Origin: Candidatus Woesearchaeota archaeon
GTDB taxonomy: Archaea > Nanobdellota > Nanobdellia > SCGC-AAA011-G17 > GW2011-AR18
Length of the DNA: 64,000 bases
Reading direction: 5' to 3'
Assembly (NCBI GenBank): GCA_018302545.1
Contig: JAGVZM010000002.1
Location: 2,198 to 66,197, forward strand
Both the position numbers and the translations under genes were made by a program. Below the pieces are notes generated by a model. It was not told where the DNA came from. It did not search any database and was given only the letters and a program-made list of their open reading frames with translations. This document shows positions 1 to 64,000 of this stretch, in pieces (position 1 is the stretch's first letter; each line of letters begins with the position of its first letter).

Positions 1-148
1 CTCTCAGCATCTAGTTCAGTATTATAAATAGAACTTCCTACATCATCCACTCTATAACTATCTAATACAAAACCAACATAAGCTCCTGCAAGAAAAATAA
101 AGATAGCTATTAAAAAAGCAGTTAGCAGCATAATTTTTCTAAATACTT

Positions 149-1393
149 TCACCATTTCTTTTCAGCTCCACTAAACTCTAAAATAAAAGCATGCAACCAT
201 TGCATACTTCTAAACAAGGGATATATAAAGATGTAAATAAGGGAAGGTATATAAAACTTCCATTTCTCGCCAACATATTTATGTGCTGCTAAGTATAGAT
301 ATAACCCTAAGAACAAAACAACTAAACTTGGAAAAAGTAAATTCCAGTTTAAATTTAAAATAAATTGAAGGAGTGTAGGAAAATCAAATTCAAGAAAAGC
401 AAGTTTCATTATATAAATCTTAAAAGCTAAATCAAGAAATAAAGTAACTATATGATAACCAAACAGACCAATAGAAAAGAATACACAAAGTAAAACAAAA
501 ACTTCTAAAGGAATTTGAAACATGCCTAATAGACCATAGTTTTTATTTAATATCATTTTTTTGTATTTTAAATTGTTATACATAAATCCTCTAAACCATC
601 TAACTCTCTGCATCCACATTGTTTTTATTTTAGTAGGCACTTGAGTTCTAAAATTGCCATGTTCACACATTACAATCCTATAATCATTATATCTTAGTCT
701 CATAGCAATCTCAAAGTCTTCAGTTAAATTGCCAACATCAAAGCCGCCAATCTTTTTTAAAATACTAGTTCTAAATAAACTAAGTGCATTAGTAATATGT
801 AGAGTATCTGCAGTTCCTAATAATTTCCTAACAAAAGCAGCCATTACATATTCCAAGTTTTGCATCCTAGCAATGAAATTTCCTTTATTCTTGATTAAAG
901 TAATAGCAACAACAGCCGCAACATCAGAATTATTTTTATCATAAAAATATTTAACCATATTTTTTAATAAATTTTTATCAGAAACAGAATCAGCATCATA
1001 AACCCAAAAATATTCTCCAGTTGCTTCCTTGAGAGCAGTATTCAATGCTCCGCCTTTGCCTAAATTTTGATTGTGTTTAATTAGTTTAATTTTAAACTTA
1101 GACTTAGAAATAAAATTATTAAGAACTTTAATAGTATTATCCTTACTTTTATCATCAACAACAATAACCTCTAAATTATTAGTAGGATAATCCTGAGAAA
1201 AAATGGATTTTAAAGTTTGAATAACAGCTTTTTCCTCATTCCAAACAGGAACAGCAACAGTAATATTAGGAAAGGTTTTGAGATCTGGGAGTTTCTTATC
1301 ATAATATTTAGTAGCAAAGTTAAGTATAATCCATAGTATAGCTACAAAAGTAGATATAAATGAGATAATCCAAATATAAATTTCAAATAGCAT
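149..1393 (-). CDS. Family 2 glycosyltransferase (GT-A) with C-terminal transmembrane segments
   Basis: 414-aa ORF. N-terminal TM helix, then a GT2-like core (VAVPVWNEE...VVDDKSKDNT...YDADS DxD-type motif). Hydrophobic C-terminal half, as in membrane-bound processive GT2 enzymes. Confidence 0.65.
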   Translation of the reverse strand: MLFEIYIWIISFISTFVAILWIILNFATKYYDKKLPDLKTFPNITVAVPVWNEEKAVIQTLKSIFSQDYPTNNLEVIVVDDKSKDNTIKVLNNFISKSKFKIKLIKHNQNLGKGGALNTALKEATGEYFWVYDADSVSDKNLLKNMVKYFYDKNNSDVAAVVAITLIKNKGNFIARMQNLEYVMAAFVRKLLGTADTLHITNALSLFRTSILKKIGGFDVGNLTEDFEIAMRLRYNDYRIVMCEHGNFRTQVPTKIKTMWMQRVRWFRGFMYNNLKYKKMILNKNYGLLGMFQIPLEVFVLLCVFFSIGLFGYHIVTLFLDLAFKIYIMKLAFLEFDFPTLLQFILNLNWNLLFPSLVVLFLGLYLYLAAHKYVGEKWKFYIPSLIYIFIYPLFRSMQWLHAFILEFSGAEKKW

Positions 1394-2842
1394 TTATTGA
1401 ACGCTCCTATTAATACTCCACAATCCAACATCATCATTAACAACTAAGGGTATAAAGTAATTACCCCCATAAGTTAACAAAAACATAAATTTTTCATTAT
1501 TGTTATTAAAATATCTTATTTTAGTTTTTTTATCAAACAAAATATAAGTCACATTATAATTATTAAAATAACTTAAAGTTTTATTTAAATCAGTAGAGTT
1601 CATTATGACTTCAAAGTCATTAATTCTCTGGTCTATATCTGAAACATAAAGAGCATTTTCATCTAAAAAAGTTTTCTTGTTAGCATATTTTATAAAATCA
1701 GCATTACGATAGCTTGAAAAAACAACATCTTGATTGTCATGTGATTTCAAAAGCTTAATAGCTTGAAAATAGTTTTGATCAGGAGAAAAATTAGGAAGTT
1801 CATTATAATAAACTAAAAATGAAAATAAAATACCACAAATCAATACTAACAAAGTCATAAATTTAAATATGCCAGATTTCCAATTGTGTTTAAATAACAT
1901 GGAAAAAGCTAAAGCTGCAAAAAAAGCCATTAAAAAGGAGAGATAAAACAAGATATAATGATTATAAAAAGCAAATAACAACAAAAAGAACAAAACAAGA
2001 TAAATAAAAATAAATCTATAAAATCTATTATAGTAAAAATAAATTCCGATCAAAGCTAAAACAAAAATGAAAAGACTAAACCCATATTTTCCGCCAAATT
2101 CAAATATGATAAAAGAGATTAAGTTTACAAAGGAGAATTCTCTTAAACCCAACAAAAAGTCAGGAGGTAAACCAATAAATAAAAGTCTATAAAATTGTAG
2201 AATAAAAGAAATTAAAAAAAAAGTTAATAGTAAAGAAAATTCCTTATAACTCTTCTTTGTATAAGCATAAAAAAGAAAACTAAGTAAAACAAGGAATAAT
2301 CCAAATATAGAAAAGAAACCACTAAGTAAAAAAGATAAATAACTTAAAATTTTTTTGTCAGTTTTAAATAAATAAAAGCCTAAAATAATAAAAAAAACAG
2401 AAGCAAGATACTTAGTAGATACAGAAAAAAAATATAAAAAAGTAGGAGAGACAATTAAAATTAAAGATGCCATAAACTTTAATTCTGGCTTTACTTTATC
2501 TACTAAAAGATAAAATAAAACAAATGACAAAATACCTAAGAAAAAAGGTAAAATCCTGACTAAAAGTCCTGGACTAAAGCTAATTAGATAATACCAACCA
2601 AATTCTTCTAAGTTGACTCTGCCCCCATAACTAAGTTCATCAAAATTATTAATAGCATTTAAATTAGAGTAATCAGCCAGTCTTAAACTATTATAACTAT
2701 CCCCATCTAGAAGCAATCCATTTGTAGAGTAAAACCTAATATAATGAGATAAGCCTAGTAAAAATATACATAAAACAAGGAGGATCCAAAAATACTTCCT
2801 AGCAGTGAACAAAGTAATACCTCCCTTCTCTAAAAGATTCAA
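1394..2842 (-). CDS. Polytopic membrane protein, possibly a GT-C-like glycosyltransferase
   Basis: 482-aa ORF with more than 10 predicted TM helices. Shares a short SYGG-containing segment with the adjacent 2799..4307 membrane ORF (possibly a tandem paralog). Immediately downstream of the GT2 gene. Confidence 0.4.
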   Translation of the reverse strand: MNLLEKGGITLFTARKYFWILLVLCIFLLGLSHYIRFYSTNGLLLDGDSYNSLRLADYSNLNAINNFDELSYGGRVNLEEFGWYYLISFSPGLLVRILPFFLGILSFVLFYLLVDKVKPELKFMASLILIVSPTFLYFFSVSTKYLASVFFIILGFYLFKTDKKILSYLSFLLSGFFSIFGLFLVLLSFLFYAYTKKSYKEFSLLLTFFLISFILQFYRLLFIGLPPDFLLGLREFSFVNLISFIIFEFGGKYGFSLFIFVLALIGIYFYYNRFYRFIFIYLVLFFLLLFAFYNHYILFYLSFLMAFFAALAFSMLFKHNWKSGIFKFMTLLVLICGILFSFLVYYNELPNFSPDQNYFQAIKLLKSHDNQDVVFSSYRNADFIKYANKKTFLDENALYVSDIDQRINDFEVIMNSTDLNKTLSYFNNYNVTYILFDKKTKIRYFNNNNEKFMFLLTYGGNYFIPLVVNDDVGLWSINRSVQ

Positions 2843-4307
2843 AACAGAGGTTATTCTTAGTATAACTCAAACCATTTATACCATAGAATTCTTTGGTTTC
2901 ATCAGAAACATAAATAAAATTAATATTATACTTCCTCAATAAATCTAAAGCTAATGCTTCACTAGGAGTAGTATAAATAAGTTCTATATCCCTATATCTA
3001 ACAACTGGATCAGGAGCAACTGCAAAATTAGTGTCTATCACATTTTTCCTCATGCCATAATAATTTATTAGATTACCCTCTTCAAAATTTCCCAAGATAA
3101 CATGCTCAGGTAGAGTATTAATACTTAACCACTTAATTTGCTTTACTTTATTATCTGTTAATTGTCGAGAATTATTAGCAGAATCATAAGAAGGAATAAA
3201 AGATAAAAAAATAAAAGAGAATATTAAAACAACTACGAATACTGTTCTCAATCTAATAAACTTAAAATTACTAAAATAGTCATAAACCAAAGTAAAAGTA
3301 GAAGAAGAAAACACACATAGAACTAAACCTAAAAAAATTAAACCAATAGATATTGATAAAAATCTAAAAAAAAGCAATATTAAAACTGAAAGACCAAAAG
3401 AAGCAAGTAAATAAGCAAGTTTCTTCTTTTCTCTTATAACACTAACATAAACCCCAAAAGCTCCCAAAACTAGAGGTAAAAGACCCAATCCAAAGATTAA
3501 ATCTGTAGAGGAAAATTGTCTAAAGAGATCATTAAAAATATTAGAAGGGATATTATTCCAGAGCAAGCCTAATCCATGTTGCAAAATCATTTTTTTATAT
3601 ATTAAAAGTTGTAATAATAAGATTAGAAAAGAAGAGAAGAAAATTGCTTCCTTTTTAATCCTAGTGGAAGATAAAGCTCCTCCAGATAATAAAAAAAGAT
3701 ACAAAAAACCCATAAAAACAAATAGTAGAGAAGAAGGATGTAATAAAGGCAACAAAAAGGAACCTAGAACAAAAAACCAAAGATATTTCTTATCATCCAA
3801 TCTAGTCAAACTATATACCATAAGTAATAAAAGTGGCAGAATAAATGTGTAAATAGAAAGATTATTTAGAGTTTCATAAAATATTAAAGGATAAAACCCA
3901 AAAAGCAAAGAAGAGAATAAAGCACCAAAAGAATTACCGCTTATATCTTTAGATACTAAATAAACCACAAAAACAGTTAAAGAAATTGCTAACTCAGGAA
4001 TCAACTTCAACATAAAAACAGAACCAAAACTAAATAACGCCATTAAAATATGAAATAAATGAGGATAGATTACATCAATACCACCATAACTCAAAGGATC
4101 ATAAATCATTACAGTTCCTTTTTCTAATATGTGTTCAATATACTTCAAGTGAAAATAAGCATCATCGGTATTGAAATATTCTACCTGAAAAGCAAAGTAC
4201 ATTCTAAATGCTAAAATAAATAAAAAGATAAGTAAAAGTAAAATATGTTCAACTTTTATCTTCTTCATTAGTTTTCTCCCCAGAGGATATATTTTCACTA
4301 TTAACAT
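2799..4307 (-). CDS. Polytopic membrane protein (paralog-like of 1394..2842; putative GT-C family)
   Basis: 502-aa ORF with many TM helices and a soluble C-terminal domain. SYGG motif near the N-terminus. The true start may be the internal Met (MKKIKVEH). Confidence 0.4.
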   Translation of the reverse strand: MLIVKIYPLGRKLMKKIKVEHILLLLIFLFILAFRMYFAFQVEYFNTDDAYFHLKYIEHILEKGTVMIYDPLSYGGIDVIYPHLFHILMALFSFGSVFMLKLIPELAISLTVFVVYLVSKDISGNSFGALFSSLLFGFYPLIFYETLNNLSIYTFILPLLLLMVYSLTRLDDKKYLWFFVLGSFLLPLLHPSSLLFVFMGFLYLFLLSGGALSSTRIKKEAIFFSSFLILLLQLLIYKKMILQHGLGLLWNNIPSNIFNDLFRQFSSTDLIFGLGLLPLVLGAFGVYVSVIREKKKLAYLLASFGLSVLILLFFRFLSISIGLIFLGLVLCVFSSSTFTLVYDYFSNFKFIRLRTVFVVVLIFSFIFLSFIPSYDSANNSRQLTDNKVKQIKWLSINTLPEHVILGNFEEGNLINYYGMRKNVIDTNFAVAPDPVVRYRDIELIYTTPSEALALDLLRKYNINFIYVSDETKEFYGINGLSYTKNNLCFESFREGRYYFVHC

Positions 4308-4812
4308 TTTCTGTTTTTTCTTCCAATACTTTATCCATTTTAATTTTTAATTGATTTTCAACTATGTCAAAATAATCAAAAAATTTGCTAGTTAATTTAA
4401 TTATTTTAGATCTACCAAAAGGTTCAGAAACAATAAAGTCTAATTCTTTCAAAAGTTTTATATGATCATAAGCTCCATTTCCCCTTATTTTTATTATTTC
4501 GCTTTGTAATGCTGGATTCTTATATGCAATAACTGCTAAAGTCTCTTGTGTAGCCCCATCAAATTCAGCTTCTTGTAATAATGATTGAGTCAGGTGAAGA
4601 TATTCTTTTCTTATATTCAATTTCCATTTATCTACCTGTTGGGTTATCTCCAAGGAACAATTCTTATTTTTGTAATCTTTCACTAATTCAAACAAAACTT
4701 CTTTCAAATAACCAACACTAGCAATTCCAGTCATCTTACTAATCTCATCTAATCCTATAAATCTACCAGTAGTAAACAAGATAGCCTCTACTTTATTTTT
4801 ATCTTCCTGCAT
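4249..4812 (-). CDS. scpB: Segregation and condensation protein B (ScpB)-like
   Basis: 187 aa. N-terminal EAILFTTGRFIGLDEISKMTG winged-helix signature typical of ScpB. Acidic C-terminal tail. Confidence 0.55.
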   Translation of the reverse strand: MQEDKNKVEAILFTTGRFIGLDEISKMTGIASVGYLKEVLFELVKDYKNKNCSLEITQQVDKWKLNIRKEYLHLTQSLLQEAEFDGATQETLAVIAYKNPALQSEIIKIRGNGAYDHIKLLKELDFIVSEPFGRSKIIKLTSKFFDYFDIVENQLKIKMDKVLEEKTENVNSENISSGEKTNEEDKS

Positions 4813-4859
4813 GAGAGAAATAAAAACAATTTAATTTAAAAGACTTACGTAAGGTAAAT

Positions 4860-5255
4860 CTACCTAAAAGAATTAGGAGAACAAACTCTAAAGACAACAC
4901 CCTCCTCTCCAACAGACCTAACAAAGATATTAATTCCATTAATATTTTCAACACTATTAACATCTATATTCCCTAAAACCCCATTAATACCAAATGTAAC
5001 AACATCTGAAGTAAAGTCCTGCAAAATTATTGTTCTACCAACATTAGGAGCATTTAATGCAGAATTTCTTAAATTAGATCTAAAATCAACCCCATCACAA
5101 AGTTCAAAATCACTAGAATTGTTTTCACTTCCAACATCCTTAACAACATTTCCTGTAATAAGATCTCCACTTAAAATTTTATTTCCATAGAACCCTATAC
5201 TAAAAACTAATAAAACAATTACAATTCCAAAAACAGACCAAACCACTTTTTGCAT
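4860..5255 (-). CDS. Hypothetical secreted or membrane-anchored protein
   Basis: 131 aa with an N-terminal hydrophobic helix (VVWSVFGIVIVLLVFSIGF). No recognisable domain. Confidence 0.3.
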   Translation of the reverse strand: MQKVVWSVFGIVIVLLVFSIGFYGNKILSGDLITGNVVKDVGSENNSSDFELCDGVDFRSNLRNSALNAPNVGRTIILQDFTSDVVTFGINGVLGNIDVNSVENINGINIFVRSVGEEGVVFRVCSPNSFR

Positions 5256-5291
5256 ATTAAGAATAAACCTAATATAAATATATAAAATTAT

Positions 5292-6389
5292 CTAAAGTTC
5301 AACAGAATACCTTAGTATAGCTGCAACACCACCAAGTTCTTTTAATTGGGATCCTTCTTTAGTATCAAGACTAATAATAAATACATTAGTTCCCGTTTCA
5401 TTAGCTTTTTCTTCATATTCCTCAAGTTTAGAAAAACTCTCACTTAATAATAACTTATCAACTGCCCCATATTCTAAAGATTTTAAAACATCGGCAGGAC
5501 CATAAACCGCCTTATCTGAATTTTTAGATATTAGGGTAAAAAATTCATTAACAATCTTTTTTTCCTTTACAACTTCAGCTTCAGATAAAACATCCTGAGA
5601 TCTTTCAACTAATTCATTTAAACCTTCTTCATCAGTATAAGAGATATCCTTAATTGCTAAAACTTTCTTTCTTAATTCAGCATGAAGATGATTAGAATTA
5701 AAAAAAGTTTCTTTTGTTGGACCCGGACCACCTATTAATATACCCTTAAGATCCTTCCCTATTGCAGCAAATTCAATATTCGCAACATCAGAAACTCTCT
5801 TATAAAACTCATTAGCTGCCTCTTCTCTCAATCTTGCATACCTTTGTTGGGACCAGCCACCAACTTTCAATTTTCCAGGAACAGTAGAACTAAAATCTCT
5901 AATTACTTGTATGCTTTTCCCTTTTAATAAACCAAGTGTAGCTTCTCTATTATCCAAAACAAGCAATCCGTATATTTCATTTATTTGAATCATAGAATCC
6001 AAAGGATCTAAAATAAAAGTTTGATCACATCTATACATCCTAATGTTAACAGGAACAGGAGGCTCAACACTCCAGACTTGTATATCTTGTTTTCCTTCCT
6101 GCTCTGAAACATTACCAGAAAAAGCAGCCAATCCATTAGAAGGAGTAACCTTAAATAATCTCAAATGTCTTATCATCCTTTCTAAAGCATCTTGTACATT
6201 CTGTCTAGTAGTCTTGTCTTTTATATTAGAAGCAGTTCCTTGTTCCTGTGCCAAATGTTGAATTATTTTATTAAGATCATATCCTATAGGAATATAAACT
6301 GTAATAAGCTCAGTATGTCTAGCTCTATATTTTTTAAGTTCATTAACAAATTTCCTTAATTTAAATTGATTTTTTGTGTCCATATTCAA
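5292..6389 (-). CDS. prf1: Peptide chain release factor aRF1 (eRF1 family) homolog with atypical GGW in place of GGQ
   Basis: 365 aa. Domain 1 has GTASNIKD (NIKS-like) and YRCDQTF (YxCxxxF). Domain 2 has KVGGWSQQRYARLR aligned to the eRF1 GGQ loop (RGGQSALRFARLR). Read directly from the DNA. Confidence 0.75.
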   Translation of the reverse strand: MNMDTKNQFKLRKFVNELKKYRARHTELITVYIPIGYDLNKIIQHLAQEQGTASNIKDKTTRQNVQDALERMIRHLRLFKVTPSNGLAAFSGNVSEQEGKQDIQVWSVEPPVPVNIRMYRCDQTFILDPLDSMIQINEIYGLLVLDNREATLGLLKGKSIQVIRDFSSTVPGKLKVGGWSQQRYARLREEAANEFYKRVSDVANIEFAAIGKDLKGILIGGPGPTKETFFNSNHLHAELRKKVLAIKDISYTDEEGLNELVERSQDVLSEAEVVKEKKIVNEFFTLISKNSDKAVYGPADVLKSLEYGAVDKLLLSESFSKLEEYEEKANETGTNVFIISLDTKEGSQLKELGGVAAILRYSVEL

Positions 6390-6403
6390 ACCCGAATTAA
6401 TTG

Positions 6404-8788
6404 CTAAAACTCTATTTTAAGTTCCTTTCCATATTTTATTTCTTTGGCTTGCGTAACTGCCTTTAAGTCTTTATCTAATAATTTAAGACTTGTATAACAA
6501 TTCAAAAGTTTTAAAGGTTCCTTTAAAGATTTACCTTTAGAAGACTTCTCCTTCCTAACAAAACTAACTACTTCTACAAATTCATTCCCAATTTTCTCAG
6601 ATTTCTTATCAACTAAATTTTTATCAAAAATAGGCCAGGTACTAATATGCAAACTTTTATCCTTCTCTTTATCCTTAAATATGTCTTGATATAACTGTTC
6701 TGTAATGTAAGGCATAATAGGAGCAAATAATTTTAAGATATTAAGTAAGCAAGTATATAAAGTAAATAAAGAACTATCACGTTCTTTACTCTTACCTTCA
6801 CTATAAATCCTATATTTAACAAACTCTAAGTAATTATCACAAAAATCTTTCCAAAAGAATATATCAATCGCAGCTTTAGCTTTACTATATTCATAAACTT
6901 CAAATGCTTGAGTGCAAATTTGAATAGTATTATTCAATTTATTCAAGATCCATTTATCTATAATTTCTAACTCAACTTTTTTCAATTTGTAATTATCCAA
7001 ATGTTGTCTTGCAAAATTAAAAGAGTTCCATAATTTAGTAACTGTTCTTTGTCCAGTACTCAATTCCTTCTCCAAGTATCTCAAATCATCTCCTAATTTA
7101 GAACCTGCTGCCCAAAATCTTAAAGCATCTGCACCGTATTTATCTAAAACTTCTGCAGGTTCTATAGCATTACCTTTACTCTTGTGCATAGCTTGCCCTT
7201 TAGGATCCAAAACATGCCCAGAAATAACTATATCTTTCCAAGGAAGTTTGTTATGATGATATAAACCTTTAACAATTGTATAAAAAGCCCAGGTTCTTAT
7301 TATATCATGTGCCTGAGGTCTTAAACTACAAGGATACATTTTATCAAAATCAAAATCATAAACATTATCCTTTACCCAATTTAAAATAATTTGAGGAGTT
7401 ACACTAGATGTAGCCCAAGTATCCATTACATCCTTTTCTGCTTCAAATTCATTATTACCACATTTACATTTAGTCTTAGGCTTATCATTTAAAGGATCAA
7501 CAGGAAGTTGTTTTTCATCAGCAATAATAACTTCAGAACAGTTCTTACAATACCAAACCGGAAAAGGAACTCCAAAATGTCTCTGCCTAGATATACACCA
7601 GTCCCATTGCAAACCTTGAATCCAATGCTCATATCTTAACCTCATAAATTGGGGATACCAATTTATTTTTTTACCTTCATCAATAAACTTCTTTTTATTA
7701 TCCAAAACTTTAATGAACCATTGTTTTGTACTTAAGAATTCTATTTCTGTTCCGCATCTTTCATGTACATTAACAACTTGTTTAAGAGGTTCTTGTTTAA
7801 CTAAAACTCCTGCCTCTTTCCAATCTTCTAAAACTAGTTCTCTAGCCTCTTTTACACTCATACCTTTATACTTTCCTGCTTTATCATTCAATTTTCCATC
7901 TTTATCAAGGATATGTATAACCTCTAATTCTGGATGTTTCCTTACAAATTGAAGATCATGAATATCTCCATAAGGACACCAATATACTGCACCTGTTCCA
8001 AATTCAATTTTAGAGAAGTCATCAGCTATTATTGGAACCTGAATATTACTAATAGGAATTGTTGCTTTCTTACCAATTAAATTCTTATATCTTTTATCCT
8101 CTGGATGAACAGAAATAGCAATACAAGCCATCATAAGTTCAGGCCTTGTAGTAGCAAAAGTTATGTTGCTTCCCCCCTCAACTTCAACTTTTACATAATT
8201 TAATTTAGATTCTCTTTCTTTGTCTTCCAAATCAGCTTGAGCTATAGCTGTTTGACAATGAACACACCACATAGTAGCGTCCTCACTTTGATAAACTAAT
8301 TTTTTCTTGAATAGATCAATGAAAGATTTTTGAGAAGTCCTTATGCAATGCTCATCTATCGTAGAATAAGTTTTAGAAAAATCACAGCTCATACCCACTA
8401 ATTTCCAATCATTAATAAAATCAGGTTTAATTTCCTCAATAGTCTTTTCACATAATTCTACAAATTCATGTCTACTCATTTTTGTAGACCTAACGTTCTT
8501 TAATTTCTCAACTAATTTCTCTGTAGGTAAACCATTATCATCTGTACCAAAAGGAAAAAAAACATTATCTCCTTTCATTCTATGATATCTAACAACAATA
8601 TCTTGTTGTGTATAACTAAAAGCATGTCCTAAATGCATCTTACCAGATACAGTAGGAGGAGGAGTATCTACAACATAAGGTTTAGCTTTAGATTTTTTAT
8701 TAAATACATAAACCTTTTCTTTTTCCCAAAATTCTCTCCATTTCTTTTCTACATCCTTAAAAACATATTTATTGTTACTATTCATTTT
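6404..8788 (-). CDS. valS: Valine--tRNA ligase
   Basis: Class I aaRS. PPPTVSGKMHLGHAFSY (HIGH) motif and MHKSKGN (KMSKS) motif. About 795 aa from the likely start MNSNNKYVF. The ORF track extends to 8866, but those extra 26 codons look non-native. Confidence 0.85.
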   Translation of the reverse strand, partial: KMNSNNKYVFKDVEKKWREFWEKEKVYVFNKKSKAKPYVVDTPPPTVSGKMHLGHAFSYTQQDIVVRYHRMKGDNVFFPFGTDDNGLPTEKLVEKLKNVRSTKMSRHEFVELCEKTIEEIKPDFINDWKLVGMSCDFSKTYSTIDEHCIRTSQKSFIDLFKKKLVYQSEDATMWCVHCQTAIAQADLEDKERESKLNYVKVEVEGGSNITFATTRPELMMACIAISVHPEDKRYKNLIGKKATIPISNIQVPIIADDFSKIEFGTGAVYWCPYGDIHDLQFVRKHPELEVIHILDKDGKLNDKAGKYKGMSVKEARELVLEDWKEAGVLVKQEPLKQVVNVHERCGTEIEFLSTKQWFIKVLDNKKKFIDEGKKINWYPQFMRLRYEHWIQGLQWDWCISRQRHFGVPFPVWYCKNCSEVIIADEKQLPVDPLNDKPKTKCKCGNNEFEAEKDVMDTWATSSVTPQIILNWVKDNVYDFDFDKMYPCSLRPQAHDIIRTWAFYTIVKGLYHHNKLPWKDIVISGHVLDPKGQAMHKSKGNAIEPAEVLDKYGADALRFWAAGSKLGDDLRYLEKELSTGQRTVTKLWNSFNFARQHLDNYKLKKVELEIIDKWILNKLNNTIQICTQAFEVYEYSKAKAAIDIFFWKDFCDNYLEFVKYRIYSEGKSKERDSSLFTLYTCLLNILKLFAPIMPYITEQLYQDIFKDKEKDKSLHISTWPIFDKNLVDKKSEKIGNEFVEVVSFVRKEKSSKGKSLKEPLKLLNCYTSLKLLDKDLKAVTQAKEIKYGKELKIEF

Positions 8789-9011
8789 ATCAACTCCAAA
8801 TAAGATGGTATATAAAATATAATGTAAATGCAATAGCCTAAAGGCTATGCCACCACTACAGAACAAACTAATAAAAACAATACAACACTGAAATTATTGT
8901 TTCTAATCATAAAAAAAAGATAATTAAAAGATATTAAAACCTTTCGATTGAAAACATTTTTAGATTTTAAATAAAAAAGACATAAAAAACTATAATGAAA
9001 AACAGCAAAAA

Positions 9012-9020
9012 CTTTAATAA
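9012..9020 (+). promoter_or_regulatory. TATA-like box (CTTTAATAA) 25 nt upstream of the tRNA-Phe 5' end
   Basis: AT-rich TATA-like octamer ending 25 nt before the mature tRNA 5' end. The other three tRNAs in this window show the same spacing. Confidence 0.4.
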
Positions 9021-9045
9021 GAGTAATTTAATCAAAAACAATATT

Positions 9046-9169
9046 GGGCCTGTAGCTTAACCTGGGAAAGTACACGACTGAAGCTCGTGTTATTGTGACT
9101 GATTAACAGGAATTGTTAGTTGGCAATAAGGTTCAAATGAGCTTGTCTCTGAAATTCCCACCGGGCCCA
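9046..9169 (+). tRNA. tRNA-Phe(GAA) with two apparent non-canonical introns in the T arm
   Basis: Acceptor GGGCCTG/CGGGCCC. D arm GCTT-AACCTGGGA-AAGT. Anticodon arm CACGA-CTGAAGC-TCGTG. A 32-nt insertion (9098..9129) inside the 5' T-stem strand and an 18-nt insertion (9139..9156) after the T loop. Removing both gives GTGGG-TTCAAAT-CCCAC and a perfect 74-nt cloverleaf. Intron boundaries can slide by 1-2 nt. Confidence 0.7.
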
Positions 9170-9329
9170 GATTTTAATTTAAATCCAAAAATAAGATAAA
9201 ATACTTATATCCTACAAAAACATGAGGGTATCTCAACTTGCATTTAATTGTGAATATACTAGAAAGAATTCGGGAATATGGTGCAAATAAAAGAATAATC
9301 AAACTTAAAAAGAAATCAAAATCTAAAAA

Positions 9330-9890
9330 ATGATGAAACATATAACTAACTTTATCTATGAATTAGGACAATTAAAAAGAATAAAACATGAGGGTTGGAG
9401 ATTGATAGGTGTTGAAAACCCTGAATCTGTAGCAGACCATACAACAAGAGCAGCACAAATTGCATTCATATTAGCAAATTTAGAAAATTACAAAAATCCC
9501 TATGAAGTTTGTACTCTAGTAGTTTTTCATGATATTGGAGAAACAAGAGTTGGAGACATACATAAAGTAGCAAATAGTTATATTAAAGTTGAAGAAGAAA
9601 AAGCAGTTGAAGATCAAACAAGTAAATTAAATGAAATTGGAAAAGAAATTTTAAAGATTTGGAAGGAATCAGAAAATAGAAATACTCTAGCAGGAGAGAT
9701 AGCAAGGGACGCAGATTTATTAGAACAGGCATTTACAGCAAAAGAATTAATAGAAATAGGCCACGAAAAAGCACAAGATTGGATAAATAACGTCACAAAA
9801 GCACTAAAAACTGAATCAGCAAAAAGATTACTTAAAGAACTACAAGAAATTAATTCCACAGATTGGTTCGATGGATTAAAAAAATTATGA
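9330..9890 (+). CDS. HD-domain phosphohydrolase (YfbR-like 5'-deoxynucleotidase family)
   Basis: 186 aa with H..DH (VADHTTR) and HDIGE...D motifs characteristic of HD hydrolases. Confidence 0.7.
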   Translation: MMKHITNFIYELGQLKRIKHEGWRLIGVENPESVADHTTRAAQIAFILANLENYKNPYEVCTLVVFHDIGETRVGDIHKVANSYIKVEEEKAVEDQTSKLNEIGKEILKIWKESENRNTLAGEIARDADLLEQAFTAKELIEIGHEKAQDWINNVTKALKTESAKRLLKELQEINSTDWFDGLKKL

Positions 9891-9929
9891 ATAAAAAACT
9901 TTAAATATAATTCAAAACTAAAATTAAGT

Positions 9930-10448
9930 ATGAATTCAAAAAAAGGTGCGATTGAACTTTCTATGACTACTATCATAGTTATTGTATTAGGAGTAACTTT
10001 ACTAATTTTAGGTTTGGTTTTTGTAAGAGGAATATTTGATAAGTTAGGAGGATTAACAGAAAAGTCCTTCTTGATAGCAGATAAAGAATTACAAGATAGA
10101 ATTGGAGCTTCAGATAGAATCTATGTCCCCGGAGTGGACTTTGAATTAGAACCGGGAGCATCAACAACAATCACAATTGGAATACAAAATCTTGCAACAA
10201 ACGACGAAGCAACACCATCAACTTTTAAATTAGAAGTGAAACCTGGAGATGAAGCAAGTAAAAGATTAAAAGTAACTCTACCTCCAGAACAAAGCCTAAG
10301 GATAGGACAAAGTAAAGGATTACCTCTAAAGGTGCAATTACCAGAAGGTTCAAATCCTGGAACAAGTTATTCTTTAACTATTAGAGTTCTAAAAAATAAA
10401 GAATTATATGATGAACAATCAATATTCATTTCTGTAAAAAAATCTTAA
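9930..10448 (+). CDS. Archaeal type IV pilin-like protein with class III signal peptide
   Basis: N-terminal MNSKKGAIELSMTTIIVIVLGV matches the prepilin peptidase (FlaK/PibD) KG|A cleavage motif, followed by a hydrophobic helix. Ser/Thr/Pro-rich extracellular domain. Confidence 0.55.
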   Translation: MNSKKGAIELSMTTIIVIVLGVTLLILGLVFVRGIFDKLGGLTEKSFLIADKELQDRIGASDRIYVPGVDFELEPGASTTITIGIQNLATNDEATPSTFKLEVKPGDEASKRLKVTLPPEQSLRIGQSKGLPLKVQLPEGSNPGTSYSLTIRVLKNKELYDEQSIFISVKKS

Positions 10449-10681
10449 AAGTAAAGTCTAGGGACATCTTCTCGTAATTCATGATCTAAACTATCCCTTA
10501 AATCCATATAGGATCTAACAGCAGGACGATAAAACTGAGAAAGAGAGATCATACCACTAGAAGCATTAACTCTTTCAGCAAGATCCATTAGAATAAGCGC
10601 TAAATCTTCTCCACAAAGGTCTTCTTTCTGAATTCGATTAAGTTCATTAGAGAGATTTTCCGCAGTTATTGGTTTTGCCAT
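10445..10681 (-). CDS. Hypothetical small protein
   Basis: 78-aa ORF, acidic, no recognisable motif. Confidence 0.3.
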   Translation of the reverse strand: MAKPITAENLSNELNRIQKEDLCGEDLALILMDLAERVNASSGMISLSQFYRPAVRSYMDLRDSLDHELREDVPRLYF

Positions 10682-10717
10682 AAAATAAAAAGAAAATAAA
10701 GAAATTAATAAAATTAT

Positions 10718-11257
10718 CTAAGCAGCTTCCGGAATATTATTTAACTCATTATAATTATCTAAACTCTCTTTAGCTCTCTTCAAATAATTAATAGAAGTAA
10801 TTAAATATCCACAAACTAATATCTTATTTTTAGGTATAGGAAACATTCTTCTTTCCATCTCAGGACCCCACATATCTTTATTTAGGGTTTTTAAAATTCC
10901 AGAATCTTCAGATTCAAGAGCTAAAATCCAATTGTTAATCATATCTCTAAGTTGATCTAAACTCTTTATAGTATTCATAGTATTTACAGTATTCTTCAGT
11001 TTCTCTTCAATAAAAATAATTCCATTTCTAATCTCTTTCCTAATATTAATTAATTTAGCTTTAACATCTGTGTTATACATCTCATAATGCCTATGGGCTG
11101 GCTCAAATCCTTTCAAACCATCTAAGAAATTACCCATAAACTCAAAACCGCTCCTTAAATTAGTCTTAGCCACATCCAAATAAGAATTCATTTCCTCATC
11201 CATAACCTTTTTTCTTGTAGAAGGTAAACCCCCTTTAAAAAAATCAATGATTCCCAT
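10718..11257 (-). CDS. Hypothetical protein
   Basis: 179-aa ORF with protein-like composition. No recognisable domain. Confidence 0.35.
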   Translation of the reverse strand: MGIIDFFKGGLPSTRKKVMDEEMNSYLDVAKTNLRSGFEFMGNFLDGLKGFEPAHRHYEMYNTDVKAKLINIRKEIRNGIIFIEEKLKNTVNTMNTIKSLDQLRDMINNWILALESEDSGILKTLNKDMWGPEMERRMFPIPKNKILVCGYLITSINYLKRAKESLDNYNELNNIPEAA

Positions 11258-11298
11258 AATACTAGAATAACTATTTTTAATTTAAATAGATTTCCATA

Positions 11299-11568
11299 CT
11301 ATATTTCATCTAATCTAAAAGATTTAGAAAAACTCTCAATTCTTTTATTAATCCTAAATCCTCTAAGGTTTATACCATATATTGAAGGCTTACCTTTATC
11401 TACAAACTTAACCCCACATTCAAGGGAGCTTAGTTTATTCTTTCTAACTTCACAATATAAATCCCCCTTATGTTCTTGATATTTAGTAAATACATAGTCT
11501 AATATCCCAAAATTATAACTAAAAGCAATTAAAAAAGCACTATATTTAATAGTCTGCCCCAATGTCAT
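11299..11568 (-). CDS. Hypothetical protein
   Basis: 89-aa ORF overlapping the upstream ORF 11565..11957 by 4 nt (translationally coupled). Confidence 0.3.
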   Translation of the reverse strand: MTLGQTIKYSAFLIAFSYNFGILDYVFTKYQEHKGDLYCEVRKNKLSSLECGVKFVDKGKPSIYGINLRGFRINKRIESFSKSFRLDEI

Positions 11569-11957
11569 TTATATTTCCCTCCCTTAATACAACTATAAAA
11601 TTCAGACTCCAGTTCCATCCATCTAAAAACAAGCCTTCTCTTTTCTTCCTCAGTAAATTTTTCAAAAGTATAATCTGGATCACCAACCATGAGCCCATCT
11701 TCTCTTAAGTATATAGGAATTCTTCTCTGATAAAAGTTAAGGTATAGTTCATATCTAGAATTAAAATTAATTACTCCCAAAACTCCAATATTCCTCCCCT
11801 GTTCTTTTGTAGGAAAACCAGGTTCAGCTTCATAAGGAATAGATTTTACCCTATTTATTATGCTTTCAATATTTTCATGATAACTATAAGTCAAAGAGGA
11901 AATAGCTAAAGCACCAAAAACAAAACTTAAACTTCTTCTTGTATTATTTAACGCCAT
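11565..11957 (-). CDS. Hypothetical secreted protein
   Basis: 130 aa with an N-terminal signal-peptide-like segment (LSFVFGALAISSLTYS). Confidence 0.35.
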   Translation of the reverse strand: MALNNTRRSLSFVFGALAISSLTYSYHENIESIINRVKSIPYEAEPGFPTKEQGRNIGVLGVINFNSRYELYLNFYQRRIPIYLREDGLMVGDPDYTFEKFTEEEKRRLVFRWMELESEFYSCIKGGKYK

Positions 11958-12024
11958 AAGAAAAAATTTAAAACTAGATTAATAAATTCTAATAAAGAAT
12001 TTCCGAAAGATTTTCAAAAAAGTT

Positions 12025-12333
12025 TTAATCATCACTCTTTATGCCTAATCTTTCCTCTAATTCTCTTATCCTTTCATTATTTTTAATTCCAGAAGCAATA
12101 CCCATAACAGCAGCACCACCTATAACTTGAAGAGAAGAAAATAACTGACGCTGTTCTTCTAGAAGAGCACCTAGTATAGGTCCCTTTGAGATTTCATAAA
12201 GTTGTGTAGCCTCACTAGGAGCAACATATTTCAATAAAGAAATCCCCGTATAAAGACCTTGAATAGCATCCAAAACTCCAAAACCAACGGTGCTAAGACC
12301 AGCATACCACAAGAAATCATAATATTTTGCCAT
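12025..12333 (-). CDS. Hypothetical small membrane protein
   Basis: 102 aa with two hydrophobic segments. Confidence 0.3.
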   Translation of the reverse strand: MAKYYDFLWYAGLSTVGFGVLDAIQGLYTGISLLKYVAPSEATQLYEISKGPILGALLEEQRQLFSSLQVIGGAAVMGIASGIKNNERIRELEERLGIKSDD

Positions 12334-12453
12334 GTATAAATGACAAAAAGAAAAATATATAAAGGATGTGTAGAAACCTTTTTAAATACCTTAAAAGTCA
12401 CAAATTAATCTTAAAGGGCTAAAACCCAATTACTCCGAAAGGAGCTCAAGAAA

Positions 12454-12879
12454 ATGGTAACAATATACGACGGAGATATACAAAAATCTATAGAAAAACT
12501 TAGTTCTAGTTTAAAATCTAGTATTAAAGTACCAGAATGGGCAAAATTTGTCAAAACAAGCTCAGGAAAACAAAGACTTCCTGAAAATCCAGATTGGTAT
12601 TATATAAGGGCAGCATCTATTCTAATAACAGTATATAAAAGAGGTCCTATTGGAGTCTCAAAATTAAGAATGAAATATGGAACAAAAAAAGATAGGGGCC
12701 ATAAACCAGAAAAGTTTGTAAGAGCTTCTGGAAAAATAATAAGGGATATCTTACAACAATTAGATAAAGCAGATTTAACTATTTACAAAAAAGACGGAAT
12801 TCACAAAGGAAGAATAATTGCTCCTAAAGGAAGATCATTAGTTGATAAAAATGCAGTTATTATAAAAAATGAAAACTGA
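12454..12879 (+). CDS. rps19e: 30S ribosomal protein S19e (eS19)
   Basis: PEWAKFVKTSSGKQRLPENPDWYYIRAASIL...YGTKKDRGHKPEKFVRASGKIIRDILQQL matches the eS19 consensus. Confidence 0.85.
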   Translation: MVTIYDGDIQKSIEKLSSSLKSSIKVPEWAKFVKTSSGKQRLPENPDWYYIRAASILITVYKRGPIGVSKLRMKYGTKKDRGHKPEKFVRASGKIIRDILQQLDKADLTIYKKDGIHKGRIIAPKGRSLVDKNAVIIKNEN

Positions 12880-13114
12880 AAATAATTTAGAAGAAATGAA
12901 AAAAATGCAAGAACAAATAGCAAAGCTAGAGTTAATTGCAAAAAATCAAATGACTAATTCAGCAGTATCCAGATATGGAACATTAAAATCTGCACATCCA
13001 AAAAAAGCATTGCAAGCTGCAACAATAATTGCCCAATTAGTCTCACAAAATCAAATTCAAGAAAAAATAACAGATGAACAATTCAAACAATTATTAATAA
13101 GTATGGAGCAATAG
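12869..13114 (+). CDS. DNA-binding protein of the PDCD5/TFAR19 family
   Basis: 81 aa. Conserved archaeal position between S19e and L39e. [14 protein letters not shown] motif of the PDCD5 family. Confidence 0.65.
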
Positions 13115-13115
13115 A

Positions 13116-13289
13116 ATGGCAAGAAACAAACCAAAAGCAAAAAAACTAAGATTAGCAAAAGCAGCAAAACAAACAAAGTGGGCTCCCCTTTGGTTAGTTC
13201 CAAAAATAGAAAAAGGATTAAGAAAGGTTCATCCAGCAAGATATACAACTAAAAAAAGACACTGGAAAAAACATAAAATAAGTGCATAA
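13116..13289 (+). CDS. rpl39e: 50S ribosomal protein L39e (eL39)
   Basis: Not in the ORF track (under 60 aa). Hand translation: [57 protein letters not shown], matching the eL39 consensus ([16 protein letters not shown]). Starts 2 nt after the PDCD5-like stop. Confidence 0.8.
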
Positions 13290-13293
13290 GAAA

Positions 13294-13824
13294 ATGGCAG
13301 AAGAAAAAACATTCACAATAAATTTAAGAAGAGAATTCATAAAAAAGCCTAATTATAAGAGAAGTAAGAAGGCAATAACTGCAATAAAAGAATATACATT
13401 AAAACATTTAAAGACAAAGGAAGTAAAAATAGGGCCAAAATTAAACCTAAAAATATGGGAAAGAGGAAGAAAGAATCCTCCACCAAAAGTAAAAGTAAAG
13501 GCAATCGTCGAAGATAATATAGCTTATGTTGAACTTCCAGGTTTCGAATTCATTAAACAAAAGCCAAAAGAAGAAAAAAAGTCAGTAGCAGATAAATTAT
13601 TAGGTAAAAAAACACAATCAGAACAAAAACAAGAAGAAAAGAAAGCTGAAGAAAAAGAATTAGCAAAAGAAGCTGAAAAGGAAATAGAAGTTAAAGAAAA
13701 AAAAGAACATAAAAAGGGGATAACAGCCCAAAAAACAAAAACTCAAGAAGAAATGATTGAAAAAGTTAAAGACGAAGGTCAAAAAATAGGCAGAACAGGT
13801 AAAAAAGGTTCAAAGAGTCAATAA
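13294..13824 (+). CDS. rpl31e: 50S ribosomal protein L31e (eL31) with long lysine/glutamate-rich C-terminal extension
   Basis: FTINLRREFIKKP...KAITAIKEY...VKIGPKLNLKIWERGRKNPPPKVKVKA matches eL31. Roughly 90 extra KE-rich C-terminal residues. The true start is probably MAEEK at 13294; the ORF track begins at 13282. Confidence 0.8.
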   Translation: MAEEKTFTINLRREFIKKPNYKRSKKAITAIKEYTLKHLKTKEVKIGPKLNLKIWERGRKNPPPKVKVKAIVEDNIAYVELPGFEFIKQKPKEEKKSVADKLLGKKTQSEQKQEEKKAEEKELAKEAEKEIEVKEKKEHKKGITAQKTKTQEEMIEKVKDEGQKIGRTGKKGSKSQ

Positions 13825-13863
13825 AATCAAAATCCTTTAATATATTTCTAAAATACATTTTCC

Positions 13864-14064
13864 ATGGAAAAAAATCTAAGTTATGAAAAAGAATTAGAAT
13901 TAGCTGAAGATTATGCAAATGATGGCCCTTATGATTGGGATGAAGAACATATGGAAAGATGTCTCAGAAAGGCAATAGAGAAAGCTAAGAAAGAAGGTGT
14001 TGATATCTCAAAAGAAGTAGAGCGTATAAGAAAAATTTGGAAGGATCAAGAAAATGGAAAATAA
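13864..14064 (+). CDS. Hypothetical small acidic protein
   Basis: 66-aa ORF. No recognisable domain. Confidence 0.3.
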   Translation: MEKNLSYEKELELAEDYANDGPYDWDEEHMERCLRKAIEKAKKEGVDISKEVERIRKIWKDQENGK

Positions 14065-14141
14065 ATTACCTTATGAAAATCTTTCGGAAATTCTTAGTAA
14101 ATCATTATAAGGGATAAAAGATTATATAAGTTAATTCTAAA

Positions 14142-15557
14142 ATGAAAGTAATAGCTAGAGAGATAATCCAAAATAAAATATTATATGATTTAATATACAA
14201 AGAAAAGTATGACTTTAAAACAAAATTAAAGATTTTTTTGGGTAATCGTCCTTTCATTACAATATTAAAAAAACAAAGAGAAAGAAATAAACTTTATGAA
14301 GGAGAATTAGTTGTAGTAAGGATTAATAAAGAAAATAGAATATACGAATTCATAACAAAAATTAGGGAATGGGGAAAAATAAATATCCCCATTAAAATAA
14401 TTAAAGATTTATCAATAAAAAACAAAGAAAAATTAAAGATAGAATTAATTAAAAATAAAGAATTTAAAAACATAAACAGAGAAAACACTATAAATCTAAC
14501 GAACATAATAAGGTTTAATAAGAAGTTAGAGATTATAAATAGAAATGAAAAGTATATAACAATTTACAAAACAAGTTGTATACCAATTACAATTCCTAGA
14601 ATAATAAAGATAAATGAAGATTTGATAGAAGCAATTTATTTACTGCATGGAGATGGACATTATCAAAAAAAATTATATTTTTCAAACAAGAATTATGATC
14701 TACATAAATTTATAATAAACACTTTCAATAAACAATTATTTATTCCTAAAAAACTATGGAGATATAGAATTAACCACAATAAAAGAGAATTAATAGATAA
14801 AGCAAAAAATTTTTGGATAGAAAATTTAAAGGCAAATAAAAAGAGATTTTATGAAACAAGAAAATTAAGCAGTTTTAATACAGTAAAATATGGAAACTTA
14901 AGATCAATAATAGATAATACAATAGTTTCAGAAATATTCAATTATTTAATTCATAAAATCAAAATAGATAAAGAAAGACTAAGTTTAATTGCTTTAAATG
15001 GAATACTCTCAGCAGAGGGGAATGCTCAAATAGATAAAAAAGGTTTGCACAAAATAACAATTGCATATAACGAAGACGAGAAACAAATGTTCATTAATTT
15101 ATTAATAAAATCAAACCTAAAGAATTTCAAAATAGAACAGAATAAAAGGTTTTGTATTAGAAAATGGGAGCACCAATACAAATTCATCAAAAAATTTCTT
15201 TCAAATAATCTTATACCCTTCAATAAACATAGTGAGAGAAGATTAAACCTTATAATAGGTTTTCTAAATCATTCATACACAAGATCTGCAATAAAATATC
15301 TAGAGATATTAAAACAAGGAAAGAGTTATGAAGAGATAGCAAAAACATTAAATCATAGAAAGGATTCAGTTTTAGAGTTACTCAAAAAAGATAGATATAA
15401 AAAGTTTACTAAGAAAACAATTTCAGGTAAGATTAAGATAAATAAGAGAGGTAAAGAGTTTATAGAAATAACAGAAAAATTAAAAAACATGTTAAAAGAA
15501 ACAGAAAAAGAATATTTAGAGTACATAAAACCAATAAACAAATTCAAGGAGGAGTAA
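14142..15557 (+). CDS. Free-standing LAGLIDADG-like (double-motif) homing-endonuclease-like protein
   Basis: 471 aa, extremely K/N/I-rich. Two LAGLIDADG-like motifs: AIYLLHGDGHY and LIALNGILSAEGNA (good match to L.G(L/I)(I/L).(A)EG), about 125 aa apart. The assignment is tentative. Confidence 0.4.
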   Translation: MKVIAREIIQNKILYDLIYKEKYDFKTKLKIFLGNRPFITILKKQRERNKLYEGELVVVRINKENRIYEFITKIREWGKINIPIKIIKDLSIKNKEKLKIELIKNKEFKNINRENTINLTNIIRFNKKLEIINRNEKYITIYKTSCIPITIPRIIKINEDLIEAIYLLHGDGHYQKKLYFSNKNYDLHKFIINTFNKQLFIPKKLWRYRINHNKRELIDKAKNFWIENLKANKKRFYETRKLSSFNTVKYGNLRSIIDNTIVSEIFNYLIHKIKIDKERLSLIALNGILSAEGNAQIDKKGLHKITIAYNEDEKQMFINLLIKSNLKNFKIEQNKRFCIRKWEHQYKFIKKFLSNNLIPFNKHSERRLNLIIGFLNHSYTRSAIKYLEILKQGKSYEEIAKTLNHRKDSVLELLKKDRYKKFTKKTISGKIKINKRGKEFIEITEKLKNMLKETEKEYLEYIKPINKFKEE

Positions 15558-16562
15558 ATGAAATTACCGTTTGAAGAAGAAAATAGAAAAATTTTAGTGA
15601 AGAAAGAAGCTTCCACAGATCCCAAATTTGGGAAAAAACCAGAAGAACGAACAGTAAGAGAACTGTTAGAGTCTTCGGTAATATGTTTAAACAAAGTAGA
15701 AGGTCCTTCTTCACACCAAGTAGCAGACTATGCAAAAAAAGCTCTAGAAGTAGAAAAAATCGGTCACGGCGGGACACTTGGAATCTTTTAAGATTAGTGA
15801 AATCCTGCAGTAACTGGGGTTCTACCTATATCTATAGGAAAAGCTACAAGAATAATGGAGGCTCTTCTAAAATCAGGAAAAGAATATATTTGTTTAATGC
15901 ACATACATACTAAAGTTCAACAATCAAAGATACACAAAGTAGCTAAACAATTCTTAGGAAAAATAACCCAAATGCCTCCTGTAAAGTCTGCAATTAAAAG
16001 ACAATTAAGACAAAGAGAAATTTATTACTTAGAAATCCTAGAAATAAAAGATCAAGATGTACTTTTCAAAGTAGGATGTCAAGCAGGAACCTACATAAGA
16101 ACACTCTGTGTTGGATTTGGAAAAGAATTAGGAACCAATGCGCACATGCAGCAATTGATAAGAACAAAGGCAGGACCATTTAATGACAAAGAATGGTATT
16201 CTCTACAAGACATAAAAGACGCATATCAATTATACAGAGAAGAAAAAGAAGAACAATTAAAGAAAATTCTAAAACCAATAGAGTTTGCCATACAACATTT
16301 ACCTAAAGTATGGGTAAATGATAATACTATAGATTCAATATGCCATGGCGCATCATTAAAAGTCCCAGGAATAATAAAAGTCCATTCAAAGATAGAAAAA
16401 GAAGAATTAGTAGCTATAATGACTTTAAAAGAAGAATTAGTTGCTTTAGGAACATCAAAGATGAATTCAGAAGAAATGATAAAAAATCAAAAAGGATTAG
16501 CAATAAAAACAACAAAAGTCTTTATGGATCGAAATACATACCCTAATTTTAAAAAAGCTTAA
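15558..16562 (+). CDS. cbf5: tRNA pseudouridine synthase B / dyskerin-like Cbf5, interrupted by a 21-nt putative mRNA (BHB) intron
   Basis: The N-terminal ORF (15558..15791) ends ...KIGHGGTL-GIF*. The same frame continues after TAA/TAG/TGA stops with NPAVTGVLPISIGKATR...AGTYIRTLC... (15801 onward). Removing 15781..15801 joins exon 15558..15780 to 15802..16562 and gives GHGGTLDPAVTGVLP with the catalytic Asp restored. Confidence 0.8.
15781..15801 (+). other. Putative 21-nt BHB-type intron within cbf5 mRNA (gaatcttttaagattagtgaa)
   Basis: Carries TAA, TAG and TGA in the cbf5 reading frame within 12 nt. Precise excision restores the TruB-family TLDP catalytic motif. Contains the AATCTT/AAGATT inverted repeat. 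Boundaries are ambiguous by 1 nt. Confidence 0.65.
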
Positions 16563-16586
16563 AAATATTTCTGATAAACTTTTAAA

Positions 16587-16808
16587 ATGACAAAATGTAA
16601 ATATGAATATCAACAAATAGGATACATTAATTGCAATTATAATGGAGAATGTCCATATAAAAAATTAAATGAAGGAATTAGATGGGAATTAGATGAACTA
16701 GGTCCTACCTGTGAAAGACCTAAAGACCTAGAACCCCCAAAATTAGTAGATCTCCCAAATAAAAATAGAAGGCTAGAAACAATATTAGAATTTCTTCACC
16801 TAGTATAA
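16587..16808 (+). CDS. Hypothetical small Cys-containing protein
   Basis: 73-aa ORF with four Cys (CKYEY...CNYNGECPY...CERP). Weak support. Confidence 0.25.
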   Translation: MTKCKYEYQQIGYINCNYNGECPYKKLNEGIRWELDELGPTCERPKDLEPPKLVDLPNKNRRLETILEFLHLV

Positions 16809-18868
16809 ACAACATCATACTTAACTAGATTACATTCCTTATGACTCTTAACCTCAACGAAATTCTTCAAAATTTTCAAAACATCTTCAAGATTATATTT
16901 AATCTCCAATTTATCATCAAAACTAAAGGGAATAAATTCATTCTTTTCATAACAAACAAATTCATTCAATCTCAATAAGGTATTCAAATTATTATGAAAA
17001 ACAAACCCATTACCTTCCTGAACTAAAAACATTTTACTAACTAAACTAGTTAATAAACTCAAAGCTTTAGAAAATTGTATTCCTGTTTTAGCAAATACAT
17101 CTGCAGCAGTAAATTTTTTATTCATTTCTATACAAGTAGCTAAAACTTTTATCTCTTCTTTACTCAATTTATCAAAATCCAAGAAAAAATCAACACCAAC
17201 TCCCCTCTCAAGATCGTTAATTATCTGCCCATTATATAGATTAATTAAAAGATTAAACTCTTTATTATTTTTTATACAAGTAAACATATAACATGGGATC
17301 ATAATAGCTTTCAGACTCTCAATCTTCCTATTAACCAAACCTTTAATCTCTTCTTTAGTAACCTTAGGTCTTATCATACTAACAACTTCCTTACCAGTAT
17401 CATTCCATTGTCTTTTTTTAACTTCAACATCTTCAGAAATTAATTGTTTAGGTAATTCTTCATATTCAATATCCGCATCAACAAAAGTACCAACAACATC
17501 TATACTTTGACCACCATGCAAAGTCATTCTAGGTCTGACATCAATAAACAAAGGCATATCAGAAATACCCACAAGCATAGCAGTTCCTACATGCAAATTA
17601 ACAATTTCCTTCTCAGTCTCAGAAGTTATACCTTCAACAGAATTACTTATAGATTTAAGATCATTAGGATTAGTTATTTTTAATATAAATTGAGTACTAC
17701 ATTGTGAAAGAACAGTCTTGTCTAAACGTGCAGGTCTTTGTGTAACTAAAGCAACACCTAAACCGAACTTTCTACCTTCAGCTATTACTTGTCTTAAAAT
17801 AGGAGAGCTTTTAGCTTCTCCAAAATTTCTTTCAGGAGAATAATTATGAGCTTCCTCCACAACCAAAAAAAATGGTGGAATTTCCCCTCTTTTTCTAGCA
17901 CTAAATAAATCATTAACTAATTTATAAACAATAATCTCTTGCACTTCTTGGGGCACCCCTCTTAAATTAAGAATACTACATTTTCCAACTTTAACCAAAT
18001 CATTTGGAGTTGTACCATCAGATTCAGAAAATATATTTAAACTTTTCAAATAATCAATAACATTTATTAAAGTCCATTTAGCATTATTCTCTTCTGATTG
18101 TAAACTCAGCATTAATTGATCAAAATCATTTACTCTATTAATATTACTTAAAGCACCATACAATAAACCCATTTGACTGCCGCTTAATTTAGCAGGAAGC
18201 ATATGCATTAATTCACTTCCAGTCATGCCTTTTGTATTTAATTTTAAAAGTTTAGCTTCTGGATTTTTCTCAACATCAGGACTAAATTCTTGTATTTGTT
18301 TAAAATAACCTTTAGGTTCTAATCCGAATTTTTTTAACATCTCTCCATCTTTACTAGGATACTTTAAACTAGAATATTCTCCATGTGGATCAATAACAAC
18401 AATTGGAATTTTTCTTTCTAAAATTTCTTCTAAAAGAATAGAAACCAAATATGACTTTCCAGATCCAGACTTAGCTAATACTGCTAGATGTTTAGTAATT
18501 ATTTTATTTAAATCCAAATAAACTTTAATATTTTCTCTATCTTCTAACACCCCCACATAAGCACCCCTTTTACTTTCTTTTAAACCCAAAATATTCCTAA
18601 CTATCTCATCTTCAGCATATTCTATCTCTGCACCGGGTTCCAATGGTGTCCTTAAATTTCTTAAAATACCAAATTTATCTCTATAACCCATAATATTACA
18701 TTTAGCTTTAGTTTCTTCTTTCTCTTTTTGAACATCTACAATTTGAGCTAAAACAATATAATCTTCTTTATGTTTCGCTTTAACATACATAAATTTCTTA
18801 GCAGTATCCTCTACTAGAAAGTAAAATTCATTAGTACCACTTTTTCCAATTATATGTCCAAGGACCAT
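16796..18868 (-). CDS. HerA/DUF87-family ATPase (FtsK-HerA superfamily) with about 220-aa C-terminal extension
   Basis: N-terminal HAS-barrel-like region. Walker A (LAVLAKSGSGKSYLVS) and Walker B (FFLVVEEAHNYSP) in HerA-like arrangement. The long C-terminal domain has unknown function. Confidence 0.7.
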   Translation of the reverse strand: MVLGHIIGKSGTNEFYFLVEDTAKKFMYVKAKHKEDYIVLAQIVDVQKEKEETKAKCNIMGYRDKFGILRNLRTPLEPGAEIEYAEDEIVRNILGLKESKRGAYVGVLEDRENIKVYLDLNKIITKHLAVLAKSGSGKSYLVSILLEEILERKIPIVVIDPHGEYSSLKYPSKDGEMLKKFGLEPKGYFKQIQEFSPDVEKNPEAKLLKLNTKGMTGSELMHMLPAKLSGSQMGLLYGALSNINRVNDFDQLMLSLQSEENNAKWTLINVIDYLKSLNIFSESDGTTPNDLVKVGKCSILNLRGVPQEVQEIIVYKLVNDLFSARKRGEIPPFFLVVEEAHNYSPERNFGEAKSSPILRQVIAEGRKFGLGVALVTQRPARLDKTVLSQCSTQFILKITNPNDLKSISNSVEGITSETEKEIVNLHVGTAMLVGISDMPLFIDVRPRMTLHGGQSIDVVGTFVDADIEYEELPKQLISEDVEVKKRQWNDTGKEVVSMIRPKVTKEEIKGLVNRKIESLKAIMIPCYMFTCIKNNKEFNLLINLYNGQIINDLERGVGVDFFLDFDKLSKEEIKVLATCIEMNKKFTAADVFAKTGIQFSKALSLLTSLVSKMFLVQEGNGFVFHNNLNTLLRLNEFVCYEKNEFIPFSFDDKLEIKYNLEDVLKILKNFVEVKSHKECNLVKYDVVYTR

Positions 18869-18970
18869 TACAAAACTTGATTTCTTAGCTTATTTATAAA
18901 ATTTTGTCATAAAAATAATAAAAAAGAAAAAATAAGTAAAATAAGATTAAAACCAATATAATTATTAGAA

Positions 18971-19156
18971 TTATTGCTCTTTCTTATTTCTATAGCAGTC
19001 TTTACAAAAAACCTCTCTTCCTTCAGATGGCTTGAATGGTACTTCACATTCCTGTCCGCATGAAGAACAAGTTGCTTTGTGCATCTCTCTAGGGCCTCTA
19101 TTAAAGTTGCCTCTACTACCGCCTCTGTGGCCTCTGTGCTCAAAACTATTTTCCAT
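18971..19156 (-). CDS. Small zinc-ribbon protein with RGG-like N-terminus
   Basis: 61 aa: HRGHRGGSRGNFNRGPRE followed by CSSCGQEC...CKDCY (CxxC...CxxC). Preferred over the overlapping low-complexity 104-aa ORF 18907..19221. Confidence 0.4.
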   Translation of the reverse strand: MENSFEHRGHRGGSRGNFNRGPREMHKATCSSCGQECEVPFKPSEGREVFCKDCYRNKKEQ

Positions 19157-19317
19157 TTATCTCTCCTAAATAATACAAAGAACGAAACCTTCATATCATT
19201 TAAAAAATGCAATAAAATCACTATTTATATAAGTTACGTTTCTAAAAATAGCTTAAAAAAAGGCAATTGATGAGAATAAATAGAATCTTTTATAATTCTT
19301 TCCAAATTTAATACATT

Positions 19318-20337
19318 ATGAAAACACTACCAATCCAAAAAGAAATCCCAAAATTTAAAGGCTTAATTAAAATAGATAGAGAATCCCAAATACCCCTTAT
19401 AGGAATAATTCAAATAGGCATAATTGATAGAGGTTCTTCATTATTGCAAATAAGAGCTTCAACTGCATGTAATATGAAATGCCAATTTTGCTCAACAGCC
19501 GCAAATTCTTATGATATTCACCCATATAACTACGAAGTAGAATTATTTTATTTAATAGATTGGGTTAAAGAAGTTATTAGATTAAAAGACAACCAAGTAA
19601 ATCAGATAAACATAGATTCCGTAGGAGAACCAACTGCATATAAAGATATAGTAAACTTAGTCAGAGAATGTAAGAAAATTCCAGAAATAAAATTAGTAAC
19701 GATGCAAAGCAATGGAACCTTATTAAACGAAGAATTGATAAAAAAACTAGAAAAGGCAGGCCTAGATAGAATAAACCTATCCGTACATTCTTTAGAAGAT
19801 CAACAATCAAAAGAACTATTTGGATCAAATAATTATAATCTAAAAAAAATATTAGAAAATGCTAAACTAATAAACAAATCAAAGATAGAGTTAAATCTAA
19901 CTCCAGTATATCTCCCAAATATAAACGATAAACAAATTTCAGACTTAATTGAATTCGCAAAAGAGATCAATTGCAGAATTTCCATTCAAAAATATGAAAT
20001 TTATAAATATTCAAGAAAGATGAAAAAAGTAAAAGAGCAGAATTGGTTTAAATTTTATAGAAAATTAGAAGAATTAGAAAAAAAACATGATTATAAGTTA
20101 AAAATTGGACCTACAGATTTCGAGATTTATAAATCAAAGAGAATACCTTTAGAATTTAAAAGAGGAGATATAATAACTGCAGAGGTAATAATGCCTGGAT
20201 GGATTAAACAGGAGAAGATTGCAAAAGCAAACAATAGAGTTATAACAATCGTAGATTCAGATGCAAAGATGGGAGATAAAATAAGAGTAAAAATTCTCGA
20301 ATCTAAAGATTCAATCTACATAACTAAAAAAGTTTAG
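19318..20337 (+). CDS. Radical SAM protein with C-terminal TRAM-like domain (probable RNA-modification enzyme)
   Basis: CNMKCQFC (CxxxCxxC) radical SAM cluster motif. C-terminal ITAEVIMPGW...DKIRVKILESKDSIYITKKV OB/TRAM-like segment. Confidence 0.65.
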   Translation: MKTLPIQKEIPKFKGLIKIDRESQIPLIGIIQIGIIDRGSSLLQIRASTACNMKCQFCSTAANSYDIHPYNYEVELFYLIDWVKEVIRLKDNQVNQINIDSVGEPTAYKDIVNLVRECKKIPEIKLVTMQSNGTLLNEELIKKLEKAGLDRINLSVHSLEDQQSKELFGSNNYNLKKILENAKLINKSKIELNLTPVYLPNINDKQISDLIEFAKEINCRISIQKYEIYKYSRKMKKVKEQNWFKFYRKLEELEKKHDYKLKIGPTDFEIYKSKRIPLEFKRGDIITAEVIMPGWIKQEKIAKANNRVITIVDSDAKMGDKIRVKILESKDSIYITKKV

Positions 20338-20492
20338 TGAATTCCAATTTCTCAAAACAATAAATACCCTATATAGATTATATATAACTACTAATAAGTA
20401 AACAACGAAAAAAATAACATTTAAATAGAAAAAATTACAAAAATCTAATTAAATAAAGATCAAAAATAAAAGATATAGGAGGTAGATAAAAA

Positions 20493-20861
20493 ATGGCCAA
20501 AAATAATTCAACATCCGAAATGATTGGCGGTTGGTCCTTTATAGTTGGTGCATTAATTGCATTAATTCTAGGAGTTATACCATCAACAGCAAATAAGCCA
20601 TGGGTAATTGGTTTATTATTAGTACTTGGTGTGATTGTTGGATTAATCAATATAACAGATAAAGAAATTGTTCCATTTTTAATAGCCTGTGTTGCATTTT
20701 TAGTTGCCGCCCCTACATTCGGAGCAGCAGTAGCAGCAGGAGGATTTGGAGCAACCTTTAGTTGGTTAACAAGAATATTAACACATATAGGTGTTTTCGT
20801 AGTTCCAGCAGCTGTTATAGCATCAATTAAAGCAATTATGGCTTTAGCAGGTTCAAAATAA
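20493..20861 (+). CDS. Small membrane protein (Gly/Ala-rich TM helices)
   Basis: 122 aa with three or four hydrophobic helices. An AGGAGG Shine-Dalgarno-like sequence sits just upstream (20477..20482). Confidence 0.4.
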   Translation: MAKNNSTSEMIGGWSFIVGALIALILGVIPSTANKPWVIGLLLVLGVIVGLINITDKEIVPFLIACVAFLVAAPTFGAAVAAGGFGATFSWLTRILTHIGVFVVPAAVIASIKAIMALAGSK

Positions 20862-20925
20862 ACCTGTTTTTTTCTTTTTTATTATTTTAGAAAACCTTAA
20901 TTAATCAAACAAAAACAATTTCTTA

Positions 20926-21924
20926 ATGCAAATAATAGCACAGTGTATTCCAAACCTAGAAGAAATCTCAATAAAAGAGATTAAAGAGTTAATAAATCAA
21001 GAATCAAAAATAATAATTCCAGGAAGAATAAAATTTAATGCAACAAAAGAAGAAATAAAAAAATTAGCTAAGAAAACAAGGAGTATACTAAAAATTTATT
21101 TATTCATAGAAAAAATAGAATTCAAAGAGTTAGATGATTTAGAAGAACAAATAAAAAAGATAAAATTCCCAGAAATAAAAGAACCATTTGCTGCAAAATG
21201 TGAAAGAAAGGGAAATCACAATTTTACATCTAACGATATAGAAATAATAATAGGTGATTCTATAAAAAATAAGAAAGTAGATTTAAAAAATCCAGAAACT
21301 ATAATAATAGCAGATATACTAAAACAAGATTGTCTAATAGGCATAGAAATTTCAAATAATTTAAGTAAGAGAGATTATAGAATAAAGATATTGTCTAATT
21401 CTATAAATCCTTGTTTAGCTTATTGTATGTTAAGAATCTCAGAAGTTAAAGAAAAAGAAACAATTTTAGATCCTTCCTGTAAATCAGGAGAAATTATAAT
21501 AGAAGCATTTTTATCATTTAAGACCTTAAAAGGTTACGCAACAGATTCTTTACTTAATCACTTAAAAGCGCTTGAGATTAATTCTAAAATAGCGCAAGTA
21601 TATAAAAAAATAGAAATAAGTAGGCAAGACATAGAATGGTTAGATACTAAATTTAATGAAGAAGAAATAGATCATATAATAACATTTCCACCATATCCTT
21701 CCAAAATTTTTAAAGAAAAAAAAGCAGAGAGATTATACAAAGACCTATTTCATGCAGGTTCTTACATCTTAAAAGAAAAAGGAAACATAACAATATTAAC
21801 AAATTCCCCAAAGTTACTAGAAAAAACAGCAAATTCAGAAAATTTCAAACTCAAAAAACAATATAAATTAAATTATATGAATCAAGAATTTTATATCTTG
21901 GTATTCAGTAAATCTTTTAAATAA
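20926..21924 (+). CDS. THUMP-domain RNA (guanine-N2) methyltransferase-like (Trm11/Trm14/RlmL family)
   Basis: N-terminal THUMP-like region. SAM motif I (LDPSCKSGEIIIEA) and motif IV (ITFPPYPS, an NPPY-like variant). Confidence 0.6.
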   Translation: MQIIAQCIPNLEEISIKEIKELINQESKIIIPGRIKFNATKEEIKKLAKKTRSILKIYLFIEKIEFKELDDLEEQIKKIKFPEIKEPFAAKCERKGNHNFTSNDIEIIIGDSIKNKKVDLKNPETIIIADILKQDCLIGIEISNNLSKRDYRIKILSNSINPCLAYCMLRISEVKEKETILDPSCKSGEIIIEAFLSFKTLKGYATDSLLNHLKALEINSKIAQVYKKIEISRQDIEWLDTKFNEEEIDHIITFPPYPSKIFKEKKAERLYKDLFHAGSYILKEKGNITILTNSPKLLEKTANSENFKLKKQYKLNYMNQEFYILVFSKSFK

Positions 21925-21942
21925 ATATAAAGTCGTAAAAAC

Positions 21943-23814
21943 ATGACAAATCCAGAAAATCAACTAATAGACCAAAGATTACAAAAATTAGAAGAAATAA
22001 GAAAGTTAGGAATAGAGCCATATCCCTATTCATACAAAACAAATACTACAGCAAAAGAAATTAAAGAAAAGTTCTCAAAATTAAAGAATGAAGAAAAAAC
22101 TAAAGCTAAAGTATCCCTCTCTGGAAGATTAATGACTATTAGGAGAATGGGTAAAGCATCTTTTGCTCACTTACAAGATCACACAGACAAGGTACAATTC
22201 TACATAAGAGAAGATGAAGTAGGAAACTCTGAATATGAAATATTTAAAAAATTAGATATGGGCGACATTATAGGAATAGAAGGAATAATATTCAAAACAA
22301 AGACAGGAGAAGTTTCTATATGGATAAAAAAATTAACTTTCTTATCTAAGTGCCTACGTCCCTTACCAGAAAAATGGCATGGATTAAAAGATGTAGAAGC
22401 AAGATACAGACAAAGATATCTAGACTTAATAGCAAATCCAGAAGTAAAGGAAATATTCATAAAAAGATCTAAAATAGTATCTGCTGTAAGAGAATTTTTA
22501 GAGATGAAAGGTTATATTGAAGTAGACATTCCAACTTTACAACCTCAATATGGGGGAGCAAATGCAAAACCATTCAAAACCCATATTAATGCTTGGAATA
22601 TAGATCTATATTTGAGTATTTCACCAGAGTTATATTTAAAAAAATTAATAGTTGGAGGATTTGATAAGGTCTTTACTATTTGTAAAAATTTTAGGAATGA
22701 AGGGGTTGACAAAACGCATAATCCAGAATTCACAATGATGGAGTGTTATGCAATAAATGAAGACTATAATTATTTATTAGAATTAATCGAAGATTTATAC
22801 ATATATGCAGCTGAAAAAGTTTTAGGAACAACAAAGATAACTTATCAAGGACAGAAAATTGATTTGAAAAAACCATGGAAAAGACTAACAATGTATGAAT
22901 CACTAAAACAATATGCTAATTTAGATGTCTCAAAAATGTCAGATAAAGAATTAATAAAACAAGCAAACTCACATGGGGTTCAAATAGAGAAAAATACACC
23001 AAGAGGATTAATAATTGAAGCATTATTTGGAGAACTAGTAGAAAAACATCTTATTCAGCCCACTCACCTAATAGATCATCCAAAAGAGACAACACCACTA
23101 TGCAAAGTAAAAAGGGGAGATGAATGTCTAATCGAAAGAGTCGAACCTTATATTAATGGATGGGAAATTGGAAATGGTTATTCTGAATTAAACGATCCAA
23201 AGATACAATATGAATTATTCAAAGAACAAGAAGAAAGAGGAAGAGCGGGAAATGAGGAATTCCATCCAATGGACGAAGATTATGTTAAAGCTTTAGAAAC
23301 AGGTTTACCTCCAACAGCAGGAGTTGGCTTAGGAATTGATAGAATGGTAATGTTACTAACAGATTCCACTACAATAAGAGATGTAATATTATTCCCTACA
23401 ATGCGTCCAGAAAATAAAGATGAGGAAAAAATAACAAAAGAAAATATTTTAGAACAAGAAGGAATAATAGTTGGCAAAGTAGTAAAAATAGAGAAACACC
23501 CAAATGCAGATAATTTAAAAATATGTACTATAAACATAGGAAATAAAGAGGTAATTTCTGTAACAAACTGTAAAAATGCAAGAGAAGGAATGATAATTCC
23601 AACAATATTAACAGGAACAAAATATTTTGATTGGAAAGGTTCAGGAAAAATATTAGTAGCAAAAAGATCAGAGTTAAGAGGAATAGAAAGCAACGCTATT
23701 ATGGGCGCTGGAGAAGAAATAGGATTGCCAACTCCAGAAGACAAAAGAGAATTAATATATGAACTAAAATCCGGAAAACCAGGAGACAAAGTAAAAGATC
23801 ATATACATAGATAA
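21943..23814 (+). CDS. lysS: Lysine--tRNA ligase, class II, with C-terminal Trbp111/EMAPII-like tRNA-binding domain
   Basis: Class II motifs FRNEGVDKTHNPEFTMMECY (motif 2) and GLGIDRMVMLLTDSTTIRDVILFP (motif 3). N-terminal OB anticodon-binding domain. About 120 extra C-terminal residues (GKVVKIEKHPNADNLKICTINIG...) resemble the tRNA_bind OB domain. Confidence 0.85.
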   Translation: MTNPENQLIDQRLQKLEEIRKLGIEPYPYSYKTNTTAKEIKEKFSKLKNEEKTKAKVSLSGRLMTIRRMGKASFAHLQDHTDKVQFYIREDEVGNSEYEIFKKLDMGDIIGIEGIIFKTKTGEVSIWIKKLTFLSKCLRPLPEKWHGLKDVEARYRQRYLDLIANPEVKEIFIKRSKIVSAVREFLEMKGYIEVDIPTLQPQYGGANAKPFKTHINAWNIDLYLSISPELYLKKLIVGGFDKVFTICKNFRNEGVDKTHNPEFTMMECYAINEDYNYLLELIEDLYIYAAEKVLGTTKITYQGQKIDLKKPWKRLTMYESLKQYANLDVSKMSDKELIKQANSHGVQIEKNTPRGLIIEALFGELVEKHLIQPTHLIDHPKETTPLCKVKRGDECLIERVEPYINGWEIGNGYSELNDPKIQYELFKEQEERGRAGNEEFHPMDEDYVKALETGLPPTAGVGLGIDRMVMLLTDSTTIRDVILFPTMRPENKDEEKITKENILEQEGIIVGKVVKIEKHPNADNLKICTINIGNKEVISVTNCKNAREGMIIPTILTGTKYFDWKGSGKILVAKRSELRGIESNAIMGAGEEIGLPTPEDKRELIYELKSGKPGDKVKDHIHR

Positions 23815-23937
23815 ATTAACTTCCGAATAGAAGCAAAGAAAACTTTATAAACACTCAAAAACGGTAATTTCAATGAAAAACGAGGTTTTAAGCTAATATT
23901 CTCGTTTTCAATAAAAATAATTGAGGAGGCAAACAAG

Positions 23938-24108
23938 ATGGGTGAACTGTTAGTTGTAAGAAGTAAAATAAAAGACGTTGCAAAGGGAATGAACGTTGCT
24001 GGTGATTTTGCAGACGCTTTAAGTGAAAAAGTAGAAATGTTAATTAAAGACGCTTGTAGAAGAGCTAAAGAAAACAAAAGAAGCACTATTCAACCTAGAG
24101 ACTTATAA
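23938..24108 (+). CDS. Small histone-fold-like or DNA-binding protein (tentative)
   Basis: 56-aa ORF not in the track: MGELLVVRSKIKDVAKGMNVAGDFADALSEKVEMLIKDACRRAKENKRSTIQPRDL. GAGGAGG SD-like sequence 9 nt upstream. The helix-loop-long helix pattern ending in RSTIQPRDL resembles a histone-fold alpha2-L2 segment. Confidence 0.3.
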   Translation: MGELLVVRSKIKDVAKGMNVAGDFADALSEKVEMLIKDACRRAKENKRSTIQPRDL

Positions 24109-24182
24109 ATCTCTAGTATATTTTCTTTTTTTATTTAATTTTCATAAACTATTTATATTAATAAATTAAATTCTATCTATAA

Positions 24183-24599
24183 ATGACATCAAAAATTAAA
24201 GGTTCTAGAACTGAAAGAGAATTAGTTCAACTATTCCAAAATACAGGAAATTGGAGTGCAATTAGAGTAGCAGGCTCAGGTTTAACTAAAAATCCAAATC
24301 CAGATGTTTTAGCAGGAAACGGTAAAAGATATTTAGCACTAGAATGCAAAGCAACTAAAAAAACCTCCAAACACATATATGAAGAAGATGTAATACAAAT
24401 AATAACATTTTCAAACAAATTCGGAGCAGAACCCTGGTTTGCAATAAAATTCAATAGAAAACCATGGTTATTCCTAAAACCAGAGCAATTAAACAAAACA
24501 AAAAGTTCAAATTCAAGTATTAATTTAAGATTAGCAGAAGAAATAGGTTTAACATTTGAGAGATTAATAGAAGGAGGAGAATTATGCAAAACACAATAA
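24183..24599 (+). CDS. hjc: Holliday junction resolvase Hjc
   Basis: GSRTERELVQLF...AIRVAGSG...PDVLAGNGKRYLALECKATKK...FGAEPWFAIKF matches the archaeal Hjc consensus, including catalytic E and K positions. Confidence 0.8.
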   Translation: MTSKIKGSRTERELVQLFQNTGNWSAIRVAGSGLTKNPNPDVLAGNGKRYLALECKATKKTSKHIYEEDVIQIITFSNKFGAEPWFAIKFNRKPWLFLKPEQLNKTKSSNSSINLRLAEEIGLTFERLIEGGELCKTQ

Positions 24600-24964
24600 A
24601 ATATAGCGGTTTAAAAAATCTTAATCCTATAGAACAACAGATAATAAATCAGATATTAGAAAGAGAATATCCAAGAATTCAAAGAATGATAAAAAATGAA
24701 TCAGATTTGCATGTCCATATAAAAACAGTAAAGAAAGATACAAGAAAAAGATACATAATAAGTATACGTTTAGAAGCTGCTACAAAAATGTATTCTACAA
24801 AAACAAAAGACACAGAAGAAGCAGGCGACTGGGATATAAAAAAAGCAACACACAAAGCAATAGAACATTTAGAATCAGAAATAAAAAGAAGTATAAAACC
24901 AGATGAAGGAAAATGGAAAAAAAGCAAATTAAGAAAGATCTTAGAAAAAATCAGGGGAGAATAA
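24584..24964 (+). CDS. Hypothetical protein (overlaps hjc by 16 nt; likely co-transcribed)
   Basis: 126-aa ORF, basic. No recognisable domain. Confidence 0.35.
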   Translation: MQNTIKYSGLKNLNPIEQQIINQILEREYPRIQRMIKNESDLHVHIKTVKKDTRKRYIISIRLEAATKMYSTKTKDTEEAGDWDIKKATHKAIEHLESEIKRSIKPDEGKWKKSKLRKILEKIRGE

Positions 24965-25049
24965 ACCTCCCAAAAATTTTTCAAGATTTTTGAAAATCTT
25001 TCAGAAATTTCTACTAAACCCTTTTTAACCAAAGAAGTTAATTAGTTTT

Positions 25050-26042
25050 ATGAAAAAAATAATATACATAATAATAACTTTAATTTTTTTGCCATTAGTA
25101 TATGCAGAATGTGATTGTACTTGTGAAGATCCAAAAGCAAATCTATCCTTACCAGAAGGCCATTGCAATATTTCATTAACATTAAAAACAGATAAAGATA
25201 GGTACAAAAATGAAGAGAAAATAACAATTTTCAATGAATTGACAGAAAAAAAACAAGACTTTACTATTGAATATTGGATAGAGGATATAAAAGGAGAGAT
25301 AATAAAAGAAAAAACTGAGACAAAAAATACAAATAAAAAACAATTCACACCAAAACTAACTGAGAATACAACTTTAGTAATAAAAAACAACTTAACTTAT
25401 TTAGATTGTAAAAATATAATAGTAGAGAACTATAATAAGGTAGAAGTATTCATAGAAGTCCAGCCAAAAAAAGAACCAGAATTAGAATTAATTAATTATT
25501 CAAAGAAATTAAATTTATCAGACGAATTAAACATCTCTTTAATGATATATTCAGGAGATAATATAAACTATTCAATAGCCTTTTGGATTGACAATATAAC
25601 AAAAACAGAAGATTATAAGATAGATCAAAGATACAAAAATGAAACAGTAAATCTAAGTATTAAGATCCCAAATAACTGTAGTATAGAATCAAAAAAGTAT
25701 GATTTAATAATAAAATCTCAAGAAAAAGAAATAAAGAAAAAAATAGATATAGAAAACAATTGCAAGGAAAAAGAGGAAGAACTAGAGGAAAATACAGAAA
25801 AATGCATTTTAAGCATACATTCAGAAGAAAATAACTCCGAAAACATTATAAATCAAAGTGCAAACCCAATCACAGGATTCACAATATATGAATCCACAAC
25901 AATAAAATCAAAGGAAATAGCTAAATACTTATTGATGATTATATTAGCATCAATTTTAGTATTTATAATCACAATAAACAAAGGAGTAGGAAAAGCAATA
26001 AAAGAATATTCACAAAAATGGTCTTCACAATTAGAGCACTGA
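25050..26042 (+). CDS. Cell-surface protein (signal peptide plus C-terminal TM anchor)
   Basis: N-terminal MKKIIYIIITLIFLPLVYA signal and C-terminal YLLMIILASILVFIITI anchor. N-glycosylation-sequon-rich (N.T/S) extracellular region. Confidence 0.4.
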   Translation: MKKIIYIIITLIFLPLVYAECDCTCEDPKANLSLPEGHCNISLTLKTDKDRYKNEEKITIFNELTEKKQDFTIEYWIEDIKGEIIKEKTETKNTNKKQFTPKLTENTTLVIKNNLTYLDCKNIIVENYNKVEVFIEVQPKKEPELELINYSKKLNLSDELNISLMIYSGDNINYSIAFWIDNITKTEDYKIDQRYKNETVNLSIKIPNNCSIESKKYDLIIKSQEKEIKKKIDIENNCKEKEEELEENTEKCILSIHSEENNSENIINQSANPITGFTIYESTTIKSKEIAKYLLMIILASILVFIITINKGVGKAIKEYSQKWSSQLEH

Positions 26043-26407
26043 TTGAAGTTCTGGGTTTTCCTGAAGAACACATTAAAGAAATTGTAAAAAAAGTATTAGA
26101 AAAACTAGAAAAAGAAGACGGGATAGAAATAATAAATAAAGAGATACATGAAACCCAAAAAGTAAAGGAAACCTTCTTCTCGTGTTTTACAGAATTAGAA
26201 TTAAAGATACATGATTTAAGTATACTATTAAAGTTCTGTTATGATTATCTTCCCTCAAATATTGAGATATTAGATGCAGATAACATAACTATACCCTCAA
26301 GAGAGTTCAACTTAAGTATAAATGAAATGTTAGAGAGGTTGCACCAATATAATATAATAGTAAACAACCTATCAAACCAAGTCAAAAAATTAGAAAAGCC
26401 TCAGTAG
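26018..26407 (+). CDS. Hypothetical protein
   Basis: 129-aa ORF with helical composition. No recognisable domain. Confidence 0.3.
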   Translation: MVFTIRALIEVLGFPEEHIKEIVKKVLEKLEKEDGIEIINKEIHETQKVKETFFSCFTELELKIHDLSILLKFCYDYLPSNIEILDADNITIPSREFNLSINEMLERLHQYNIIVNNLSNQVKKLEKPQ

Positions 26408-27738
26408 TTCTTTCTCTTTTGAACGCTCTCAACAAAACCCTCAAATTTATCTTTTTTAGGTTTCATTTTTCTATAAACAATAAATATTATTAACAAAAAG
26501 ATTATCAAAAATATAAACAAAAGAATAAAACCATATCCTCCTTCATCTCCATTTTTAATTGTAGTCTTATTAAATTCAACAAAAGAGTTATTAACAGAAT
26601 TATTAATTTCATTATCAACTTGAACATTAATAGATTTATTAAGAACATTCAAACTAACAGGGATACTAACAAAAGCATTTTCTGCACTTCTAACTTTTAA
26701 GGTACCGTAATAATTTCCAGGTTTTAAATTACTACTATCCTTAAACCCAAAAGAAAATGAAATACTATTATTAGCACTTAAAAAGCTAATCTTAGAGGGT
26801 TCAATCTCAAAAAGATCATCATCAAAACCTTCAGTATAATAACTCAAATTATGCAAATCCACACTGGCATTATTAACAACGACAATTTGTCCTGGAGGAT
26901 AATAATCTCCTATGTTTGTATTTGGCAAACTTATATTTATTAATTTTATACCAGAACCTCTAGTTAAGTAAATTGCATCATTAATTCCAGTCAAATCAAT
27001 ATTTTTTTTAGCCAAGTCATCTGGTTTAACATTAGTATCATTATTATTTTCAGATTTTTCAACATAATTAGTATCAATAATAAAAGGAATGATATAATTA
27101 CCAGAACCATAATCAACAAGAATTCTTCCATTAAATCTAGAAGCCCTCTTATTAAATAAAGAAGTTCTGACTTGAACATTTTTAGATTTATCAGGAGCAA
27201 GATTAAAATTAGATTCATCTAAACTAAAAAAGCCGCCTTCTGCAACTAAAGAGATAGAAACAGAATTATTCATTTTATTACTAAAAACTAAAACAAAAGG
27301 CACTTCATCTCCAGAATTTACAGCCTGATAAAAATATCCAGGCCTTATACTAACACTAGATTTATTAACAATCTTAAGATTAGAAAAAAAATCCTGTCTC
27401 TTCAATATCCCCTTTTCAATATAATTTATATTTTTAAAGCCAATCATATATTCCCCAGAAACAACTTGAGGCAAATCAAAATAAAAAGCATAAAAAGTAT
27501 TGTTAATCTTAACCTTATTTTTAATAATATTCAAAGAATTATTATTCATGTCTAATAATACTATATCAGAAACAGAAAGATCCCTATTTAAAGACAAATT
27601 TGTAAAAACTTCAAATTGAACAGTTTCAAAAGAACCATAGTCATTTTTATAAAGATTAATTTCAAAATCAGAAGCATTAACAAAAGAGATAATTAATAAA
27701 AATGAAACAACAACCAAAAAAAGATTTCTAAAAAACAT
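26401..27738 (-). CDS. Cell-surface protein (signal peptide plus C-terminal TM anchor)
   Basis: N-terminal signal (FLVVVSFLLIISFVNA). C-terminal GFILLFIFLIIFLLIIFIVYRK anchor followed by a basic tail. Many N.S/T sequons. Confidence 0.4.
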   Translation of the reverse strand: MFFRNLFLVVVSFLLIISFVNASDFEINLYKNDYGSFETVQFEVFTNLSLNRDLSVSDIVLLDMNNNSLNIIKNKVKINNTFYAFYFDLPQVVSGEYMIGFKNINYIEKGILKRQDFFSNLKIVNKSSVSIRPGYFYQAVNSGDEVPFVLVFSNKMNNSVSISLVAEGGFFSLDESNFNLAPDKSKNVQVRTSLFNKRASRFNGRILVDYGSGNYIIPFIIDTNYVEKSENNNDTNVKPDDLAKKNIDLTGINDAIYLTRGSGIKLINISLPNTNIGDYYPPGQIVVVNNASVDLHNLSYYTEGFDDDLFEIEPSKISFLSANNSISFSFGFKDSSNLKPGNYYGTLKVRSAENAFVSIPVSLNVLNKSINVQVDNEINNSVNNSFVEFNKTTIKNGDEGGYGFILLFIFLIIFLLIIFIVYRKMKPKKDKFEGFVESVQKRKNY

Positions 27739-27739
27739 A

Positions 27740-29602
27740 TTAACCTTTAAGTAATTTTTGAGCTTCCTTTAAGGATTTATCTAAATCATCTTCCCCTTTA
27801 ACTCTAGGGCTAGGGCCTAAGGGTCTTAAAGGCCTTGTGGGAGTAAAAGGCTTTGTAGCAGGTTTAACAGGTTGTATAGTTGGTCTTTGAACAGGTTTAA
27901 ATTCTGCTTGTCTCCTAAAGTTTTCAAAATTGGGCCTATCAGATTTTTTCTTAAACAAACTTCCTAAATCTACTTTACCAGTTTTAACATATTTAAAGTA
28001 AAAGAAAGCTCCTCCTCCCCCTAAGATTACCAAGATAATTAACAACCATAACCACCATAAACTACTAGGCTCATCTTCAATAGGAGGTAATGTGGTGTCA
28101 TCTTCATCATCATCCTTAGGAACCTTAAATGGTTCCTCCTCTTTATCATCATCAGAATCTAAACAAGCAACTCTACATCTGCCGCCACAATCAACACCTT
28201 CCTCATCACCATCTTGTCTTCCATTATCGCAAACACATAAAGGATCCTCAACACATGCAGAATCACCACAATCAGTTAAACCATCTCTATCATTATCAAT
28301 ATCATCTCCACAAACCTCAACATCTAAACTAACTCCATCTGAAGGAGTACTGGGTAAAGAAACCCTAGATAATTCAGCACCATGTAAAGCAATTAAAGCC
28401 CAGGAAGTACTCTCTATACTATTCCCCCAATGACCTTCATCTTTATCAACCCTTTTTTGTAAAAAATCAATGCCTTTAGAGACTGCTTCACCTGCTCCTC
28501 CCAAATCAGTTCCAAGTAAACCAAAAATAGAAACACTTGTATCTTTAATACTTCCTCCCCAACTACCATCAACAGCTCTTTGTAATTTAACTAGATCATT
28601 GATAAAAGAAGGCAATACATTAGAAGCTTTAAATCTAATCCTATTCAAAAAACCCAATTTATCTGCTTGATTTCTTTTAGTTAGAGATTGACTCTCTAAA
28701 TAAATGTGTGTTCCTAAATTATCTAAACTTAACTCACTATTACTTCTAACAGAACCAACTTCAAGTAATGCCCAAGTAGCATATAATGTACTTTCATAAT
28801 CACATCTAGAATCTGTTTTAGTTCTACCAAAACAAGCATTAGCAATTTTTAGATTCGTATTAAAACCCGCATCACTCCTTTGAATAAAAAAAGTACTTGC
28901 ACTTGGTTTAAAAACTAAAGTAATAACTGGATCTCCTAAATCTTGATTACAAGATATTCCAATATTTGGCTGAACTTCTGTTCTAACTAAATTTCTACTA
29001 AGTTCATTTAGACTTATATAATACCCGCTTCTTCCACCTGTTGATTTTATTTTATCTCCCTCAATAGTATATGTTTTGGTCCTTGTACCTCCGTAATTAA
29101 CTTCACAAGTACCATTATTCCCTTTAACAACAATCCACCAATCTCCAGTTGGGGGCATAGCAACCCTAGAACTCCTTAACCAGTTTACTTCTTCACTAAC
29201 ATTCCTTCCAGCCAAAGCTAAAGTCAAAGTAGCTAAAGAAGTATCCTTAACATTACAATTACCTGCAGGCCAACAACCATCAGAATCCCTATTGCTTTCA
29301 ATTCTTTCAATCATACCTTGTACATTAATATCACCTTTTTGCATCAAAGCTATAGTTGATAAAGACATTTCATCCACACTTAAAGATGAAGTATTACTAA
29401 CTTTATCATAGAGCCATTTGTAAGATTTATCTTGACTAAATCCTGAAGATTGAACTCTAAACCTAGAACCAGTACTAGAATCTTGATCTGAACTAGAATC
29501 TTCTTCATCAGAAGAAGTATGGTTTTCTGCATAAGCAAAAGACAGACACATTAAAAAAACCAGAATAATGACTAAAGACTTAAAAAACACACCTCTTTCC
29601 AT
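27740..29602 (-). CDS. Large surface protein with prenyltransferase/squalene-oxidase-like repeats and MopE-like Cys/Asp-rich metal-binding module
   Basis: Signal peptide. Repeats of the DGSWGGSIKDTSVSIFGL / EGHWGNSIESTSWALIAL type. C-terminal CGDDIDNDRDGLTDCGDSAC...CGGRC cluster, then a TM helix and a Pro-rich cytoplasmic tail. Confidence 0.45.
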   Translation of the reverse strand: MERGVFFKSLVIILVFLMCLSFAYAENHTSSDEEDSSSDQDSSTGSRFRVQSSGFSQDKSYKWLYDKVSNTSSLSVDEMSLSTIALMQKGDINVQGMIERIESNRDSDGCWPAGNCNVKDTSLATLTLALAGRNVSEEVNWLRSSRVAMPPTGDWWIVVKGNNGTCEVNYGGTRTKTYTIEGDKIKSTGGRSGYYISLNELSRNLVRTEVQPNIGISCNQDLGDPVITLVFKPSASTFFIQRSDAGFNTNLKIANACFGRTKTDSRCDYESTLYATWALLEVGSVRSNSELSLDNLGTHIYLESQSLTKRNQADKLGFLNRIRFKASNVLPSFINDLVKLQRAVDGSWGGSIKDTSVSIFGLLGTDLGGAGEAVSKGIDFLQKRVDKDEGHWGNSIESTSWALIALHGAELSRVSLPSTPSDGVSLDVEVCGDDIDNDRDGLTDCGDSACVEDPLCVCDNGRQDGDEEGVDCGGRCRVACLDSDDDKEEEPFKVPKDDDEDDTTLPPIEDEPSSLWWLWLLIILVILGGGGAFFYFKYVKTGKVDLGSLFKKKSDRPNFENFRRQAEFKPVQRPTIQPVKPATKPFTPTRPLRPLGPSPRVKGEDDLDKSLKEAQKLLKG

Positions 29603-29652
29603 CTTTCATATTCAGCGTAATATATTTATAAAAGTTTCTATAAAGATAAATA

Positions 29653-30156
29653 ATGATGCCTAAAAAATTTATTAAATATAATCCCGAATTATTTGCAAAA
29701 GGAAAGAGAGGTTTGATTTATGTATTTAAAAAAGATAATAAAAAGATAGCAATAAAAATAAAAAATCCAAAATCAGAGGCAAAAGATAGAATTCAAAATG
29801 AAGCAAAGTTTTTAAAAATTTTAAATAAATATAAAATAGGTCCAAAGATAATGACATCTGGTAAAGACTATTTTTGTTATGAGTTTATAGAAGGAAAATT
29901 ATTAAGAGATTATTTAAAAGAAAATAAAAATCCAGAAAAAGTATTAAAACAAATTATGCAACAATGTAAAATTTTAGATAAATTAAAGATAAACAAAAAA
30001 GAGATGCATAAACCTATAAAGAATATAATAATCAAAAAAGATAAAGTAATATTATTAGATTTTGAAAGATGTTATTATGCAAAAAAACCACACAATGTAA
30101 ATCAATTTAAAGAATTTCTAAGAAGATTTAACGAGCATAAGAAGTTTTCCCAGTAG
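29653..30156 (+). CDS. Small protein-kinase-like (Bud32/RIO-like fold) protein, possibly catalytically degenerate
   Basis: Gly-rich loop AKGKRGLIY. Lys-containing IAIKIK. HKPIKN in place of HxD...N. LLDFE (DFG-like). Confidence 0.3.
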   Translation: MMPKKFIKYNPELFAKGKRGLIYVFKKDNKKIAIKIKNPKSEAKDRIQNEAKFLKILNKYKIGPKIMTSGKDYFCYEFIEGKLLRDYLKENKNPEKVLKQIMQQCKILDKLKINKKEMHKPIKNIIIKKDKVILLDFERCYYAKKPHNVNQFKEFLRRFNEHKKFSQ

Positions 30157-30979
30157 AACTACTTCTTCTAGGAGGAACGCTACTTGCTCTTCTAAGGGGT
30201 TTTAGAGCAGCCCTCAAATCTCTTTGATAAGCCTCACTAGGAACATAACCAGGAACTACAGGCTCTATAATTCCATATTTTCCAGCTAACATTCTACTAA
30301 GCTCATCTCTTGAAAAGATTCCTAATCTATCATCTGGATCTTGATCACTAAAGCCTTTAATAATTTGTTCTGGATTGTATATCCCTGTTCTTTCAATTAA
30401 ACTAAGTAAAGACAAAATAGACCCTCCCCATTCTGGGTTTCTATTATCATTAACTCTAGGATTTTCTATTAAACCTAAATTCCTTTTAATCATAACCAAA
30501 GGATCTTCAACTGTAAATTCAATTCCAAATAATCCATTAGTTTGAGTTCTAGAATAACGATCTTCATAACTTGCATAAGTATCAAAATGATAACTACCTC
30601 TTGAAGGGTCTTCCTCTATCAAAAAATTTGAGGAAGAAGCTATACCTATAGTTTCCTCCCTTTTAGCAGCAAGACCATAAGAACGATGTAATTGAATTAA
30701 GGAATCTGAAGAACCTAATAAAACAACATGATCATTACCTTTCCAATGAGTTAAAACCTCAGTTCCAAATTTATCAACTAAATGCATCAAAGCACCATAA
30801 GCACCAACAAAAGTAAGATTTGATAAAAGTCCAGAACGAATATAAGCATTCAAATCTAAAGCAGATAAAAAAGTTCTTCTTGGAGCAGAATTATCCAAAG
30901 CATCTTGTAAAGCTAAAAATTCTTCAAGTGTTTTTTCACCACTCTTAAAAACAGCTTCTTCTAAATGCCCCAAAACCAT
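30128..30979 (-). CDS. Hypothetical protein in GC-richer island, adjacent to Fic gene
   Basis: 283-aa ORF, visibly more GC-rich than its surroundings. Ser/Arg/Pro-rich C-terminal tail. No recognisable domain. Confidence 0.4.
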   Translation of the reverse strand: MVLGHLEEAVFKSGEKTLEEFLALQDALDNSAPRRTFLSALDLNAYIRSGLLSNLTFVGAYGALMHLVDKFGTEVLTHWKGNDHVVLLGSSDSLIQLHRSYGLAAKREETIGIASSSNFLIEEDPSRGSYHFDTYASYEDRYSRTQTNGLFGIEFTVEDPLVMIKRNLGLIENPRVNDNRNPEWGGSILSLLSLIERTGIYNPEQIIKGFSDQDPDDRLGIFSRDELSRMLAGKYGIIEPVVPGYVPSEAYQRDLRAALKPLRRASSVPPRRSSSTGKTSYAR

Positions 30980-31046
30980 TCAAAAATAAAAAAATTAATC
31001 ATTTATAAATTTTTATATTGACAAAAAAATAGATCCAAAAGAAGAA

Positions 31047-32024
31047 TTATTCAGATTTAGAATGAACACTAGTTTTAAAACCATAATCAAGTGCACATTT
31101 AGTAACAATCCCATTAACTTGTTTATAACCTATATCTCCTGTGACATCCAATACTTTATCCTTTCTACCAGAACATTCAATATCTAAAATTCTAACTTTT
31201 ACTCCCTGTCCTCCAATATGATGGCCATAACTTCTAATCCTTTGTGCAGTAGAAATAACAATTGCCCTATCAGGAACATCTACTAAAGTAACAACATATT
31301 TCCTCTGAGCCCTTAGATCCTCTTCTAATCTCCTAGCAGAACCCAAAACCTTTGTAGCTACAAATGTTCTAAACAAATTTTCACCATCACTTGGTTTTTC
31401 AAAAGAACTAGTTTTTGCATATCGATCTTTTAAAGCAATATTCAACAGAGCTATGTAATGTTCTCTATCAGAGGGAACTATAATTCCTGGAGTGTATCCT
31501 GATTTTTTCAAGCAATAACCTTGTACTAATCTAGCAGATCTACCATTACCATCTACAAAAGGATGAACTTGAACAATTTCTAAATGTGCTTCTATCGCTT
31601 TTAAAACAGGATGAGCTTGACTGTGTTCCATCAATTCTACTAAACTTTTCATTCTGCCAGCAATTTGATCATAATCATGTGGAGGATTAAAACTCCCAAA
31701 TTGAACTTCAGTAATTCTAAAATTTCTTGTTTTATTTTTATCTGGTTCTATTAAATAACCTAAAGCAGCTAAAGTCCCTAAACTTAAACCATACATATCT
31801 AAATGACTTGAAGCAGAATCTAAATTTTGGAGGGCTACTCTCTCCCTCTTTCTCAAAGCAGATTTTTTTAGATTTTCTTCCTCTAACTCTAAGGACAATG
31901 AATGTTTGGCTGCCTCAGCAAGCAAAGTGTTAAACTCTCTAGTTCTTAATGAACTAGAATATTCTGGATGAACATTAATTCTCTCTACTACTTCATCTAT
32001 TTTAGCAAGTAACTTTTTCATCAT
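31047..32024 (-). CDS. Fic/Doc-family protein (putative AMPylase)
   Basis: Canonical Fic motif HPFVDGNGRSARL. About 100-aa extra C-terminal domain. Confidence 0.8.
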   Translation of the reverse strand: MMKKLLAKIDEVVERINVHPEYSSSLRTREFNTLLAEAAKHSLSLELEEENLKKSALRKRERVALQNLDSASSHLDMYGLSLGTLAALGYLIEPDKNKTRNFRITEVQFGSFNPPHDYDQIAGRMKSLVELMEHSQAHPVLKAIEAHLEIVQVHPFVDGNGRSARLVQGYCLKKSGYTPGIIVPSDREHYIALLNIALKDRYAKTSSFEKPSDGENLFRTFVATKVLGSARRLEEDLRAQRKYVVTLVDVPDRAIVISTAQRIRSYGHHIGGQGVKVRILDIECSGRKDKVLDVTGDIGYKQVNGIVTKCALDYGFKTSVHSKSE

Positions 32025-32089
32025 TCAGAAAAAATAATAGTCAATTTATAAATCTTTCTATTAGATTACCACCATTAAATAGTAAAAAA

Positions 32090-33397
32090 TTAATGACGGT
32101 TTGATTTCTTCTTAACATTACTAGAAGCCATTTTAAGCATTTTTAAAGCATAATTAACAGGATTCTTGCATTTACTACAAATACCGTCATCACATTTAAT
32201 GCTCATAGTTTTATAATAACTAGGGTTATCACAATTAGGAGGCAAAACCAATTTCTTCTGCCTTTTAAACCAACTTATCTGAGCCTTAACATAACCTTCT
32301 CTTAAAGGTTCAGCATTTCTTTTATTCCACTCAAGCATAAACTTCTCTATATCTTCTAGATTCCAACCAACATTTTGTAAAAAGTTAACTAAAATAAAAA
32401 TGCCTCTCTTCCTTCCATCTTCCTCTACGCCTTGCATTAATTTTAAAATACAAGGAGGAAAATAATCAACCTTTATTGGAACCTTAGGAGCCTCAAACTT
32501 TCTAGTAATTGTTATTTGTTTCTCTTCAATATAATTAGTTTTTCTAGCCCAATCAAAAGCTTGTATCAACAAATTTTTAGCTTCATCCTTTTCAACATTC
32601 TCTGAATCTAAAAATTTCAATCCAAATTTGACATTATCTATCTTTGCCTGTCTAATGTCAAAATCCTTAATAGTCTTCAAAGGTATACTAACTAACCCAG
32701 ATTTTTCATTTATACTATAAGCACATCTAAACAAATGTCTACTAGATATTAAAACACTATCGATATCTACTAACTTAAAAGGATCCAATTTATTCTCTTT
32801 AATAACATCTTCAACTTTTTTTCCAACACTCTTAGCAGCATCTTCTACTGTATGAGTCTCTAAAATCTTAGCACTTAAATGTTCTTTAATCATATTCTTA
32901 AGATATTCAGAAATAACTCTCACACCATCAGGAAAATAATCTTTTATATTAACATTATTAACATTAGAAGGGAAAGCTTCAAAAGGAATACCAATATGGA
33001 ATCCACGATTACCTGAATATTTTATAGAAAAATTCTTAACATCATTAAACCTTAAAGCATCTTCTAAAAATTCAGCGCACATAATACTAAAGTTTAAATT
33101 TTTACTATCCAAATCCAAGATACAACTCCAACCAATCCTTAAGTTATCTAATTCTTTCTTACTCAAACCACTTTCAAGCATCATAGGATCTTTCCAAATT
33201 TCCTCACTAACATGAAAAGAAGTCATACCTTGTTTAACTAAATCATTAATATCTCCCTGAAAATTAACAATCTCTGGTCTTTTTCCCCTAATATCTCCAA
33301 ACCAAGCCTGAACCTCTCTATTTTGAGATAGTCTCATCAATTCTTTTTGAACTTCGTTTTGAGAATAATACTCTTTTATTTTTTTAAGATCAGACAT
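32090..33397 (-). CDS. priS: DNA primase catalytic subunit PriS with Cys-rich C-terminal extension (possibly fused PriL-CTD-like module)
   Basis: ILDLDS (DxD metal-binding) and YSGNRGFHIGIPFEAFP (SGxRGxH) primase motifs. C-terminal approximately 100 aa carry Cys in PPCILK, PNCDNP and KCDDGICSKCKNP. Confidence 0.65.
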   Translation of the reverse strand: MSDLKKIKEYYSQNEVQKELMRLSQNREVQAWFGDIRGKRPEIVNFQGDINDLVKQGMTSFHVSEEIWKDPMMLESGLSKKELDNLRIGWSCILDLDSKNLNFSIMCAEFLEDALRFNDVKNFSIKYSGNRGFHIGIPFEAFPSNVNNVNIKDYFPDGVRVISEYLKNMIKEHLSAKILETHTVEDAAKSVGKKVEDVIKENKLDPFKLVDIDSVLISSRHLFRCAYSINEKSGLVSIPLKTIKDFDIRQAKIDNVKFGLKFLDSENVEKDEAKNLLIQAFDWARKTNYIEEKQITITRKFEAPKVPIKVDYFPPCILKLMQGVEEDGRKRGIFILVNFLQNVGWNLEDIEKFMLEWNKRNAEPLREGYVKAQISWFKRQKKLVLPPNCDNPSYYKTMSIKCDDGICSKCKNPVNYALKMLKMASSNVKKKSNRH

Positions 33398-33465
33398 AAA
33401 ATAAATAGATTTACAATATTTATAAAAACTTCCAAGAAAAAGATATGATATCTACAAAATATATT

Positions 33466-34005
33466 TCATCTTCTATTATAAATACTAACCCCTGCATTAG
33501 TCAATCTAAATTTAACAAAATATTTTCTTAAATCTAAATTTCTAACTACGCATTCAAAGACTCCTAAAGCCCCTTGATGACTAACAATTAAAATAGTTCC
33601 AGAATTATGTTTCTGTAATATGTAACTATAAAATTTCTTAATCCTCTTTTGGACGTCCAACCAATTCTCACCACTAAAAGATTTCTGATGAAATTTATCT
33701 CCTTTCAAATCAGCATGTTCATATTCTTCCTTGCTTTTACCTTCAAAGATACCATATCTTTTTTCTCTTAATAACCTGTTCTTAATAATCTTAACATTAT
33801 GATATTTAGCGATAATTTTAGCAGTATCAAGACATCTTTTCAAATCACTTGTATAAATAATCTCAATTTTATTATTTTTTAAAGATTTAGCAGTCTTCTC
33901 AACTTGATCCTTTCCTTTCTGAGTTAAATGCCCAGGTAACCAACCTTGAATTATATGTTTTCTATTTTCTCTAGTTTGACCATGCCTGACAAAAATTAAT
34001 TTCAT
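33466..34005 (-). CDS. Histidine phosphatase family protein (phosphoglycerate-mutase-like)
   Basis: N-terminal LIFVRHGQTRENR (catalytic RHG motif). Confidence 0.75.
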   Translation of the reverse strand: MKLIFVRHGQTRENRKHIIQGWLPGHLTQKGKDQVEKTAKSLKNNKIEIIYTSDLKRCLDTAKIIAKYHNVKIIKNRLLREKRYGIFEGKSKEEYEHADLKGDKFHQKSFSGENWLDVQKRIKKFYSYILQKHNSGTILIVSHQGALGVFECVVRNLDLRKYFVKFRLTNAGVSIYNRR

Positions 34006-34036
34006 AATAATAAAAAGAAGAGGATTACTTATAAAT

Positions 34037-34441
34037 CTAATTCATACCTTGTATTTCTTTTTGTAATTGCATTAATTTATTTCTAGTATTATTAATCTCA
34101 GTTTTTAATTGAATCATAAAATCACTAACTTCTTGCATTTGGATATTGACTGTCTGTTTAGCTTCATGCAAACTCTTTTCAACACAAAGATTACTACCAA
34201 CATTCATTACAACACTTTGATTATCATTTAAAGAACCTTTCAAAAAAATCCCATTACCTAAGGGAATTAAAGATTCAGTATCTTTTTTAGTATTAGAAAT
34301 AACATCTAAATTCTCATTTAATTTCATAAGATCATTTATGTGTTTTTCTATGTTTTCAGAATTTTGCTCTAATTGTTGTAATTGCTGCATTAACATCTGA
34401 AATTCCATATACTTATGTTGCATTTGATTATTTTCAGACAT
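34037..34441 (-). CDS. pfdA: Prefoldin subunit alpha-like
   Basis: 134 aa. Coiled coil, then two beta-hairpins (SLIPLGNGIFLKGSL...VVMNVGSNLCVEKS), then coiled coil. Confidence 0.55.
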   Translation of the reverse strand: MSENNQMQHKYMEFQMLMQQLQQLEQNSENIEKHINDLMKLNENLDVISNTKKDTESLIPLGNGIFLKGSLNDNQSVVMNVGSNLCVEKSLHEAKQTVNIQMQEVSDFMIQLKTEINNTRNKLMQLQKEIQGMN

Positions 34442-34836
34442 TATTCTTTTTTAGAAGAAGTTTTCTTCTTAACTACTTTTTTAATTTTAGACTCTTTTTT
34501 ATTGTCAAGTTTAGATTCCTCAGGCTTATCCAAATGTTTTTGTAAAGATTTTCTAATCTTAACAGGCTTTTGTTTTTTATCTCTAGCCTCTCCTTCCTTA
34601 GGTTCTTTAAAATCGAAACCTGCTTCTTTCAAAGCTTTTCTAACTTCTTCTGTTTTGGCTCCTTTTTTAATCTTAGCTTGGCTACCTAAAAATTCCAAAT
34701 GAATTAAATTACATTTTTTTCTTCTTGTTAATCCATCCACTAAAACAAATTTATCATCAACAACATCAACAACTGCGCACAATTGCCCAGCATCTCTTCC
34801 AGCAATCTTCAAAGCAATTTCCCCAACTTTAACCAT
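34441..34836 (-). CDS. rpl14e: 50S ribosomal protein L14e (eL14) with Lys-rich C-terminal tail
   Basis: VKVGEIALKIAGRDAGQLCAVVDVVDDKFVLVDG...CNLIHLE KOW-type eL14 signature. Confidence 0.8.
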   Translation of the reverse strand: MVKVGEIALKIAGRDAGQLCAVVDVVDDKFVLVDGLTRRKKCNLIHLEFLGSQAKIKKGAKTEEVRKALKEAGFDFKEPKEGEARDKKQKPVKIRKSLQKHLDKPEESKLDNKKESKIKKVVKKKTSSKKE

Positions 34837-35113
34837 CTTGTTTCACCATGCCTTTTGCTTTTTGAACCATAACCTTCCTCATGCAACCACTACAAAGAAC
34901 CCCTCCATAAGGTCTCTCTGGTCTTTTTTGAGTCTTACTTAATTTTTTAATTTGAGCAACTATTCCTCTAGCAACCCCAATTAAATATTTGCCACAATCT
35001 CTACATTGAGGTTTACCTGGTTTTCTTCTCTCATAATGAATGACATTATCCCCAGTAGGAGTTCTTCTATGAACTCTTCTCAAACTTCTTGATCTAAATC
35101 TTGGTTGTACCAT
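34829..35113 (-). CDS. rpl34e: 50S ribosomal protein L34e (eL34)
   Basis: MVQPRFRSRSLRRVHRRTPTGDNVIHYERRKPGKPQCRDCGKYL...CSGC eL34 zinc-ribbon signature. The ORF track starts 2 codons upstream, at 35119. Confidence 0.85.
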   Translation of the reverse strand: MVQPRFRSRSLRRVHRRTPTGDNVIHYERRKPGKPQCRDCGKYLIGVARGIVAQIKKLSKTQKRPERPYGGVLCSGCMRKVMVQKAKGMVKQDG

Positions 35114-35115
35114 TT

Positions 35116-35571
35116 TCAATGCACCTTCAAAATCTTTCTTAATATTAAACTAAATATAAGGGAAAAGACAATATAATTACCTATTCCCCCCATACCTAAA
35201 AAGACAGTACCAAAAGGTTCATAAATGTTTCTTATCCAAGTAAATATCAATATAAAAGGAATAAGAGTAACTAACATAGGTTTTAAGCTCTGTTTAAATT
35301 GTTGAATTATTAAATCCATTTGCTCTGCTTGTACTTTCTTATTAACTTCCATCATTTTCTTAGGATCATTCTTATGCTTCTTAATTTCATTCTGCATTTC
35401 TTTAGACCTTTCCTTAAAAGATTTCATCAGTTCTTGATCTGTCAAATATTTAAAAGCCAATAAAGAAACTAAAGATAAAATAAAAGAGATTACAATTATC
35501 CCAAATAATGGGCTTATATTTATAGCCCAACCAAACAAAAATCCTAAAATCTGATCTACAAAACTAACCAT
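35116..35571 (-). CDS. DUF106-family membrane protein (archaeal YidC/Oxa1-like insertase homolog)
   Basis: 151 aa, three TM helices with a coiled-coil cytoplasmic loop. Conserved synteny position between secY and rpl34e. Confidence 0.55.
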   Translation of the reverse strand: MVSFVDQILGFLFGWAINISPLFGIIVISFILSLVSLLAFKYLTDQELMKSFKERSKEMQNEIKKHKNDPKKMMEVNKKVQAEQMDLIIQQFKQSLKPMLVTLIPFILIFTWIRNIYEPFGTVFLGMGGIGNYIVFSLIFSLILRKILKVH

Positions 35572-35572
35572 T

Positions 35573-36946
35573 TTAACTATCCCCCCCCATCATCTTTCTC
35601 AAAGAAGGATGCATATCCATCATATGTTGTTTAGCTATATCCTCATATAATTTATATATAATCATAACAGCTAATAAGATACCTGTACCTCTTGACAAAG
35701 CTCCAAGCAAATCTGCTCCTGCAGCAATCAAACCAATAGATAAACCACCCATAACAGTCAAAGGAAAAATATATCTCTCTAGTATTCTCTCTAAAATTCT
35801 TTGATCAGTCCTAAATCCAGCTACATGCAATCCAGCAGCCCTAATCTGTTTAGCTTGACTTTGTGCATTCATACCTGCACTTTGCACCCAAAAAATAGAG
35901 AACACAACAGAACCCAAAGCTAAAACAACCATATAAACCATTGCCTTGAAAACATCACTTGCCACTAAACTTCCGGAGATAGCATTAAGTACTATAGGAC
36001 TACCACTAACCCAAGATGCAATTGAAGTAGCAGTAGCAGAACTAACTATTTCCCTTGTTTGTAAAAAAGTAACTGCTAGTTGTATATTAGCCAACAAAGC
36101 AGCTATTAATATAACTGGAATATTACTTGTGTATAAAAAATTCAGAGGCCATCTAACCCCATACCCTCTCACTCTTCCAAAACTTAAAGGAATTTCTACT
36201 TTCATAGCTTGTCCATAGACACTTATAACAAATACAATAATAGTCGCAATTATTGCAAAAGCAGCTGTAAAAGCCTCACTAGTAGAACCATTAATCAAAC
36301 TTAAAATAAAAACAAAGAATGCGCCAATAGGAGCACCATCAGAACCAACTCCAAAAGCAAAAGTGCCACTACTAGTCAAAGGACTAAAAGCCCTAATAAA
36401 GATCTCAGCAGCAACACCTGAAGCTATAAACAGACTAACACCTGAACCAAAACCCCATTTGTTAGTAACTTCATCCATATAAAATATTAAAATACCTCCA
36501 ATAATCAACTGAGTTATTAAAATATATTCCATACCAGGTTGTGCTCTTAAACCATTTAACATAACATAGACAATTGCTTCAAAAATAATAAAAAACCAAG
36601 TAGTTAATTTTTGTAAACTCTGAAAAAAAGTCCTACCATCATGTGTAGTTGTATCTATCTTTAAGATACCAGAACCAACAAGTAACTGTAAAACAATAGA
36701 TCCGGTAACAATAGGACCTATTCCTAAACTTAAAATAGAACCAAAGCTAGCACCAAGGATAATAGATAATTCTCTAAATTGTGAAAGTGCATTACTTTCT
36801 AAACCATATAAAGGAATCACTCCTAAAATAAAAAAAGAAACTAAAATCATTAAAGTCCATTTTAACTTAACTTTAAAATCCAACTTTTTCTCTGGTTTTC
36901 TTACCTCTGGTATAAAAGAAACTACCTTAGTTACTAGATCCTTCAT
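35573..36946 (-). CDS. secY: Preprotein translocase subunit SecY
   Basis: 457 aa, 10 TM helices. Terminal gene of the r-protein superoperon. SecY-like plug and TM2 region. Confidence 0.9.
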   Translation of the reverse strand: MKDLVTKVVSFIPEVRKPEKKLDFKVKLKWTLMILVSFFILGVIPLYGLESNALSQFRELSIILGASFGSILSLGIGPIVTGSIVLQLLVGSGILKIDTTTHDGRTFFQSLQKLTTWFFIIFEAIVYVMLNGLRAQPGMEYILITQLIIGGILIFYMDEVTNKWGFGSGVSLFIASGVAAEIFIRAFSPLTSSGTFAFGVGSDGAPIGAFFVFILSLINGSTSEAFTAAFAIIATIIVFVISVYGQAMKVEIPLSFGRVRGYGVRWPLNFLYTSNIPVILIAALLANIQLAVTFLQTREIVSSATATSIASWVSGSPIVLNAISGSLVASDVFKAMVYMVVLALGSVVFSIFWVQSAGMNAQSQAKQIRAAGLHVAGFRTDQRILERILERYIFPLTVMGGLSIGLIAAGADLLGALSRGTGILLAVMIIYKLYEDIAKQHMMDMHPSLRKMMGGDS

Positions 36947-37397
36947 CTTTATTTATGATAACACCACCCTTTTCTTGAATTTTCTTACTTGCACTATTTG
37001 AAATATGCTCAGCATCTAATTTTAATTTAACACTCAATTCTCCTGTTCCTAACAATTTTTGATAACCTAACTTACTCAAATTCACAATATACATATCTTT
37101 CTCTTTGCTAATCAGCTTACTTTCCAAATAAAAGTTTAATTTCTTTTGTAAATCTTTTATATTAATAGCTTTAACTTTTTTAATCATCTTCTGAGGTCTA
37201 TGAAATCCTCTTTTACCAAAATATTCATTACCATATAATTTTAAAATAGTAGGCTTTTTTTGATCAGCCCTCTTTCCAGTTCCAGCCATGCCCTTACCGC
37301 CCCTATTACCTGCACCTCTTCTCTTCTTTTTACTGCCACAACCATGTGTATGACTTCCTCTGTACCTTGAAAGCTTTCCTCTCTTATTTACTGTCAT
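36927..37397 (-). CDS. rpl15: 50S ribosomal protein L15 (uL15)
   Basis: RGSHTHGCGSKKKRRGAGNRGGKGMAGTGKR uL15 signature. Confidence 0.85.
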   Translation of the reverse strand: MTVNKRGKLSRYRGSHTHGCGSKKKRRGAGNRGGKGMAGTGKRADQKKPTILKLYGNEYFGKRGFHRPQKMIKKVKAINIKDLQKKLNFYLESKLISKEKDMYIVNLSKLGYQKLLGTGELSVKLKLDAEHISNSASKKIQEKGGVIINKDEGSSN

Positions 37398-37861
37398 AGC
37401 ATTTTCCTCACAAGATTATTTATTTCTTTACCCCTATATCCTAAAGAACCACCTAAACTAAAAGGTTTTTTTATACCTTCTCTCTCAAAGCCCCCGCGAG
37501 GTGGAGTCAATCTAAAAAAAGGTTTTAAACCTGGAACTTCTTTTAGTTTAACTTTTCCTTCAATAAAATTATTAATAAATTCATCAAATCCTGCTTTAGC
37601 ATTATCTTTTAAATATTTTTCAGTTAGAGGATGGTTGCCTACTATCTTGCCTCTTTTCTCAAATAATAATTTAACAGTCTCTTTATCTGCCTCTCCCCAA
37701 GTAATATAATCCTTAAGTCTCGCCAACATACCTATTCTTTCAGGAGTATTATCAACAAGCACACAACTATTTTTCTTTATTAGTTTAAGAGATTTCAAAG
37801 TATCTTTAAAATTTCTATTAATATTTAAAACTCCTCTAACTTGAACAACAGCTAATTTCAT
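37394..37861 (-). CDS. rpl30: 50S ribosomal protein L30 (uL30)
   Basis: MKLAVVQVRGVLNINRNFKDTLKSLKL matches uL30. Confidence 0.85.
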   Translation of the reverse strand: MKLAVVQVRGVLNINRNFKDTLKSLKLIKKNSCVLVDNTPERIGMLARLKDYITWGEADKETVKLLFEKRGKIVGNHPLTEKYLKDNAKAGFDEFINNFIEGKVKLKEVPGLKPFFRLTPPRGGFEREGIKKPFSLGGSLGYRGKEINNLVRKML

Positions 37862-38586
37862 AATTCACTCCTAACAAAAGCACCATCAACAACTCCAGAT
37901 TGAGCACAAAAATCATCATTAACCTTAACTTTATTCAATTCTCTCAAAGCTTCGAAAGTAGCCATGAAAAAATTCAGTTTTGTTGAAGTATTCCCTAAAC
38001 TCTTAGAATAAACATCTTTAATACCCGCTAATTCTAGAATCTTTCTACACTTTCTTTCTGCATTCAAACCAGTTCCCCTAGGTGCAGGTTTAAATGTTAC
38101 TTCTACACTACCATGTTTTCCATAAACTCTAAAAGGAATTGAATGATGGGTTTTACAACCACAGTCCCAAGATCCACAACCTCTTCTAATCTTAATAAGA
38201 TTTAATTTAGCATTTCTAATAGCCTTCTCTCTTGCAGGTACAGTTTCTTTACTACTTCCAAAACCAACACCAACAAAACCATTTTTGTTACCCACAACAG
38301 CAAATGCAGAAAACTTCATTCTAGATCCCTCTGAAGTTATTTTTTGAGTTTGTTTCCAAATACTCCCTTTACCACCACCAAACTTACCCTTACTTTGACC
38401 AACTTCTAAAAGTTGTGTCTCTAAATCAGGCAATAAAGCATCTACTAACTCAGCCTCAAGAATTCTATAACCACTATCAAGGATGTAAGCAATATCTGTT
38501 ATCTCTCCAGATTTCACTCTTCTACCTAACTCAGTCTTAGGATTCCACTCCTCCAAATTAAATGTTTTACCTTTTAACATTTGCAA
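37858..38586 (-). CDS. rps5: 30S ribosomal protein S5 (uS5)
   Basis: FAVVGNKNGFVGVGFGSSKE...AIRNAKLNL...GSWDCGC uS5 signature. Confidence 0.85.
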   Translation of the reverse strand: MQMLKGKTFNLEEWNPKTELGRRVKSGEITDIAYILDSGYRILEAELVDALLPDLETQLLEVGQSKGKFGGGKGSIWKQTQKITSEGSRMKFSAFAVVGNKNGFVGVGFGSSKETVPAREKAIRNAKLNLIKIRRGCGSWDCGCKTHHSIPFRVYGKHGSVEVTFKPAPRGTGLNAERKCRKILELAGIKDVYSKSLGNTSTKLNFFMATFEALRELNKVKVNDDFCAQSGVVDGAFVRSEL

Positions 38587-39154
38587 TCATCTTCTCCTTA
38601 GCTTGATCAAAATATTTGCTTAAATCTTCTGGTTTAAATCCATTTTTAAGATAAACAGAAAACTGCTTCTTATAAACTTCACTATCTTTAACCTTTTTAG
38701 CATAATCCTCTATATGTTTACCAGAAACTCTATCTTCACTTGGTAAAAAAGATTCATTAACCTTAACTTTAAATCCTGAATCAATCAATCCTTTAGAAAC
38801 ACCAAATAAAGAAGAGCCCTTAACAACCCTATTAAATCCAAAATCAATAATTCCAGTATCAATACCTTTTTGTAAAGCTTTAAGACCACATAAAAAACCA
38901 ACAAGATAAGAAGAAGGTAAATTTCCTCTATGAGCTTTCCAACCATATTTAATAAGTTCTCTCGAATGGCTAGAAACCAAAACTTTGTCACCTTTTAAAT
39001 CAAAACCTACAATCTGAACAAGTATATTATTCAAAGAAATCCTAACAATCACTCTAAACATATTAGAAGATATAAGTTTCAACCTAGTCCTATAATCTGT
39101 TTTCCCTTCTCTCTTTCTTCTATAAGCCAAAGTATATGCATTTCCTTTTTTCAT
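38567..39154 (-). CDS. rpl18: 50S ribosomal protein L18 (uL18)
   Basis: AYTLAYRRKREGKTDYRTRLKL...RISLNNILVQIV matches archaeal uL18. Confidence 0.85.
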   Translation of the reverse strand: MKKGNAYTLAYRRKREGKTDYRTRLKLISSNMFRVIVRISLNNILVQIVGFDLKGDKVLVSSHSRELIKYGWKAHRGNLPSSYLVGFLCGLKALQKGIDTGIIDFGFNRVVKGSSLFGVSKGLIDSGFKVKVNESFLPSEDRVSGKHIEDYAKKVKDSEVYKKQFSVYLKNGFKPEDLSKYFDQAKEKMIANVKR

Positions 39155-39612
39155 TTTTTATCCTTCTTTAACCATAATTCATGTTCTGTTAAGTAAAGTT
39201 TTATATGTCTTCTGCTTCTGAAAAATCCCCCTCTAGATTTAACTCTCAAGTGCCTATAAGTTTCTCTAGAGATTTTTTGATCAGTAACCAATGAAGAAAC
39301 TAAGTCTCTCTGAGCTCTAATAGAATTCATCCAATTTTGTTTTCTAGACAATCTTGCAGTTTCTTTTCCTTTCTTATTACCTGGACCATTTCTTCTACCC
39401 TTACGTTTTTGGATTATTCTCTTTCTTATTCTAGATCTTGATATTCCTCTTTTAGGTTTAACTAAAATTACTCCATTAGAGATTAAACCTCTTAAATCTT
39501 CTTTAGTCACAGCTTCTTTAATTTCATTAGACTTCTCAGGATTAAACCAAACTCTACCCAAACCAATATCTAGTAACCTAGCAACCATTTCTTTTTTACT
39601 TCTTAGGTTCAT
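39151..39612 (-). CDS. rpl19e: 50S ribosomal protein L19e (eL19)
   Basis: MNLRSKKEMVARLLDIGLGRVWFNPEKSNEIKEAVTKEDLRGLI matches eL19. Confidence 0.85.
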   Translation of the reverse strand: MNLRSKKEMVARLLDIGLGRVWFNPEKSNEIKEAVTKEDLRGLISNGVILVKPKRGISRSRIRKRIIQKRKGRRNGPGNKKGKETARLSRKQNWMNSIRAQRDLVSSLVTDQKISRETYRHLRVKSRGGFFRSRRHIKLYLTEHELWLKKDKK

Positions 39613-40270
39613 TCTTCTTCACTCCTTTCTTCTTTGGCTTAGATTCTTTAGTTGATTCCGTATTTTCTGCATAAGGATCTATCCTATGATCATCTTTATC
39701 TAATCCTTTAGAATTGCTAGTATCTTCTTTCGAATCTTTATGATGTGAATGATCATGATCTTTATGTTCATGAGATTCTTCTTTCTTTTTTTCTTTTGCT
39801 TCACTTAATTTTTTCTTTTTCTGCTCTTTTCTAGATGCAGAACCTTGTTTTTTAGAAATCAAAATATCTTTAACACTAACAACATAAGCTTCTATATCTT
39901 TAACACCCAAGACTTTAAGGCCTAAAGATTTAGCCTTATCTAAAATTAATAATCTCTTTTTAATGCCTACTCCAGAAGAGATAATCACACAACAATTTTC
40001 TACTACTTTACTGAGATCATTAATATTAGAAACAAGAATAGGCATTAATCCATGTTTGGTTAAACCTTTAACTAAATTAGGACCCGCATAACCTATTGAA
40101 GGAATATTCCTATGCCCTCTAAAACCTCTTCTTAATTTACTTTGAATACCTTTAGGTTTTCTCCACTTTCCTCTAAATTGTTTAATCTTATTAGCTTCTT
40201 GTCTCTCAAAAGGAGGAGTTTTATCTTTAATTTTCTTTCTCAAATCCAATAAAGGTTTTATTTTATTCAT
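39596..40270 (-). CDS. rpl32e: 50S ribosomal protein L32e (eL32) with His/Asp/Lys-rich C-terminal extension
   Basis: FRGKWRKPKGIQSKLRRGFRGHRNIPSIGYAGP matches eL32. About 80 extra C-terminal residues (KEESHEHKDHDHSHHKDSKED...). Confidence 0.8.
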   Translation of the reverse strand: MNKIKPLLDLRKKIKDKTPPFERQEANKIKQFRGKWRKPKGIQSKLRRGFRGHRNIPSIGYAGPNLVKGLTKHGLMPILVSNINDLSKVVENCCVIISSGVGIKKRLLILDKAKSLGLKVLGVKDIEAYVVSVKDILISKKQGSASRKEQKKKKLSEAKEKKKEESHEHKDHDHSHHKDSKEDTSNSKGLDKDDHRIDPYAENTESTKESKPKKKGVKKNEPKK

Positions 40271-40818
40271 TCTTCATCTCCTGGTTTTAAAATAATAAAA
40301 CAACCATCTTGGAATATTCTTCTATCCCTATTTGTAATTCTAGTGTTTTGCTCTATCTTAGCAGCAGTCTGACCTACCTTCTCTTTATCTAATCCATCGA
40401 CTAAAATAAGGTCACCTTGAACCTTTACAGATACCCCATCAACAAAGCTTGTCTTTCTAGGAACTTTTTCACCTAAAAAATTCTTAATAACAAGAGAATT
40501 ACCTTCAACAGTAACAGTCATAGGGAAATATCCTGAACATATCTTCAACTTAGCTTTATATCCTTCTTGAACTCCTATAAACATATTTCTTACATGTGCT
40601 TTATAAGTATTCATAAACATTTTATCAGAATTAGAAAATCTAACACCATTCTTATTCTTAAAAATAACTACCCCATTTTCAACAACCATAACAATTCTTG
40701 GGTTCAAAAAAGTTCTTTCTAAACTACCTTTAGTTCCCTTAACAAAGATAGTATTATTCTCTACTTTAACTTCCACTCCTTGTGGAATACTAAGTTGAGC
40801 AACGTAAATTTTCTTCAT
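40267..40818 (-). CDS. rpl6: 50S ribosomal protein L6 (uL6)
   Basis: Two-domain uL6 pattern (VKVENNTIFVKGTKGSL...; VTVEGNSLVIKNFLGEKVPR). Confidence 0.85.
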   Translation of the reverse strand: MKKIYVAQLSIPQGVEVKVENNTIFVKGTKGSLERTFLNPRIVMVVENGVVIFKNKNGVRFSNSDKMFMNTYKAHVRNMFIGVQEGYKAKLKICSGYFPMTVTVEGNSLVIKNFLGEKVPRKTSFVDGVSVKVQGDLILVDGLDKEKVGQTAAKIEQNTRITNRDRRIFQDGCFIILKPGDEE

Positions 40819-40819
40819 T

Positions 40820-41212
40820 TTAATAACAATAAGCTATAAGCTTGCCTCCAATGCCTTTATCTAAAGCCTCTTTATGAGTCATAATTCCTTTTGAAGTAGT
40901 CACAATAAATAAACCAAAATTTTTAGAAGGTAAATATCTTTTTTCAAAAGTTTCATAATTATCCTTTGTAAAAGAAAATCTAGGTTTGACAACTCCACAT
41001 TTATTTATATTACCTATTAAATTAATTTTTATCCATCCCCCTCTAGACTCATCAACAACAGAAAAGTCACCAATATAATTACTATCCTTAAGTAATGTTA
41101 ACACTGAAACCAAAATTTTAGATTTAGGTCCAACTAAACATTCATTCTTACCCTGTTTCTCACTGTTTAAAATATGACTTAAACAATTTGCTAATGGATC
41201 ATTCAAACTCAT
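40820..41212 (-). CDS. rps8: 30S ribosomal protein S8 (uS8)
   Basis: MSLNDPLANCLSHILNSEKQGKNECLV...SKGIMTHKEALDKGIGGKLIAYCY matches uS8. Confidence 0.85.
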   Translation of the reverse strand: MSLNDPLANCLSHILNSEKQGKNECLVGPKSKILVSVLTLLKDSNYIGDFSVVDESRGGWIKINLIGNINKCGVVKPRFSFTKDNYETFEKRYLPSKNFGLFIVTTSKGIMTHKEALDKGIGGKLIAYCY

Positions 41213-41220
41213 TTTTCCTC

Positions 41221-41451
41221 CTAGCTAAATTTCTTAAAACCAATTTTCTTAGCATCCTCCCTAAAACACATTCTACACATCTGAATTCCATAACATCTTA
41301 TATGAGCACCAAATCTACCACATCTTCTACACCTTCTCAAACCAATTCCAGTAGTCCTAATTTTAGGTGAATTATGCTTCAAAAATTTCTTCTTTTTAGA
41401 TTTTTTCGCATCTAGTTGTTTAAAAACCTTAGTAAATTCTTTAATAGTCAT
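41221..41451 (-). CDS. rps14: 30S ribosomal protein S14 type Z (uS14, zinc-binding)
   Basis: [25 protein letters not shown] zinc-ribbon uS14 signature. Confidence 0.85.
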
Positions 41452-41963
41452 TATTCATCCTCCAACACCAAACTAAATTCTTTTTTCATGAAATCCATAG
41501 CTTGAACATCACTAATATTGTGCCTGCTAGGAATCTTTCTTTTTAATTTGGATCTTCTCTTAATTCTAAATCCTTTTCTGCTTAAAGTAACAGCCGCTTC
41601 TAAACCTATAACTCCTATACTCGCTTCATAAGGAACTTCAGGAATATCTATATACTCTTTAATACCAAATGAAAAATTACCAAACTTATCAAACTTTCTC
41701 ATAGAAATACTATTATCCATTGCACTCAACAATCTTTTCAGGAGTTTAGAAGCTTCCTTTCCTCTAACCGTAACTTTACATGCAATAGGTAATTTAGGTC
41801 TAACCCCCCAAGTAGGAATTCTCTTATCACTACTTGTTTGAACAGGTTTCCTTCCAGAGATATTTTTAAGTAATCTCATAGCCTTATCTAATTTATCTCC
41901 AGGACTACCAACCCCAATGTTAAGGGTAACTTTTTCAACATGTATTTCTCTCATTAGATTCAT
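41451..41963 (-). CDS. rpl5: 50S ribosomal protein L5 (uL5)
   Basis: [26 protein letters not shown]...[11 protein letters not shown] matches uL5. Confidence 0.85.
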
Positions 41964-42676
41964 GATTTAGCCTCCAAGCCAACTTCAACTTTTCCATTAC
42001 CAACAACAAAAACATAATTCCTCAAAGTAATATAATCTTTATCACCAATCTCAAGAACAAGTTTAGCAGCCTTCATATCTTTAGAAGGAACTAATTCTTT
42101 GACCTTTGCAATAACCCCAACATAACTGCCATCTACCAAATAAACAAAAGATCCTTTGTCTAGAGAAAATAATTTATTTATCTTCTTATTTTTTAGATCA
42201 TATAATACACTATCTCCGATTTTTGCATCAGATTTATCCAATAAAATATTTCTGCCATCATGGAAAGTTATCTGTAATTTCCCATTTTTAACAATAGACT
42301 TTTTAATAACTTTCAAGAGTTTAGTATTTTGTTCATCTTTATCTAAAGGAATTAAAACAAAATTTCCTTTTTTATTAAACACTATTTTATAAGACTCTTT
42401 CAATTTAGGAAGTTCTATAATATCCATTATACCTATTGGAAACTTATAATCTTTTCTAACAACACCATCAATTAAAAGACCACCAGAATTAATTATATTT
42501 TTAACTTCTTTAGCAGTCTTTGCATAATTTAATAAATTTTTAAGTAAAAAATTCACAGTCAAGCATCTTGACAGAGGGTGCGGTCCCGCTAAAGGTCTTG
42601 TTATATATTTGTTTTCCTTTCTAGCTAATTTCCAATTTTTTGGCGATGCCAACCTAGATAAATGATTTTGTCCCAT
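41960..42676 (-). CDS. rps4e: 30S ribosomal protein S4e (eS4)
   Basis: HLSRLASPKNWKLARKENKYITRPLAGPHPLSRCL...KFPIGIMDIIEL matches eS4. Confidence 0.85.
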   Translation of the reverse strand: MGQNHLSRLASPKNWKLARKENKYITRPLAGPHPLSRCLTVNFLLKNLLNYAKTAKEVKNIINSGGLLIDGVVRKDYKFPIGIMDIIELPKLKESYKIVFNKKGNFVLIPLDKDEQNTKLLKVIKKSIVKNGKLQITFHDGRNILLDKSDAKIGDSVLYDLKNKKINKLFSLDKGSFVYLVDGSYVGVIAKVKELVPSKDMKAAKLVLEIGDKDYITLRNYVFVVGNGKVEVGLEAKS

Positions 42677-42677
42677 T

Positions 42678-43055
42678 TTATTTCCTCTCTAATATTTTCT
42701 TTCTATATTTATCCTCCATATTTAACTCAGTTATAAGTAAATTAGAAGGATCTATAGGTCTGGTTAACTTAGTTCCATCTCTTTTAACATTAACAACCCC
42801 CTCAACATAAACAGAGTGGTTTACTAAACTAACCCTAGTAACTTTAGCAACTCTCCCTTTAAACTCTCCAACAATAACTTTAACAAGATCTCCCTTTCTA
42901 ACAGGAAGATTTCTCTTTCCATATTTTTGTTTTAAATCTTTACTTAACCTAACACTCATAAATTTTCTAATTATGTGTAAAGGAGCATTATATCTATACT
43001 TCCTTTGTTTTCTAGGATTTTTACTCCCAACCCATTTTCTACTCCACAATTTCAT
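42678..43055 (-). CDS. rpl24: 50S ribosomal protein L24 (uL24)
   Basis: KOW motif RKGDLVKVIVGEFKGRVAKVTRV. The likely start is MKLWSRKW, 4 codons inside the ORF track start at 43067. Confidence 0.85.
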   Translation of the reverse strand: MKLWSRKWVGSKNPRKQRKYRYNAPLHIIRKFMSVRLSKDLKQKYGKRNLPVRKGDLVKVIVGEFKGRVAKVTRVSLVNHSVYVEGVVNVKRDGTKLTRPIDPSNLLITELNMEDKYRKKILERK

Positions 43056-43056
43056 T

Positions 43057-43458
43057 TTACACCACAAGTTTAGCTATTTTAGTAACAGCAGGCCACCTTT
43101 GTGATACCTCCTTAGCAATTGGACCTTTAATTAATGTTCCTTTTGGATTTCCTTTATCATCCTTTAAAACGACTGCAGCATTATCTTCAAATTTAACCCT
43201 AGTACCATCAGATCTTCTATATTCTTTTTTTTGTCTAACTATAATTGCACTAACAACCTTCTTTCTCATTTCAGGATTCCCTTTTCTAACAGACGCAACA
43301 ATATGATCGCCAACGCCCCCACTTAAGTTTCTTCCCTTAACAGTTTTAGCTCTTTTAAAAGACATAACAAATAAAATCTTAGCTCCTGAATTATCACACG
43401 CGAGTACATAAGATCCTTTTTGTATTCCTTTTGTTATATTTGCTTTTAATGCTTTCAT
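43057..43458 (-). CDS. rpl14: 50S ribosomal protein L14 (uL14)
   Basis: VLACDNSGAKILFVMSFKRAK...GDHIVASVRKGNPEMRKKVVSAIIVRQKKEYRRSDG matches uL14. Confidence 0.9.
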   Translation of the reverse strand: MKALKANITKGIQKGSYVLACDNSGAKILFVMSFKRAKTVKGRNLSGGVGDHIVASVRKGNPEMRKKVVSAIIVRQKKEYRRSDGTRVKFEDNAAVVLKDDKGNPKGTLIKGPIAKEVSQRWPAVTKIAKLVV

Positions 43459-43772
43459 TATAATTTCTCCACAATTACAAAGTTTTTAGTTTTACTTATA
43501 GGCCTAGTCTCAACTATCCTTACTTTATCTCCTACTTGTGCATTTATGCATATAGGATTATGAACTTGTATCTTACTTCTCCTTTTTTCATATCTTTGAT
43601 ATTTGGGCAAGTAAACAATTCTACTCCACTGTACTACTGCAGATTTTTGAGCACCAGATTTAACAACTTGAGCAATAAACTCTCTACCTCTAAGTTTCAA
43701 ACCAGTCTCCTCTACTACCATCTGCACAGAGCCCTTTTCAACTTCCATTATTTTTTGTTTTTTCTTAACCAT
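43458..43772 (-). CDS. rps17: 30S ribosomal protein S17 (uS17)
   Basis: KLRGREFIAQVVKSGAQKSAVVQWSRIVYLPKYQRYEKRRSKIQVHNP...GDKVRIVETRPISKTKNF matches uS17. Confidence 0.85.
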   Translation of the reverse strand: MVKKKQKIMEVEKGSVQMVVEETGLKLRGREFIAQVVKSGAQKSAVVQWSRIVYLPKYQRYEKRRSKIQVHNPICINAQVGDKVRIVETRPISKTKNFVIVEKL

Positions 43773-44091
43773 TTTTACCTTGACTTTCTTTGATTATTAT
43801 TGAATCAGCGTTGAATCCTAATTTCTGCAACTCTGCTTTGACCTTTTCAACATGATTACCTTGTAACTCTATAACACCATTCTTAGATGTTCCGCCACAA
43901 GCAAGTTTAGTCTTAAGTTTTTTACTAAGATCCTTAAGATCAATAGTCTTTTCATCAAAGCCTTCCACTACAGTTGCTAATTTACCATATCTTTTTTTAA
44001 CAACTTTAATAGTTATCTTTTGACCTTCCCTGGCAATAGTTTGACAAACACAAAGGTCTTTAGGTAAACTACAAACACTGCATATTTCCAT
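43765..44091 (-). CDS. sui1: Translation initiation factor SUI1 (aSUI1/eIF1)
   Basis: CxxC...KITIKVVKKRYGKLATVVEGFD...LKTKLACGGTSKNGVIELQGNH SUI1 signature. Lies in the L29-(SUI1/Rpp29)-S17 slot. Confidence 0.8.
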   Translation of the reverse strand: MEICSVCSLPKDLCVCQTIAREGQKITIKVVKKRYGKLATVVEGFDEKTIDLKDLSKKLKTKLACGGTSKNGVIELQGNHVEKVKAELQKLGFNADSIIIKESQGKNG

Positions 44092-44316
44092 TTATTTTGT
44101 CGTTACCTCCTTCTTATTTTTCATATTCAAAATTGTCTTCATTCTAGCAATATTTTTTCTAATTACTTTAACTTTTCCTGGATTCTCAGGAGGAGTACCT
44201 CTTGAGATTTGAGATCTATATTTAATTAGTTCCATATTTAGTTCTTGCATATTTTTTCTAATTTCTTCTTCTCCCATATTTTTTAATTCATTCTTCTTTA
44301 GTTTCGCCATTTTCAA
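44092..44316 (-). CDS. rpl29: 50S ribosomal protein L29 (uL29)
   Basis: 74-aa helical protein (ELKNMGEEEIRKNMQELNMELIKYRSQIS). Conserved position after S3. Confidence 0.8.
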   Translation of the reverse strand: MKMAKLKKNELKNMGEEEIRKNMQELNMELIKYRSQISRGTPPENPGKVKVIRKNIARMKTILNMKNKKEVTTK

Positions 44317-45121
44317 CTTCCTGTTTTACTTCTTTTGTTTTTTTCTTTGTTCTCTTTTTAGGTTTTTCCCCAGTTTCAACTTCAGTAGTCTTAATTTCCT
44401 CTTTGACATCAACTGATTTTTCTTCAACAACTGGTTTAGGTTGATCTAAAACCTCAGAAGATTTTTTAGCTTGTACAATTATATCTTGTTCACTAACTGG
44501 AGTGCTAACAACTTTAATTTGATCTTCTCTAATTTTTATATCATCAGGCAAAACAACCTCTGAATGCAATATACTAACCTTTATTCCAATAGTACCACTT
44601 CTTAAGTTACAAGACTCATAAGACCTATCCATATAATTTTCTGAAACATCACCTGATTTTTTCAAATAGCCTGCTGAAAATCTCCAAGTTTTAGCTCTTT
44701 CACCAGGAACTCCCCTTCCAGATATAACAATTTCTATTCCTTTTGCTCCTGCCCTCATAGCATCCTCTAAGGCTTTGTAAGCCATAGCCTTAAATCTCTT
44801 AGGACCAAACCTATCAAATCCAGTAATCAAAGATCTAGATACAGATGAAGCATCAACTAAAGGATTAGGAATTTCTAAAACTTCTAGCTGAGGATTTTCC
44901 ATATTAAACTTAGTTTTCAAAATATCTGTTAATTTCTTAATGTTAGCTCCTTTTCTACCAACTATTAAACCAGGTCTAGAGGTATAAACACTAATCTTCT
45001 CTCCTAAAGGAGTTCTCTGCATAGCAATATAACTACAGCTAGTTGCACCTAAGAAACTAAATACAAAATCTTGTATTTGTTTTTCCTTCACTTTTTCAGC
45101 AATAATCTGTCTTTCAATCAT
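44288..45121 (-). CDS. rps3: 30S ribosomal protein S3 (uS3) with KE-rich C-terminal extension
   Basis: KH domain (IVGRKGANIKKLTDIL). uS3 C-domain (RAGAKGIEIVISGRGVPGERAKTWRFSAGYL). Confidence 0.85.
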   Translation of the reverse strand: MIERQIIAEKVKEKQIQDFVFSFLGATSCSYIAMQRTPLGEKISVYTSRPGLIVGRKGANIKKLTDILKTKFNMENPQLEVLEIPNPLVDASSVSRSLITGFDRFGPKRFKAMAYKALEDAMRAGAKGIEIVISGRGVPGERAKTWRFSAGYLKKSGDVSENYMDRSYESCNLRSGTIGIKVSILHSEVVLPDDIKIREDQIKVVSTPVSEQDIIVQAKKSSEVLDQPKPVVEEKSVDVKEEIKTTEVETGEKPKKRTKKKTKEVKQEVENGETKEE

Positions 45122-45558
45122 TTTTTACCTTCCTTTTTATCTTCCACATTTCTCTCTTCAACAATCAATTCAACATGAGTATTTTTCATTTTAGTTCTAC
45201 CCTTCCTAGTAGAATGCCATCTAGCCTCAGCCTTATCAGCTTTAGCATGAACTAAATATAAACTATTAACATTCAATCCCTTATTTTCAGCATTAGCCTC
45301 TAATGAATTAAACAAATTCAAAAATTCAGTACCTGCTTTAACTGGATATTTACCAGGACCAACACCTTTCCTATGGCCTCTATTCCAACTATATCTCCTA
45401 ACAGGAACAGCCCTCTCCTGATCAACAGTATATTGAATCATTTGTTTAGCTTGTTTTAGAGATTTACCTCTAATATAATTACAAATCTCAACAGACATTT
45501 TAGTAGAGATATTTAAAGATCTTCCACTAACCTTTGCAGTATTATTCTTATCAACCAT
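45118..45558 (-). CDS. rpl22: 50S ribosomal protein L22 (uL22)
   Basis: AKVSGRSLNISTKMSVEICNYIRGKSLKQAKQMIQ...AVPVRRY matches uL22. Confidence 0.85.
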   Translation of the reverse strand: MVDKNNTAKVSGRSLNISTKMSVEICNYIRGKSLKQAKQMIQYTVDQERAVPVRRYSWNRGHRKGVGPGKYPVKAGTEFLNLFNSLEANAENKGLNVNSLYLVHAKADKAEARWHSTRKGRTKMKNTHVELIVEERNVEDKKEGKK

Positions 45559-45559
45559 T

Positions 45560-45958
45560 TTACTTCACACTAACTGATGAACTTGATTTAGTTGCACCAA
45601 TACCTGGAGCATTATGTCCAACTTTCTTTCTTGTTAAGGCAAATTCACCTAAATACATACCTAACATATCAATTGTGATTTCAATAGGAACAAACTCCTT
45701 TCCATTATAAATATGAATAGTAGTTCCTAAAAATTCAGGAAGTATAATCATGTTTCTACAGTGAGTTCTTACAGGTTTCTTTAATTTTCCTTCTTTACCT
45801 TTCTTGACTTTTAACAAAAGTCTTTTTTGAGCATCAGTCAATCCTCTTTTCAAAGTTCTTCTAGCTCTTGCAGGAACGTATTTCGCAAAATCAACTAAAC
45901 TCATATTCGCCAGTTCCTCTACAGTCTTTCCTTTAAAATTTACTTCTTTCCTTGCCAT
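45560..45958 (-). CDS. rps19: 30S ribosomal protein S19 (uS19)
   Basis: PVRTHCRNMIILPEFLGTTIHIYNGKEFVPIEI matches uS19. Confidence 0.85.
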   Translation of the reverse strand: MARKEVNFKGKTVEELANMSLVDFAKYVPARARRTLKRGLTDAQKRLLLKVKKGKEGKLKKPVRTHCRNMIILPEFLGTTIHIYNGKEFVPIEITIDMLGMYLGEFALTRKKVGHNAPGIGATKSSSSVSVK

Positions 45959-45960
45959 AT

Positions 45961-46674
45961 TTACTTCTTCCTACCTGTTCTTCTCGGTGCTACTTTTCCT
46001 ACCTTTCTTCCTGGTGGAGCATGTCTAGGCGCAATACTTGATTTACCTTTATGCCTACCTCTTCCTGAACCAAAAGGATGTTCAACTGCATTCATCGCTA
46101 CAGCAGAAGTAACAGGATATAATTTACCTCTAGCTCTCATAGCATGCCATTTTTTTCCAGCTTTGACAAATGGTTTTTCAAGTCTACCACCGCCAGCTAC
46201 TTGTCCAACAGTTGCCCTACACTTAGCATTAAATTCTTTTTCTTTTTTACTAGGCATTAATAATTTAACCTTACCCTCTGTTCTCGCCAAAATTTTTGCA
46301 AAAACTCCAGAAGATCTAACAAACTTACCACCGTCTCCTGGTTTAGATTCTATATTATAAACAAAAGTTCCTTCTGGGATCTCAGATAATGAAAGTGTAT
46401 TCCCATTATTGATACTAGACTTATTTCCTGTAAACACTTGATCACCAACAGCCAATCCTTCTGGAGCAATCATATAACAAATTTCTCCATCTTCATATTG
46501 AACAACTGCTAAAGGAGCACTATGACTAACACTATGCATTAACTCAACAATTACTCCAAAACAACCTTCACTATTAAAAGATTTATTCTTAGCTCTAGCA
46601 AAATATCTATGACTAAGTGCTACATATCTCCTAGTTCCTCTTCCTCTCTTCTGTGAAGTTATTCTTTTTCCCAT
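45961..46674 (-). CDS. rpl2: 50S ribosomal protein L2 (uL2)
   Basis: GDGGKFVRSSGVFAKILA...HAMRARGKLYPVTSAVAMNAVEHPFGSGRGRHKGK matches uL2. Confidence 0.9.
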   Translation of the reverse strand: MGKRITSQKRGRGTRRYVALSHRYFARAKNKSFNSEGCFGVIVELMHSVSHSAPLAVVQYEDGEICYMIAPEGLAVGDQVFTGNKSSINNGNTLSLSEIPEGTFVYNIESKPGDGGKFVRSSGVFAKILARTEGKVKLLMPSKKEKEFNAKCRATVGQVAGGGRLEKPFVKAGKKWHAMRARGKLYPVTSAVAMNAVEHPFGSGRGRHKGKSSIAPRHAPPGRKVGKVAPRRTGRKK

Positions 46675-46935
46675 TTACATTAACCCCAATTTAGTCATTA
46701 TATCAATTGCTGGATTAGCCTCATTTAATTTGACATATGCTCTTTTTTTTCCATCAACATTCAAAAAAGTATTTACTTTATCAACTTTAACATCAAATAA
46801 TTTTTCAACAGCCTGTTTAATCTCTTCTTTTTTAGACTTCAAATCTACAACAAATAATAATTTATTTTCCCTATCCATAAGTCTAATCGCTTTTTCTGTA
46901 GCCAGAGGATATTTTATAACTTGATCTTTTTTCAT
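46675..46935 (-). CDS. rpl23: 50S ribosomal protein L23 (uL23)
   Basis: MKKDQVIKYPLATEKAIRLMDRENKLLFVVDLKSKKEEIKQAVEKLFDVKVDKVNT matches uL23. Confidence 0.85.
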   Translation of the reverse strand: MKKDQVIKYPLATEKAIRLMDRENKLLFVVDLKSKKEEIKQAVEKLFDVKVDKVNTFLNVDGKKRAYVKLNEANPAIDIMTKLGLM

Positions 46936-47702
46936 TTCTTCACTCCAATAAACAACTTCTCTTTATCCATAGTTTCCAAAGCATTTTTAGTAAATATGCA
47001 GGCTCTAGGTAAGTTGTAATTCAAAGACAATAAATGCGCATTCAAACTCTTAACGTCAATAGTATCATAACCAGGAAGATTATTCAGAGCTTTAACAACA
47101 TCACAATTCTTTGTAACGACAACTAAAGGATTCTTCTTATATCTAACAGCCCTTCCTCTAGATTTACCCCTTCCAGCTTTAAAAATTTTTTTTCCATCAA
47201 CATCAAAACCTAAAGTCTCCAAAACTTTCTTAACATCTTTAGTAACTTTAATACTTTCAAACTTAGAATCAATAATAGTCAATTTATTTTGTTGCTGAAT
47301 ACCACTTAAAGCACTTCTAATAGCCTTTCTTCTTTCCTTAACATTAATCTTTAATTCCCAATTTTTACTAGCTTTAGGAGGATGCGCCCTTCTACCTCCA
47401 ACAGTACTTGATATTAAAGCACCAACCCATCCAAACTGCATACCTCTTCTCCACATTGTTTTTCTTGGAACTCTAGATATTCCCTTACCATAAGAACCTT
47501 TATAATTCCTTCTTCTTCTAGATAATTTAGCAGAATAATTCTTTCCAGCCCTAGGCATAGTTCCATAAGGCTGTCTTAAATGACTAAATATAGCTAATTT
47601 AGCTCTATTGACCAAACCAGGCTCATATTCTTCAGTAAATTGAATAGGCAATTCTATACTACTTAGTTTTTTCCCATCCAATCCTAAAACATCAACTTTC
47701 AT
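46932..47702 (-). CDS. rpl4: 50S ribosomal protein L4 (uL4, L1e type)
   Basis: MKVDVLGLDGKKLSSIELP...PRAGKNYSAKLSRRRRNYKGSYGKG...GGRRAHPPK matches archaeal uL4. Confidence 0.85.
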   Translation of the reverse strand: MKVDVLGLDGKKLSSIELPIQFTEEYEPGLVNRAKLAIFSHLRQPYGTMPRAGKNYSAKLSRRRRNYKGSYGKGISRVPRKTMWRRGMQFGWVGALISSTVGGRRAHPPKASKNWELKINVKERRKAIRSALSGIQQQNKLTIIDSKFESIKVTKDVKKVLETLGFDVDGKKIFKAGRGKSRGRAVRYKKNPLVVVTKNCDVVKALNNLPGYDTIDVKSLNAHLLSLNYNLPRACIFTKNALETMDKEKLFIGVKK

Positions 47703-48703
47703 TGCTTACTCTCCTTACTAATATAATCTACATTTATTCCAGCGCCAAATCCCTTTGTTTGCCTTATAGGACTAGTAAAAGTAATTAATCTTTTAACATG
47801 ACCTGGCAAGCTTCCTTTTATTAATAAATAATCATTCTTAACTAAACCATAATGTAAAAATCCACCTTTAGGATTAACTTTTTCAGGATCAGAACTAACA
47901 AATAAAATATCTTTATTATATTCTGTTCTCAAATGTATACCCATTCCACCAGGCATTTTAACTCCCCACCAAACACGTCCAGGACTCTCAGGACCAAGAA
48001 TATTACCTCTTCTTTTCTTCTCTGTTTTATGGTTTCTTAAATTAATTCCAAATCTCTTAACTGTACCTTGAAATCCTTTACCTATAGTAACAGCATGAGC
48101 ATCAACTTTAATACCTTCTTTTAAAATATCACTAACTTTAATCTCTCTATCAAACAATGTTTTAGCATAATCAAGTTTATCTTTTACATTATTTCCACCC
48201 ACACCTAATTCAAGAACTTCAGGCTTTTTCTTGCCAATTCCTGTTTTTTTAGGCTGTGTGTATATTTTAACTCTTAAATCATAAAACTCTCCAATTTTAG
48301 ACTCTAACTCCTTTATTTTAGAGTCATAATCCTGCTTTTTTGGAAGTTTAATCTTCTTAGCAAGCTCTTTGTCTAATTTTGGATTCATAATTTCAGAAAC
48401 TAAAACTAAATGATTAAATGAATTTTTTTTATAAAATTTTAAAGAAAGAACCTTAATAGAAGGACATTCAACAACAGTAACAGGCCAAATAAGACTCTCA
48501 TTTTTTGTCATTGAATTTGATCTTGTATCCTTAACATTAACATGGGTCATACCAACTTTATAACCAACAAATCCTTGTAAACCAACATCTTTACTTTTAA
48601 CCCAAGATCTAACTCTAGCAACCATTTTCTTAGCCCTCTTTCTAGGCCAAAATTGCTTACTTCCATGTTTAGGATTATTTCTCCTATTTTTTGTGTGTCC
48701 CAT
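47699..48703 (-). CDS. rpl3: 50S ribosomal protein L3 (uL3); first gene of the r-protein superoperon
   Basis: RPRKRAKKMVARVRSW...FVGYKVGMTHV...FQGTVKRFGINLRNHKTEKKRRG matches uL3. Confidence 0.9.
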   Translation of the reverse strand: MGHTKNRRNNPKHGSKQFWPRKRAKKMVARVRSWVKSKDVGLQGFVGYKVGMTHVNVKDTRSNSMTKNESLIWPVTVVECPSIKVLSLKFYKKNSFNHLVLVSEIMNPKLDKELAKKIKLPKKQDYDSKIKELESKIGEFYDLRVKIYTQPKKTGIGKKKPEVLELGVGGNNVKDKLDYAKTLFDREIKVSDILKEGIKVDAHAVTIGKGFQGTVKRFGINLRNHKTEKKRRGNILGPESPGRVWWGVKMPGGMGIHLRTEYNKDILFVSSDPEKVNPKGGFLHYGLVKNDYLLIKGSLPGHVKRLITFTSPIRQTKGFGAGINVDYISKESKQ

Positions 48704-48726
48704 TGTTCTTCTCGACCTTTATCGGT

Positions 48727-48736
48727 TTTATAAATC
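48727..48736 (-). promoter_or_regulatory. TATA-box-like element (ATTTATAAAA on minus strand) about 24 nt upstream of rpl3 ATG; probable operon promoter with near-leaderless start
   Basis: The minus strand reads GCAAAAG-ATTTATAAAA-CCGATAAAGGTCGAGAAGAACA-ATG. The octamer resembles an archaeal TATA box and is preceded by a purine-rich BRE-like stretch. Confidence 0.4.
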
Positions 48737-49027
48737 TTTTGCTAAATCCTAGCCTCAAAATCGATAATACACTCTAGAATCAGCGACTAATTACAATCAG
48801 TAGGGTAATAATAAAGACCCAAGAACTTATTTATAAATTTATTGGTAAAAAATAAGTATATACTGTATATGATAAAGTCCTATATTTAAAAATTCTAAGT
48901 AAATATTGGGACAACCTCAAAAAATAAAGTCACCCTTAAGAATTTCAAGAAATAACAAGTACAACAAATTTAGATTCAAAAGACGAGGTTGCCACCCCCA
49001 TAAAAATAAATTTAATAGTAAACAAAA

Positions 49028-49477
49028 ATGAAAGATTGCCTAAGAATGTTATTACCACTAGTTGCAATGGCTAGTTGTTTAGAATCAGGTTGTATAAATC
49101 CAAGAGGAACATATCAAGAAGTAACTAGAACAAAAGGCCCAAGTTCGATAAATTCAAAAACAATTAATTATGGTTTTGCTAGTTCAAAAAATAATGAAGG
49201 ACGAATACAAGTAGCAACCTTATCTTATGGAATAACAAGAGATAAAACTTTCAGAAATTTAAATGATAAATTAGCACAAGCAAAATATGATCCAAAAAAA
49301 TGTTCAGAATTGCCAATATATATAGAAATAACAAGCCATTCTCTAGGAAGATTAGAAAGCAATTTAGAGAGAGGGATAAAAGGCCTAGAAAACTCAAGAG
49401 ATTATCAAGAACTAAAATTGGCAACAAGATTAGAAATGAAAGTTTATAAAGATGAAGCAAGAAAAATATGTAACTAA
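49028..49477 (+). CDS. Putative lipoprotein or secreted protein
   Basis: 149 aa with N-terminal signal (MLLPLVAMASCLESGC) carrying a lipobox-like Cys. Confidence 0.35.
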   Translation: MKDCLRMLLPLVAMASCLESGCINPRGTYQEVTRTKGPSSINSKTINYGFASSKNNEGRIQVATLSYGITRDKTFRNLNDKLAQAKYDPKKCSELPIYIEITSHSLGRLESNLERGIKGLENSRDYQELKLATRLEMKVYKDEARKICN

Positions 49478-50223
49478 GCCTCAAAATCAAATTCATTAAT
49501 TATCTCTTTTCCATCTAGATCTAACTTTCTAACTATCTTACCCTTTTTCTTTGCATGGATTCTAGCCAAAGCAAAATCATTTTGATATTCTTTAGGAACT
49601 ATTATCTCATTAATTATAAAAGTATGATTTATTTTACAAGATTTGAAAGAATCATGAACATCAAAAACAAAGTCTCTAAGAAGGTTCTTATCTGAAGTAG
49701 TAAAAGTACAATAATCTGCCTTAGCATCTTCATCTCCTTTCCCAGGTTTAGCAGACTTAGGACTCTTAACTTTTGTTTTCAAAGAACCATAATCATTAGT
49801 AAAAGTTAAACAATAAACAGCATCTGAAAACTTATTCATCGCATTCAAAATATCATCTTTAGATAAATCCGTATTAATCATATAAGTTCTAACACCTTGA
49901 AATTGTTTAGTCTTATCAATAGGAATTCCTGTAACTTGTTCAAAATCTTTAGCTGTTGTTATAATACCCCCTGTAACATTAACTTTAGTTGTTATTTTTT
50001 CAGCCAATAATCTAACAAATCCTTCTGCGTATTCAAAGCTGGTCTTAATCTTAATTTTAGAACCAACAGTAATTTCCATTATGGCCCTATCTTTAAATTC
50101 GCCTTTACTAAATCTCTTAAATTGTCTATGCTCAAAATCCCCAACAGTTCCCTCAAAAATATTTTTAATAAAATTCATCTTCCAAACATTTCCTTGTATT
50201 TTTTTTCTCCAAATAAAATCCAA
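49474..50223 (-). CDS. Hypothetical protein
   Basis: 249-aa ORF with protein-like composition. No recognisable motif. An alternative internal start is MNFIKNIFEG. Confidence 0.35.
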   Translation of the reverse strand: MDFIWRKKIQGNVWKMNFIKNIFEGTVGDFEHRQFKRFSKGEFKDRAIMEITVGSKIKIKTSFEYAEGFVRLLAEKITTKVNVTGGIITTAKDFEQVTGIPIDKTKQFQGVRTYMINTDLSKDDILNAMNKFSDAVYCLTFTNDYGSLKTKVKSPKSAKPGKGDEDAKADYCTFTTSDKNLLRDFVFDVHDSFKSCKINHTFIINEIIVPKEYQNDFALARIHAKKKGKIVRKLDLDGKEIINEFDFEA

Positions 50224-50289
50224 TATATAGTTAATATAAAAGTAACAAAGATTAAACTTAATAAAAATAAATTAACCATAAAAAATAAA

Positions 50290-53200
50290 TTATTTACTCT
50301 TTTTTAAATCTTTTCTATTCCTAACATTAAAAATAGAGTAGTAAACAATCAATAAAACTAAAGCAAAAACTAAAGCCCCTATGCCCCAACCAGGAATATT
50401 GTTGGATTCAAAACCAGTAGCACAAACCCCTACAACTCTAAGCGGACTACTCAAACCCATTGCTGTAGCTTCTGCTTGAGTTATTTGATTGGTATTACAA
50501 ACATCAAAACCTAAAGCTGCAAAATTCTGACCACAAGTAACCTCAACATCATCCAACTCTCCATCATTATCTAAATCAATACAACTCTTAAGATTAACAA
50601 AGGACGTCCCAGGAATACCTCTTGTACAAGATTGGCAACAATTAGGTTCATTTATATTACCAGATAAAGAAAGATTACCATTACAAGCTTCACCAACACC
50701 GCATAAATATCCTCTAACACTACCGCAACTAACTGATCCTCCACCAGGACCTCTACCTATTATACTTCCACAATCGTTTCTACAAACACCATCACCACAA
50801 CAAGTCATTCCTCCAAGACAGTCATTATTATTAAGACACTGCCCTCCTATATTAGTAATTCCAGTATACAAAAGACAACTAGGACAAAAACTAGAATTAA
50901 ATCCTCCTAAAGCATTTTCTAGATCAGAAACAGGACCATAATGAATCCAACCTAAGTAAAGATAAGTAGCATTCATAGGAGCAACATAATTAAAATTTAT
51001 TATACCATTCAAAACAGGTATAGCTGTTAGAGTATCTAAAACTACAAGAGAATTAGTATCATTAAATCCAACAACAAAGCTAGTTGCATATCCTGAGAAT
51101 ATTGAAGAACCTCCTCCAAAAGTTGGATCTTCTCTTACACAACTACACTGCAAACTAACTGTTTGACCAACAACAGCTGTAACCATCATTCCTCTATTAG
51201 TTATTGCAGTTCCATTGTTCCAGACACATTCAGTTTGACAAGTATTAGAACAAATAGGATCAGGAAGAACTCTACAAATACCAGAATTCGCACCTTGTTG
51301 AAGAGCGCTACTTCCACTATTAAGATCACAATAAAATCCAGTGCCTAAGGAAGAACAATCATTATTACTACTACAAGTAACAACCTCACATAAACTAGTT
51401 GAAGGATTACAAACCTCAGTTAACCCACAGTCATTATTGGTATTACAAATTGAACAAGTTCCAGTTTGACAAATCAGACATTGCCCAACTAAAGGATTGC
51501 TAGTTCTTAAACATCTTGCATCAGGATAATTCTGACAAGTTCTACCAATCCTACAACCAGAAACACACTGACATCCATCACAAACTTCCCCAATACTACA
51601 ATCACTATCAAAAACACAACTAGCATTAACAATATGAAGTAATTGATCATTTCTATTTCCAGAATCACAAATTAAATTATTATTTGTAGAATTTAGAAAA
51701 TTAAAAGCATATCTTCCCTCATCTAAAAAAGCAGAAGATAAGAAACCAGTACTACCAAAACGAATTGGTGAATAATTACCATATGAAAAAGAGTTATTAT
51801 CTAAATCTCTTAAAGTAAAATTCAAAGATCCACTATTCAAAACATTTCCTTGTGAATCTAACAAACAAGAAAGATAACCTATAGCAGAGTCTCCCTCTTC
51901 AATCGTTAAATTATATCCATTACCGCTATGTAAAATACGGCCGTCAGTCCAATTACAAGAAGGATTACAATTTAAACCTAAATTAGGATCTCTAACTTGT
52001 AAAACCCCTCTAAAGTTATCTACAGAATTACAATTAGGATTAGGAGCACCACCAACTGTAAATATATAAACCCCAGGAGTAGAAGGAACAAAAGATCTAA
52101 TAGCATTACCATTAGTAACACCAATATTAGTATCCACTAAAACAGGGGCAGTTAAACTATTAAAGATATTATAAATCACCAAATTTGTATTTGTGCTATC
52201 TAACAAAGCACCAGAAGAATCTTGTAAACATGAAGCATTTATCATAACATTATCTCCTGTGTTTACACTAACAACATTAGGACCTGAAAGATAATTCCCT
52301 CCTTCCCACTGACAACCAAGATTACATGATACACTAGAAGCTGCCCTAAGAAGACAACTAACTTTATTTCCATCATTATTACAAGAGTAATTAGGATCAC
52401 AAAAATATTGTCCTAATTGATAAACATTTTTACAAGAAGCAAAATCACCAGAACAACTCCATCCATCAGAGACATAACCACAAAGACCTTGATGAGTACC
52501 ACCACCAATTTGAGGACTAACACAAATATTAGTAGAAATATCACAAGTTTCTCCAAGATTACAATCAGAGTTACTCAAACATCCAGGTCTACAAAGACCA
52601 CTAGAAAAATCACAAAAATTACCACTAGGACAAGTAAAACTTTGAGAAGAACAAGTAAAAGTACAAATACCAGGGCTAGCAACTCTTAAATCACAAGTTT
52701 CTCCAAGATTACAATTATTGTTGCTCAAACATCCAGGTCTACAAATTCCAGAAATAGTATCACAATAATTTCCCGAAGTACAAGGAGCATTTTGTCCACA
52801 ATTGTTAGGTGATTGAATTCCACAAATTCTAGTATTAGGATCACAATAATTAGAGCTACACTCTATGTTATTATTACATGAAAGTCCATCAGTTTTTTTA
52901 GGATCACACGAAACACCACTTCCTATATTACTGCAATAATAATTAGTATTACAAAAATATTCTGATGCAGTTAGACCCGAAACTTGTTTACAAGAAGTAA
53001 AATCCCCTGAACAATACCATCCATTTATAGTATCCCCACAATATCCAATATAATTAGTTATAGTAGTTCCACCACTTTGTTGTCCAATAACACAAGTATT
53101 AGTAGTAAAGTCACAAGTCTCACCAGTATCACAAAATTGATTTATTTGTCCACAAGGAGCTCCAGGTATAGCAAAAACAAGTTCAATAGAAAATAAACTA

Positions 53201-53304
53201 ATTAAAACAGCAATAAGTAAAAATAATCCCCTCTTTAACATATAAAATAGAACATCAAAATAGCTATTTAAAATTATTCTTTTAATCAGACCAGATAGAA
53301 ACAA
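50290..53304 (-). CDS. Giant Cys-rich modular cell-surface protein
   Basis: 1004 aa. N-terminal TM/signal and C-terminal TM anchor (GIGALVFALVLLIVYYSIF) with a basic tail. Dozens of Cys in repeated C..GETCD / CNLGETCD modules. Rich in N/S/T/G. Confidence 0.5.
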   Translation of the reverse strand: MFLSGLIKRIILNSYFDVLFYMLKRGLFLLIAVLISLFSIELVFAIPGAPCGQINQFCDTGETCDFTTNTCVIGQQSGGTTITNYIGYCGDTINGWYCSGDFTSCKQVSGLTASEYFCNTNYYCSNIGSGVSCDPKKTDGLSCNNNIECSSNYCDPNTRICGIQSPNNCGQNAPCTSGNYCDTISGICRPGCLSNNNCNLGETCDLRVASPGICTFTCSSQSFTCPSGNFCDFSSGLCRPGCLSNSDCNLGETCDISTNICVSPQIGGGTHQGLCGYVSDGWSCSGDFASCKNVYQLGQYFCDPNYSCNNDGNKVSCLLRAASSVSCNLGCQWEGGNYLSGPNVVSVNTGDNVMINASCLQDSSGALLDSTNTNLVIYNIFNSLTAPVLVDTNIGVTNGNAIRSFVPSTPGVYIFTVGGAPNPNCNSVDNFRGVLQVRDPNLGLNCNPSCNWTDGRILHSGNGYNLTIEEGDSAIGYLSCLLDSQGNVLNSGSLNFTLRDLDNNSFSYGNYSPIRFGSTGFLSSAFLDEGRYAFNFLNSTNNNLICDSGNRNDQLLHIVNASCVFDSDCSIGEVCDGCQCVSGCRIGRTCQNYPDARCLRTSNPLVGQCLICQTGTCSICNTNNDCGLTEVCNPSTSLCEVVTCSSNNDCSSLGTGFYCDLNSGSSALQQGANSGICRVLPDPICSNTCQTECVWNNGTAITNRGMMVTAVVGQTVSLQCSCVREDPTFGGGSSIFSGYATSFVVGFNDTNSLVVLDTLTAIPVLNGIINFNYVAPMNATYLYLGWIHYGPVSDLENALGGFNSSFCPSCLLYTGITNIGGQCLNNNDCLGGMTCCGDGVCRNDCGSIIGRGPGGGSVSCGSVRGYLCGVGEACNGNLSLSGNINEPNCCQSCTRGIPGTSFVNLKSCIDLDNDGELDDVEVTCGQNFAALGFDVCNTNQITQAEATAMGLSSPLRVVGVCATGFESNNIPGWGIGALVFALVLLIVYYSIFNVRNRKDLKKSK

Positions 53305-53689
53305 ACATTAAGATAGTAACTAAAGGAAATAAATTTGTTATAAATGCATATTGTGGGAAAAACCAAACACCCACCATTATTTCAACAACAGCAATAATTG
53401 CAAAAATTTTGCTCATGTGATGTCCCCTTCTAGCAAATACCCAAAATAAAACAAAAGCACCTATCGCACCAGCAAGATCAAATAAACCATTATCAAAACT
53501 TAATAGATCTATAGCATCAACAGCAATTGCAAAAGGTAGTTTCCACAAATCCAAAGCAATATCTAAAAAGTGTTTTAAAGAAAACAAAACAGCAAAAGCC
53601 AGAACAATACCAAAAATAACCCAACCATAATCAAAAGGTTTACTAACAGAATTAACAACAAAACCTGTTAAATCATCTAAACCGAACAT
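53282..53689 (-). CDS. Small polytopic membrane protein
   Basis: 135 aa, four hydrophobic helices. Overlaps the start of the giant surface-protein gene. Confidence 0.35.
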   Translation of the reverse strand: MFGLDDLTGFVVNSVSKPFDYGWVIFGIVLAFAVLFSLKHFLDIALDLWKLPFAIAVDAIDLLSFDNGLFDLAGAIGAFVLFWVFARRGHHMSKIFAIIAVVEIMVGVWFFPQYAFITNLFPLVTILMFVSIWSD

Positions 53690-53798
53690 GAATTAATTCT
53701 GAATTAATTAATATTTAATACTTTTTAATTAAAGAAAAAGGAGAAGTAAGAAAAATTAAAATAGTGAATGAAAACATTTTATTCATTCATAGAAAAAA

Positions 53799-54212
53799 TT
53801 AATCTTTAGAAATTATTGCATAAATAGCTTTTCCAGGCAACCTCTTTCTAAACCCAGACTTAGCATATTTAATATAACTATTTTTCAAATTAAAATTTAA
53901 CCAAGAATCCATCCAACCTTGAGCAGTATAAACTAAATAATGCCCAGAAGGATATTTTTTAGATCTCTGGATAAAAACAATAGTATTTTCTTTATATCTA
54001 ATTCTTTTATTTCCAATGTATCTATAAAAATATTCTCTTCCAGAAATTCTTAAAGCATTAACAAGGTCTTTACAAATAAATCCCCTAATTCTAGCTAGTG
54101 TAGAATATCTAAAATAATTCTTTTTGGAATAATTATAAGAGTTACCGCAAATGAAAGAAACACATGCAATACCACAACCTAAAGGATCCTTTTGGACAAC
54201 AGCATTTTTCAT
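53799..54212 (-). CDS. Putative C39-like or papain-fold cysteine peptidase
   Basis: DPLGCGIACVSFICG (catalytic Cys context of the C39/BtrH-like family) and a later GHYLVY His region. Confidence 0.4.
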   Translation of the reverse strand: MKNAVVQKDPLGCGIACVSFICGNSYNYSKKNYFRYSTLARIRGFICKDLVNALRISGREYFYRYIGNKRIRYKENTIVFIQRSKKYPSGHYLVYTAQGWMDSWLNFNLKNSYIKYAKSGFRKRLPGKAIYAIISKD

Positions 54213-54263
54213 ACAATAAAAGAGTTAGTAAAGTTTATAACAATTAGGATCAATTAGTTAACA

Positions 54264-55061
54264 ATGAAAAAGTTCATACTAATTCTAGTGATGTTAATTC
54301 TAATAATAAGTTGTACTAACAAAGATAAACCTACAAAAGAGGATAAAAGAACAGAGATATACCTCCCATCCCCAGGAACAACTTGGCAATGGCAATTATC
54401 AGGAAAAATAAATACCAATTATAATGTAGAATTATATGATGTTGACCTATTTGAGACATCAATAGAAACAATTAATGAATTACATAATAGAAATATAAAA
54501 GTAATCTGCTATTTCTCAGCAGGTACATTAGAAGAATACAGAGAAGATTATGAAAATTTTCCCAAGGAGATAATAGGTAAAAGCTTATTAGAATGGCCAG
54601 ATGAAAAATGGTTAGATATATCTAATTATAAAAAGTTTTCAGATATCATGGCAAAGCGTATGGATTTAGCTGTAGAAAAAAATTGTGATGGTATTGAACC
54701 AGATAATGTAGATGCATATACTCAGGATAGTGGCTTCAATTTAAGCTACGATAATCAATTAGAATATAATAAGTGGTTAGCAGAAGAAGCACACAAAAGA
54801 AATTTATCTATTGCGTTAAAAAATGACCTAAATCAAGTTAAGGATTTGGTAAATTATTTTGATTTTGCAATAAATGAACAATGCTTTTTATATAATGAAT
54901 GTGAATTACTCCTTCCCTTTATTAAACAAAATAAAGCAGTTTTAGGAGTAGAATACGAATTAGATTTACACCAATTTTGTAAAGAAGCAAATTCATTAAA
55001 TTTTAGTTGGTTGAAAATGGATTTAGAATTAGACGGCAGTAGAGAATCTTGCAACAATTAA
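54264..55061 (+). CDS. Lipoprotein, glycoside hydrolase family 114-like (endo-alpha-1,4-polygalactosaminidase fold)
   Basis: Lipobox (LILIISCTNK). WQWQL...DVDLFE...IKVICYFSAGTLEEYRED...WPDEKWLDI pattern typical of GH114/TM1410-like TIM-barrel enzymes. Confidence 0.55.
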   Translation: MKKFILILVMLILIISCTNKDKPTKEDKRTEIYLPSPGTTWQWQLSGKINTNYNVELYDVDLFETSIETINELHNRNIKVICYFSAGTLEEYREDYENFPKEIIGKSLLEWPDEKWLDISNYKKFSDIMAKRMDLAVEKNCDGIEPDNVDAYTQDSGFNLSYDNQLEYNKWLAEEAHKRNLSIALKNDLNQVKDLVNYFDFAINEQCFLYNECELLLPFIKQNKAVLGVEYELDLHQFCKEANSLNFSWLKMDLELDGSRESCNN

Positions 55062-55062
55062 G

Positions 55063-55070
55063 TATTTAAA
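55063..55070 (+). promoter_or_regulatory. TATA-like box (TATTTAAA) 23 nt upstream of tRNA-Gln 5' end
   Basis: Same TATA-to-mature-5'-end spacing as seen at the other tRNA genes in this window. Confidence 0.4.
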
Positions 55071-55093
55071 GTTTCATAAAATTTTGAAATCAT

Positions 55094-55202
55094 AGTCCCG
55101 TCGTCTAGATTAGTTTAAAAACTAAAGACAACGGCCCAGGATCGAGGACTCTGGATCAATAGGAGAAATCCTTGGACGGCAGTTCGAATCTGCCCGGGAC
55201 TA
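55094..55202 (+). tRNA. tRNA-Gln(CUG) with two apparent introns (D loop and anticodon loop)
   Basis: Acceptor AGTCCCG/CGGGACT. T arm GGCAG-TTCGAAT-CTGCC. Anticodon arm GAGGA-CTCTGGA-TCCTT, which resembles Gln-CTG anticodon arms. Removing about 23 nt from the D loop (around 55109..55131) and 13 nt (around 55156..55168) after the anticodon loop leaves a 73-nt cloverleaf. The identity and exact boundaries are provisional. Confidence 0.55.
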
Positions 55203-55337
55203 TTTTTCCAATAAATTTAAATAACTTTAGTCTTAATCTATTTTCATGAAAACATCAAAGCTAATACAAAATAAGTATTTTTTCTTAGCCATGCTTATGA
55301 TGTTCTAATAGCCTAAAATATTTAGGAGGCCATTGCA

Positions 55338-57527
55338 ATGATAAAAAACAACAAACAGATAGAAGAAGGAACTTTTAAATATCTAGAACTATCAAAGAAA
55401 AAAATGAAGAAAAAGTTTTATATCACAACACCAATTTACTATGTAAATGATAAACCTCATGTTGGTCATGCATATACTACAATAATAGCAGATATTCTAG
55501 CAAGGTGGCATAGATTAAAACAAGAAGATGTATTTTTCCTAACTGGATTAGATGAAAACGGACAAAAAACAGTCGAAGCTTCTATAAAGTTCGGATTTAA
55601 AAGTCCACAAGCATGGTGTGATTATATAGCAGAAGAATATCTAAAAACATGGAAAAATCTAAACATAAGCAATGATGATTTTATAAGAACAACAGAAGAA
55701 AGACACCATAAACTTTCTATAGAGTTCACAAAAAAAGTTCAAAAAAAAGGAGACATCTATAAAGGAAACTATATAGGATTATATTGTGAAGGTTGTGAAG
55801 CATACATAACAGAATCAGAATTAACAAAAGAAGGTTTTTGTCCAAATCACAATAAAAAACCAAAGGAGTTACATGAAGAAAATTACTTTTTCAAATTAAG
55901 TAAATATGATAAACAATTACTAGAACATATAGAGAATAATCCAAGTTTCATACAACCCGAGTTCAGGAAAAAAGAAATTATTAATTTCATAAAGCAAGGA
56001 TTAAAAGATATAAGTATCTCTAGGCAGAGTTTAACATGGGGAATTCCTTTTCCTGGAGATGAATCTCAAAGAATTTATGTTTGGTTTGATGCATTATTAA
56101 ATTATTTGCACCCAAAGGAATATTGGCCTGCAAATATACAAATGATGGGTAAAGAAATAATAAAATTTCATTGTATAATCTGGCCGGCAATGCTTCTCTC
56201 AGCCGGATATAAACTTCCAAAAAAAGTATTTGCTCATGGATGGTTAACAATAAATGGAGAAAAGATGTCTAAATCTTTAGGCAATGCTATAGACCCAAAT
56301 CACCTTACTAAAACATTTGGAACAGATGCATTAAGATACTATTATGCAAGAGAAGTACCTTTAGGAAATGATGGAGATTTTTCAGAAAAACAATTAGTAG
56401 CTAGATTAAACAATGAGCTAGCAAATGAACTAGGCAACTTAATTTCAAGAACCTTAACTTTAATAGAAAAAAAATTAAATTCAGAAATAAAAAAAGATAA
56501 GGTAGATAAAACATTATTCAAAGATTTAAAGGTTAAACAAATCGACAAGTTCATCCAAGATATAGAACCCCATAATGCAATTGCATTAATTTTTCATTTT
56601 ATACATTCATGTAATCAATATATTAGCGAAAAAGAGCCATGGAACATCAATAAAGAAAATGAATTAAATAAAATACTCTATAATTTAACAGATGCTATTA
56701 GAATAATATCAATATTGCTCTATTCATTTCTACCAGAAACATGTGAAAAGATTCATAAACAATTATCTTTAGACACTAAAAAATTAAGTTTAGCTCAGGC
56801 TATTCCTGGAATATTAACAACAACAAAAATAAACAAAGGAGAAATTTTATTCCAAAAAGTAATTTTCAAAGAAACAAAAGATGTTTTCAAAAATCCTAAA
56901 TGTTATGTAACTCCAGAAGTGCAAAGATTAGGAATTAAAGTTAAATTTGCAGAATTAATCAACCTAAATATAAAAAAGAAACATATGGGTTTAGAAAAAT
57001 TAAAATCTGAAATAAAGAAAAGTTTCAAACCGAACATAAGAGTACTAAAAGGATATGATAATTACTCTAGATTATTAAACATAGAAGAAGGACAATGCTC
57101 AGTCTACAATTTAATGGATTTAGTTGAAGAAAACGGAAAACTTCCAACAATAAATACAGCTGTAGATAGTTATAATATTATATCTCTTGCTAAAAGCCTT
57201 GTTGTAGGTGCTCATGATAGAGAACATGTAAAGGGACCAGTGAGGTTTGATATTTTTAAAGGAAATGAATTATACATCCCATTATTCACAAATGAAAAAA
57301 AATCAGTTAATAAAGGAGAATTTGGTTGTATTGATGATGAAAAAGTTCTTTGTAGACTAGATATTAAACAAGGCGATCAAACAAAGGTGACAGAAAAAAC
57401 AAAGAATATTATTCTTTATGTACAAGGAAATGAATATACTTCAGAAGAATATTTGCAGGAAGCAATAGAAGAAATTTGTAAGTTAATGATTAGATTTTGT
57501 GATGGAGAATATAAAATATTAAATTAA
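55338..57527 (+). CDS. metG: Methionine--tRNA ligase with C-terminal B3/4-like domain
   Basis: HIGH-type TPIYYVNDKPHVGHAYT and KMSKSLGN motifs. Zinc knuckle (CEGCEAY...CPNH). C-terminal approximately 200 aa contain PTINTAVDSYNIISLAKSLVVGAHD...VRFDIFKG, resembling the B3/4 tRNA-binding/editing domain. GGAGG SD-like sequence 8 nt upstream. Confidence 0.85.
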   Translation: MIKNNKQIEEGTFKYLELSKKKMKKKFYITTPIYYVNDKPHVGHAYTTIIADILARWHRLKQEDVFFLTGLDENGQKTVEASIKFGFKSPQAWCDYIAEEYLKTWKNLNISNDDFIRTTEERHHKLSIEFTKKVQKKGDIYKGNYIGLYCEGCEAYITESELTKEGFCPNHNKKPKELHEENYFFKLSKYDKQLLEHIENNPSFIQPEFRKKEIINFIKQGLKDISISRQSLTWGIPFPGDESQRIYVWFDALLNYLHPKEYWPANIQMMGKEIIKFHCIIWPAMLLSAGYKLPKKVFAHGWLTINGEKMSKSLGNAIDPNHLTKTFGTDALRYYYAREVPLGNDGDFSEKQLVARLNNELANELGNLISRTLTLIEKKLNSEIKKDKVDKTLFKDLKVKQIDKFIQDIEPHNAIALIFHFIHSCNQYISEKEPWNINKENELNKILYNLTDAIRIISILLYSFLPETCEKIHKQLSLDTKKLSLAQAIPGILTTTKINKGEILFQKVIFKETKDVFKNPKCYVTPEVQRLGIKVKFAELINLNIKKKHMGLEKLKSEIKKSFKPNIRVLKGYDNYSRLLNIEEGQCSVYNLMDLVEENGKLPTINTAVDSYNIISLAKSLVVGAHDREHVKGPVRFDIFKGNELYIPLFTNEKKSVNKGEFGCIDDEKVLCRLDIKQGDQTKVTEKTKNIILYVQGNEYTSEEYLQEAIEEICKLMIRFCDGEYKILN

Positions 57528-57529
57528 AG

Positions 57530-57727
57530 TCAATCTTTCTTTAAACCAATTCTAATTAATTCAAACCCGATAATTGAAAATATGGAAGACAAAATAACTG
57601 AAATAAAAACAGCATTTCCTAAACTACTTCTTTGGCCGCCAAATAAAGGTTGTGTCATGTAAAAAACACTAATATAAAATAGGAGTAATATAAAAACCCC
57701 AAAAATCAAAGAAATAATTTTTTTCAT
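57530..57727 (-). CDS. Small membrane protein
   Basis: 65 aa with two hydrophobic helices. Confidence 0.3.
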   Translation of the reverse strand: MKKIISLIFGVFILLLFYISVFYMTQPLFGGQRSSLGNAVFISVILSSIFSIIGFELIRIGLKKD

Positions 57728-57765
57728 GTTAAATAATATTTAAATATTAAAAAAATAAAGAAAAT

Positions 57766-58011
57766 TTAAGCAGAGCCTTTAAAGCCCCACCATAACATTT
57801 TCAAACCCCATAAAAATACTAACAATCCCAAAGATCTTTCAAATGTAAACCATCCAACTGGAAACATCATTAATAACCCTAGAACAGCAGTTAACAAAGC
57901 ACATAAAACCATACACCAGCTGCCACTCATACACTTACAAGGACTACAATTACACATAGAACACATGTTCTTATTCATTGATTTCATTTCTTTTTTAGCC
58001 ATAAATATCAC
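57766..58011 (-). CDS. Small Cys-rich membrane protein
   Basis: 81 aa. CSMCNCSPCKCMSGSWC cluster followed by two TM helices. Confidence 0.3.
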   Translation of the reverse strand: MIFMAKKEMKSMNKNMCSMCNCSPCKCMSGSWCMVLCALLTAVLGLLMMFPVGWFTFERSLGLLVFLWGLKMLWWGFKGSA

Positions 58012-58086
58012 ACTCCCTTTAATAGATTATTGATAAAAATTAGATTTAAAATACTTTCCAAAAATAGCTATAAGTTCATATTAAAA

Positions 58087-59409
58087 TTATTTTAAGATCT
58101 TTTGACAAATTATTAAAGTAAATAAAGAAACTGGCAATGAAATTACTGCTGTTTCCGGATTAATTAAATTTGTAATAAACAAAATTAAAACTGTAATTAT
58201 ACCCATCATAAGACTATAAAAAACTGCCTTTTCTTTAAGTTTCCAATAAAAAGATCCAAATACCACTGGAAAAAGAACAAGAGATAAACTGCCTAATGAA
58301 AAACCTATTCTAATAATATCCTGATAAAACGAAGCAATTAAAACTGCTAAAGAAACAAAAATAACCATAAAGACTCTTGTTAATTTTATCATTGAATATT
58401 CACTACATCTTATTGAGTAATTTTTTAAATCCCTAGTTACAATAGAAGATACTACAAAAGTAATCGTATCTGAAGAAGATAAACTAACAGCATAAAGTAA
58501 AATAATTCCAAATTCTTTTAATCCTAAAGGTAATAAGTTTGAAAAACCAGTAAGAAGAGCATCTTCTGGAACTATATTTGGAAAGAACTGCTTAGTTACA
58601 AGTCCAACAACACTTATAATAACTGCTAGAAAAGGAAGTATAAATGCAGAATAGCTTAACCCTTTTTTTACACTTTTCTCATCTTTAGCAGCAAAAATTC
58701 TCTGCCATAAGTCTGGGGCAACAACAATACTAAAGGCACCAATAAGAACAAAACCTAAGATATTTCCAAATCCTAAATTTGTTAAATTTATGTCCAAACT
58801 AGGAACGTCTGCCTTTCCAAAAAGAAATAACCCAACAGTCAAGCTCATTAAAATCATAATCATAAATTGAAAATAATCTGTTCTTAAGACAGCTTTAAAG
58901 CCTGCTAAAAACAAGTAAGTAAGAACAACAAGCCCCCCAATACTAACTGCAATATACAGAGGCAAAGAAAAAATACTTGAAAGAATTTTACCACTAATAA
59001 TAAGATTTACTATTAAGATTCCAAAAAATTGAATGATGAGAATAATGGAAAAAAGAAGGCCATTAGACTTACCAAAAATATTATAAAAGAATTCAGGCAT
59101 AGAATAAGAGTTTGTTAAATCTGCCTTAGTTTTGATATTTATAGCATATTTTCTTAATAATATAAACCCAAAAGCTAAACCTATAAAGAGCCAAATTGCA
59201 GAGAATCCAAATTGATAAATATAAGCCACAAATATAGCTAAGGTTGCACCATCAAAAAAACCTGCACTCATTGTTGCAGCTAATTGCACCCCTTTAACTT
59301 TTCTTTCAGCAATCATAAAACTGTCTTCAGTTTTGCTTCTAGAAGAAATAATACCTATTAAAAAAACTACTAAAAAGTACAATAAGAAAAATACAATCGC
59401 CCAATTCAT
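58087..59409 (-). CDS. Sodium:solute symporter family (SSF) transporter
   Basis: 440 aa, about 12 TM helices. SSF-like N-terminal pattern (LVVFLIGIISSRSKTEDSFMIAERKV...). Confidence 0.7.
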   Translation of the reverse strand: MNWAIVFFLLYFLVVFLIGIISSRSKTEDSFMIAERKVKGVQLAATMSAGFFDGATLAIFVAYIYQFGFSAIWLFIGLAFGFILLRKYAINIKTKADLTNSYSMPEFFYNIFGKSNGLLFSIILIIQFFGILIVNLIISGKILSSIFSLPLYIAVSIGGLVVLTYLFLAGFKAVLRTDYFQFMIMILMSLTVGLFLFGKADVPSLDINLTNLGFGNILGFVLIGAFSIVVAPDLWQRIFAAKDEKSVKKGLSYSAFILPFLAVIISVVGLVTKQFFPNIVPEDALLTGFSNLLPLGLKEFGIILLYAVSLSSSDTITFVVSSIVTRDLKNYSIRCSEYSMIKLTRVFMVIFVSLAVLIASFYQDIIRIGFSLGSLSLVLFPVVFGSFYWKLKEKAVFYSLMMGIITVLILFITNLINPETAVISLPVSLFTLIICQKILK

Positions 59410-59494
59410 AAAATAAAAATCTAAAATTTACTTATAAATAATAGTTGTTTTTAAAAAACAACATATTTAAATAAACCAAAAATAAACATAACTT

Positions 59495-60214
59495 ATGGAA
59501 TATCAAAGCTTAAACTATTTAGGATTAAATGAAAAAGAAAAAGAAGTTTATATTTTACTTTTAAAACTAGGAACTAGTAGAGCAAGTAATTTATTACAAA
59601 AAATAAATATCAATAGAAGTGTTCTTTACTCTATATTAAATTCCTTAGAAAATAAAGGATTTATAACAAAAATAATAAAACAAAATCTAACTTATTTTAA
59701 TCCAATAAATCCAAATTTATTATTAAAAAAATACAAAGAAAATGAAAAAATTTTAGAAAAAGAAATAAAAAAATTAACTGAAATTTCTAGTATAAAAATA
59801 GAAAAACCAAAAATACAAATTTTATCTGGACATAATGGAATATTAACTCTTATGCAAGATATTATAGATTCAAAAGAAGAAAATTTAGTAATAGGAGAAG
59901 AAAAGCATTATCATCAAATAGTAGAAATCTATTCAAAACAATTTTTAACAACAATAGAAGAATTAGATTTAAAAGAAAGAGTACTTGTAACTCATGGTCT
60001 TAAAACTTCTCCAAATACTAAAAATTCTGAGAAAAGATATTTACCAAAAGGATATGAATTTTCTTCTTCAGTAGGGATTTATGGAAATAAAGTAGTAATT
60101 GCTTTTTGGAAAGATCCTTTAACATTTCTTTGGATTGAAGATAAAGATTTAGCAGAGAGTTATAAAAATATTTTTGAGATTCTTTGGAAAATAAGAAAAA
60201 AAAGAATTAATTAA
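59495..60214 (+). CDS. TrmB-family transcriptional regulator-like
   Basis: N-terminal wHTH (LGLNEKEKEVYILLLKLGTSRASNLLQKININRSVLYSILNSLENKGFI) with a C-terminal sensor-like domain. Confidence 0.55.
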   Translation: MEYQSLNYLGLNEKEKEVYILLLKLGTSRASNLLQKININRSVLYSILNSLENKGFITKIIKQNLTYFNPINPNLLLKKYKENEKILEKEIKKLTEISSIKIEKPKIQILSGHNGILTLMQDIIDSKEENLVIGEEKHYHQIVEIYSKQFLTTIEELDLKERVLVTHGLKTSPNTKNSEKRYLPKGYEFSSSVGIYGNKVVIAFWKDPLTFLWIEDKDLAESYKNIFEILWKIRKKRIN

Positions 60215-60337
60215 ATGGTAGGCTATGTTAGATTTCCTCTGCCTCTAAAAAGGGCTTTTCCGTAAAGGAAGAACTTTGGAGGCAGACAATGCTTAATATT
60301 TTGATTACGTTCTCAAATAGGAAAAATCTTCATACAA

Positions 60338-61321
60338 TCAAGACTTTAAAGAAATATCTACATAATTAAAATATAACTTATGTAATCTAAAAAATTCTCC
60401 TAGGATTATTCTATTATTTTTTTCATAATTATCAAAAATAAGCCTCGCTTCATAAAAGAATAATCTTAAAATTTGTTGATTCGTATTTAAGGCCACTTTA
60501 TAATCATTTTTAAAATTTTTAAGTTCTTTCAAGTATAAATTCCGTACTTCTTTAATTATAAAACTAAATTTCCTTTTCTTGATTCTAAGTTCATGAGAAT
60601 CTAAGAGTACTTTATTTAGTTCTCTCTCATTAAGCAAAGTAAATGAAGTCGATACAAGTTCTAAATAACCAATCATTAAAGATTGGAAATTCTTTCTTTT
60701 TATGAGTGAAAGTTTCTTTGCAAGTAGATCAATGAGTTTTTTCTCTTCTTTAAATGAAAAAAATTCCAAAAAATCTTTAATAATATCCTTATTTTTTCCC
60801 CGAATAAGACTTATAAAAGGAGGTTGATTTTCTAAGGAAGTACTCCATAAAATTGCTGGAAATTCTTCAAGAATTGAAGTAACTTCAGATCCTTTAACTT
60901 TTAAAAATGTTGGAGTTGTTGTTGATTTATTCTTTCTATTTTTTTTAATATTATTTAATATTGATGAGAAAAAAATATGAATAAGGTCGTGTGCAGCAAG
61001 TAGGGAAAGTTCTTTTTTTAATTTTTCTAAAGCTTGTTTTCGGTCAACACCTTCCTGTCTCCATTTTTTGAAAGCCGCGACTAACAATTTTTTTCCTGCA
61101 TACTTAACATAGGATTTAAGAAATAATACTTCTTTTTTAGAGAGCTGATTTTTTGTTACTCCCAGGCCTTTCAAAAACAAATCAAAACATTTTCCCTTAA
61201 TGTAAATATTTTCTATCGATTCTCTAATCTCTTTCTGAGAAAGCAAATAATCAACTCTTGATTTAAAAGTTCTCATGTCAAAAACTAAATATAAAAAGTA
61301 TTTAAAGAATTGTTTTCTCAT
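60338..61321 (-). CDS. Hypothetical lysine-rich protein
   Basis: 327-aa ORF, helical and K-rich. No recognisable domain. Confidence 0.35.
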   Translation of the reverse strand: MRKQFFKYFLYLVFDMRTFKSRVDYLLSQKEIRESIENIYIKGKCFDLFLKGLGVTKNQLSKKEVLFLKSYVKYAGKKLLVAAFKKWRQEGVDRKQALEKLKKELSLLAAHDLIHIFFSSILNNIKKNRKNKSTTTPTFLKVKGSEVTSILEEFPAILWSTSLENQPPFISLIRGKNKDIIKDFLEFFSFKEEKKLIDLLAKKLSLIKRKNFQSLMIGYLELVSTSFTLLNERELNKVLLDSHELRIKKRKFSFIIKEVRNLYLKELKNFKNDYKVALNTNQQILRLFFYEARLIFDNYEKNNRIILGEFFRLHKLYFNYVDISLKS

Positions 61322-61456
61322 CGCAAGTTCAAATCACAAGAGTTTCGCAATATTTAAGTAATACAAGCCATAAGTACAATATAACTAGGAGAAAACAAAA
61401 CAAGAGGGTGAAGCGTTATTCGTCAAAACCCACTCTCGAAAGTTCAGATCATAAAG

Positions 61457-61530
61457 TGGGCCCGATGTGATTTGAACACACGACCCCTACCTTATCAGAG
61501 TAGTGCTCCACCAAGCTGAGCTACGGGCCC
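61457..61530 (-). tRNA. tRNA-Ile(GAU), intron-less
   Basis: Minus strand GGGCCCG-TA-GCTC-AGCTTGGTG-GAGC-A-CTACT-CTGATAA-GGTAG-GGGTC-GTGTG-TTCAAAT-CACAT-CGGGCCC-A. Clean cloverleaf with anticodon GAT. Confidence 0.85.
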
Positions 61531-61555
61531 TTTAGTTAAAAAAGCTCTAAAGAAG

Positions 61556-61565
61556 ATTTATAAAG
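61556..61565 (-). promoter_or_regulatory. TATA-like box (CTTTATAAAT, minus strand) 25 nt upstream of tRNA-Ile 5' end
   Basis: Same spacing as at the other tRNA genes. Confidence 0.4.
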
Positions 61566-62373
61566 ATTTTGGGAAGCTTTTATAGAAAGAATAAGGGTCT
61601 AAATCTCCTTTAAGAATTAATTCTCTTTGTGGCAAATTAGTATGAGTAGGACAAAAACCAAATTTTTTCCAAACTAAATATTTAGTTAAATGCTTTCGAG
61701 AATTAAAACTAATAGTTTTCATCCATTTTTCTAACATATATTCACCAGAAATTTCTAATTGATTAGAGATATGGGTCTTTTCATATCTTTTCTTTGGAAA
61801 ATTAAATAAAGTAGATGTTTTGAAATTTAATTCTAATAATTTTTCATTAATTTGAGAAACTAAAGAAAATGAGCTAGAATTAAAACTAATAACTGGATAA
61901 GAATGATAAGTATTTTTTCGTTCCTTAAATGTTAAACAAAAATCAGAATCAGCCAAACCTCTAATAAAATCATTAAGAAATCTAGGTTCGAGTATAATAG
62001 AAGATATAAGATGATTAACTTTTGGACCAACTGGAAAATTAAGGGAAGTACTAAGAAAAGTAAAAATACCTTTGGATTGAGTAGACAATTTAAGGAAATC
62101 TCCTGAGTCCCTATAAATTTCATAGATCCTCAAGTTTTTATTAAATAATTTTTTAAACAATTTTACAAAAAAAATTCTATAAAAAATAGATTCATCTATC
62201 AAATGTCCGGCATATTCTAAAGAATAATAATATTTTTTAGGGTTTCCAAGATGGCCGTCACCCCAATGAATCCCTGAAAAATAACTTAATTCTCTAGTTA
62301 ATTTTGTGGGAATATTGATCTTATGAGAGAGGTCATAATTACTATATTGCACATTAGAAACGTCTAAATTCAT
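61558..62373 (-). CDS. Hypothetical protein
   Basis: 271-aa ORF with protein-like composition. No recognisable motif. Its 3' end overlaps the putative tRNA promoter, so the exact extent is uncertain. Confidence 0.3.
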   Translation of the reverse strand: MNLDVSNVQYSNYDLSHKINIPTKLTRELSYFSGIHWGDGHLGNPKKYYYSLEYAGHLIDESIFYRIFFVKLFKKLFNKNLRIYEIYRDSGDFLKLSTQSKGIFTFLSTSLNFPVGPKVNHLISSIILEPRFLNDFIRGLADSDFCLTFKERKNTYHSYPVISFNSSSFSLVSQINEKLLELNFKTSTLFNFPKKRYEKTHISNQLEISGEYMLEKWMKTISFNSRKHLTKYLVWKKFGFCPTHTNLPQRELILKGDLDPYSFYKSFPKSL

Positions 62374-62455
62374 TTAACTAATTAAAGAAAAAAGATTTAA
62401 AAGCTATATTTGAATTTTTCCGAAAATATTTCAGAAAAGTTGTGAAGAACATAAA

Positions 62456-62580
62456 CGCCCTAGGCGGGACTCGAACCTGCGACCCCTTGATCTCTGCTCA
62501 GTAAGTAACAGTTTCACAGTCGTTATGTAGAACACAAGTGCTCTACCTGTTGCTCCCTAATAGGTCTGAGCTACTAGGGC
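62456..62580 (-). tRNA. Intron-containing tRNA gene (about 125 nt precursor; isotype unresolved, possibly Arg)
   Basis: Minus strand: acceptor GCCCTAG/CTAGGGC. TA, then GCTC D-stem start. T arm GCAGG-TTCGAGT-CCCGC (one A.C mismatch). About 50 nt of extra sequence in the D-loop and anticodon regions. Multiple GCTC/GAGC and AACAG/CTGTT complementarities allow several intron models. Confidence 0.5.
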
Positions 62581-62604
62581 GTCTAAGAATTAGGCAACTA
62601 AAAT

Positions 62605-62614
62605 TCTTTAAAAG
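62605..62614 (-). promoter_or_regulatory. TATA-like box (CTTTTAAAGA, minus strand) 24 nt upstream of the intron-containing tRNA 5' end
   Basis: Same spacing as at the other tRNA genes. Confidence 0.35.
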
Positions 62615-62779
62615 CTTTTCTAAGATAAAAAATAGAATAAAAAAGAGTAAAATTATAAATTAGAGTGTAGCCCTGCTGATTACGCTTATTTTCATAAAAA
62701 GCCAAAGCTTCAATCAACAAGCTTAAGTACAGGGCCTTAAAAAAGAAACCTTTTTTTAATATAAAGTTTTCTAAAAAAT

Positions 62780-63337
62780 ATGATAGAAGCAAGATGGAAA
62801 ATAGAGTCTTATGAAGATACAAGAAATAAAATTCTAGAACTAAAAGCAAAACAAAAAGGAAAATACTCAGCAACAGATATAATTTTTATTCCTAAGAATA
62901 ATAAAAGCCTAAATAAAGAATTTATAAGAGTAAGATCCTACATTGTAAACAATTGGAATACCAAAAATGTTGTGCTAACACATAAAGAAACAAGATGGAT
63001 TAATAATTTTAAAGAGGATATAATTGCAATTAAAAGAGAATTTGACAAAGAACAAGAAGCTATAAAATTTATAGAAGAACAATATAAAAATAGCTTAAAA
63101 GAGTTAGTAAGATTCAAAAGGGAAGGAGAAGATTTTGAAATAAATAATAACAAATTATTTTTAGAAACATTAGAATATTTAGGACCAACAATAGAAATAG
63201 AAACAGATTCAAAAGAATTATTAATAGATTTAGAAAAACAACTAGCTTTAAAAGAAAGAATAACACAGTCTATACCAGAAACAATAAGGTTATTGAAAAA
63301 CAATGAAAGTTTATCACGGTTCTCCAAAAAAGATTGA
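62780..63337 (+). CDS. CYTH-domain protein (CyaB/ThTPase-like triphosphate tunnel metalloenzyme)
   Basis: N-terminal MIEARWKIE (E.E.K signature of CYTH) and later acidic strands (FEIN, IEIETD). Confidence 0.45.
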   Translation: MIEARWKIESYEDTRNKILELKAKQKGKYSATDIIFIPKNNKSLNKEFIRVRSYIVNNWNTKNVVLTHKETRWINNFKEDIIAIKREFDKEQEAIKFIEEQYKNSLKELVRFKREGEDFEINNNKLFLETLEYLGPTIEIETDSKELLIDLEKQLALKERITQSIPETIRLLKNNESLSRFSKKD

Positions 63338-63713
63338 AGTTTTAATTCCAAAACAAGCAAAAGGTCATAATGGTTTTCAGAATTTAGAAGCAGTATTCCT
63401 AACAGATAATTTCTTAGAAGCTAGTTTATATGCAATAGGAAAATCACTCAAGGGAAAAGCGCATTTTGGAATACAAAAAGGTAAATTAGTAATTATAGGA
63501 AACGCCTCAACTGCTTCAGAGGGGTATGTATATGAGTTTGATCTTCCAGAAAGTGAATTGATTAAAGGAGAACAGAAAGAAGATTTGGGAGTTTATGCAT
63601 ATCAAAATACTCTAATCTGCCAAGATCCAAAAATTGTCAAAATTGAAGAAATTCAAAGTTACATAATTTATGTAAAAAATAAAAATGAATTAATGCAAGT
63701 TCTCTACAGTTAA
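63303..63713 (+). CDS. Hypothetical protein
   Basis: 136-aa ORF. No recognisable domain. Confidence 0.3.
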   Translation: MKVYHGSPKKIEVLIPKQAKGHNGFQNLEAVFLTDNFLEASLYAIGKSLKGKAHFGIQKGKLVIIGNASTASEGYVYEFDLPESELIKGEQKEDLGVYAYQNTLICQDPKIVKIEEIQSYIIYVKNKNELMQVLYS

Positions 63714-63958
63714 TCTAAAAATTCTCTCTTCTTTATTTTTTCTGGCAAGTAAGTTTCAGAAATAAAACTAATACCTTTAGAGCTTAAAGACTGTATTTCA
63801 ACTTTAGCTTTATATTCCTTCATTTTCTTAAATTGTCTCTGCCATTCCTTATTGTCTTTAAACCATTCATATTCACTAACTTGTTTTATTCTAGCATAAT
63901 CTGCTTCTTTTAATTTAATAAAATGTTTTTGTAATTGATATTTTTCAACATCATCCAT
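63710..63958 (-). CDS. Hypothetical small protein
   Basis: 82-aa ORF, basic and helical. Confidence 0.3.
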   Translation of the reverse strand: MDDVEKYQLQKHFIKLKEADYARIKQVSEYEWFKDNKEWQRQFKKMKEYKAKVEIQSLSSKGISFISETYLPEKIKKREFLD

Positions 63959-64000
63959 TGTTATTCCAACATACCTGACACTAGGAATTGTTAACCGCTC

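What the first reader, a model, noticed from the sequence alone, without database searches (positions are those of the whole stretch)
5292..6389. Class-I release factor homolog with GGW instead of the universal GGQ, and NIKD instead of NIKS
Domain 1 is clearly eRF1/aRF1-type (GTASNIKD, YRCDQTF). The segment that aligns to the peptidyl-hydrolase loop reads KVGGWSQQRYARLR, against RGGQSALRFARLR in eRF1. The Gln of GGQ is essential for peptide release. A Trp here suggests one of three things. It could be a release-inactive paralog with Pelota-like rescue or regulatory function. It could be an unusual catalytic solution, for example the nearby Gln residues substituting. It could be a lineage-specific oddity. 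All three stop codons terminate conserved genes in this window, so stop-codon reassignment is not supported.
Basis: seen in the sequence. Interest (0 to 1): 0.6.

Follow-up and report, generated by a model that had tools for sequence, protein, structure and literature searches.

The report
Archaeal release factor lacking the GGQ glutamine
This is the normal translation-termination factor (aRF1) of a tiny DPANN archaeon, but the supposedly universal catalytic glutamine of its GGQ motif is replaced by tryptophan and a glutamine two residues later is always kept, a pattern that recurs in many related lineages and challenges the idea that GGQ is invariant.

Summary
The ORF at 5292..6389 (- strand; likely ATG at 6383) encodes a full three-domain aRF1. 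It scores 432.7 bits on TIGR03676 (cutoff 234.7) and reads GGW (TGG, 5853..5855) exactly where solved aRF1/eRF1 structures have GGQ. It is not a sequencing error. All sampled relatives with 67-100% identity, from independent assemblies, carry GGW or GGF.

It is not an extra paralog by position. It sits in the same block (ValRS, aRF1, ScpB and following genes) as GGQ-bearing aRF1 in related genomes. It is as conserved as GGQ copies and keeps NIK, YxCxxxF and ILRY.

Across 262 relatives, 64 lack the Gln (W, F, M, rarely A or S). They fall in about 17 separate clades. Of these, 62 of 64 have Gln at +2 (GGxSQ) and most have Tyr at +5. Only 67 of 198 GGQ sequences have Gln at +2.

All three stop codons are used in the window. 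NIKD is simply typical of this lineage.

Best reading: a functional, probably sole, release factor with an alternative catalytic loop, GG[W/F/M]SQxRY. That motif is already described for Vms1-like aVLRF1/acVLRF1 proteins.

Two things could not be tested: whether a second aRF1 lies elsewhere in the genome, and any biochemistry. This is a new variant of a known kind, and I found no report of it.

The parts
5292..6389 (-). aRF1 gene. It is 365 aa from TTG at 6389; the more likely start is ATG at 6383, giving 363 aa. The stop is TAG at 5292..5294.
   Evidence: Pfam eRF1_1/2/3 all match; TIGR03676 scores 432.7 bits against a cutoff of 234.7; 100% identical to NCBI 'peptide chain release factor aRF-1 [Ca. 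Woesearchaeota archaeon]'
5838..5861 (-). Catalytic-loop segment GGWSQQRY (residues 177-184 counted from TTG). The variant motif is GG-aromatic-S-Q-x-R-Y.
5853..5855 (-). TGG codon for Trp179, in the position of the universal Gln of GGQ
5847..5849 (-). CAA codon for Gln181 (+2). It is kept in 62 of 64 non-Gln variants and is the candidate substitute catalytic Gln.
5838..5840 (-). TAT codon for Tyr184 (+5). It co-varies with loss of the Gln: Tyr in 57 of 63 variants, against 43 of 198 GGQ sequences.
6216..6236 (-). TASNIKD, the stop-codon recognition motif. NIKD is the lineage-typical form of NIKS.
6015..6035 (-). YRCDQTF, the YxCxxxF stop-codon recognition motif
5307..5321 (-). AILRY, the C-terminal GILRY-type motif of domain 3, the site that interacts with the class-II factor / aEF1-alpha
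   Evidence: PMC2613156
6404..8785 (-). Valyl-tRNA synthetase immediately upstream. It is the conserved syntenic partner of aRF1 in both GGQ and GGW/F genomes.
4249..4812 (-). ScpB, the conserved downstream member of the syntenic block

Best explanation
The gene is this Woesearchaeota/Nanoarchaeia-type DPANN archaeon's ordinary, omnipotent class-I release factor aRF1, and most probably its only one. It carries an alternative peptidyl-tRNA-hydrolysis loop, GG[W/F/M]-S-Q-x-R-Y, in place of GGQ-S-x-x-R-F.

Shown:
- Trp occupies the exact position of the GGQ glutamine.
- The variant is inherited and conserved, and it recurs in many lineages.
- It is the positional ortholog of GGQ aRF1.
- The rest of the protein is under unchanged constraint.
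- Loss of the Gln is tightly coupled to Gln at +2 and Tyr at +5.

Inferred:
- Domain 1 still reads all three stop codons.
- The two glycines still deliver the loop into the peptidyl-transferase centre.
- The backbone NH at the Trp position still coordinates the hydrolytic water or leaving group.
- The bulky hydrophobic side chain takes over the packing role of (methyl-)Gln.
- The amide of Gln181 (+2) supplies the polar function, as in the GGxSQ loops of aVLRF1/acVLRF1.
- Because G-Q-X3-R is destroyed, Mtq2-type methylation of the loop is predicted to be lost.
For: - Family and architecture.
- Not an error: the 23 GGW and 14 GGF sequences among the 120 nearest homologs come from NCBI, ENA, JGI and Logan assemblies, and GGQ first appears at 66% identity or less.
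- Breadth: 64 of 262 relatives are non-Gln, in about 17 clades on a tree built with the loop masked. A second lineage of 8 sequences (60-100% identity, NIKS, GGWSQ[KR]RF) has GGQSSV as its next relatives, and 112 euryarchaeal controls are all GGQ.
- Coupling: Gln at +2 is present in 62 of 64 variants and in all 17 clades, while their GGQ sisters carry A, S, H or Q there. Tyr at +5 is present in 13 of 17 clades. The most informative co-varying columns (-5, -3, +2, +5) all lie in the loop.
- Orthology: the ten-gene block starting ValRS, aRF1, ScpB, ~490 aa, ~475 aa, GT2 is shared by the window, L001-L010, L017 and L018 (GGW/F), L020 (a separate GGF clade) and L011/L016 (GGQ, on a 502-kb contig).
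- Constraint: NIK 100/96/96%, Y-C-F 100%, GG 100%. Root-to-tip distance is 0.289 against 0.299. aRF1 is more conserved than the neighbouring ValRS.
- All three stop codons are in use.
- Literature: the GGxSQ motif in aVLRF1/acVLRF1 (PMC6514570). The Gln main chain is critical and the side chain has a packing and water-selecting role (PMC4691834). [quoted passage not shown]
Against: - No biochemistry was done.
- The rest of the genome could not be scanned, so a second, canonical aRF1 cannot be excluded. None lies in the 64-kb window or within 10 kb in the other loci.
- In model organisms the Gln is treated as essential, and a yeast Q182E eRF1 was toxic even beside the wild type (PMC12440015).
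- Two sequences have neither Gln: P0129 (GGWSANRY) and spliced P0243 (GGS-SAGRY). The +2 Gln is therefore not absolutely required, or those genes are not functional.
- The NJ tree is crude, so the number of independent origins is approximate.
- GGQSQ is common in canonical aRF1 (72 of 112 controls), so Gln at +2 may be a permissive background rather than a catalytic replacement.
Confidence: 0.65

Rival explanations
1. The factor is an active release factor, but catalysis relies only on the loop backbone plus a hydrophobic plug (W/F/M) that shapes the water pocket. The conserved Gln at +2 and Tyr at +5 are structural rRNA contacts that stabilise the altered loop. They are not a relocated catalytic Gln.
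For: The literature assigns the chemistry to the main-chain amide and gives the side chain a packing role. Only large hydrophobic residues are common at the position (W 37, F 19, M 4). GGQSQ is already frequent in canonical aRF1. P0129 and P0243 lack both Gln residues.
Against: The near-absolute coupling to Gln at +2 (62 of 64; all 17 clades) is stronger than expected for a mere contact residue. A, S and H are tolerated at that position when GGQ is present. The GGxSQ precedent in aVLRF1/acVLRF1 also argues against it.
Confidence: 0.2
2. The factor is a release-inactive homolog (Pelota-like rescue or regulatory factor, or a stop-codon binder that recruits another hydrolase), and a canonical GGQ aRF1 is encoded elsewhere in the genome.
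For: The Gln is regarded as essential.
Against: The variant occupies the same syntenic slot as GGQ aRF1 in relatives, and no GGQ copy was seen in any W/F locus. The pelota model scores 120 bits against a cutoff of 178, while the aRF1 model scores 433 against 235. The stop-codon motifs and the ILRY motif are intact, and there is no rate acceleration. The residue set is restricted and the loop co-varies, which is not the pattern of relaxed drift. A stop-codon binder unable to release peptide would be dominant-negative. GGQ and non-GGQ sequences interleave at shallow depth in the tree instead of forming two parallel paralog clades.
Confidence: 0.1
3. The substitution is a by-product of the intein that targets this exact site. 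The residue is the -1 extein residue of an intein inserted between GG[Q/W] and Ser. Selection for efficient splicing favoured W/F/M, or homing co-converted a 'VGGW...SQxRY' cassette into new lineages, and the residue stayed after the intein was lost. This explains the origin and is compatible with the best explanation.
For: Inteins sit exactly after the GGx residue in 63 or more of 262 relatives, some with LAGLIDADG endonuclease domains. Non-Gln is somewhat commoner with an intein (about 24 of 64) than without (about 40 of 198). All co-varying columns lie within 5 residues of the insertion site.
Against: On a tree of the intein splicing domains, Q and non-Q hosts are intermixed (10 changes among 63), so no single intein lineage carries the variant. 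Eleven of the 17 non-Gln clades contain no intein. Serine codons next to the site differ (TCY against AGY) within the variant group.
Confidence: 0.25
4. The finding is an artefact: a sequencing or assembly error, a pseudogene, or a sign of stop-codon reassignment.
For: None beyond prior expectation that GGQ is invariant.
Against: The identical protein occurs on three contigs, and GGW/GGF occurs in dozens of independent assemblies. The ORF is intact and highly conserved. Getting from CAG to TGG or TTY needs 2-3 nucleotide changes. All three stop codons terminate ORFs, coding density is 0.89, and there is no suppressor tRNA in the window. TGG encodes the conserved Trp of the ValRS WCISRQ motif.
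Confidence: 0.01

Closest known systems
Canonical archaeal aRF1 (e.g. Aeropyrum pernix aRF1, PDB 3AGK/3VMF; 4AF1)
   Same: Three domains eRF1_1/2/3. The short domain 3 lacks the eukaryote-type insertion (365 aa against 373 aa in A. pernix). It has the NIK(S/D), YxCxxxF and ILRY motifs and a gap-free alignment of the loop. A. pernix even reads GGQSQRRY, which already has Gln at +2 and Tyr at +5.
   Different: Trp replaces the Gln of GGQ, which destroys the G-Q-X3-R methylation context.
aVLRF1 / acVLRF1 (Vms1-like release factor families of archaea and actinobacteria/chloroflexi; Burroughs & Aravind 2019)
   Same: Same aeRF1 RNase-H-fold catalytic domain. Their catalytic loop is described as GGxSQ, which is exactly the window's GGWSQ. 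Pfam acVLRF1 matches at 49.6 bits.
   Different: Those families lack the stop-codon-reading eRF1_1 domain and act (or are predicted to act) in rescue. The window protein has the full aRF1 architecture, scores much higher on eRF1_2 (132.7 bits) and sits in the aRF1 locus.
Pelota / Dom34
   Same: Homologous domains 2 and 3; no catalytic Gln.
   Different: Pelota lacks the whole GGQ loop tip, NIKS and YxCxxxF, and has an Sm-like N domain. The window protein keeps all of these. TIGR00111 scores 120 bits, below its 178-bit cutoff.
Eukaryotic eRF1 (human 1DT9; ribosome-bound 3JAG etc.), including the NIKD form in Tetrahymena eRF1
   Same: Homologous over residues 9-319 (E 2e-55). NIKD also occurs in Tetrahymena eRF1-1.
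   Different: eRF1 always has GGQ. In Tetrahymena, NIKD accompanies a variant code, whereas here all three stops are used and NIKD is shared with GGQ relatives.

Membership tests
aRF1/eRF1 class-I release factor | Three-domain architecture eRF1_1 + eRF1_2 + eRF1_3, and a score above the curated equivalog cutoff | tested here: met
   Pfam scores 61.2 / 132.7 / 86.4 bits. TIGR03676 scores 432.7 bits against a cutoff of 234.7. PDB aRF1 match at E 7.7e-80.
aRF1/eRF1 class-I release factor | Stop-codon recognition motifs TASNIKS and YxCxxxF in domain 1 | tested here: met
   TASNIKD and YRCDQTF are present. The Ser of NIKS is known to vary. NIK and Y-C-F are 96-100% conserved in the variants.
aRF1/eRF1 class-I release factor | GGQ tripeptide at the tip of domain 2 | tested here: not met
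   The protein reads GGW, aligned gap-free under GGQ, and has no GGQ elsewhere. The Gly-Gly pair and Ser at +1 are 100% conserved.
aRF1/eRF1 class-I release factor | C-terminal GILRY-type motif for the class-II factor / aEF1-alpha | tested here: met
   AILRY at residues 357-361
aRF1/eRF1 class-I release factor | Orthology: the same genomic slot as canonical aRF1 in related genomes | tested here: met
   The block starting ValRS, aRF1, ScpB is shared with GGQ loci L011/L016, L004 and L013.
aRF1/eRF1 class-I release factor | Single copy: the only class-I release factor of the genome | not testable with these tools
   No second copy lies in the 64-kb window.
aRF1/eRF1 class-I release factor | Stop-codon-dependent peptidyl-tRNA hydrolysis on the ribosome | not testable with these tools
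   This needs an in vitro release assay.
Pelota/Dom34 | Score above the TIGR00111 cutoff, an Sm-like N domain, and absence of NIKS, YxCxxxF and the GGQ loop tip | tested here: not met
   120.4 bits against a cutoff of 177.65, matching only domains 2-3. The NIKD and YxCxxxF motifs and a full-length loop are present.
aVLRF1 / acVLRF1 | GGxSQ catalytic loop | tested here: met
   GGWSQ; the motif as described in PMC6514570
aVLRF1 / acVLRF1 | VLRF1 architecture without the eRF1_1 stop-codon domain, with the VLRF1 model as the best-scoring model | tested here: not met
   eRF1_1 is present. eRF1_2 scores 132.7 bits, more than acVLRF1 at 49.6 bits. NF041024 scores 43 bits against a cutoff of 125.

The most novel reading that the evidence does not exclude
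GGQ is not universal. Whole lineages of DPANN archaea terminate every protein with a sole aRF1 whose catalytic glutamine has been replaced by Trp, Phe or Met. The amide function has moved two residues downstream (GG-hydrophobic-S-Q-x-R-Y). This solution evolved or spread repeatedly (about 17 clades) and converges on the loop of Vms1-like factors, probably together with loss of Mtq2 methylation. It would be a natural experiment on how the ribosome hydrolyses peptidyl-tRNA.
Probability: 0.55. Interest if true: 0.85.

Novelty: new variant of a known kind. Interest (0 to 1): 0.72.

Why it matters
[quoted passage not shown] Here nature seems to have done the experiment repeatedly. Orthologous, strongly constrained aRF1 genes carry W, F or M at that position, always with a compensating Gln at +2 and usually Tyr at +5. 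That gives a concrete, testable alternative loop. It could be grafted into Haloferax or yeast factors and used in release and nucleophile-partitioning assays.

It also predicts co-loss of Mtq2. It links canonical termination factors to the GGxSQ loops of Vms1-like rescue factors. Practically, it warns that annotation or 'catalytically dead' calls based on the presence of GGQ will misjudge DPANN release factors.

Tried and rejected
1. Whole-genome paralog test. It served for synteny but could not show whether a second aRF1 exists.
2. Mtq2 by synteny. A ~198-aa MTS methyltransferase is conserved 6 kb downstream in both GGQ and GGW genomes and looked like a candidate Gln methyltransferase. It carries NPPF and matches PH1948/METTL5 (E 1e-43 / 1e-30). 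It is therefore an rRNA m6A enzyme and irrelevant. No NPPY-type methyltransferase is in the window.
3. 'The loop cassette spreads with the intein.' The intein tree mixes Q and non-Q hosts, so this is not supported as the sole cause.
4. hmmalign of intein-containing sequences produced spurious GGK/GGI/GGY states. These were corrected by explicit intein excision.
5. Primary papers on Gln mutants (Shaw & Green 2007, Korostelev 2008, Seit-Nebi 2001) are not held. I relied on how held papers summarise them.
6. Taxon names for the deep variants: the cluster look-up returned none.
7. Literature searches for GGW/GGF aRF1, DPANN GGQ variation or an aRF1 intein found nothing relevant.
8. Structure prediction was not run. 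The tool returns no coordinates and the free GGQ loop is flexible, so it could not address catalysis.

Full report
**What is there.** The window is AT-rich (about 29% GC). At 5292..6389 on the minus strand it holds an intact ORF of 365 aa, counted from a TTG. An ATG two codons downstream, at 6383, gives the 363-aa protein that NCBI holds as 'peptide chain release factor aRF-1 [Candidatus Woesearchaeota archaeon]', which is 100% identical.

All three eRF1 domains are found by Pfam: eRF1_1 at 61 bits, eRF1_2 at 133 bits and eRF1_3 at 86 bits. The NCBIfam aRF1 equivalog TIGR03676 scores 432.7 bits against a cutoff of 234.7, while the pelota model stays below its cutoff (120 against 178 bits).

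The DNA reads ggt ggc tgg tcc caa caa agg tat, which is GGWSQQRY, and the Trp codon TGG lies at 5853..5855. TASNIKD lies at 6216..6236 and YRCDQTF at 6015..6035. There is no GGQ anywhere in the protein.

phmmer against all PDB chains aligns the loop without a gap. Trp sits under the Gln of GGQ in a haloarchaeal-type aRF1 (4af1, E 7.7e-80), in Aeropyrum pernix aRF1 (3agk, which reads GGQSQRRY) and in human eRF1.

**Not an error, and not unique.** Among the 120 best homologs in the 5.8-billion-protein collection:
- 23 read GGW. Ten of these carry an intein directly after the W.
- 14 read GGF.
- 83 read GGQ.

Every sampled sequence with 67% identity or more to the window protein is GGW or GGF, and GGQ first appears at 66%. 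These sequences come from NCBI, ENA, JGI and Logan assemblies, and the identical protein lies on three contigs.

NIKD occurs in 104 of the 120, including the GGQ sequences. The literature already notes that the Ser of NIKS varies to L, N or D (PMC2613156). NIKD is therefore ordinary for this lineage.

**How widespread.** I searched 1.84 billion cluster representatives, excised the inteins and aligned everything to one profile. That gave 262 sequences with a readable loop.
- 198 are GGQ and 64 are not. The non-Gln residues are mostly W and F, some M, two A and one S.
- On a neighbour-joining tree built with the loop columns masked, the non-Gln sequences fall into 17 separate clades, which parsimony counts as 17 changes. 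The tree is crude, so I take this as 'many', not as an exact count.
- A second search, seeded with a distant variant (P0201, NIKS, 398 aa), found a clade of eight sequences at 60-100% identity that all read GGWSQ[KR]RF.
- That clade's next relatives, one of them named Diapherotrites, read GGQSSVRF.
- The remaining 112 hits (Methanobrevibacter, Pyrococcus, Thermococcaceae, Thermoplasmata, Hadarchaeum and others) are all GGQ.

The variant is thus confined to DPANN-type lineages but recurs within them.

**The change is coordinated, not decay.**
- Of the 64 non-Gln sequences, 62 have Gln two residues later (GGxSQ). Only 67 of the 198 GGQ sequences do, the rest carrying A or S there.
- Tyr follows the conserved Arg (+5) in 57 of 63 variants, against 43 of 198 GGQ sequences.
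- All 17 clades have Gln at +2 and 13 have Tyr at +5. Their GGQ sister groups have A, S, H or Q at +2 and mostly Phe at +5.
- The four alignment columns most informative about the Gln state are -5, +5, -3 and +2. All lie inside the loop.
- Elsewhere the variants are at least as conserved as GGQ sequences: NIK 100/96/96%, Y-C-F 100%, Gly-Gly 100%, Ser at +1 100% and Arg at +4 100%.
- Mean root-to-tip distance is 0.289 for variants and 0.299 for GGQ sequences.
- In pairwise comparisons aRF1 is more conserved than the adjacent valyl-tRNA synthetase.

Relaxed selection or a new function would predict random residues and faster evolution, and neither is seen.

**It is the ortholog of canonical aRF1.** In the window the gene order is ValRS (6404..8785), aRF1, a 131-aa ORF, ScpB (4249..4812), two ~490-aa proteins and a GT2 glycosyltransferase.

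The same block, continuing with a 219-aa protein, an HTH protein and a METTL5-like methyltransferase, surrounds several other aRF1 genes:
- GGW or GGF aRF1 in L001-L010, L017 and L018.
- GGF aRF1 from a separate clade of the tree in L020.
- GGQ aRF1 in L011/L016, on a 502-kb contig.

In L004 and L013 (GGQ) only the ValRS-aRF1 adjacency is conserved.

No second aRF1 or pelota lies in the 64-kb window, by tblastn and by a family HMM run on all ORFs. I could not scan the rest of the genome. 'Sole aRF1' is therefore inferred from positional orthology and small DPANN genomes, not shown.

**Genetic code.** Seventy non-overlapping ORFs of 100 aa or more cover 89% of the window under the standard code. 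They end in TAA (38), TGA (22) and TAG (10). aRF1 and ValRS themselves end in TAG. The only RNA gene found is tRNA-Ile(GAT). TGG encodes the conserved Trp of the ValRS WCISRQ motif. An omnipotent release factor is therefore needed, and there is no sign of reassignment.

**Mechanism (inference).**
- Held papers summarise that the two glycines adopt glycine-only conformations. They also report that the main-chain amide of the Gln is critical (Gln to Pro abolishes release) and that the side chain packs the pocket and selects water as the nucleophile (PMC4691834; PMC5799190).
- The titles of Seit-Nebi et al. [quoted passage not shown]
- Burroughs and Aravind describe the catalytic loop of the aVLRF1 and acVLRF1 families as GGxSQ (PMC6514570). 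That is exactly the motif found here.
- I therefore propose that the Gly-Gly hinge and backbone chemistry are unchanged. The W/F/M side chain would provide the packing normally given by (methyl-)Gln, and Gln181 would provide the amide.
- The rival sub-model is backbone plus hydrophobic plug, with Gln181 and Tyr184 acting only as structural contacts. It remains open.
- Three facts keep it open. GGQSQ is common in canonical aRF1. Two sequences lack both Gln residues (P0129 GGWSANRY and spliced P0243 GGS-SAGRY). In yeast a Q182E eRF1 is toxic.
- The eukaryotic Mtq2 ortholog HEMK2 prefers G-Q-X3-R (PMC10804810), and Mtq2 methylates archaeal aRF1 (PMC6144793). The variant loop destroys that context, which predicts loss of methylation and perhaps of Mtq2. 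This could not be tested here.

**The intein.** In at least 63 of the 262 relatives an intein is inserted exactly between GG[Q/W/F/M] and the following Ser.
- Most near relatives have a ~140-aa mini-intein.
- L006 and L007, and many cluster representatives, carry 420-570-aa versions with LAGLIDADG motifs.
- The variable residue is thus the -1 extein residue.
- Non-Gln states are somewhat enriched among intein-bearing genes, and all co-varying columns lie within five residues of the insertion site.
- Adaptation to splicing, or co-conversion during homing, could have promoted the change. But the intein tree mixes Q and non-Q hosts and 11 of 17 variant clades have no intein. I keep this as a possible origin story only.

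**Comparison and verdict.** The protein works like aRF1, and by sequence, architecture and synteny it is aRF1. It nevertheless fails one textbook defining feature of class-I release factors, the GGQ tripeptide.
- It is not Pelota: the score is below cutoff, and it has the full loop and the stop-codon motifs.
- It is not a VLRF1 family member: it has the eRF1_1 domain, and the eRF1_2 model scores far higher.
- It does share the GGxSQ loop of the VLRF1 families.
- Four literature searches found no report of GGW or GGF aRF1, or of an aRF1 intein. The library is limited to open-access papers.

I rate it a new variant of a known kind, with interest 0.72. A specialist would be surprised that an orthologous, constrained release factor lacks the 'universal' Gln, and the variant makes the long-running question of the Gln's role directly testable. 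The main uncertainties are the unscanned remainder of the genomes and the absence of biochemistry.

Noticed in passing
L006 5995-8358; L007 5950-8355; L008 5992-7521; L009 5989-8172; L010 3376-4899 (aRF1 genes of related genomes): An intein is inserted exactly between GG[Q/W/F/M] and the next Ser of aRF1. Some are mini-inteins of ~140 aa and some are full-size (~420-570 aa) with LAGLIDADG motifs. It is present in 63 or more of 262 relatives, and some proteins appear to carry two inteins. I found no paper describing an aRF1 intein.
   Followed up: partly
P0129 (JGI, 48-kb contig) and P0243 (898 aa, intein-containing): These are two aRF1 homologs with no Gln at either position: GGWSANRY, and after splicing GGS-SAGRY. 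They are exceptions to the GGxSQ rule and I have no explanation for them.
   Followed up: partly
window 4860-5255 (-): A 131-aa ORF with an N-terminal hydrophobic segment and no family match lies between aRF1 and ScpB. It is present here and in the identical ENA contig L015, but absent from the same slot in L001, L011, L017 and L018.
   Followed up: partly
L016 16944-17537; L017 16917-17519; L018 16961-17557 (just beyond the window's left end in the syntenic block): A conserved ~198-aa methyltransferase with an NPPF motif, homologous to PH1948 and human METTL5 (an rRNA m6A enzyme), belongs to the same gene block as aRF1. It is not Mtq2.
   Followed up: yes
window 55338-57527 (+): A methionyl-tRNA synthetase of 729 aa carries a C-terminal B3_4 domain, the domain known from the PheRS beta subunit, instead of the usual tRNA_bind appendage. 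This is an unusual fusion.
   Followed up: no
window 32090-33397 (-): A single 435-aa protein matches both the small (PriS) and large (PriL) primase subunit families. It is a fused primase, as reported from memory for Nanoarchaeum.
   Followed up: no
L017 1-1915 (-): The Cbf5/TruB pseudouridine synthase of a related GGW genome also carries an intein with a LAGLIDADG domain, so these genomes are rich in inteins in translation genes.
   Followed up: no
window 5847-5855 and loci L001-L020: The canonical Gln of GGQ is encoded by CAG in all GGQ loci examined, while the +2 Gln is CAA. The neighbouring Ser switches between TCY and AGY codon families among close relatives.
   Followed up: partly
window 8785-8866 (-): The mechanical ORF for ValRS starts at a TTG at 8866 (820 aa). 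Homologs (786-802 aa) and the family model support the ATG at 8785 (793 aa).
   Followed up: yes

Follow-up and report, generated by a model that had tools for sequence, protein, structure and literature searches.

Could a tRNA gene that is interrupted twice within its T arm still give rise to a regular tRNA, and how would the two interruptions be removed? In archaea, the endonuclease EndA cuts introns out of tRNA precursors at bulge–helix–bulge (BHB) structures; the exons are then sealed by an RtcB-type ligase before CCA addition. The question is raised by positions 9046–9169 of a stretch of 64,000 nucleotides (64 kb; hereafter, the window) from a Candidatus Woesearchaeota archaeon, where an earlier sequence-only reading had proposed a tRNA-Phe gene with two non-canonical introns, both in the T arm. 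Our analysis bears this proposal out. Removal of the two blocks restores the cloverleaf, BHB cores lie in register at the junctions, a promoter motif and a conserved gene neighborhood accompany the gene, and the introns are kept in a relative. It is highly probable that 9046–9169 is a working tRNA-Phe(GAA) gene of this DPANN archaeon and that its two introns would be spliced by EndA.

Gene Structure and Detection

The gene spans 124 nt on the forward strand and consists of three exons and two introns, with boundaries based on the RF00005 coordinates and on ARAGORN analysis of the spliced product. ARAGORN made no call on the unspliced gene. When the two blocks were deleted, it returned a regular 74-nt tRNA-Phe(GAA) cloverleaf, as had been claimed from the sequence. 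The product has a 7-bp acceptor stem, a D stem (GCUU/AAGU), an anticodon stem (CACGA/UCGUG), a 5-nt variable loop, and a T arm, GUGGG-UUCAAAU-CCCAC, identical to the one that had been predicted; G20, G34-A35-A36, G37, and A73 are all present. No CCA is encoded at the 3′ end.

From 5′ to 3′, the gene reads GGGCCTGTAGCTTAACCTGGGAAAGTACACGACTGAAGCTCGTGTTATTGTG (exon 1), ACTGATTAACAGGAATTGTTAGTTGGCAATAA (intron 1), GGTTCAAA (micro-exon), TGAGCTTGTCTCTGAAAT (intron 2), and TCCCACCGGGCCCA (exon 3). Exon 1 (9046–9097, tRNA positions 1–51) provides the 5′ acceptor strand, the D arm, the anticodon arm with GAA, the variable loop, and G49-U50-G51 of the T stem. Exon 2, the 8-nt micro-exon between the two introns (9130–9137), supplies positions 52–59, and exon 3 (9156–9169, positions 60–73) supplies U60, the 3′ T-stem strand CCCAC, the 3′ acceptor strand CGGGCCC, and the discriminator A73. 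Across both junctions (marked by slashes), the predicted spliced tRNA reads ...UUAUUGUG/GGUUCAAA/UCCCACC...

How readily would such a gene be found? Run on the whole window, ARAGORN and Rfam (at gathering thresholds) reported a tRNA-Ile at 61456–61530 as the sole tRNA and missed the tRNA-Phe, which was absent from both whole-window Rfam runs even at E ≤ 1 because of the speed filters. When positions 8900–9320 were submitted alone (421 nt, laxer filters), RF00005 matched exactly 9046–9169 on the forward strand with 32.4 bits (E = 4.5e-5; the gathering score is 29), covering model positions 1–71 (the full model) with a 61-nt insert in the T arm. The detection of this tRNA-Phe by Rfam thus varies with the length of the submitted sequence, and default pipelines would therefore lose such genes.

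We also used a SPLITS-like search that lists BHB candidates, splices up to three of them at once, and submits every product to ARAGORN. For the tRNA-Phe region, the top solution was the combined removal of 9098–9129 and 9138–9155, and not one single BHB-guided deletion yielded a tRNA, in line with the earlier argument that single-intron models are inadequate. Over 17 intergenic gaps on both strands (34 strand-regions), solutions appeared in two, namely the tRNA-Phe and a locus at 55094–55202 described below. The hairpin of intron 1 was considered as a long variable arm and rejected: partial deletions that keep it pass ARAGORN, but they leave a T stem of only 2 bp beside the T loop.

BHB Motifs at the Two Junctions

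The junctions were scored for a 4-bp central helix with a 3-nt bulge on each strand and a cut after the second bulge nucleotide. Strict motifs (hBHBh′) have flanking helices of at least 2 bp on both sides, and relaxed motifs (HBh′ or hBH) have them on one side only; scores are given as central/inner/outer. Each exon–intron junction, where the sequence-only reading had expected a BHB-like motif, was found to carry a 4-bp core.

Intron 1 (9098–9129, forward strand, 32 nt) interrupts the 5′ strand of the T stem at 51/52, the site and length originally assigned to it, and its BHB core lies in register. The central helix pairs ATTG (9092–9095) with CAAT (9124–9127) at four of four positions, its exon strand being the variable-loop nucleotides 46–48 plus G49. 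The bulges are TG/A (9096–9098) and AA/G (9128–9130), with the slash at the cut, and the inner helix joins 9099–9107 to 9115–9123 (9 bp, extendable to 11) around a loop at 9108–9114. The local MFE structure of this region matches the central and inner helices, and BHB scoring allows only one register (4/11/1). Because the outer helix is 1 bp, the motif is of the relaxed HBh′ type; with almost no outer helix, it would require an endonuclease that accepts a relaxed HBh′ substrate.

Intron 2 (9138–9155, forward strand, 18 nt) lies in the T loop at 59/60 and forms a complete hBHBh′ motif (4/3/2). All four central pairs form between TTCA (9132–9135, tRNA positions 54–57) and TGAA (9150–9153), the bulges are AA/T (9136–9138) and AT/T (9154–9156), and the inner helix pairs GAG (9139–9141) with CTC (9147–9149) around a loop at 9142–9146. 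The outer helix is the T stem itself, which offers 2 bp while intron 1 is present and 5 bp once it has been removed (4/3/5). Since a T stands at both edges, the intron can be written as 9138–9155 (59/60) or as 9139–9156 (60/61). The earlier reading had the length of this block right but placed it at 60/61, where only one of the four central pairs forms (1/2/0); the BHB exists at 59/60 only.

Would such motifs be expected by chance? When the introns were shuffled with the exons kept, a core arose in 0.6% of shuffles per intron, and both cores arose together in 5e-5; a core was here taken as four central base pairs next to a flanking helix of 3 bp or more, and every register that left the product unchanged was counted. 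In the neighborhood, a BHB core was seen in 0.2% of the candidate splice-site pairs.

The two motifs (BHB1 and BHB2) are compatible within one secondary structure but contest G52, which is the third bulge nucleotide of BHB1 and part of the first outer pair of BHB2. Removal of intron 2 leaves BHB1 unaltered, and the BHB of intron 2 is thermodynamically weak in isolation. For the precursor of 124 nt, the global MFE fold (−40.7 kcal/mol) differs from the cloverleaf with two BHBs (−27.0 kcal/mol). This MFE fold is dominated by a perfect 8-bp pairing of 9081–9088 with 9137–9144, which competes with the anticodon stem. In this pairing, AAGCTCGT (9081–9088, anticodon loop and 3′ stem) complements ATGAGCTT (9137–9144, the end of the T-loop exon and the start of intron 2). 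Both strands are identical in the relative L033 (see below), hence no covariation signal is possible there. The same pairing was tried as an outer helix for BHB1 and dismissed, as it is non-adjacent (gaps of 3 nt and 9 nt) and would break the anticodon stem. A C/D-box guide RNA across the introns was also considered, since intron 1 has UGAUUA close to its 5′ end and intron 2 has CUGA close to its 3′ end. It was rejected by eye: the match to the C box is imperfect, and 6 nt separate the D box from the nearest terminal stem, which gives no K-turn geometry.

Promoter, Host, and Gene Neighborhood

A putative archaeal TATA box, TTTAATAA (9013–9020, forward strand), lies 25 nt upstream of the 5′ end of the tRNA-Phe gene and is preceded by an A-rich, BRE-like stretch (9007–9011). 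Just 3′ of the gene, a T run (9172–9175, forward strand) is a likely archaeal transcription stop. The motif AAAnnTTTAAkAA recurs 23–25 nt upstream of the syntenic tRNA-Phe genes of the window, L005, L007, L036, and L033, amid flanking sequence that has otherwise diverged.

In the window, the tRNA-Phe gene lies divergently upstream of the ValRS gene, whose product is 100% identical to MBS3167791.1 (labeled Candidatus Woesearchaeota archaeon). The window has a GC content of 25–33% and encodes the archaeal markers eRF1-family aRF1, Hjc, ScpB, HerA, and ribosomal protein S19e, together with a run of ribosomal-protein-sized ORFs. An identical tRNA-Phe gene occurs on three further metagenome contigs.

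Several other features of the window deserve mention. Two genes relate to tRNA modification: a THUMP plus methyltransferase protein, Trm11/Trm14-like (20926–21924, forward strand), and a Cbf5/TruB-PUA pseudouridine synthase (15855–16562, forward strand). The latter ORF matches only the C-terminal part of TruB_N, which may reflect a wrongly assigned start or a split gene. Next to ValRS, aRF1 (5292–6383, reverse strand) is 363–366 aa long and free of an intein in the window, L008, and L034. In L004, L005, L007, and L036, it contains an intein (Intein_splicing in all four, LAGLIDADG in two as well), with products of 506–786 aa. Thus, a mobile element close to the tRNA-Phe gene is polymorphic for presence or absence among these relatives.

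The tRNA-Phe Gene in Relatives

Are the two introns peculiar to this one genome? A tRNA-Phe gene divergently upstream of ValRS was also found in L005, L007 (the same as L012), L036, and L033, making five lineages with the window. The L005 gene (ValRS, 76%) has introns in the D loop and the anticodon stem (27/28) and an intact T arm, and the genes of L007/L012 (68%) and L036 (64%) have a D-loop intron only. The L033 gene (GCA_964482175.1; ValRS, 70% at the amino acid level, 77.5% at the nucleotide level, and 64% at third codon positions) shares the two T-arm introns with the window gene and has a third intron in the anticodon stem. The ValRS relatives L004, L008, and L034 have no tRNA upstream of ValRS, and a search for synteny through the downstream HD-domain gene, which proved promiscuous rather than syntenic, gave no further relatives.

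Pattern scans extended this comparison. Among metagenomes, L026 and L029, whose D and anticodon arms are near-identical to those of the window tRNA-Phe, carry a 29-nt HBh′ intron at 46/47 with inner helices that differ by compensatory changes, and L024, L025, L027, and L031, as read by eye, combine introns of the D loop, the anticodon stem, and the variable loop in different ways. The metagenome scan returned no T-arm pair; instead, it returned a sister group with the variable-loop intron. Similarly, a 5′-exon pattern scan of representative genomes, which gave no self-hit for the window gene, yielded no further T-stem intron, returning other DPANN tRNAs and the tRNA-Phe genes of L012 and L023. 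The L023 gene (Nanoarchaeia) has a T-loop intron at 59/60 with three of four central pairs according to the solver, and two more introns read by eye. The introns of the relatives' tRNA-Phe genes (D loop, 27/28, and 46/47) follow the same BHB rule, and an unrelated tRNA-Ala of L015 has a 76-nt intron at 59/60 in the same UUCA/UGAA format as intron 2 of the window. Taken together, the relatives' data suggest that this clade would routinely splice non-canonical introns, relaxed ones included, and the window gene is in all likelihood orthologous to the other tRNA-Phe genes of the clade.

Over the 124 nt of the window gene, the L033 tRNA-Phe (431–575 of that locus, reverse strand) is identical at 122 positions, in flanks that have diverged except for the promoter box. 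Of the 50 intron nucleotides, 49 are identical: intron 2 is unchanged, and intron 1 differs by one base (9118, A to G), which turns a U-A pair into U·G and keeps the pairing. At the rate of ValRS third positions, the probability of at most one change in 50 intron nucleotides is ~5e-9, and that of identity at all 18 unpaired intron nucleotides is ~3e-4. Because one independent relative carries both T-arm introns, their covariation support is minimal (the single U-A to U·G change). The retention in L033 suggests that both introns would be maintained by selection. Their conservation equals that of the exons and exceeds what BHB pairing by itself would account for; alternatively, the identity could stem from gene conversion or from transfer of the tRNA gene. 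[quoted passage not shown] If so, candidates for that role would be an enforced order of folding, splicing, or modification, or the shielding of a single tRNA-Phe gene from integrating elements.

A family of ~21-nt introns with shared sequence (..AACTnnnnAGTTGGCTTAnn) occupies position 27/28 of the tRNA-Phe genes of L005, L033, L024, L025, and L027 and is precisely absent from the window gene. Toward their 3′ ends, this family (TAGTTGGC) and intron 1 of the window are similar over a length too short for a homology call. Archaeal matches to the shared 5′ acceptor/D-arm pattern, from other DPANN genomes (L010, L011, and L018–L021), are mostly tRNAs with long or multiple introns, for example a 52-nt intron in a Pacearchaeote tRNA-Arg (TCG) and apparent multi-intron genes in Aenigmatarchaeota. 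For several genes of this type, the SPLITS-like solver gave no convincing solution.

Proposed Maturation and Alternative Explanations

How, then, would the mature tRNA be made? Transcription from the TATA/BRE promoter ~25 nt upstream would produce a 124-nt precursor in which two adjacent BHB structures take the place of the T arm. EndA would cut within the 3-nt bulges at 51/52 and 59/60, an RtcB-type ligase would join exon 1, the 8-nt micro-exon, and exon 3, and a CCA-adding enzyme would finish the 3′ end of a tRNA that is 74 nt long before CCA. What the sequences themselves show is the layout of the gene, the BHB registers, the conservation, and the synteny; the steps of transcription, cleavage, and ligation, as well as any order of splicing, we infer from what is known of archaeal tRNA splicing. 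On the folding model, an intron-1-first order would be tidy, as BHB2 would then have an outer helix of 5 bp instead of 2 bp. The known splicing mechanism is unchanged by this gene.

The same gene and the same mature tRNA could be obtained with slightly different cuts, since the 59/60 and 60/61 registers of intron 2 give identical mature sequences and ARAGORN tolerates a shifted intron 1 (9099–9128), reporting a 78-nt product. We consider such shifted sites very unlikely: the 60/61 register loses three of the four central pairs formed at 59/60, a site that recurs in the DPANN tRNAs of L015, L023, and ARMAN-2, and deletion of 9099–9128 leaves two extra T-stem nucleotides and an imperfect cloverleaf. 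Could the locus instead be a decaying tRNA-Phe pseudogene with two insertions, the work being done by an intact tRNA-Phe elsewhere in the genome? Standard finders miss the gene, the sequence in view is a 64-kb window of the genome, and the MFE fold of the precursor differs from the cloverleaf, all of which would suit decay. However, the exons show no defect, and the position of both insertions matches the BHB register exactly; the gene with its introns has stayed nearly identical to the syntenic L033 copy, whereas the flanks have diverged and ValRS has dropped to 77.5% nucleotide identity; and conservation extends to the promoter motif, the identical gene recurs on the three metagenome contigs, and an interrupted tRNA-Phe is the norm in the clade. 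A pseudogene is, on this evidence, highly improbable.

That the blocks are removed or tolerated without EndA and a BHB, by self-splicing, by trans-splicing, or by retention as an expanded T arm, strikes us as extremely improbable. No EndA was seen in the window, and nothing positive speaks for any of these routes. Blocks of 32 and 18 nt are far below the size of group I or II introns, and the gene is contiguous, colinear, and not permuted. Keeping either block would leave a T stem of 2 bp beside the T loop. Moreover, the lack of any single BHB-guided deletion that yields a tRNA, and the small likelihood of chance BHB cores at both junctions, point away from these routes and back to a tRNA-Phe gene with two EndA-spliced introns.

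Which Endonuclease Would Act on These Introns?

Pfam scans detected no EndA among 20 window ORFs, and a phmmer search with M. jannaschii EndA (a seed checked against PDB 1A79) found none either; it covered every ORF of at least 60 aa in the window and the fetched loci (296 kb). Likewise, no ligase gene was found in the window or the fetched loci. Database EndA homologues labeled Woesearchaeota or Nanoarchaeota, which are not tied to the window genome, are single-unit proteins of 170–211 aa with PF02778 and PF01974. They are 36–42% identical to, and colinear with, the M. jannaschii alpha4 enzyme, and Tyr115, His125, and Lys156 of the catalytic Y/H/K triad are invariant among them; two are longer owing to a Lys-rich tail at the N terminus.

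The sequence-only reading had taken multiple non-canonical introns as the hallmark of a heteromeric or three-unit EndA, which would call for alpha and beta subunits or for a fused protein of about 390 aa. Judging from the labeled homologues, that attribution may be wrong for the Woesearchaeota lineage, although the host could have a separate beta subunit. According to an older rule, alpha4 enzymes cut only strict canonical motifs. If this lineage has only a single-unit alpha-type EndA, these tRNA genes would be natural substrates that show such an enzyme handling relaxed, non-canonical, and tandem BHBs, which would contradict the older rule. Kaneta et al. 2018 (PMC5829648) report that several DPANN lineages have alpha4-type EndAs with an L3 insert, and they link these enzymes to a larger number of disrupted tRNA genes.

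A Second Hidden tRNA and the Consequences for Annotation

The second solution of the SPLITS-like scan, at 55094–55202 on the forward strand, is a tRNA-Gln(CTG) gene that is likewise disrupted by two introns and hidden. Its intron 1 (55109–55131, forward strand, 23 nt) lies in the D loop at ~15/16 and has a strict BHB (4/6/3), and its intron 2 (55155–55167, forward strand, 13 nt) is at the canonical position 37/38 (4/1/7). A TATTTAAAG box stands ~23 nt upstream. ARAGORN and Rfam at the gathering score miss this gene, with Rfam giving only a 13-bit ‘tmRNA’ match at 55127–55195.

As the tools miss both the tRNA-Phe and the tRNA-Gln at default settings, annotations of Woesearchaeota MAGs would wrongly report missing tRNAs, an error that carries over into scores of completeness and into arguments that DPANN archaea depend on hosts. 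The syntenic tRNA-Phe genes of close relatives use five intron sites (D loop, anticodon stem, variable loop, T stem, and T loop) in varied combinations, a series that makes a compact natural system for BHB intron gain and loss outside Thermoproteales. Furthermore, the locus supplies defined substrates for DPANN EndA specificity: a relaxed HBh′ at 51/52 and a strict BHB at 59/60, with an 8-nt exon between them.

Comparison with Known Systems

Two introns in one T arm had been called unusual in the sequence-only reading. Rare the arrangement is, but it has a precedent in ARMAN-2, whose pre-tRNA-Pro(GGG) is interrupted twice in the T loop, at 53/54 and at 59/60 (Fujishima et al. 2011, NAR 39:9695, PMC3239211, Fig. 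1C); the 59/60 intron of ARMAN-2 pre-tRNA-Cys is cleaved in vitro by the epsilon2 EndA (PMC3239211). The resemblance is close: in each case, a DPANN host has two short BHB introns in the T arm with a micro-exon between them, one intron sits at exactly 59/60, and T-loop nucleotides form part of the central helix. On the other hand, the first intron of the window gene lies in the T stem (51/52) and is of the relaxed HBh′ type, whereas the ARMAN-2 pair is described as strict; the window isoacceptor is Phe in a Woesearchaeota host, whereas that of ARMAN-2 is Pro. The enzymes would differ as well, since the labeled homologues suggest that the window host has a single-unit alpha-type EndA rather than the three-unit epsilon2 type of ARMAN-2.

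Multi-intron tRNA genes are well described in Thermoproteales, where a single gene can hold as many as three BHB introns outside the canonical position (Sugahara et al. 2008; Fujishima et al. 2010; reviewed in PMC4033280 and PMC4090602). Relaxed HBh′ and hBH motifs, rapid gain and loss between relatives, and related introns at equivalent sites are common to both. However, Thermoproteales are hyperthermophilic, GC-rich Crenarchaeota with an (alpha-beta)2 EndA that has a Crenarchaea-specific loop, whereas the window comes from a DPANN archaeon of 29% GC and its helices are weak and AT-rich. [quoted passage not shown]

The survey of Kaneta et al. 2018 (PMC5829648) covers Woesearchaeota, Pacearchaeota, and other DPANN and thus concerns the same superphylum, and probably the same phylum, as the window host. 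It notes incomplete predicted tRNA sets, which imply disrupted genes that went undetected, and the window tRNA-Phe is the kind of case that it predicts. It relied on tRNAscan-SE predictions for one Woesearchaeota MAG, and its main text, as far as it is covered here, does not describe the 51/52 and 59/60 introns. A T arm with two introns is already known from ARMAN-2; as judged from sequence, it is the T-stem site at 51/52, the Woesearchaeota host, and the Phe isoacceptor that set the window gene apart.

What the first reader, a model, noticed from the sequence alone, without database searches (positions are those of the whole stretch)
15558..16562. cbf5 (dyskerin/TruB) interrupted by a 21-nt insertion whose removal restores the catalytic Asp: probable BHB mRNA intron
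The Cbf5 reading frame is continuous across 15558..16562 except for a 21-nt segment containing TAA, TAG and TGA in frame (ctt gga atc ttt TAA gat TAG TGA aat cct). Deleting 15781..15801 converts GTL-GIF*D**-NPAVTG into GTLDPAVTG. That is the universal TruB/Cbf5 active-site motif, with the catalytic Asp created at the splice junction. Protein-coding BHB introns in cbf5 are established for Thermoproteota (Crenarchaeota). Finding one in an AT-rich, DPANN-like genome that also carries multi-intron tRNAs would extend the phylogenetic range of mRNA splicing by the tRNA endonuclease. It would also indicate a relaxed-specificity EndA.
Basis: partly seen in the sequence, partly recalled or inferred. 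Interest (0 to 1): 0.8.

Follow-up and report, generated by a model that had tools for sequence, protein, structure and literature searches.

The report
Spliced mini-intron inside archaeal cbf5 gene
A 21-base insert splits the catalytic aspartate codon of the pseudouridine synthase gene cbf5 in a Woesearchaeota (DPANN) archaeon, folds into a textbook bulge-helix-bulge splice motif, and is the same kind of mRNA intron so far reported only from a few Crenarchaeota.

Summary
cbf5 (15558..16562, +) is open except for 15781..15801, which carries TAA, TAG and TGA in frame. Removing exactly those 21 nt is the only deletion of 12-39 nt that restores GHGGTLDPAVTG.

The minimum-energy fold is a canonical hBHBh' motif, and its rule-based cleavage sites fall exactly on the two predicted junctions (chance about 1.5e-6). 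The position, between nucleotides 1 and 2 of the catalytic Asp codon, matches the known crenarchaeal cbf5 intron.

Three independent assemblies carry the identical sequence. Five of 58 related Woesearchaeota/Nanoarchaeia species genomes have different inserts (15-26 nt) at the same site. A DNA pattern scan of metagenomes returned 116 more, all blocking translation. Their central 4-bp helix forms in 99.6% of cells and shows clear compensatory changes. Most of those 116 are Bathyarchaeota or Brockarchaeota-like; about 18-30 are AT-rich and Woesearchaeota-like.

Two side claims are not supported. A relaxed-specificity EndA is not needed, because the motif is canonical. Multi-intron tRNAs were not confirmed. 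No RNA data and no EndA or RtcB gene are available for this organism.

Verdict: a real intron, and a new member of a known kind in a new phylum.

The parts
15548..15552 (+). GGAGG Shine-Dalgarno-like sequence, 5 nt upstream of the cbf5 ATG. The upstream ORF's TAA (15555-15557) abuts the ATG.
   Evidence: Read directly.
15558..15780 (+). cbf5 exon 1. It holds codons 1-74 plus the first base (G) of the catalytic Asp codon.
   Evidence: The DKCLD domain and the start of TruB_N lie here, and the exon ends ...GGC GGG ACA CTT G.
15781..15801 (+). 21-nt BHB intron GAAUCUUUUAAGAUUAGUGAA, with three in-frame stop codons.
   Evidence: One search shows it is the unique deletion restoring GTLDP. One search gives the fold. 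One search gives the motif-scanner hit (15775, 15781, 15801, 21, h = 6, h' = 5). One search shows a precise 21-nt gap in the intron-less relatives L004-L007 and a homologous intron in L181.
15802..16562 (+). cbf5 exon 2. It starts with the last two bases (AT) of the Asp codon and runs through codon 327 and the TAA stop.
   Evidence: rest of TruB_N, then TruB_C_2 and PUA.
15769..15774 (+). Outer helix h, 5' strand (GCGGGA). It is exonic, made of Gly-Gly-Thr codon bases, and pairs with 15803-15808.
15775..15778 (+). Central 4-bp helix H, 5' strand (CACU). It is exonic: Thr codon bases 2-3 plus Leu codon bases 1-2. It pairs with 15796-15799.
   Evidence: Covariation of this helix across 65 distinct junction sequences is (99.6% of cells paired).
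15779..15781 (+). 5' bulge UG|G. The predicted cleavage falls after the second bulge base, at 15780|15781.
   Evidence: The cleavage rule is stated in PMC2738675.
15782..15795 (+). Inner helix h' (AAUCU / AGAUU) closing a UUUA loop. It lies entirely within the intron.
   Evidence: It is retained in L181 through a U:A to U:G change.
15796..15799 (+). Central helix H, 3' strand (AGUG), intronic.
15800..15802 (+). 3' bulge AA|A. The predicted cleavage is at 15801|15802.
   Evidence: AA|A is also the 3' bulge in 5 of the 6 genes found by protein homology alone.
15803..15808 (+). Outer helix h, 3' strand (UCCUGC). It is exonic: Asp codon base 3, the Pro codon, and Ala codon bases 1-2.

Best explanation
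The 21 nt at 15781..15801 are an archaeal bulge-helix-bulge (BHB) intron inside the coding sequence of cbf5.

Proposed mechanism:
1. In the pre-mRNA, exon bases encoding G-G-T-L and D-P-A pair with each other to form the outer helix.
2. Four exon bases also pair with four bases near the intron's 3' end to form the central 4-bp helix.
3. A 5-bp intron hairpin closes the other side. This leaves two 3-nt bulges on opposite strands.
4. The tRNA splicing endonuclease EndA cuts after the second base of each bulge, at 15780|15781 and 15801|15802.
5. An RtcB-type ligase joins the exons. This creates the GAU codon of the catalytic Asp and an mRNA for a normal 327-aa Cbf5.
6. Unspliced mRNA can yield only a 77-aa N-terminal fragment.

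What is shown here: the motif, its exact register, its conservation and its covariation.

What is inferred: that EndA and a ligase act on it, and that splicing occurs in this organism. That inference rests on the experimentally studied crenarchaeal cbf5 intron.

A further inference is that the nearly universal in-frame stop in these introns is selected. It would prevent synthesis of a full-length but catalytically disrupted protein, and it may make Cbf5 output depend on splicing capacity.
For: Structure:
- The unconstrained minimum-energy fold of 15755-15830 is h(6 bp)-H(4 bp)-bulge(3)-h'(5 bp)-loop-H-bulge(3)-h. Its energy is -21.5 kcal/mol, z = -2.9 against shuffles.
- The rule 'cut between the 2nd and 3rd bulge base' (PMC2738675) gives exactly the one deletion that restores GHGGTLDP.
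- Motifs this strong occur about 6.6 times per 64-kb strand in shuffles, spread over 4.5 million start/length combinations. The chance of one at the single required combination is about 1.5e-6.

Not an artefact:
- Three other assemblies carry the identical sequence.

Comparative evidence from protein homology alone (no structural bias):
- Five of 58 related Woesearchaeota/Nanoarchaeia species genomes carry different inserts of 15, 15, 21, 21 and 26 nt at the same site.
- All form the central helix, through compensatory changes: CACU/AGUG, CUCU/AGAG, CUUU/GAAG, CCUU/GAGG, CAUU/AAUG.

Comparative evidence from the metagenome DNA pattern scan:
- 116 of 120 hits are cbf5 genes split in this codon.
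- Lengths are 11-39 nt with no bias toward multiples of three (43/31/42 for remainders 0/1/2). All 116 block translation, and 115 of 116 form all four central pairs.
- The formal count gives 99.6% of central-helix cells paired, with both-sided changes in 27 and 24 of 65 distinct rows. None of 500 shuffles reaches the observed covariation, and all slid registers score far lower.

Local relatives:
- Intron-less sister genes show a clean 21-nt gap.
- L181 (64% amino-acid identity) has a homologous 21-nt intron and 19/19 identical upstream exon bases, synonymous sites included.

Signs of selection on the RNA:
- The Gly codon in the outer helix is GGG in 5 of 6 intron-bearing genes against 8 of 53 intron-less ones (p = 0.0014).
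- 97 of 109 distinct introns have an in-frame stop, against 20 and 24 in the other two frames and 32 +/- 4.6 in shuffles.
Against: - There is no transcript evidence for this organism or any relative. No full-length spliced-type protein identical to this one exists in the 5.8-billion-protein collection.
- No EndA or RtcB gene lies among the 47 window ORFs of at least 150 aa that were scanned. The window is only part of a genome, so this says little.
- The metagenome pattern fixed part of the outer helix and the AA|A bulge. Only the central helix and the outermost pairs are independent tests in that set.
- Many metagenomic introns are related to one another, so counts of sequences overstate the number of independent events.
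- The stop-codon enrichment could partly reflect a structural preference for U-A-A/G loop bases.
Confidence: 0.9

Rival explanations
1. The gene is a pseudogene. cbf5 was inactivated by a 21-bp insertion, and the function is lost or supplied by another copy.
For: The insert carries three in-frame stops. Gene callers split the gene into 77-aa and 235-aa ORFs in every assembly. Reduced DPANN genomes do lose genes (general knowledge).
Against: Both halves are otherwise intact over 327 codons in a 29% GC genome. They retain every Cbf5 domain and the motif residues. More than 120 lineages carry different inserts at exactly the same phase, each complementary to its own exon bases. Exon synonymous sites are constrained for pairing. 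Random decay does not produce this.
Confidence: 0.04
2. The gene is split or truncated, with no splicing. The cell makes a 77-aa N-terminal peptide and a 235-aa C-terminal protein from ATG 15855, and these work together or separately.
For: Both ORFs exist and are called in public assemblies. Related C-terminal fragments are even named Cbf5 in public annotation.
Against: The two pieces together lack the catalytic Asp and residues 75-99 (DPAVTGVLPISIGKATRI...), which belong to the TruB_N core. The BHB covariation has no role in this model.
Confidence: 0.03
3. Translational recoding explains the insert. Ribosomes would bypass or read through the 21 nt, as in phage T4 gene 60 hopping.
For: The insert is short, begins near a stop codon and holds a hairpin. 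These features superficially resemble a bypass element.
Against: The GAU Asp codon does not exist until the 21 nt are removed. No take-off and landing codon pair would give L-D-P. Read-through would have to pass three stops. In relatives, 73 of 116 inserts are not multiples of three. The conserved feature is the BHB, not a take-off/landing pair.
Confidence: 0.02
4. The insert is an assembly or sequencing artefact.
For: None beyond the window being metagenome-like, AT-rich DNA.
Against: The insert is identical in three other assemblies from separate runs. A homologous but diverged intron is present in L181.
Confidence: 0.01

Closest known systems
cbf5 pre-mRNA intron of Crenarchaeota (Aeropyrum, Sulfolobus, Desulfurococcales/Sulfolobales; Watanabe 2002, Yoshinari 2006, Yokobori 2009 = PMC2738675)
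   Same: The host gene is the same. The insertion point and phase are identical, between bases 1 and 2 of the catalytic Asp codon. The size class is the same (16-44 nt there, 21 nt here). Both are BHB-type motifs cut after the second bulge base.
   Different: The host is a Woesearchaeota (DPANN) archaeon, not a crenarchaeote. The motif here is a strict hBHBh', whereas most crenarchaeal ones are described as unconventional or relaxed and tied to the heterotetrameric EndA. Sequence homology between the introns was not tested. Splicing is experimentally shown there and only inferred here.
Canonical archaeal tRNA BHB introns (position 37/38; Marck and Grosjean 2003)
   Same: The geometry is the same 3-4-3 with flanking helices, and the cleavage rule is the same. 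The predicted product leaves a helix closing a 7-nt loop, as in an anticodon arm (general knowledge of the motif).
   Different: This intron sits in an open reading frame of an mRNA, with no tRNA body around it. Ten of the helix bases on the 5' side and six on the 3' side are codons under protein constraint.
BHB intron in the 5' UTR of Haloferax volcanii HVO_1309 mRNA (Schwarz 2020, PMC7714728)
   Same: It is a messenger RNA processed by the tRNA splicing endonuclease in an archaeon outside Crenarchaeota.
   Different: That intron lies in the untranslated leader. This one interrupts a codon, and its removal is needed to encode the active site.
HAC1 / XBP1 unconventional mRNA splicing in eukaryotes (IRE1 endonuclease plus RtcB or Trl1 ligase)
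   Same: By analogy only: a very short intron (26 nt in XBP1) is removed from a coding region by a protein endonuclease and a tRNA-type ligase, which changes what is translated (general knowledge; RtcB link in the reference list).
   Different: The endonuclease and the recognition structure are different, and that system is stress-regulated. No homology is implied.

Membership tests
Archaeal bulge-helix-bulge (BHB) intron | Two 3-nt bulges on opposite strands, separated by a 4-bp helix. | tested here: met
   bulges 15779-81 and 15800-02, central helix 15775-78/15796-99. The motif scanner confirms it.
Archaeal bulge-helix-bulge (BHB) intron | Flanking helices h and h' of at least 2 bp each (the strict hBHBh' form). 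| tested here: met
   h is 6 bp and h' is 5 bp.
Archaeal bulge-helix-bulge (BHB) intron | Cutting after the second base of each bulge gives a functional product. | tested here: met
   The cuts at 15780|15781 and 15801|15802 match the only deletion that restores GHGGTLDP.
Archaeal bulge-helix-bulge (BHB) intron | The helices are maintained by compensatory change in relatives. | tested here: met
   the central helix is paired in 99.6% of cells, two pairs show changes on both sides, and 0 of 500 shuffles reach the covariation score.
Archaeal bulge-helix-bulge (BHB) intron | The RNA is cleaved by EndA and the exons are joined by RtcB in vivo or in vitro. | not testable with these tools
   No RNA data are available. 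No identical spliced-type protein is in the protein collection.
Archaeal bulge-helix-bulge (BHB) intron | The genome encodes EndA and an RNA ligase. | tested here: inconclusive
   Neither family is among the 47 window ORFs of at least 150 aa that were scanned. The window is only 64 kb of the genome.
cbf5 pre-mRNA intron as described in Crenarchaeota | It lies in cbf5, between bases 1 and 2 of the catalytic Asp codon. | tested here: met
cbf5 pre-mRNA intron as described in Crenarchaeota | It is short (16-44 nt) and has no ORF. | tested here: met
   It is 21 nt.
cbf5 pre-mRNA intron as described in Crenarchaeota | The host belongs to Desulfurococcales or Sulfolobales. | tested here: not met
   The nearest Cbf5 proteins and loci are Candidatus Woesearchaeota / Nanoarchaeia at up to 73% identity.
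cbf5 pre-mRNA intron as described in Crenarchaeota | The motif is relaxed (unconventional) and linked to the heterotetrameric EndA. | tested here: not met
   The motif here is canonical. The EndA type of this organism is unknown.
cbf5 pre-mRNA intron as described in Crenarchaeota | The intron shares common descent (sequence homology) with the crenarchaeal introns. | not tested
Similarity would in any case be dominated by complementarity to the conserved exon bases.
Cbf5 / TruB pseudouridine synthase (host gene) | The protein has DKCLD + TruB_N + TruB_C_2 + PUA domains and the GHxGTLDP catalytic motif. | tested here: met
   for the spliced translation only.

The most novel reading that the evidence does not exclude
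The Asp-codon intron of cbf5 is not a lineage-specific crenarchaeal oddity. It is either ancient or repeatedly regained across distant archaeal phyla (DPANN Woesearchaeota, Bathyarchaeota, Brockarchaeota-like Thermoproteota, Sulfolobales/Desulfurococcales). It persists because the codons of the invariant GGTLDP motif supply most of a BHB by themselves. Its conserved in-frame stop acts as a fail-safe or regulatory switch that ties Cbf5 synthesis to EndA/RtcB activity. Some Woesearchaeota have gone further and carry a second BHB intron in the same gene, at GP[TS]SH. That would make cbf5 the first known multi-intron archaeal protein gene.
Probability: 0.3. Interest if true: 0.8.

Novelty: new member of a known kind. 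Interest (0 to 1): 0.66.

Why it matters
Protein-coding BHB introns are treated as a near-unique curiosity.
- A 2020 paper says the cbf5 intron 'in crenarchaeota' is the only additional BHB intron reported.
- The 2009 evolutionary study placed its gain in the ancestor of Desulfurococcales plus Sulfolobales and tied it to the relaxed heterotetrameric endonuclease.

Finding the same intron at the same codon phase in a DPANN archaeon, with a canonical motif, undercuts both the single-gain account and the link to relaxed-specificity enzymes. So does finding it in more than 100 uncultivated lineages.

There is also a practical point. These genes are currently called as fragments; 252-aa 'Cbf5' proteins appear in public annotation. 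This distorts marker-gene and completeness estimates for DPANN and Thermoproteota genomes.

The site also offers a compact natural test case for how exon coding constraints and RNA structure co-evolve.

Tried and rejected
- **Genome-wide search for other spliced genes.** I scanned the window for weak BHB motifs whose removal joins two ORFs. At permissive thresholds it mostly links neighbouring genes across intergenic spacers. Only the cbf5 hit combines strong helices with a within-gene junction, so the scan was dropped as uninformative.
- **Intron-containing tRNAs.** ARAGORN's default run and Rfam find only tRNA-Ile. ARAGORN's intron mode adds a tRNA-Ser(tga) at 62455-62581(-). Its borders show no BHB in my scanner and its arms are imperfect. 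This stays unresolved.
- **EndA and RtcB in the window.** Neither was found among the 47 ORFs of at least 150 aa that were scanned.
- **Upstream 471-aa ORF as a homing endonuclease.** LAGLIDADG-like motifs are visible by eye, but Pfam and PDB searches give nothing credible.
- **Weak CRISPR-repeat hit at 59819-59847.** There is no repeat array there.
- **Pattern scan of viral contigs.** The one hit is unrelated.
- **L123 'second split'.** It is caused by two N bases, not by an intron.
- **Spliced RNA in public assemblies.** No identical full-length protein exists.
- **Literature on DPANN or Bathyarchaeota cbf5 introns.** Searches found no report. PMC3064391 is not held.

Full report
**1. The observation.**
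The window is 29% GC. From ATG 15558 the frame reads through a recognisable Cbf5 N-terminus to ...IGHGGTL. It then reads GIF*D** and continues NPAVTGVLPIS... without another stop until TAA at 16560-62.

I tried every deletion of 12-39 nt beginning between 15760 and 15800. Only 15781..15801 (GAATCTTTTAAGATTAGTGAA, 21 nt) yields GHGGTLDPAVTG.

The spliced 327-aa product has all four Cbf5 domains: DKCLD, TruB_N, TruB_C_2 and PUA. It aligns without gaps across the junction to Pyrococcus furiosus Cbf5 (3lwo, E = 2.6e-104).

The same sequence, insert included, occurs at 100% identity over the gene in three other assemblies: Logan SRR2090155, ENA ERZ27254754 and ENA ERZ27254845. One of them differs from the window at a single base elsewhere.

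**2. Structure.**
The unconstrained minimum-energy fold of 15755-15830 is -21.5 kcal/mol, z = -2.9. It contains these elements:

| Element | Sequence | Coordinates |
|---|---|---|
| Outer helix h | GCGGGA / UCCUGC | 15769-74 / 15803-08 |
| Central helix H (4 bp) | CACU / AGUG | 15775-78 / 15796-99 |
| 5' bulge | UGG | 15779-81 |
| Inner helix h' | AAUCU / AGAUU | 15782-86 / 15791-95 |
| Loop | UUUA | 15787-90 |
| 3' bulge | AAA | 15800-02 |

This is the strict hBHBh' motif. The established rule is that EndA cuts between the second and third bulge bases (stated for cbf5 in PMC2738675). That rule puts the cuts at 15780|15781 and 15801|15802, which are exactly the junctions demanded by the protein.

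My own motif scanner finds this hit with h = 6 and h' = 5. In composition-preserving shuffles, motifs that strong occur about 6.6 times per 64-kb strand, over 4.5 million start/length combinations. One falling on the single required combination has a chance of about 1.5e-6.

**3. Who carries it.**
The closest Cbf5 proteins (72-73% identity) and genome loci are named Candidatus Woesearchaeota or Nanoarchaeia, which are DPANN lineages (NCBI kingdom Nanobdellati). The window also holds archaeal ribosomal proteins, aRF1 and a fused PriS-PriL primase. Those closest relatives are full-length and uninterrupted.

**4. Comparison with the known intron.**
Yokobori et al. [quoted passage not shown] They gave its size as 16-44 bp. 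They found it only in Desulfurococcales and Sulfolobales and inferred a single gain there. They described most motifs as unconventional and dependent on the heterotetrameric endonuclease.

The window intron has the same gene, codon and phase. Its motif, however, is canonical and its host is a DPANN archaeon.

**5. Relatives found by protein homology only.**
I examined 80 loci from species-representative genomes; 58 are Woesearchaeota/Nanoarchaeia-like. tblastn showed five interrupted at residue 75:

| Locus | Insert length at the Asp codon |
|---|---|
| L070 | 26 nt |
| L049 | 21 nt |
| L013 | 15 nt |
| L024 | 21 nt |
| L060 | 15 nt |

Each insert begins after the G and ends before the AT of the Asp codon. 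Each contains in-frame stops or shifts the frame.

Each also forms the central helix with its own exon bases: CUCU/AGAG, CUUU/GAAG, CCUU/GAGG, CAUU/AAUG and CUCU/AGAG, against CACU/AGUG in the window. Synonymous differences in the Thr and Leu codons are therefore matched by changes in the intron.

On a rough NJ tree the six intron-bearing genes lie scattered within one Woesearchaeal clade. Each sits beside intron-less neighbours.

Aligned with its intron-less sisters L004-L007, the window shows a clean 21-nt gap.

**6. Metagenome scan.**
I searched metagenome contigs with a pattern built from the junctions: GGGACNYTNG N{8,38} AAATCCNNNNGTNACNGG.

- Intron lengths run from 11 to 39 nt, with no preference for multiples of three (43, 31 and 42 for remainders 0, 1 and 2).
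- All 116 block translation.
- There are 109 distinct intron sequences.
- 115 of 116 form all four central pairs.

The pattern does not constrain the intron strand of that helix. The formal count on 65 distinct junction sequences gives 99.6% of central-helix cells paired. The pair types were CG 36 / UA 23 / AU 3 / UG 2 / GC 1 at one position and CG 39 / UA 24 / UG 2 at another. None of 500 shuffles reaches the observed covariation, and every slid register is much worse.

Of the 109 distinct introns, 92 are strict hBHBh'. The shortest AT-rich ones reduce h' to one pair or none.

**7. Which lineages these are.**
By GC content and identity the hits fall into several groups.

- **AT-rich, Woesearchaeota-like.** About 18 loci have 50-64% identity to the window, and 32 distinct introns come from contigs below 41% GC. 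This group includes L181, whose 21-nt intron AAATCTAATTAGGTTAGTGAA is homologous to the window's. L181 keeps the inner helix through a U:A to U:G change. It also shares 19 of 19 upstream exon bases with the window despite only 64% protein identity.
- **A larger group at 40-54% GC.** A representative is 77% identical to Cbf5 proteins named Candidatus Bathyarchaeota.
- **A third type, with 13-nt introns.** It matches proteins named Thermoproteota or Brockarchaeota-like. Its close relatives in the protein collection are almost all 236-260-aa C-terminal fragments. The intron is therefore near-universal there and is not recognised by annotation.

**8. Signs of selection on the RNA.**
- The Gly codon that pairs with the Pro codon in the outer helix is GGG in 5 of 6 intron-bearing genes. 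It is GGG in only 8 of 53 intron-less DPANN genes (Fisher p = 0.0014).
- 97 of 109 distinct introns carry an in-frame stop, usually at the second or third codon after the junction. The other two frames carry 20 and 24, and shuffles give 32 +/- 4.6 with a maximum of 47.
- All 42 introns whose length is a multiple of three have an in-frame stop.

I read this as selection against translating an insert-bearing, active-site-disrupted Cbf5. Shared ancestry among introns and loop-sequence preferences could inflate the figure.

**9. Mechanism.**
- **Shown here:** the motif, its register, its conservation and its covariation.
- **Inferred from the crenarchaeal precedent:** EndA cleaves at the two bulges and an RtcB-type ligase joins the exons. 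This creates the GAU codon.
- **Consequence of the geometry:** 16 of the 20 bases in the h and H helices are exon bases belonging to the invariant GGTLDPA codons. An insertion needs to supply only four complementary bases, two bulge bases and a short loop. The shortest example is 11 nt. This may explain why the site is either retained for very long periods or hit repeatedly. I could not distinguish these two possibilities.

**10. Rivals.**
- **Pseudogene.** It does not explain intact exons, the exact common phase in more than 120 lineages, or the compensatory changes.
- **Two-piece protein.** It would lack the catalytic Asp and about 25 core residues.
- **Ribosomal bypass or read-through.** It fails because the Asp codon does not exist before excision, three stops intervene, and most relatives' inserts shift the frame.
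- **Assembly error.** It is excluded.

**11.
- A relaxed-specificity EndA is not implied, because the motif is canonical.
- 'Multi-intron tRNAs' are not confirmed in this window.
- The site is exactly the crenarchaeal one.
- The phenomenon is far more widespread than a single genome.

**12. Novelty.**
Full-text searches found no report of a cbf5 intron in DPANN, Bathyarchaeota or other non-crenarchaeal groups. A 2020 paper and a 2023 review still describe it as confined to a small crenarchaeal group.

The library is incomplete, since subscription papers are missing (for example). 'Unreported' is therefore probable but not certain.

I class the window's element as a new member of a known kind, in a new phylum and with a canonical rather than relaxed motif.

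**13. Limits.**
- There is no RNA evidence.
- The EndA and ligase genes were not seen.
- The metagenome pattern biases that set toward GGG and AA|A junctions.
- The tree is a single-protein NJ tree.
- Lineage names come from the nearest named proteins only.

Noticed in passing
L049 2647-2665; also L142 and L157 (positions output): Three Woesearchaeal cbf5 genes carry a second BHB intron of 19, 13 and 20 nt. It lies inside the T/S codon of the GP[TS]SH motif, after codon base 2, in addition to the Asp-codon intron. The central helices are UCCC/GGGA, GCCU/GGGC and UCCU/AGGA. The literature I read does not describe a second intron position in cbf5.
   Followed up: partly
L085-L204 (metagenome loci): 97 of 109 distinct Asp-codon introns contain an in-frame stop, against 20 and 24 in the other two frames. 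All 42 introns whose length is a multiple of three have one. This suggests selection against translating unspliced mRNA.
   Followed up: partly
L132 and the proteins P0241-P0254: In a Thermoproteota/Brockarchaeota-like lineage, nearly all close Cbf5 relatives in the protein collection are 236-260-aa C-terminal fragments. Some are named Cbf5 by NCBI. The intron is therefore near-universal there and is mis-annotated as a shorter gene.
   Followed up: partly
window 14142-15557 (+): A 471-aa ORF ends one codon before the cbf5 ATG. A related ORF sits directly upstream of cbf5 in L126. It has no credible Pfam or PDB match, only a weak PilZNR hit. Motifs resembling LAGLIDADG (LHGDGHY, LNGILSAEGNA) are visible by eye but unverified.
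   Followed up: partly
window 62455-62581 (-): ARAGORN's intron mode calls a 127-nt tRNA-Ser(tga) with a 28-nt intron. It has a good 7-8-bp acceptor stem. Rfam's tRNA model does not reach it, and no BHB fits the stated borders. It may be a tRNA with one or more non-canonical introns.
   Followed up: partly
window 55338-57527 (+) and 21943-23814 (+): The methionyl-tRNA synthetase carries a C-terminal B3_4 domain. A class II Asp/Asn/Lys-type synthetase carries a C-terminal tRNA_bind domain. Both are unusual domain fusions.
   Followed up: no
window 32090-33397 (-): A single 435-aa ORF matches both the small and the large subunits of DNA primase. This is a fused PriS-PriL.
   Followed up: no
window, - strand generally: The strict BHB scanner gives about 75 strong hits on the - strand, against 10 on the + strand and about 7 in shuffles. 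This is probably a G:U pairing artefact of the T/G-rich strand rather than real motifs.
   Followed up: no
window 16587-16808 (+): A Cys-rich 73-aa ORF lies just downstream of cbf5 and is called in all assemblies. It has no Pfam match and does not resemble Nop10.
   Followed up: partly
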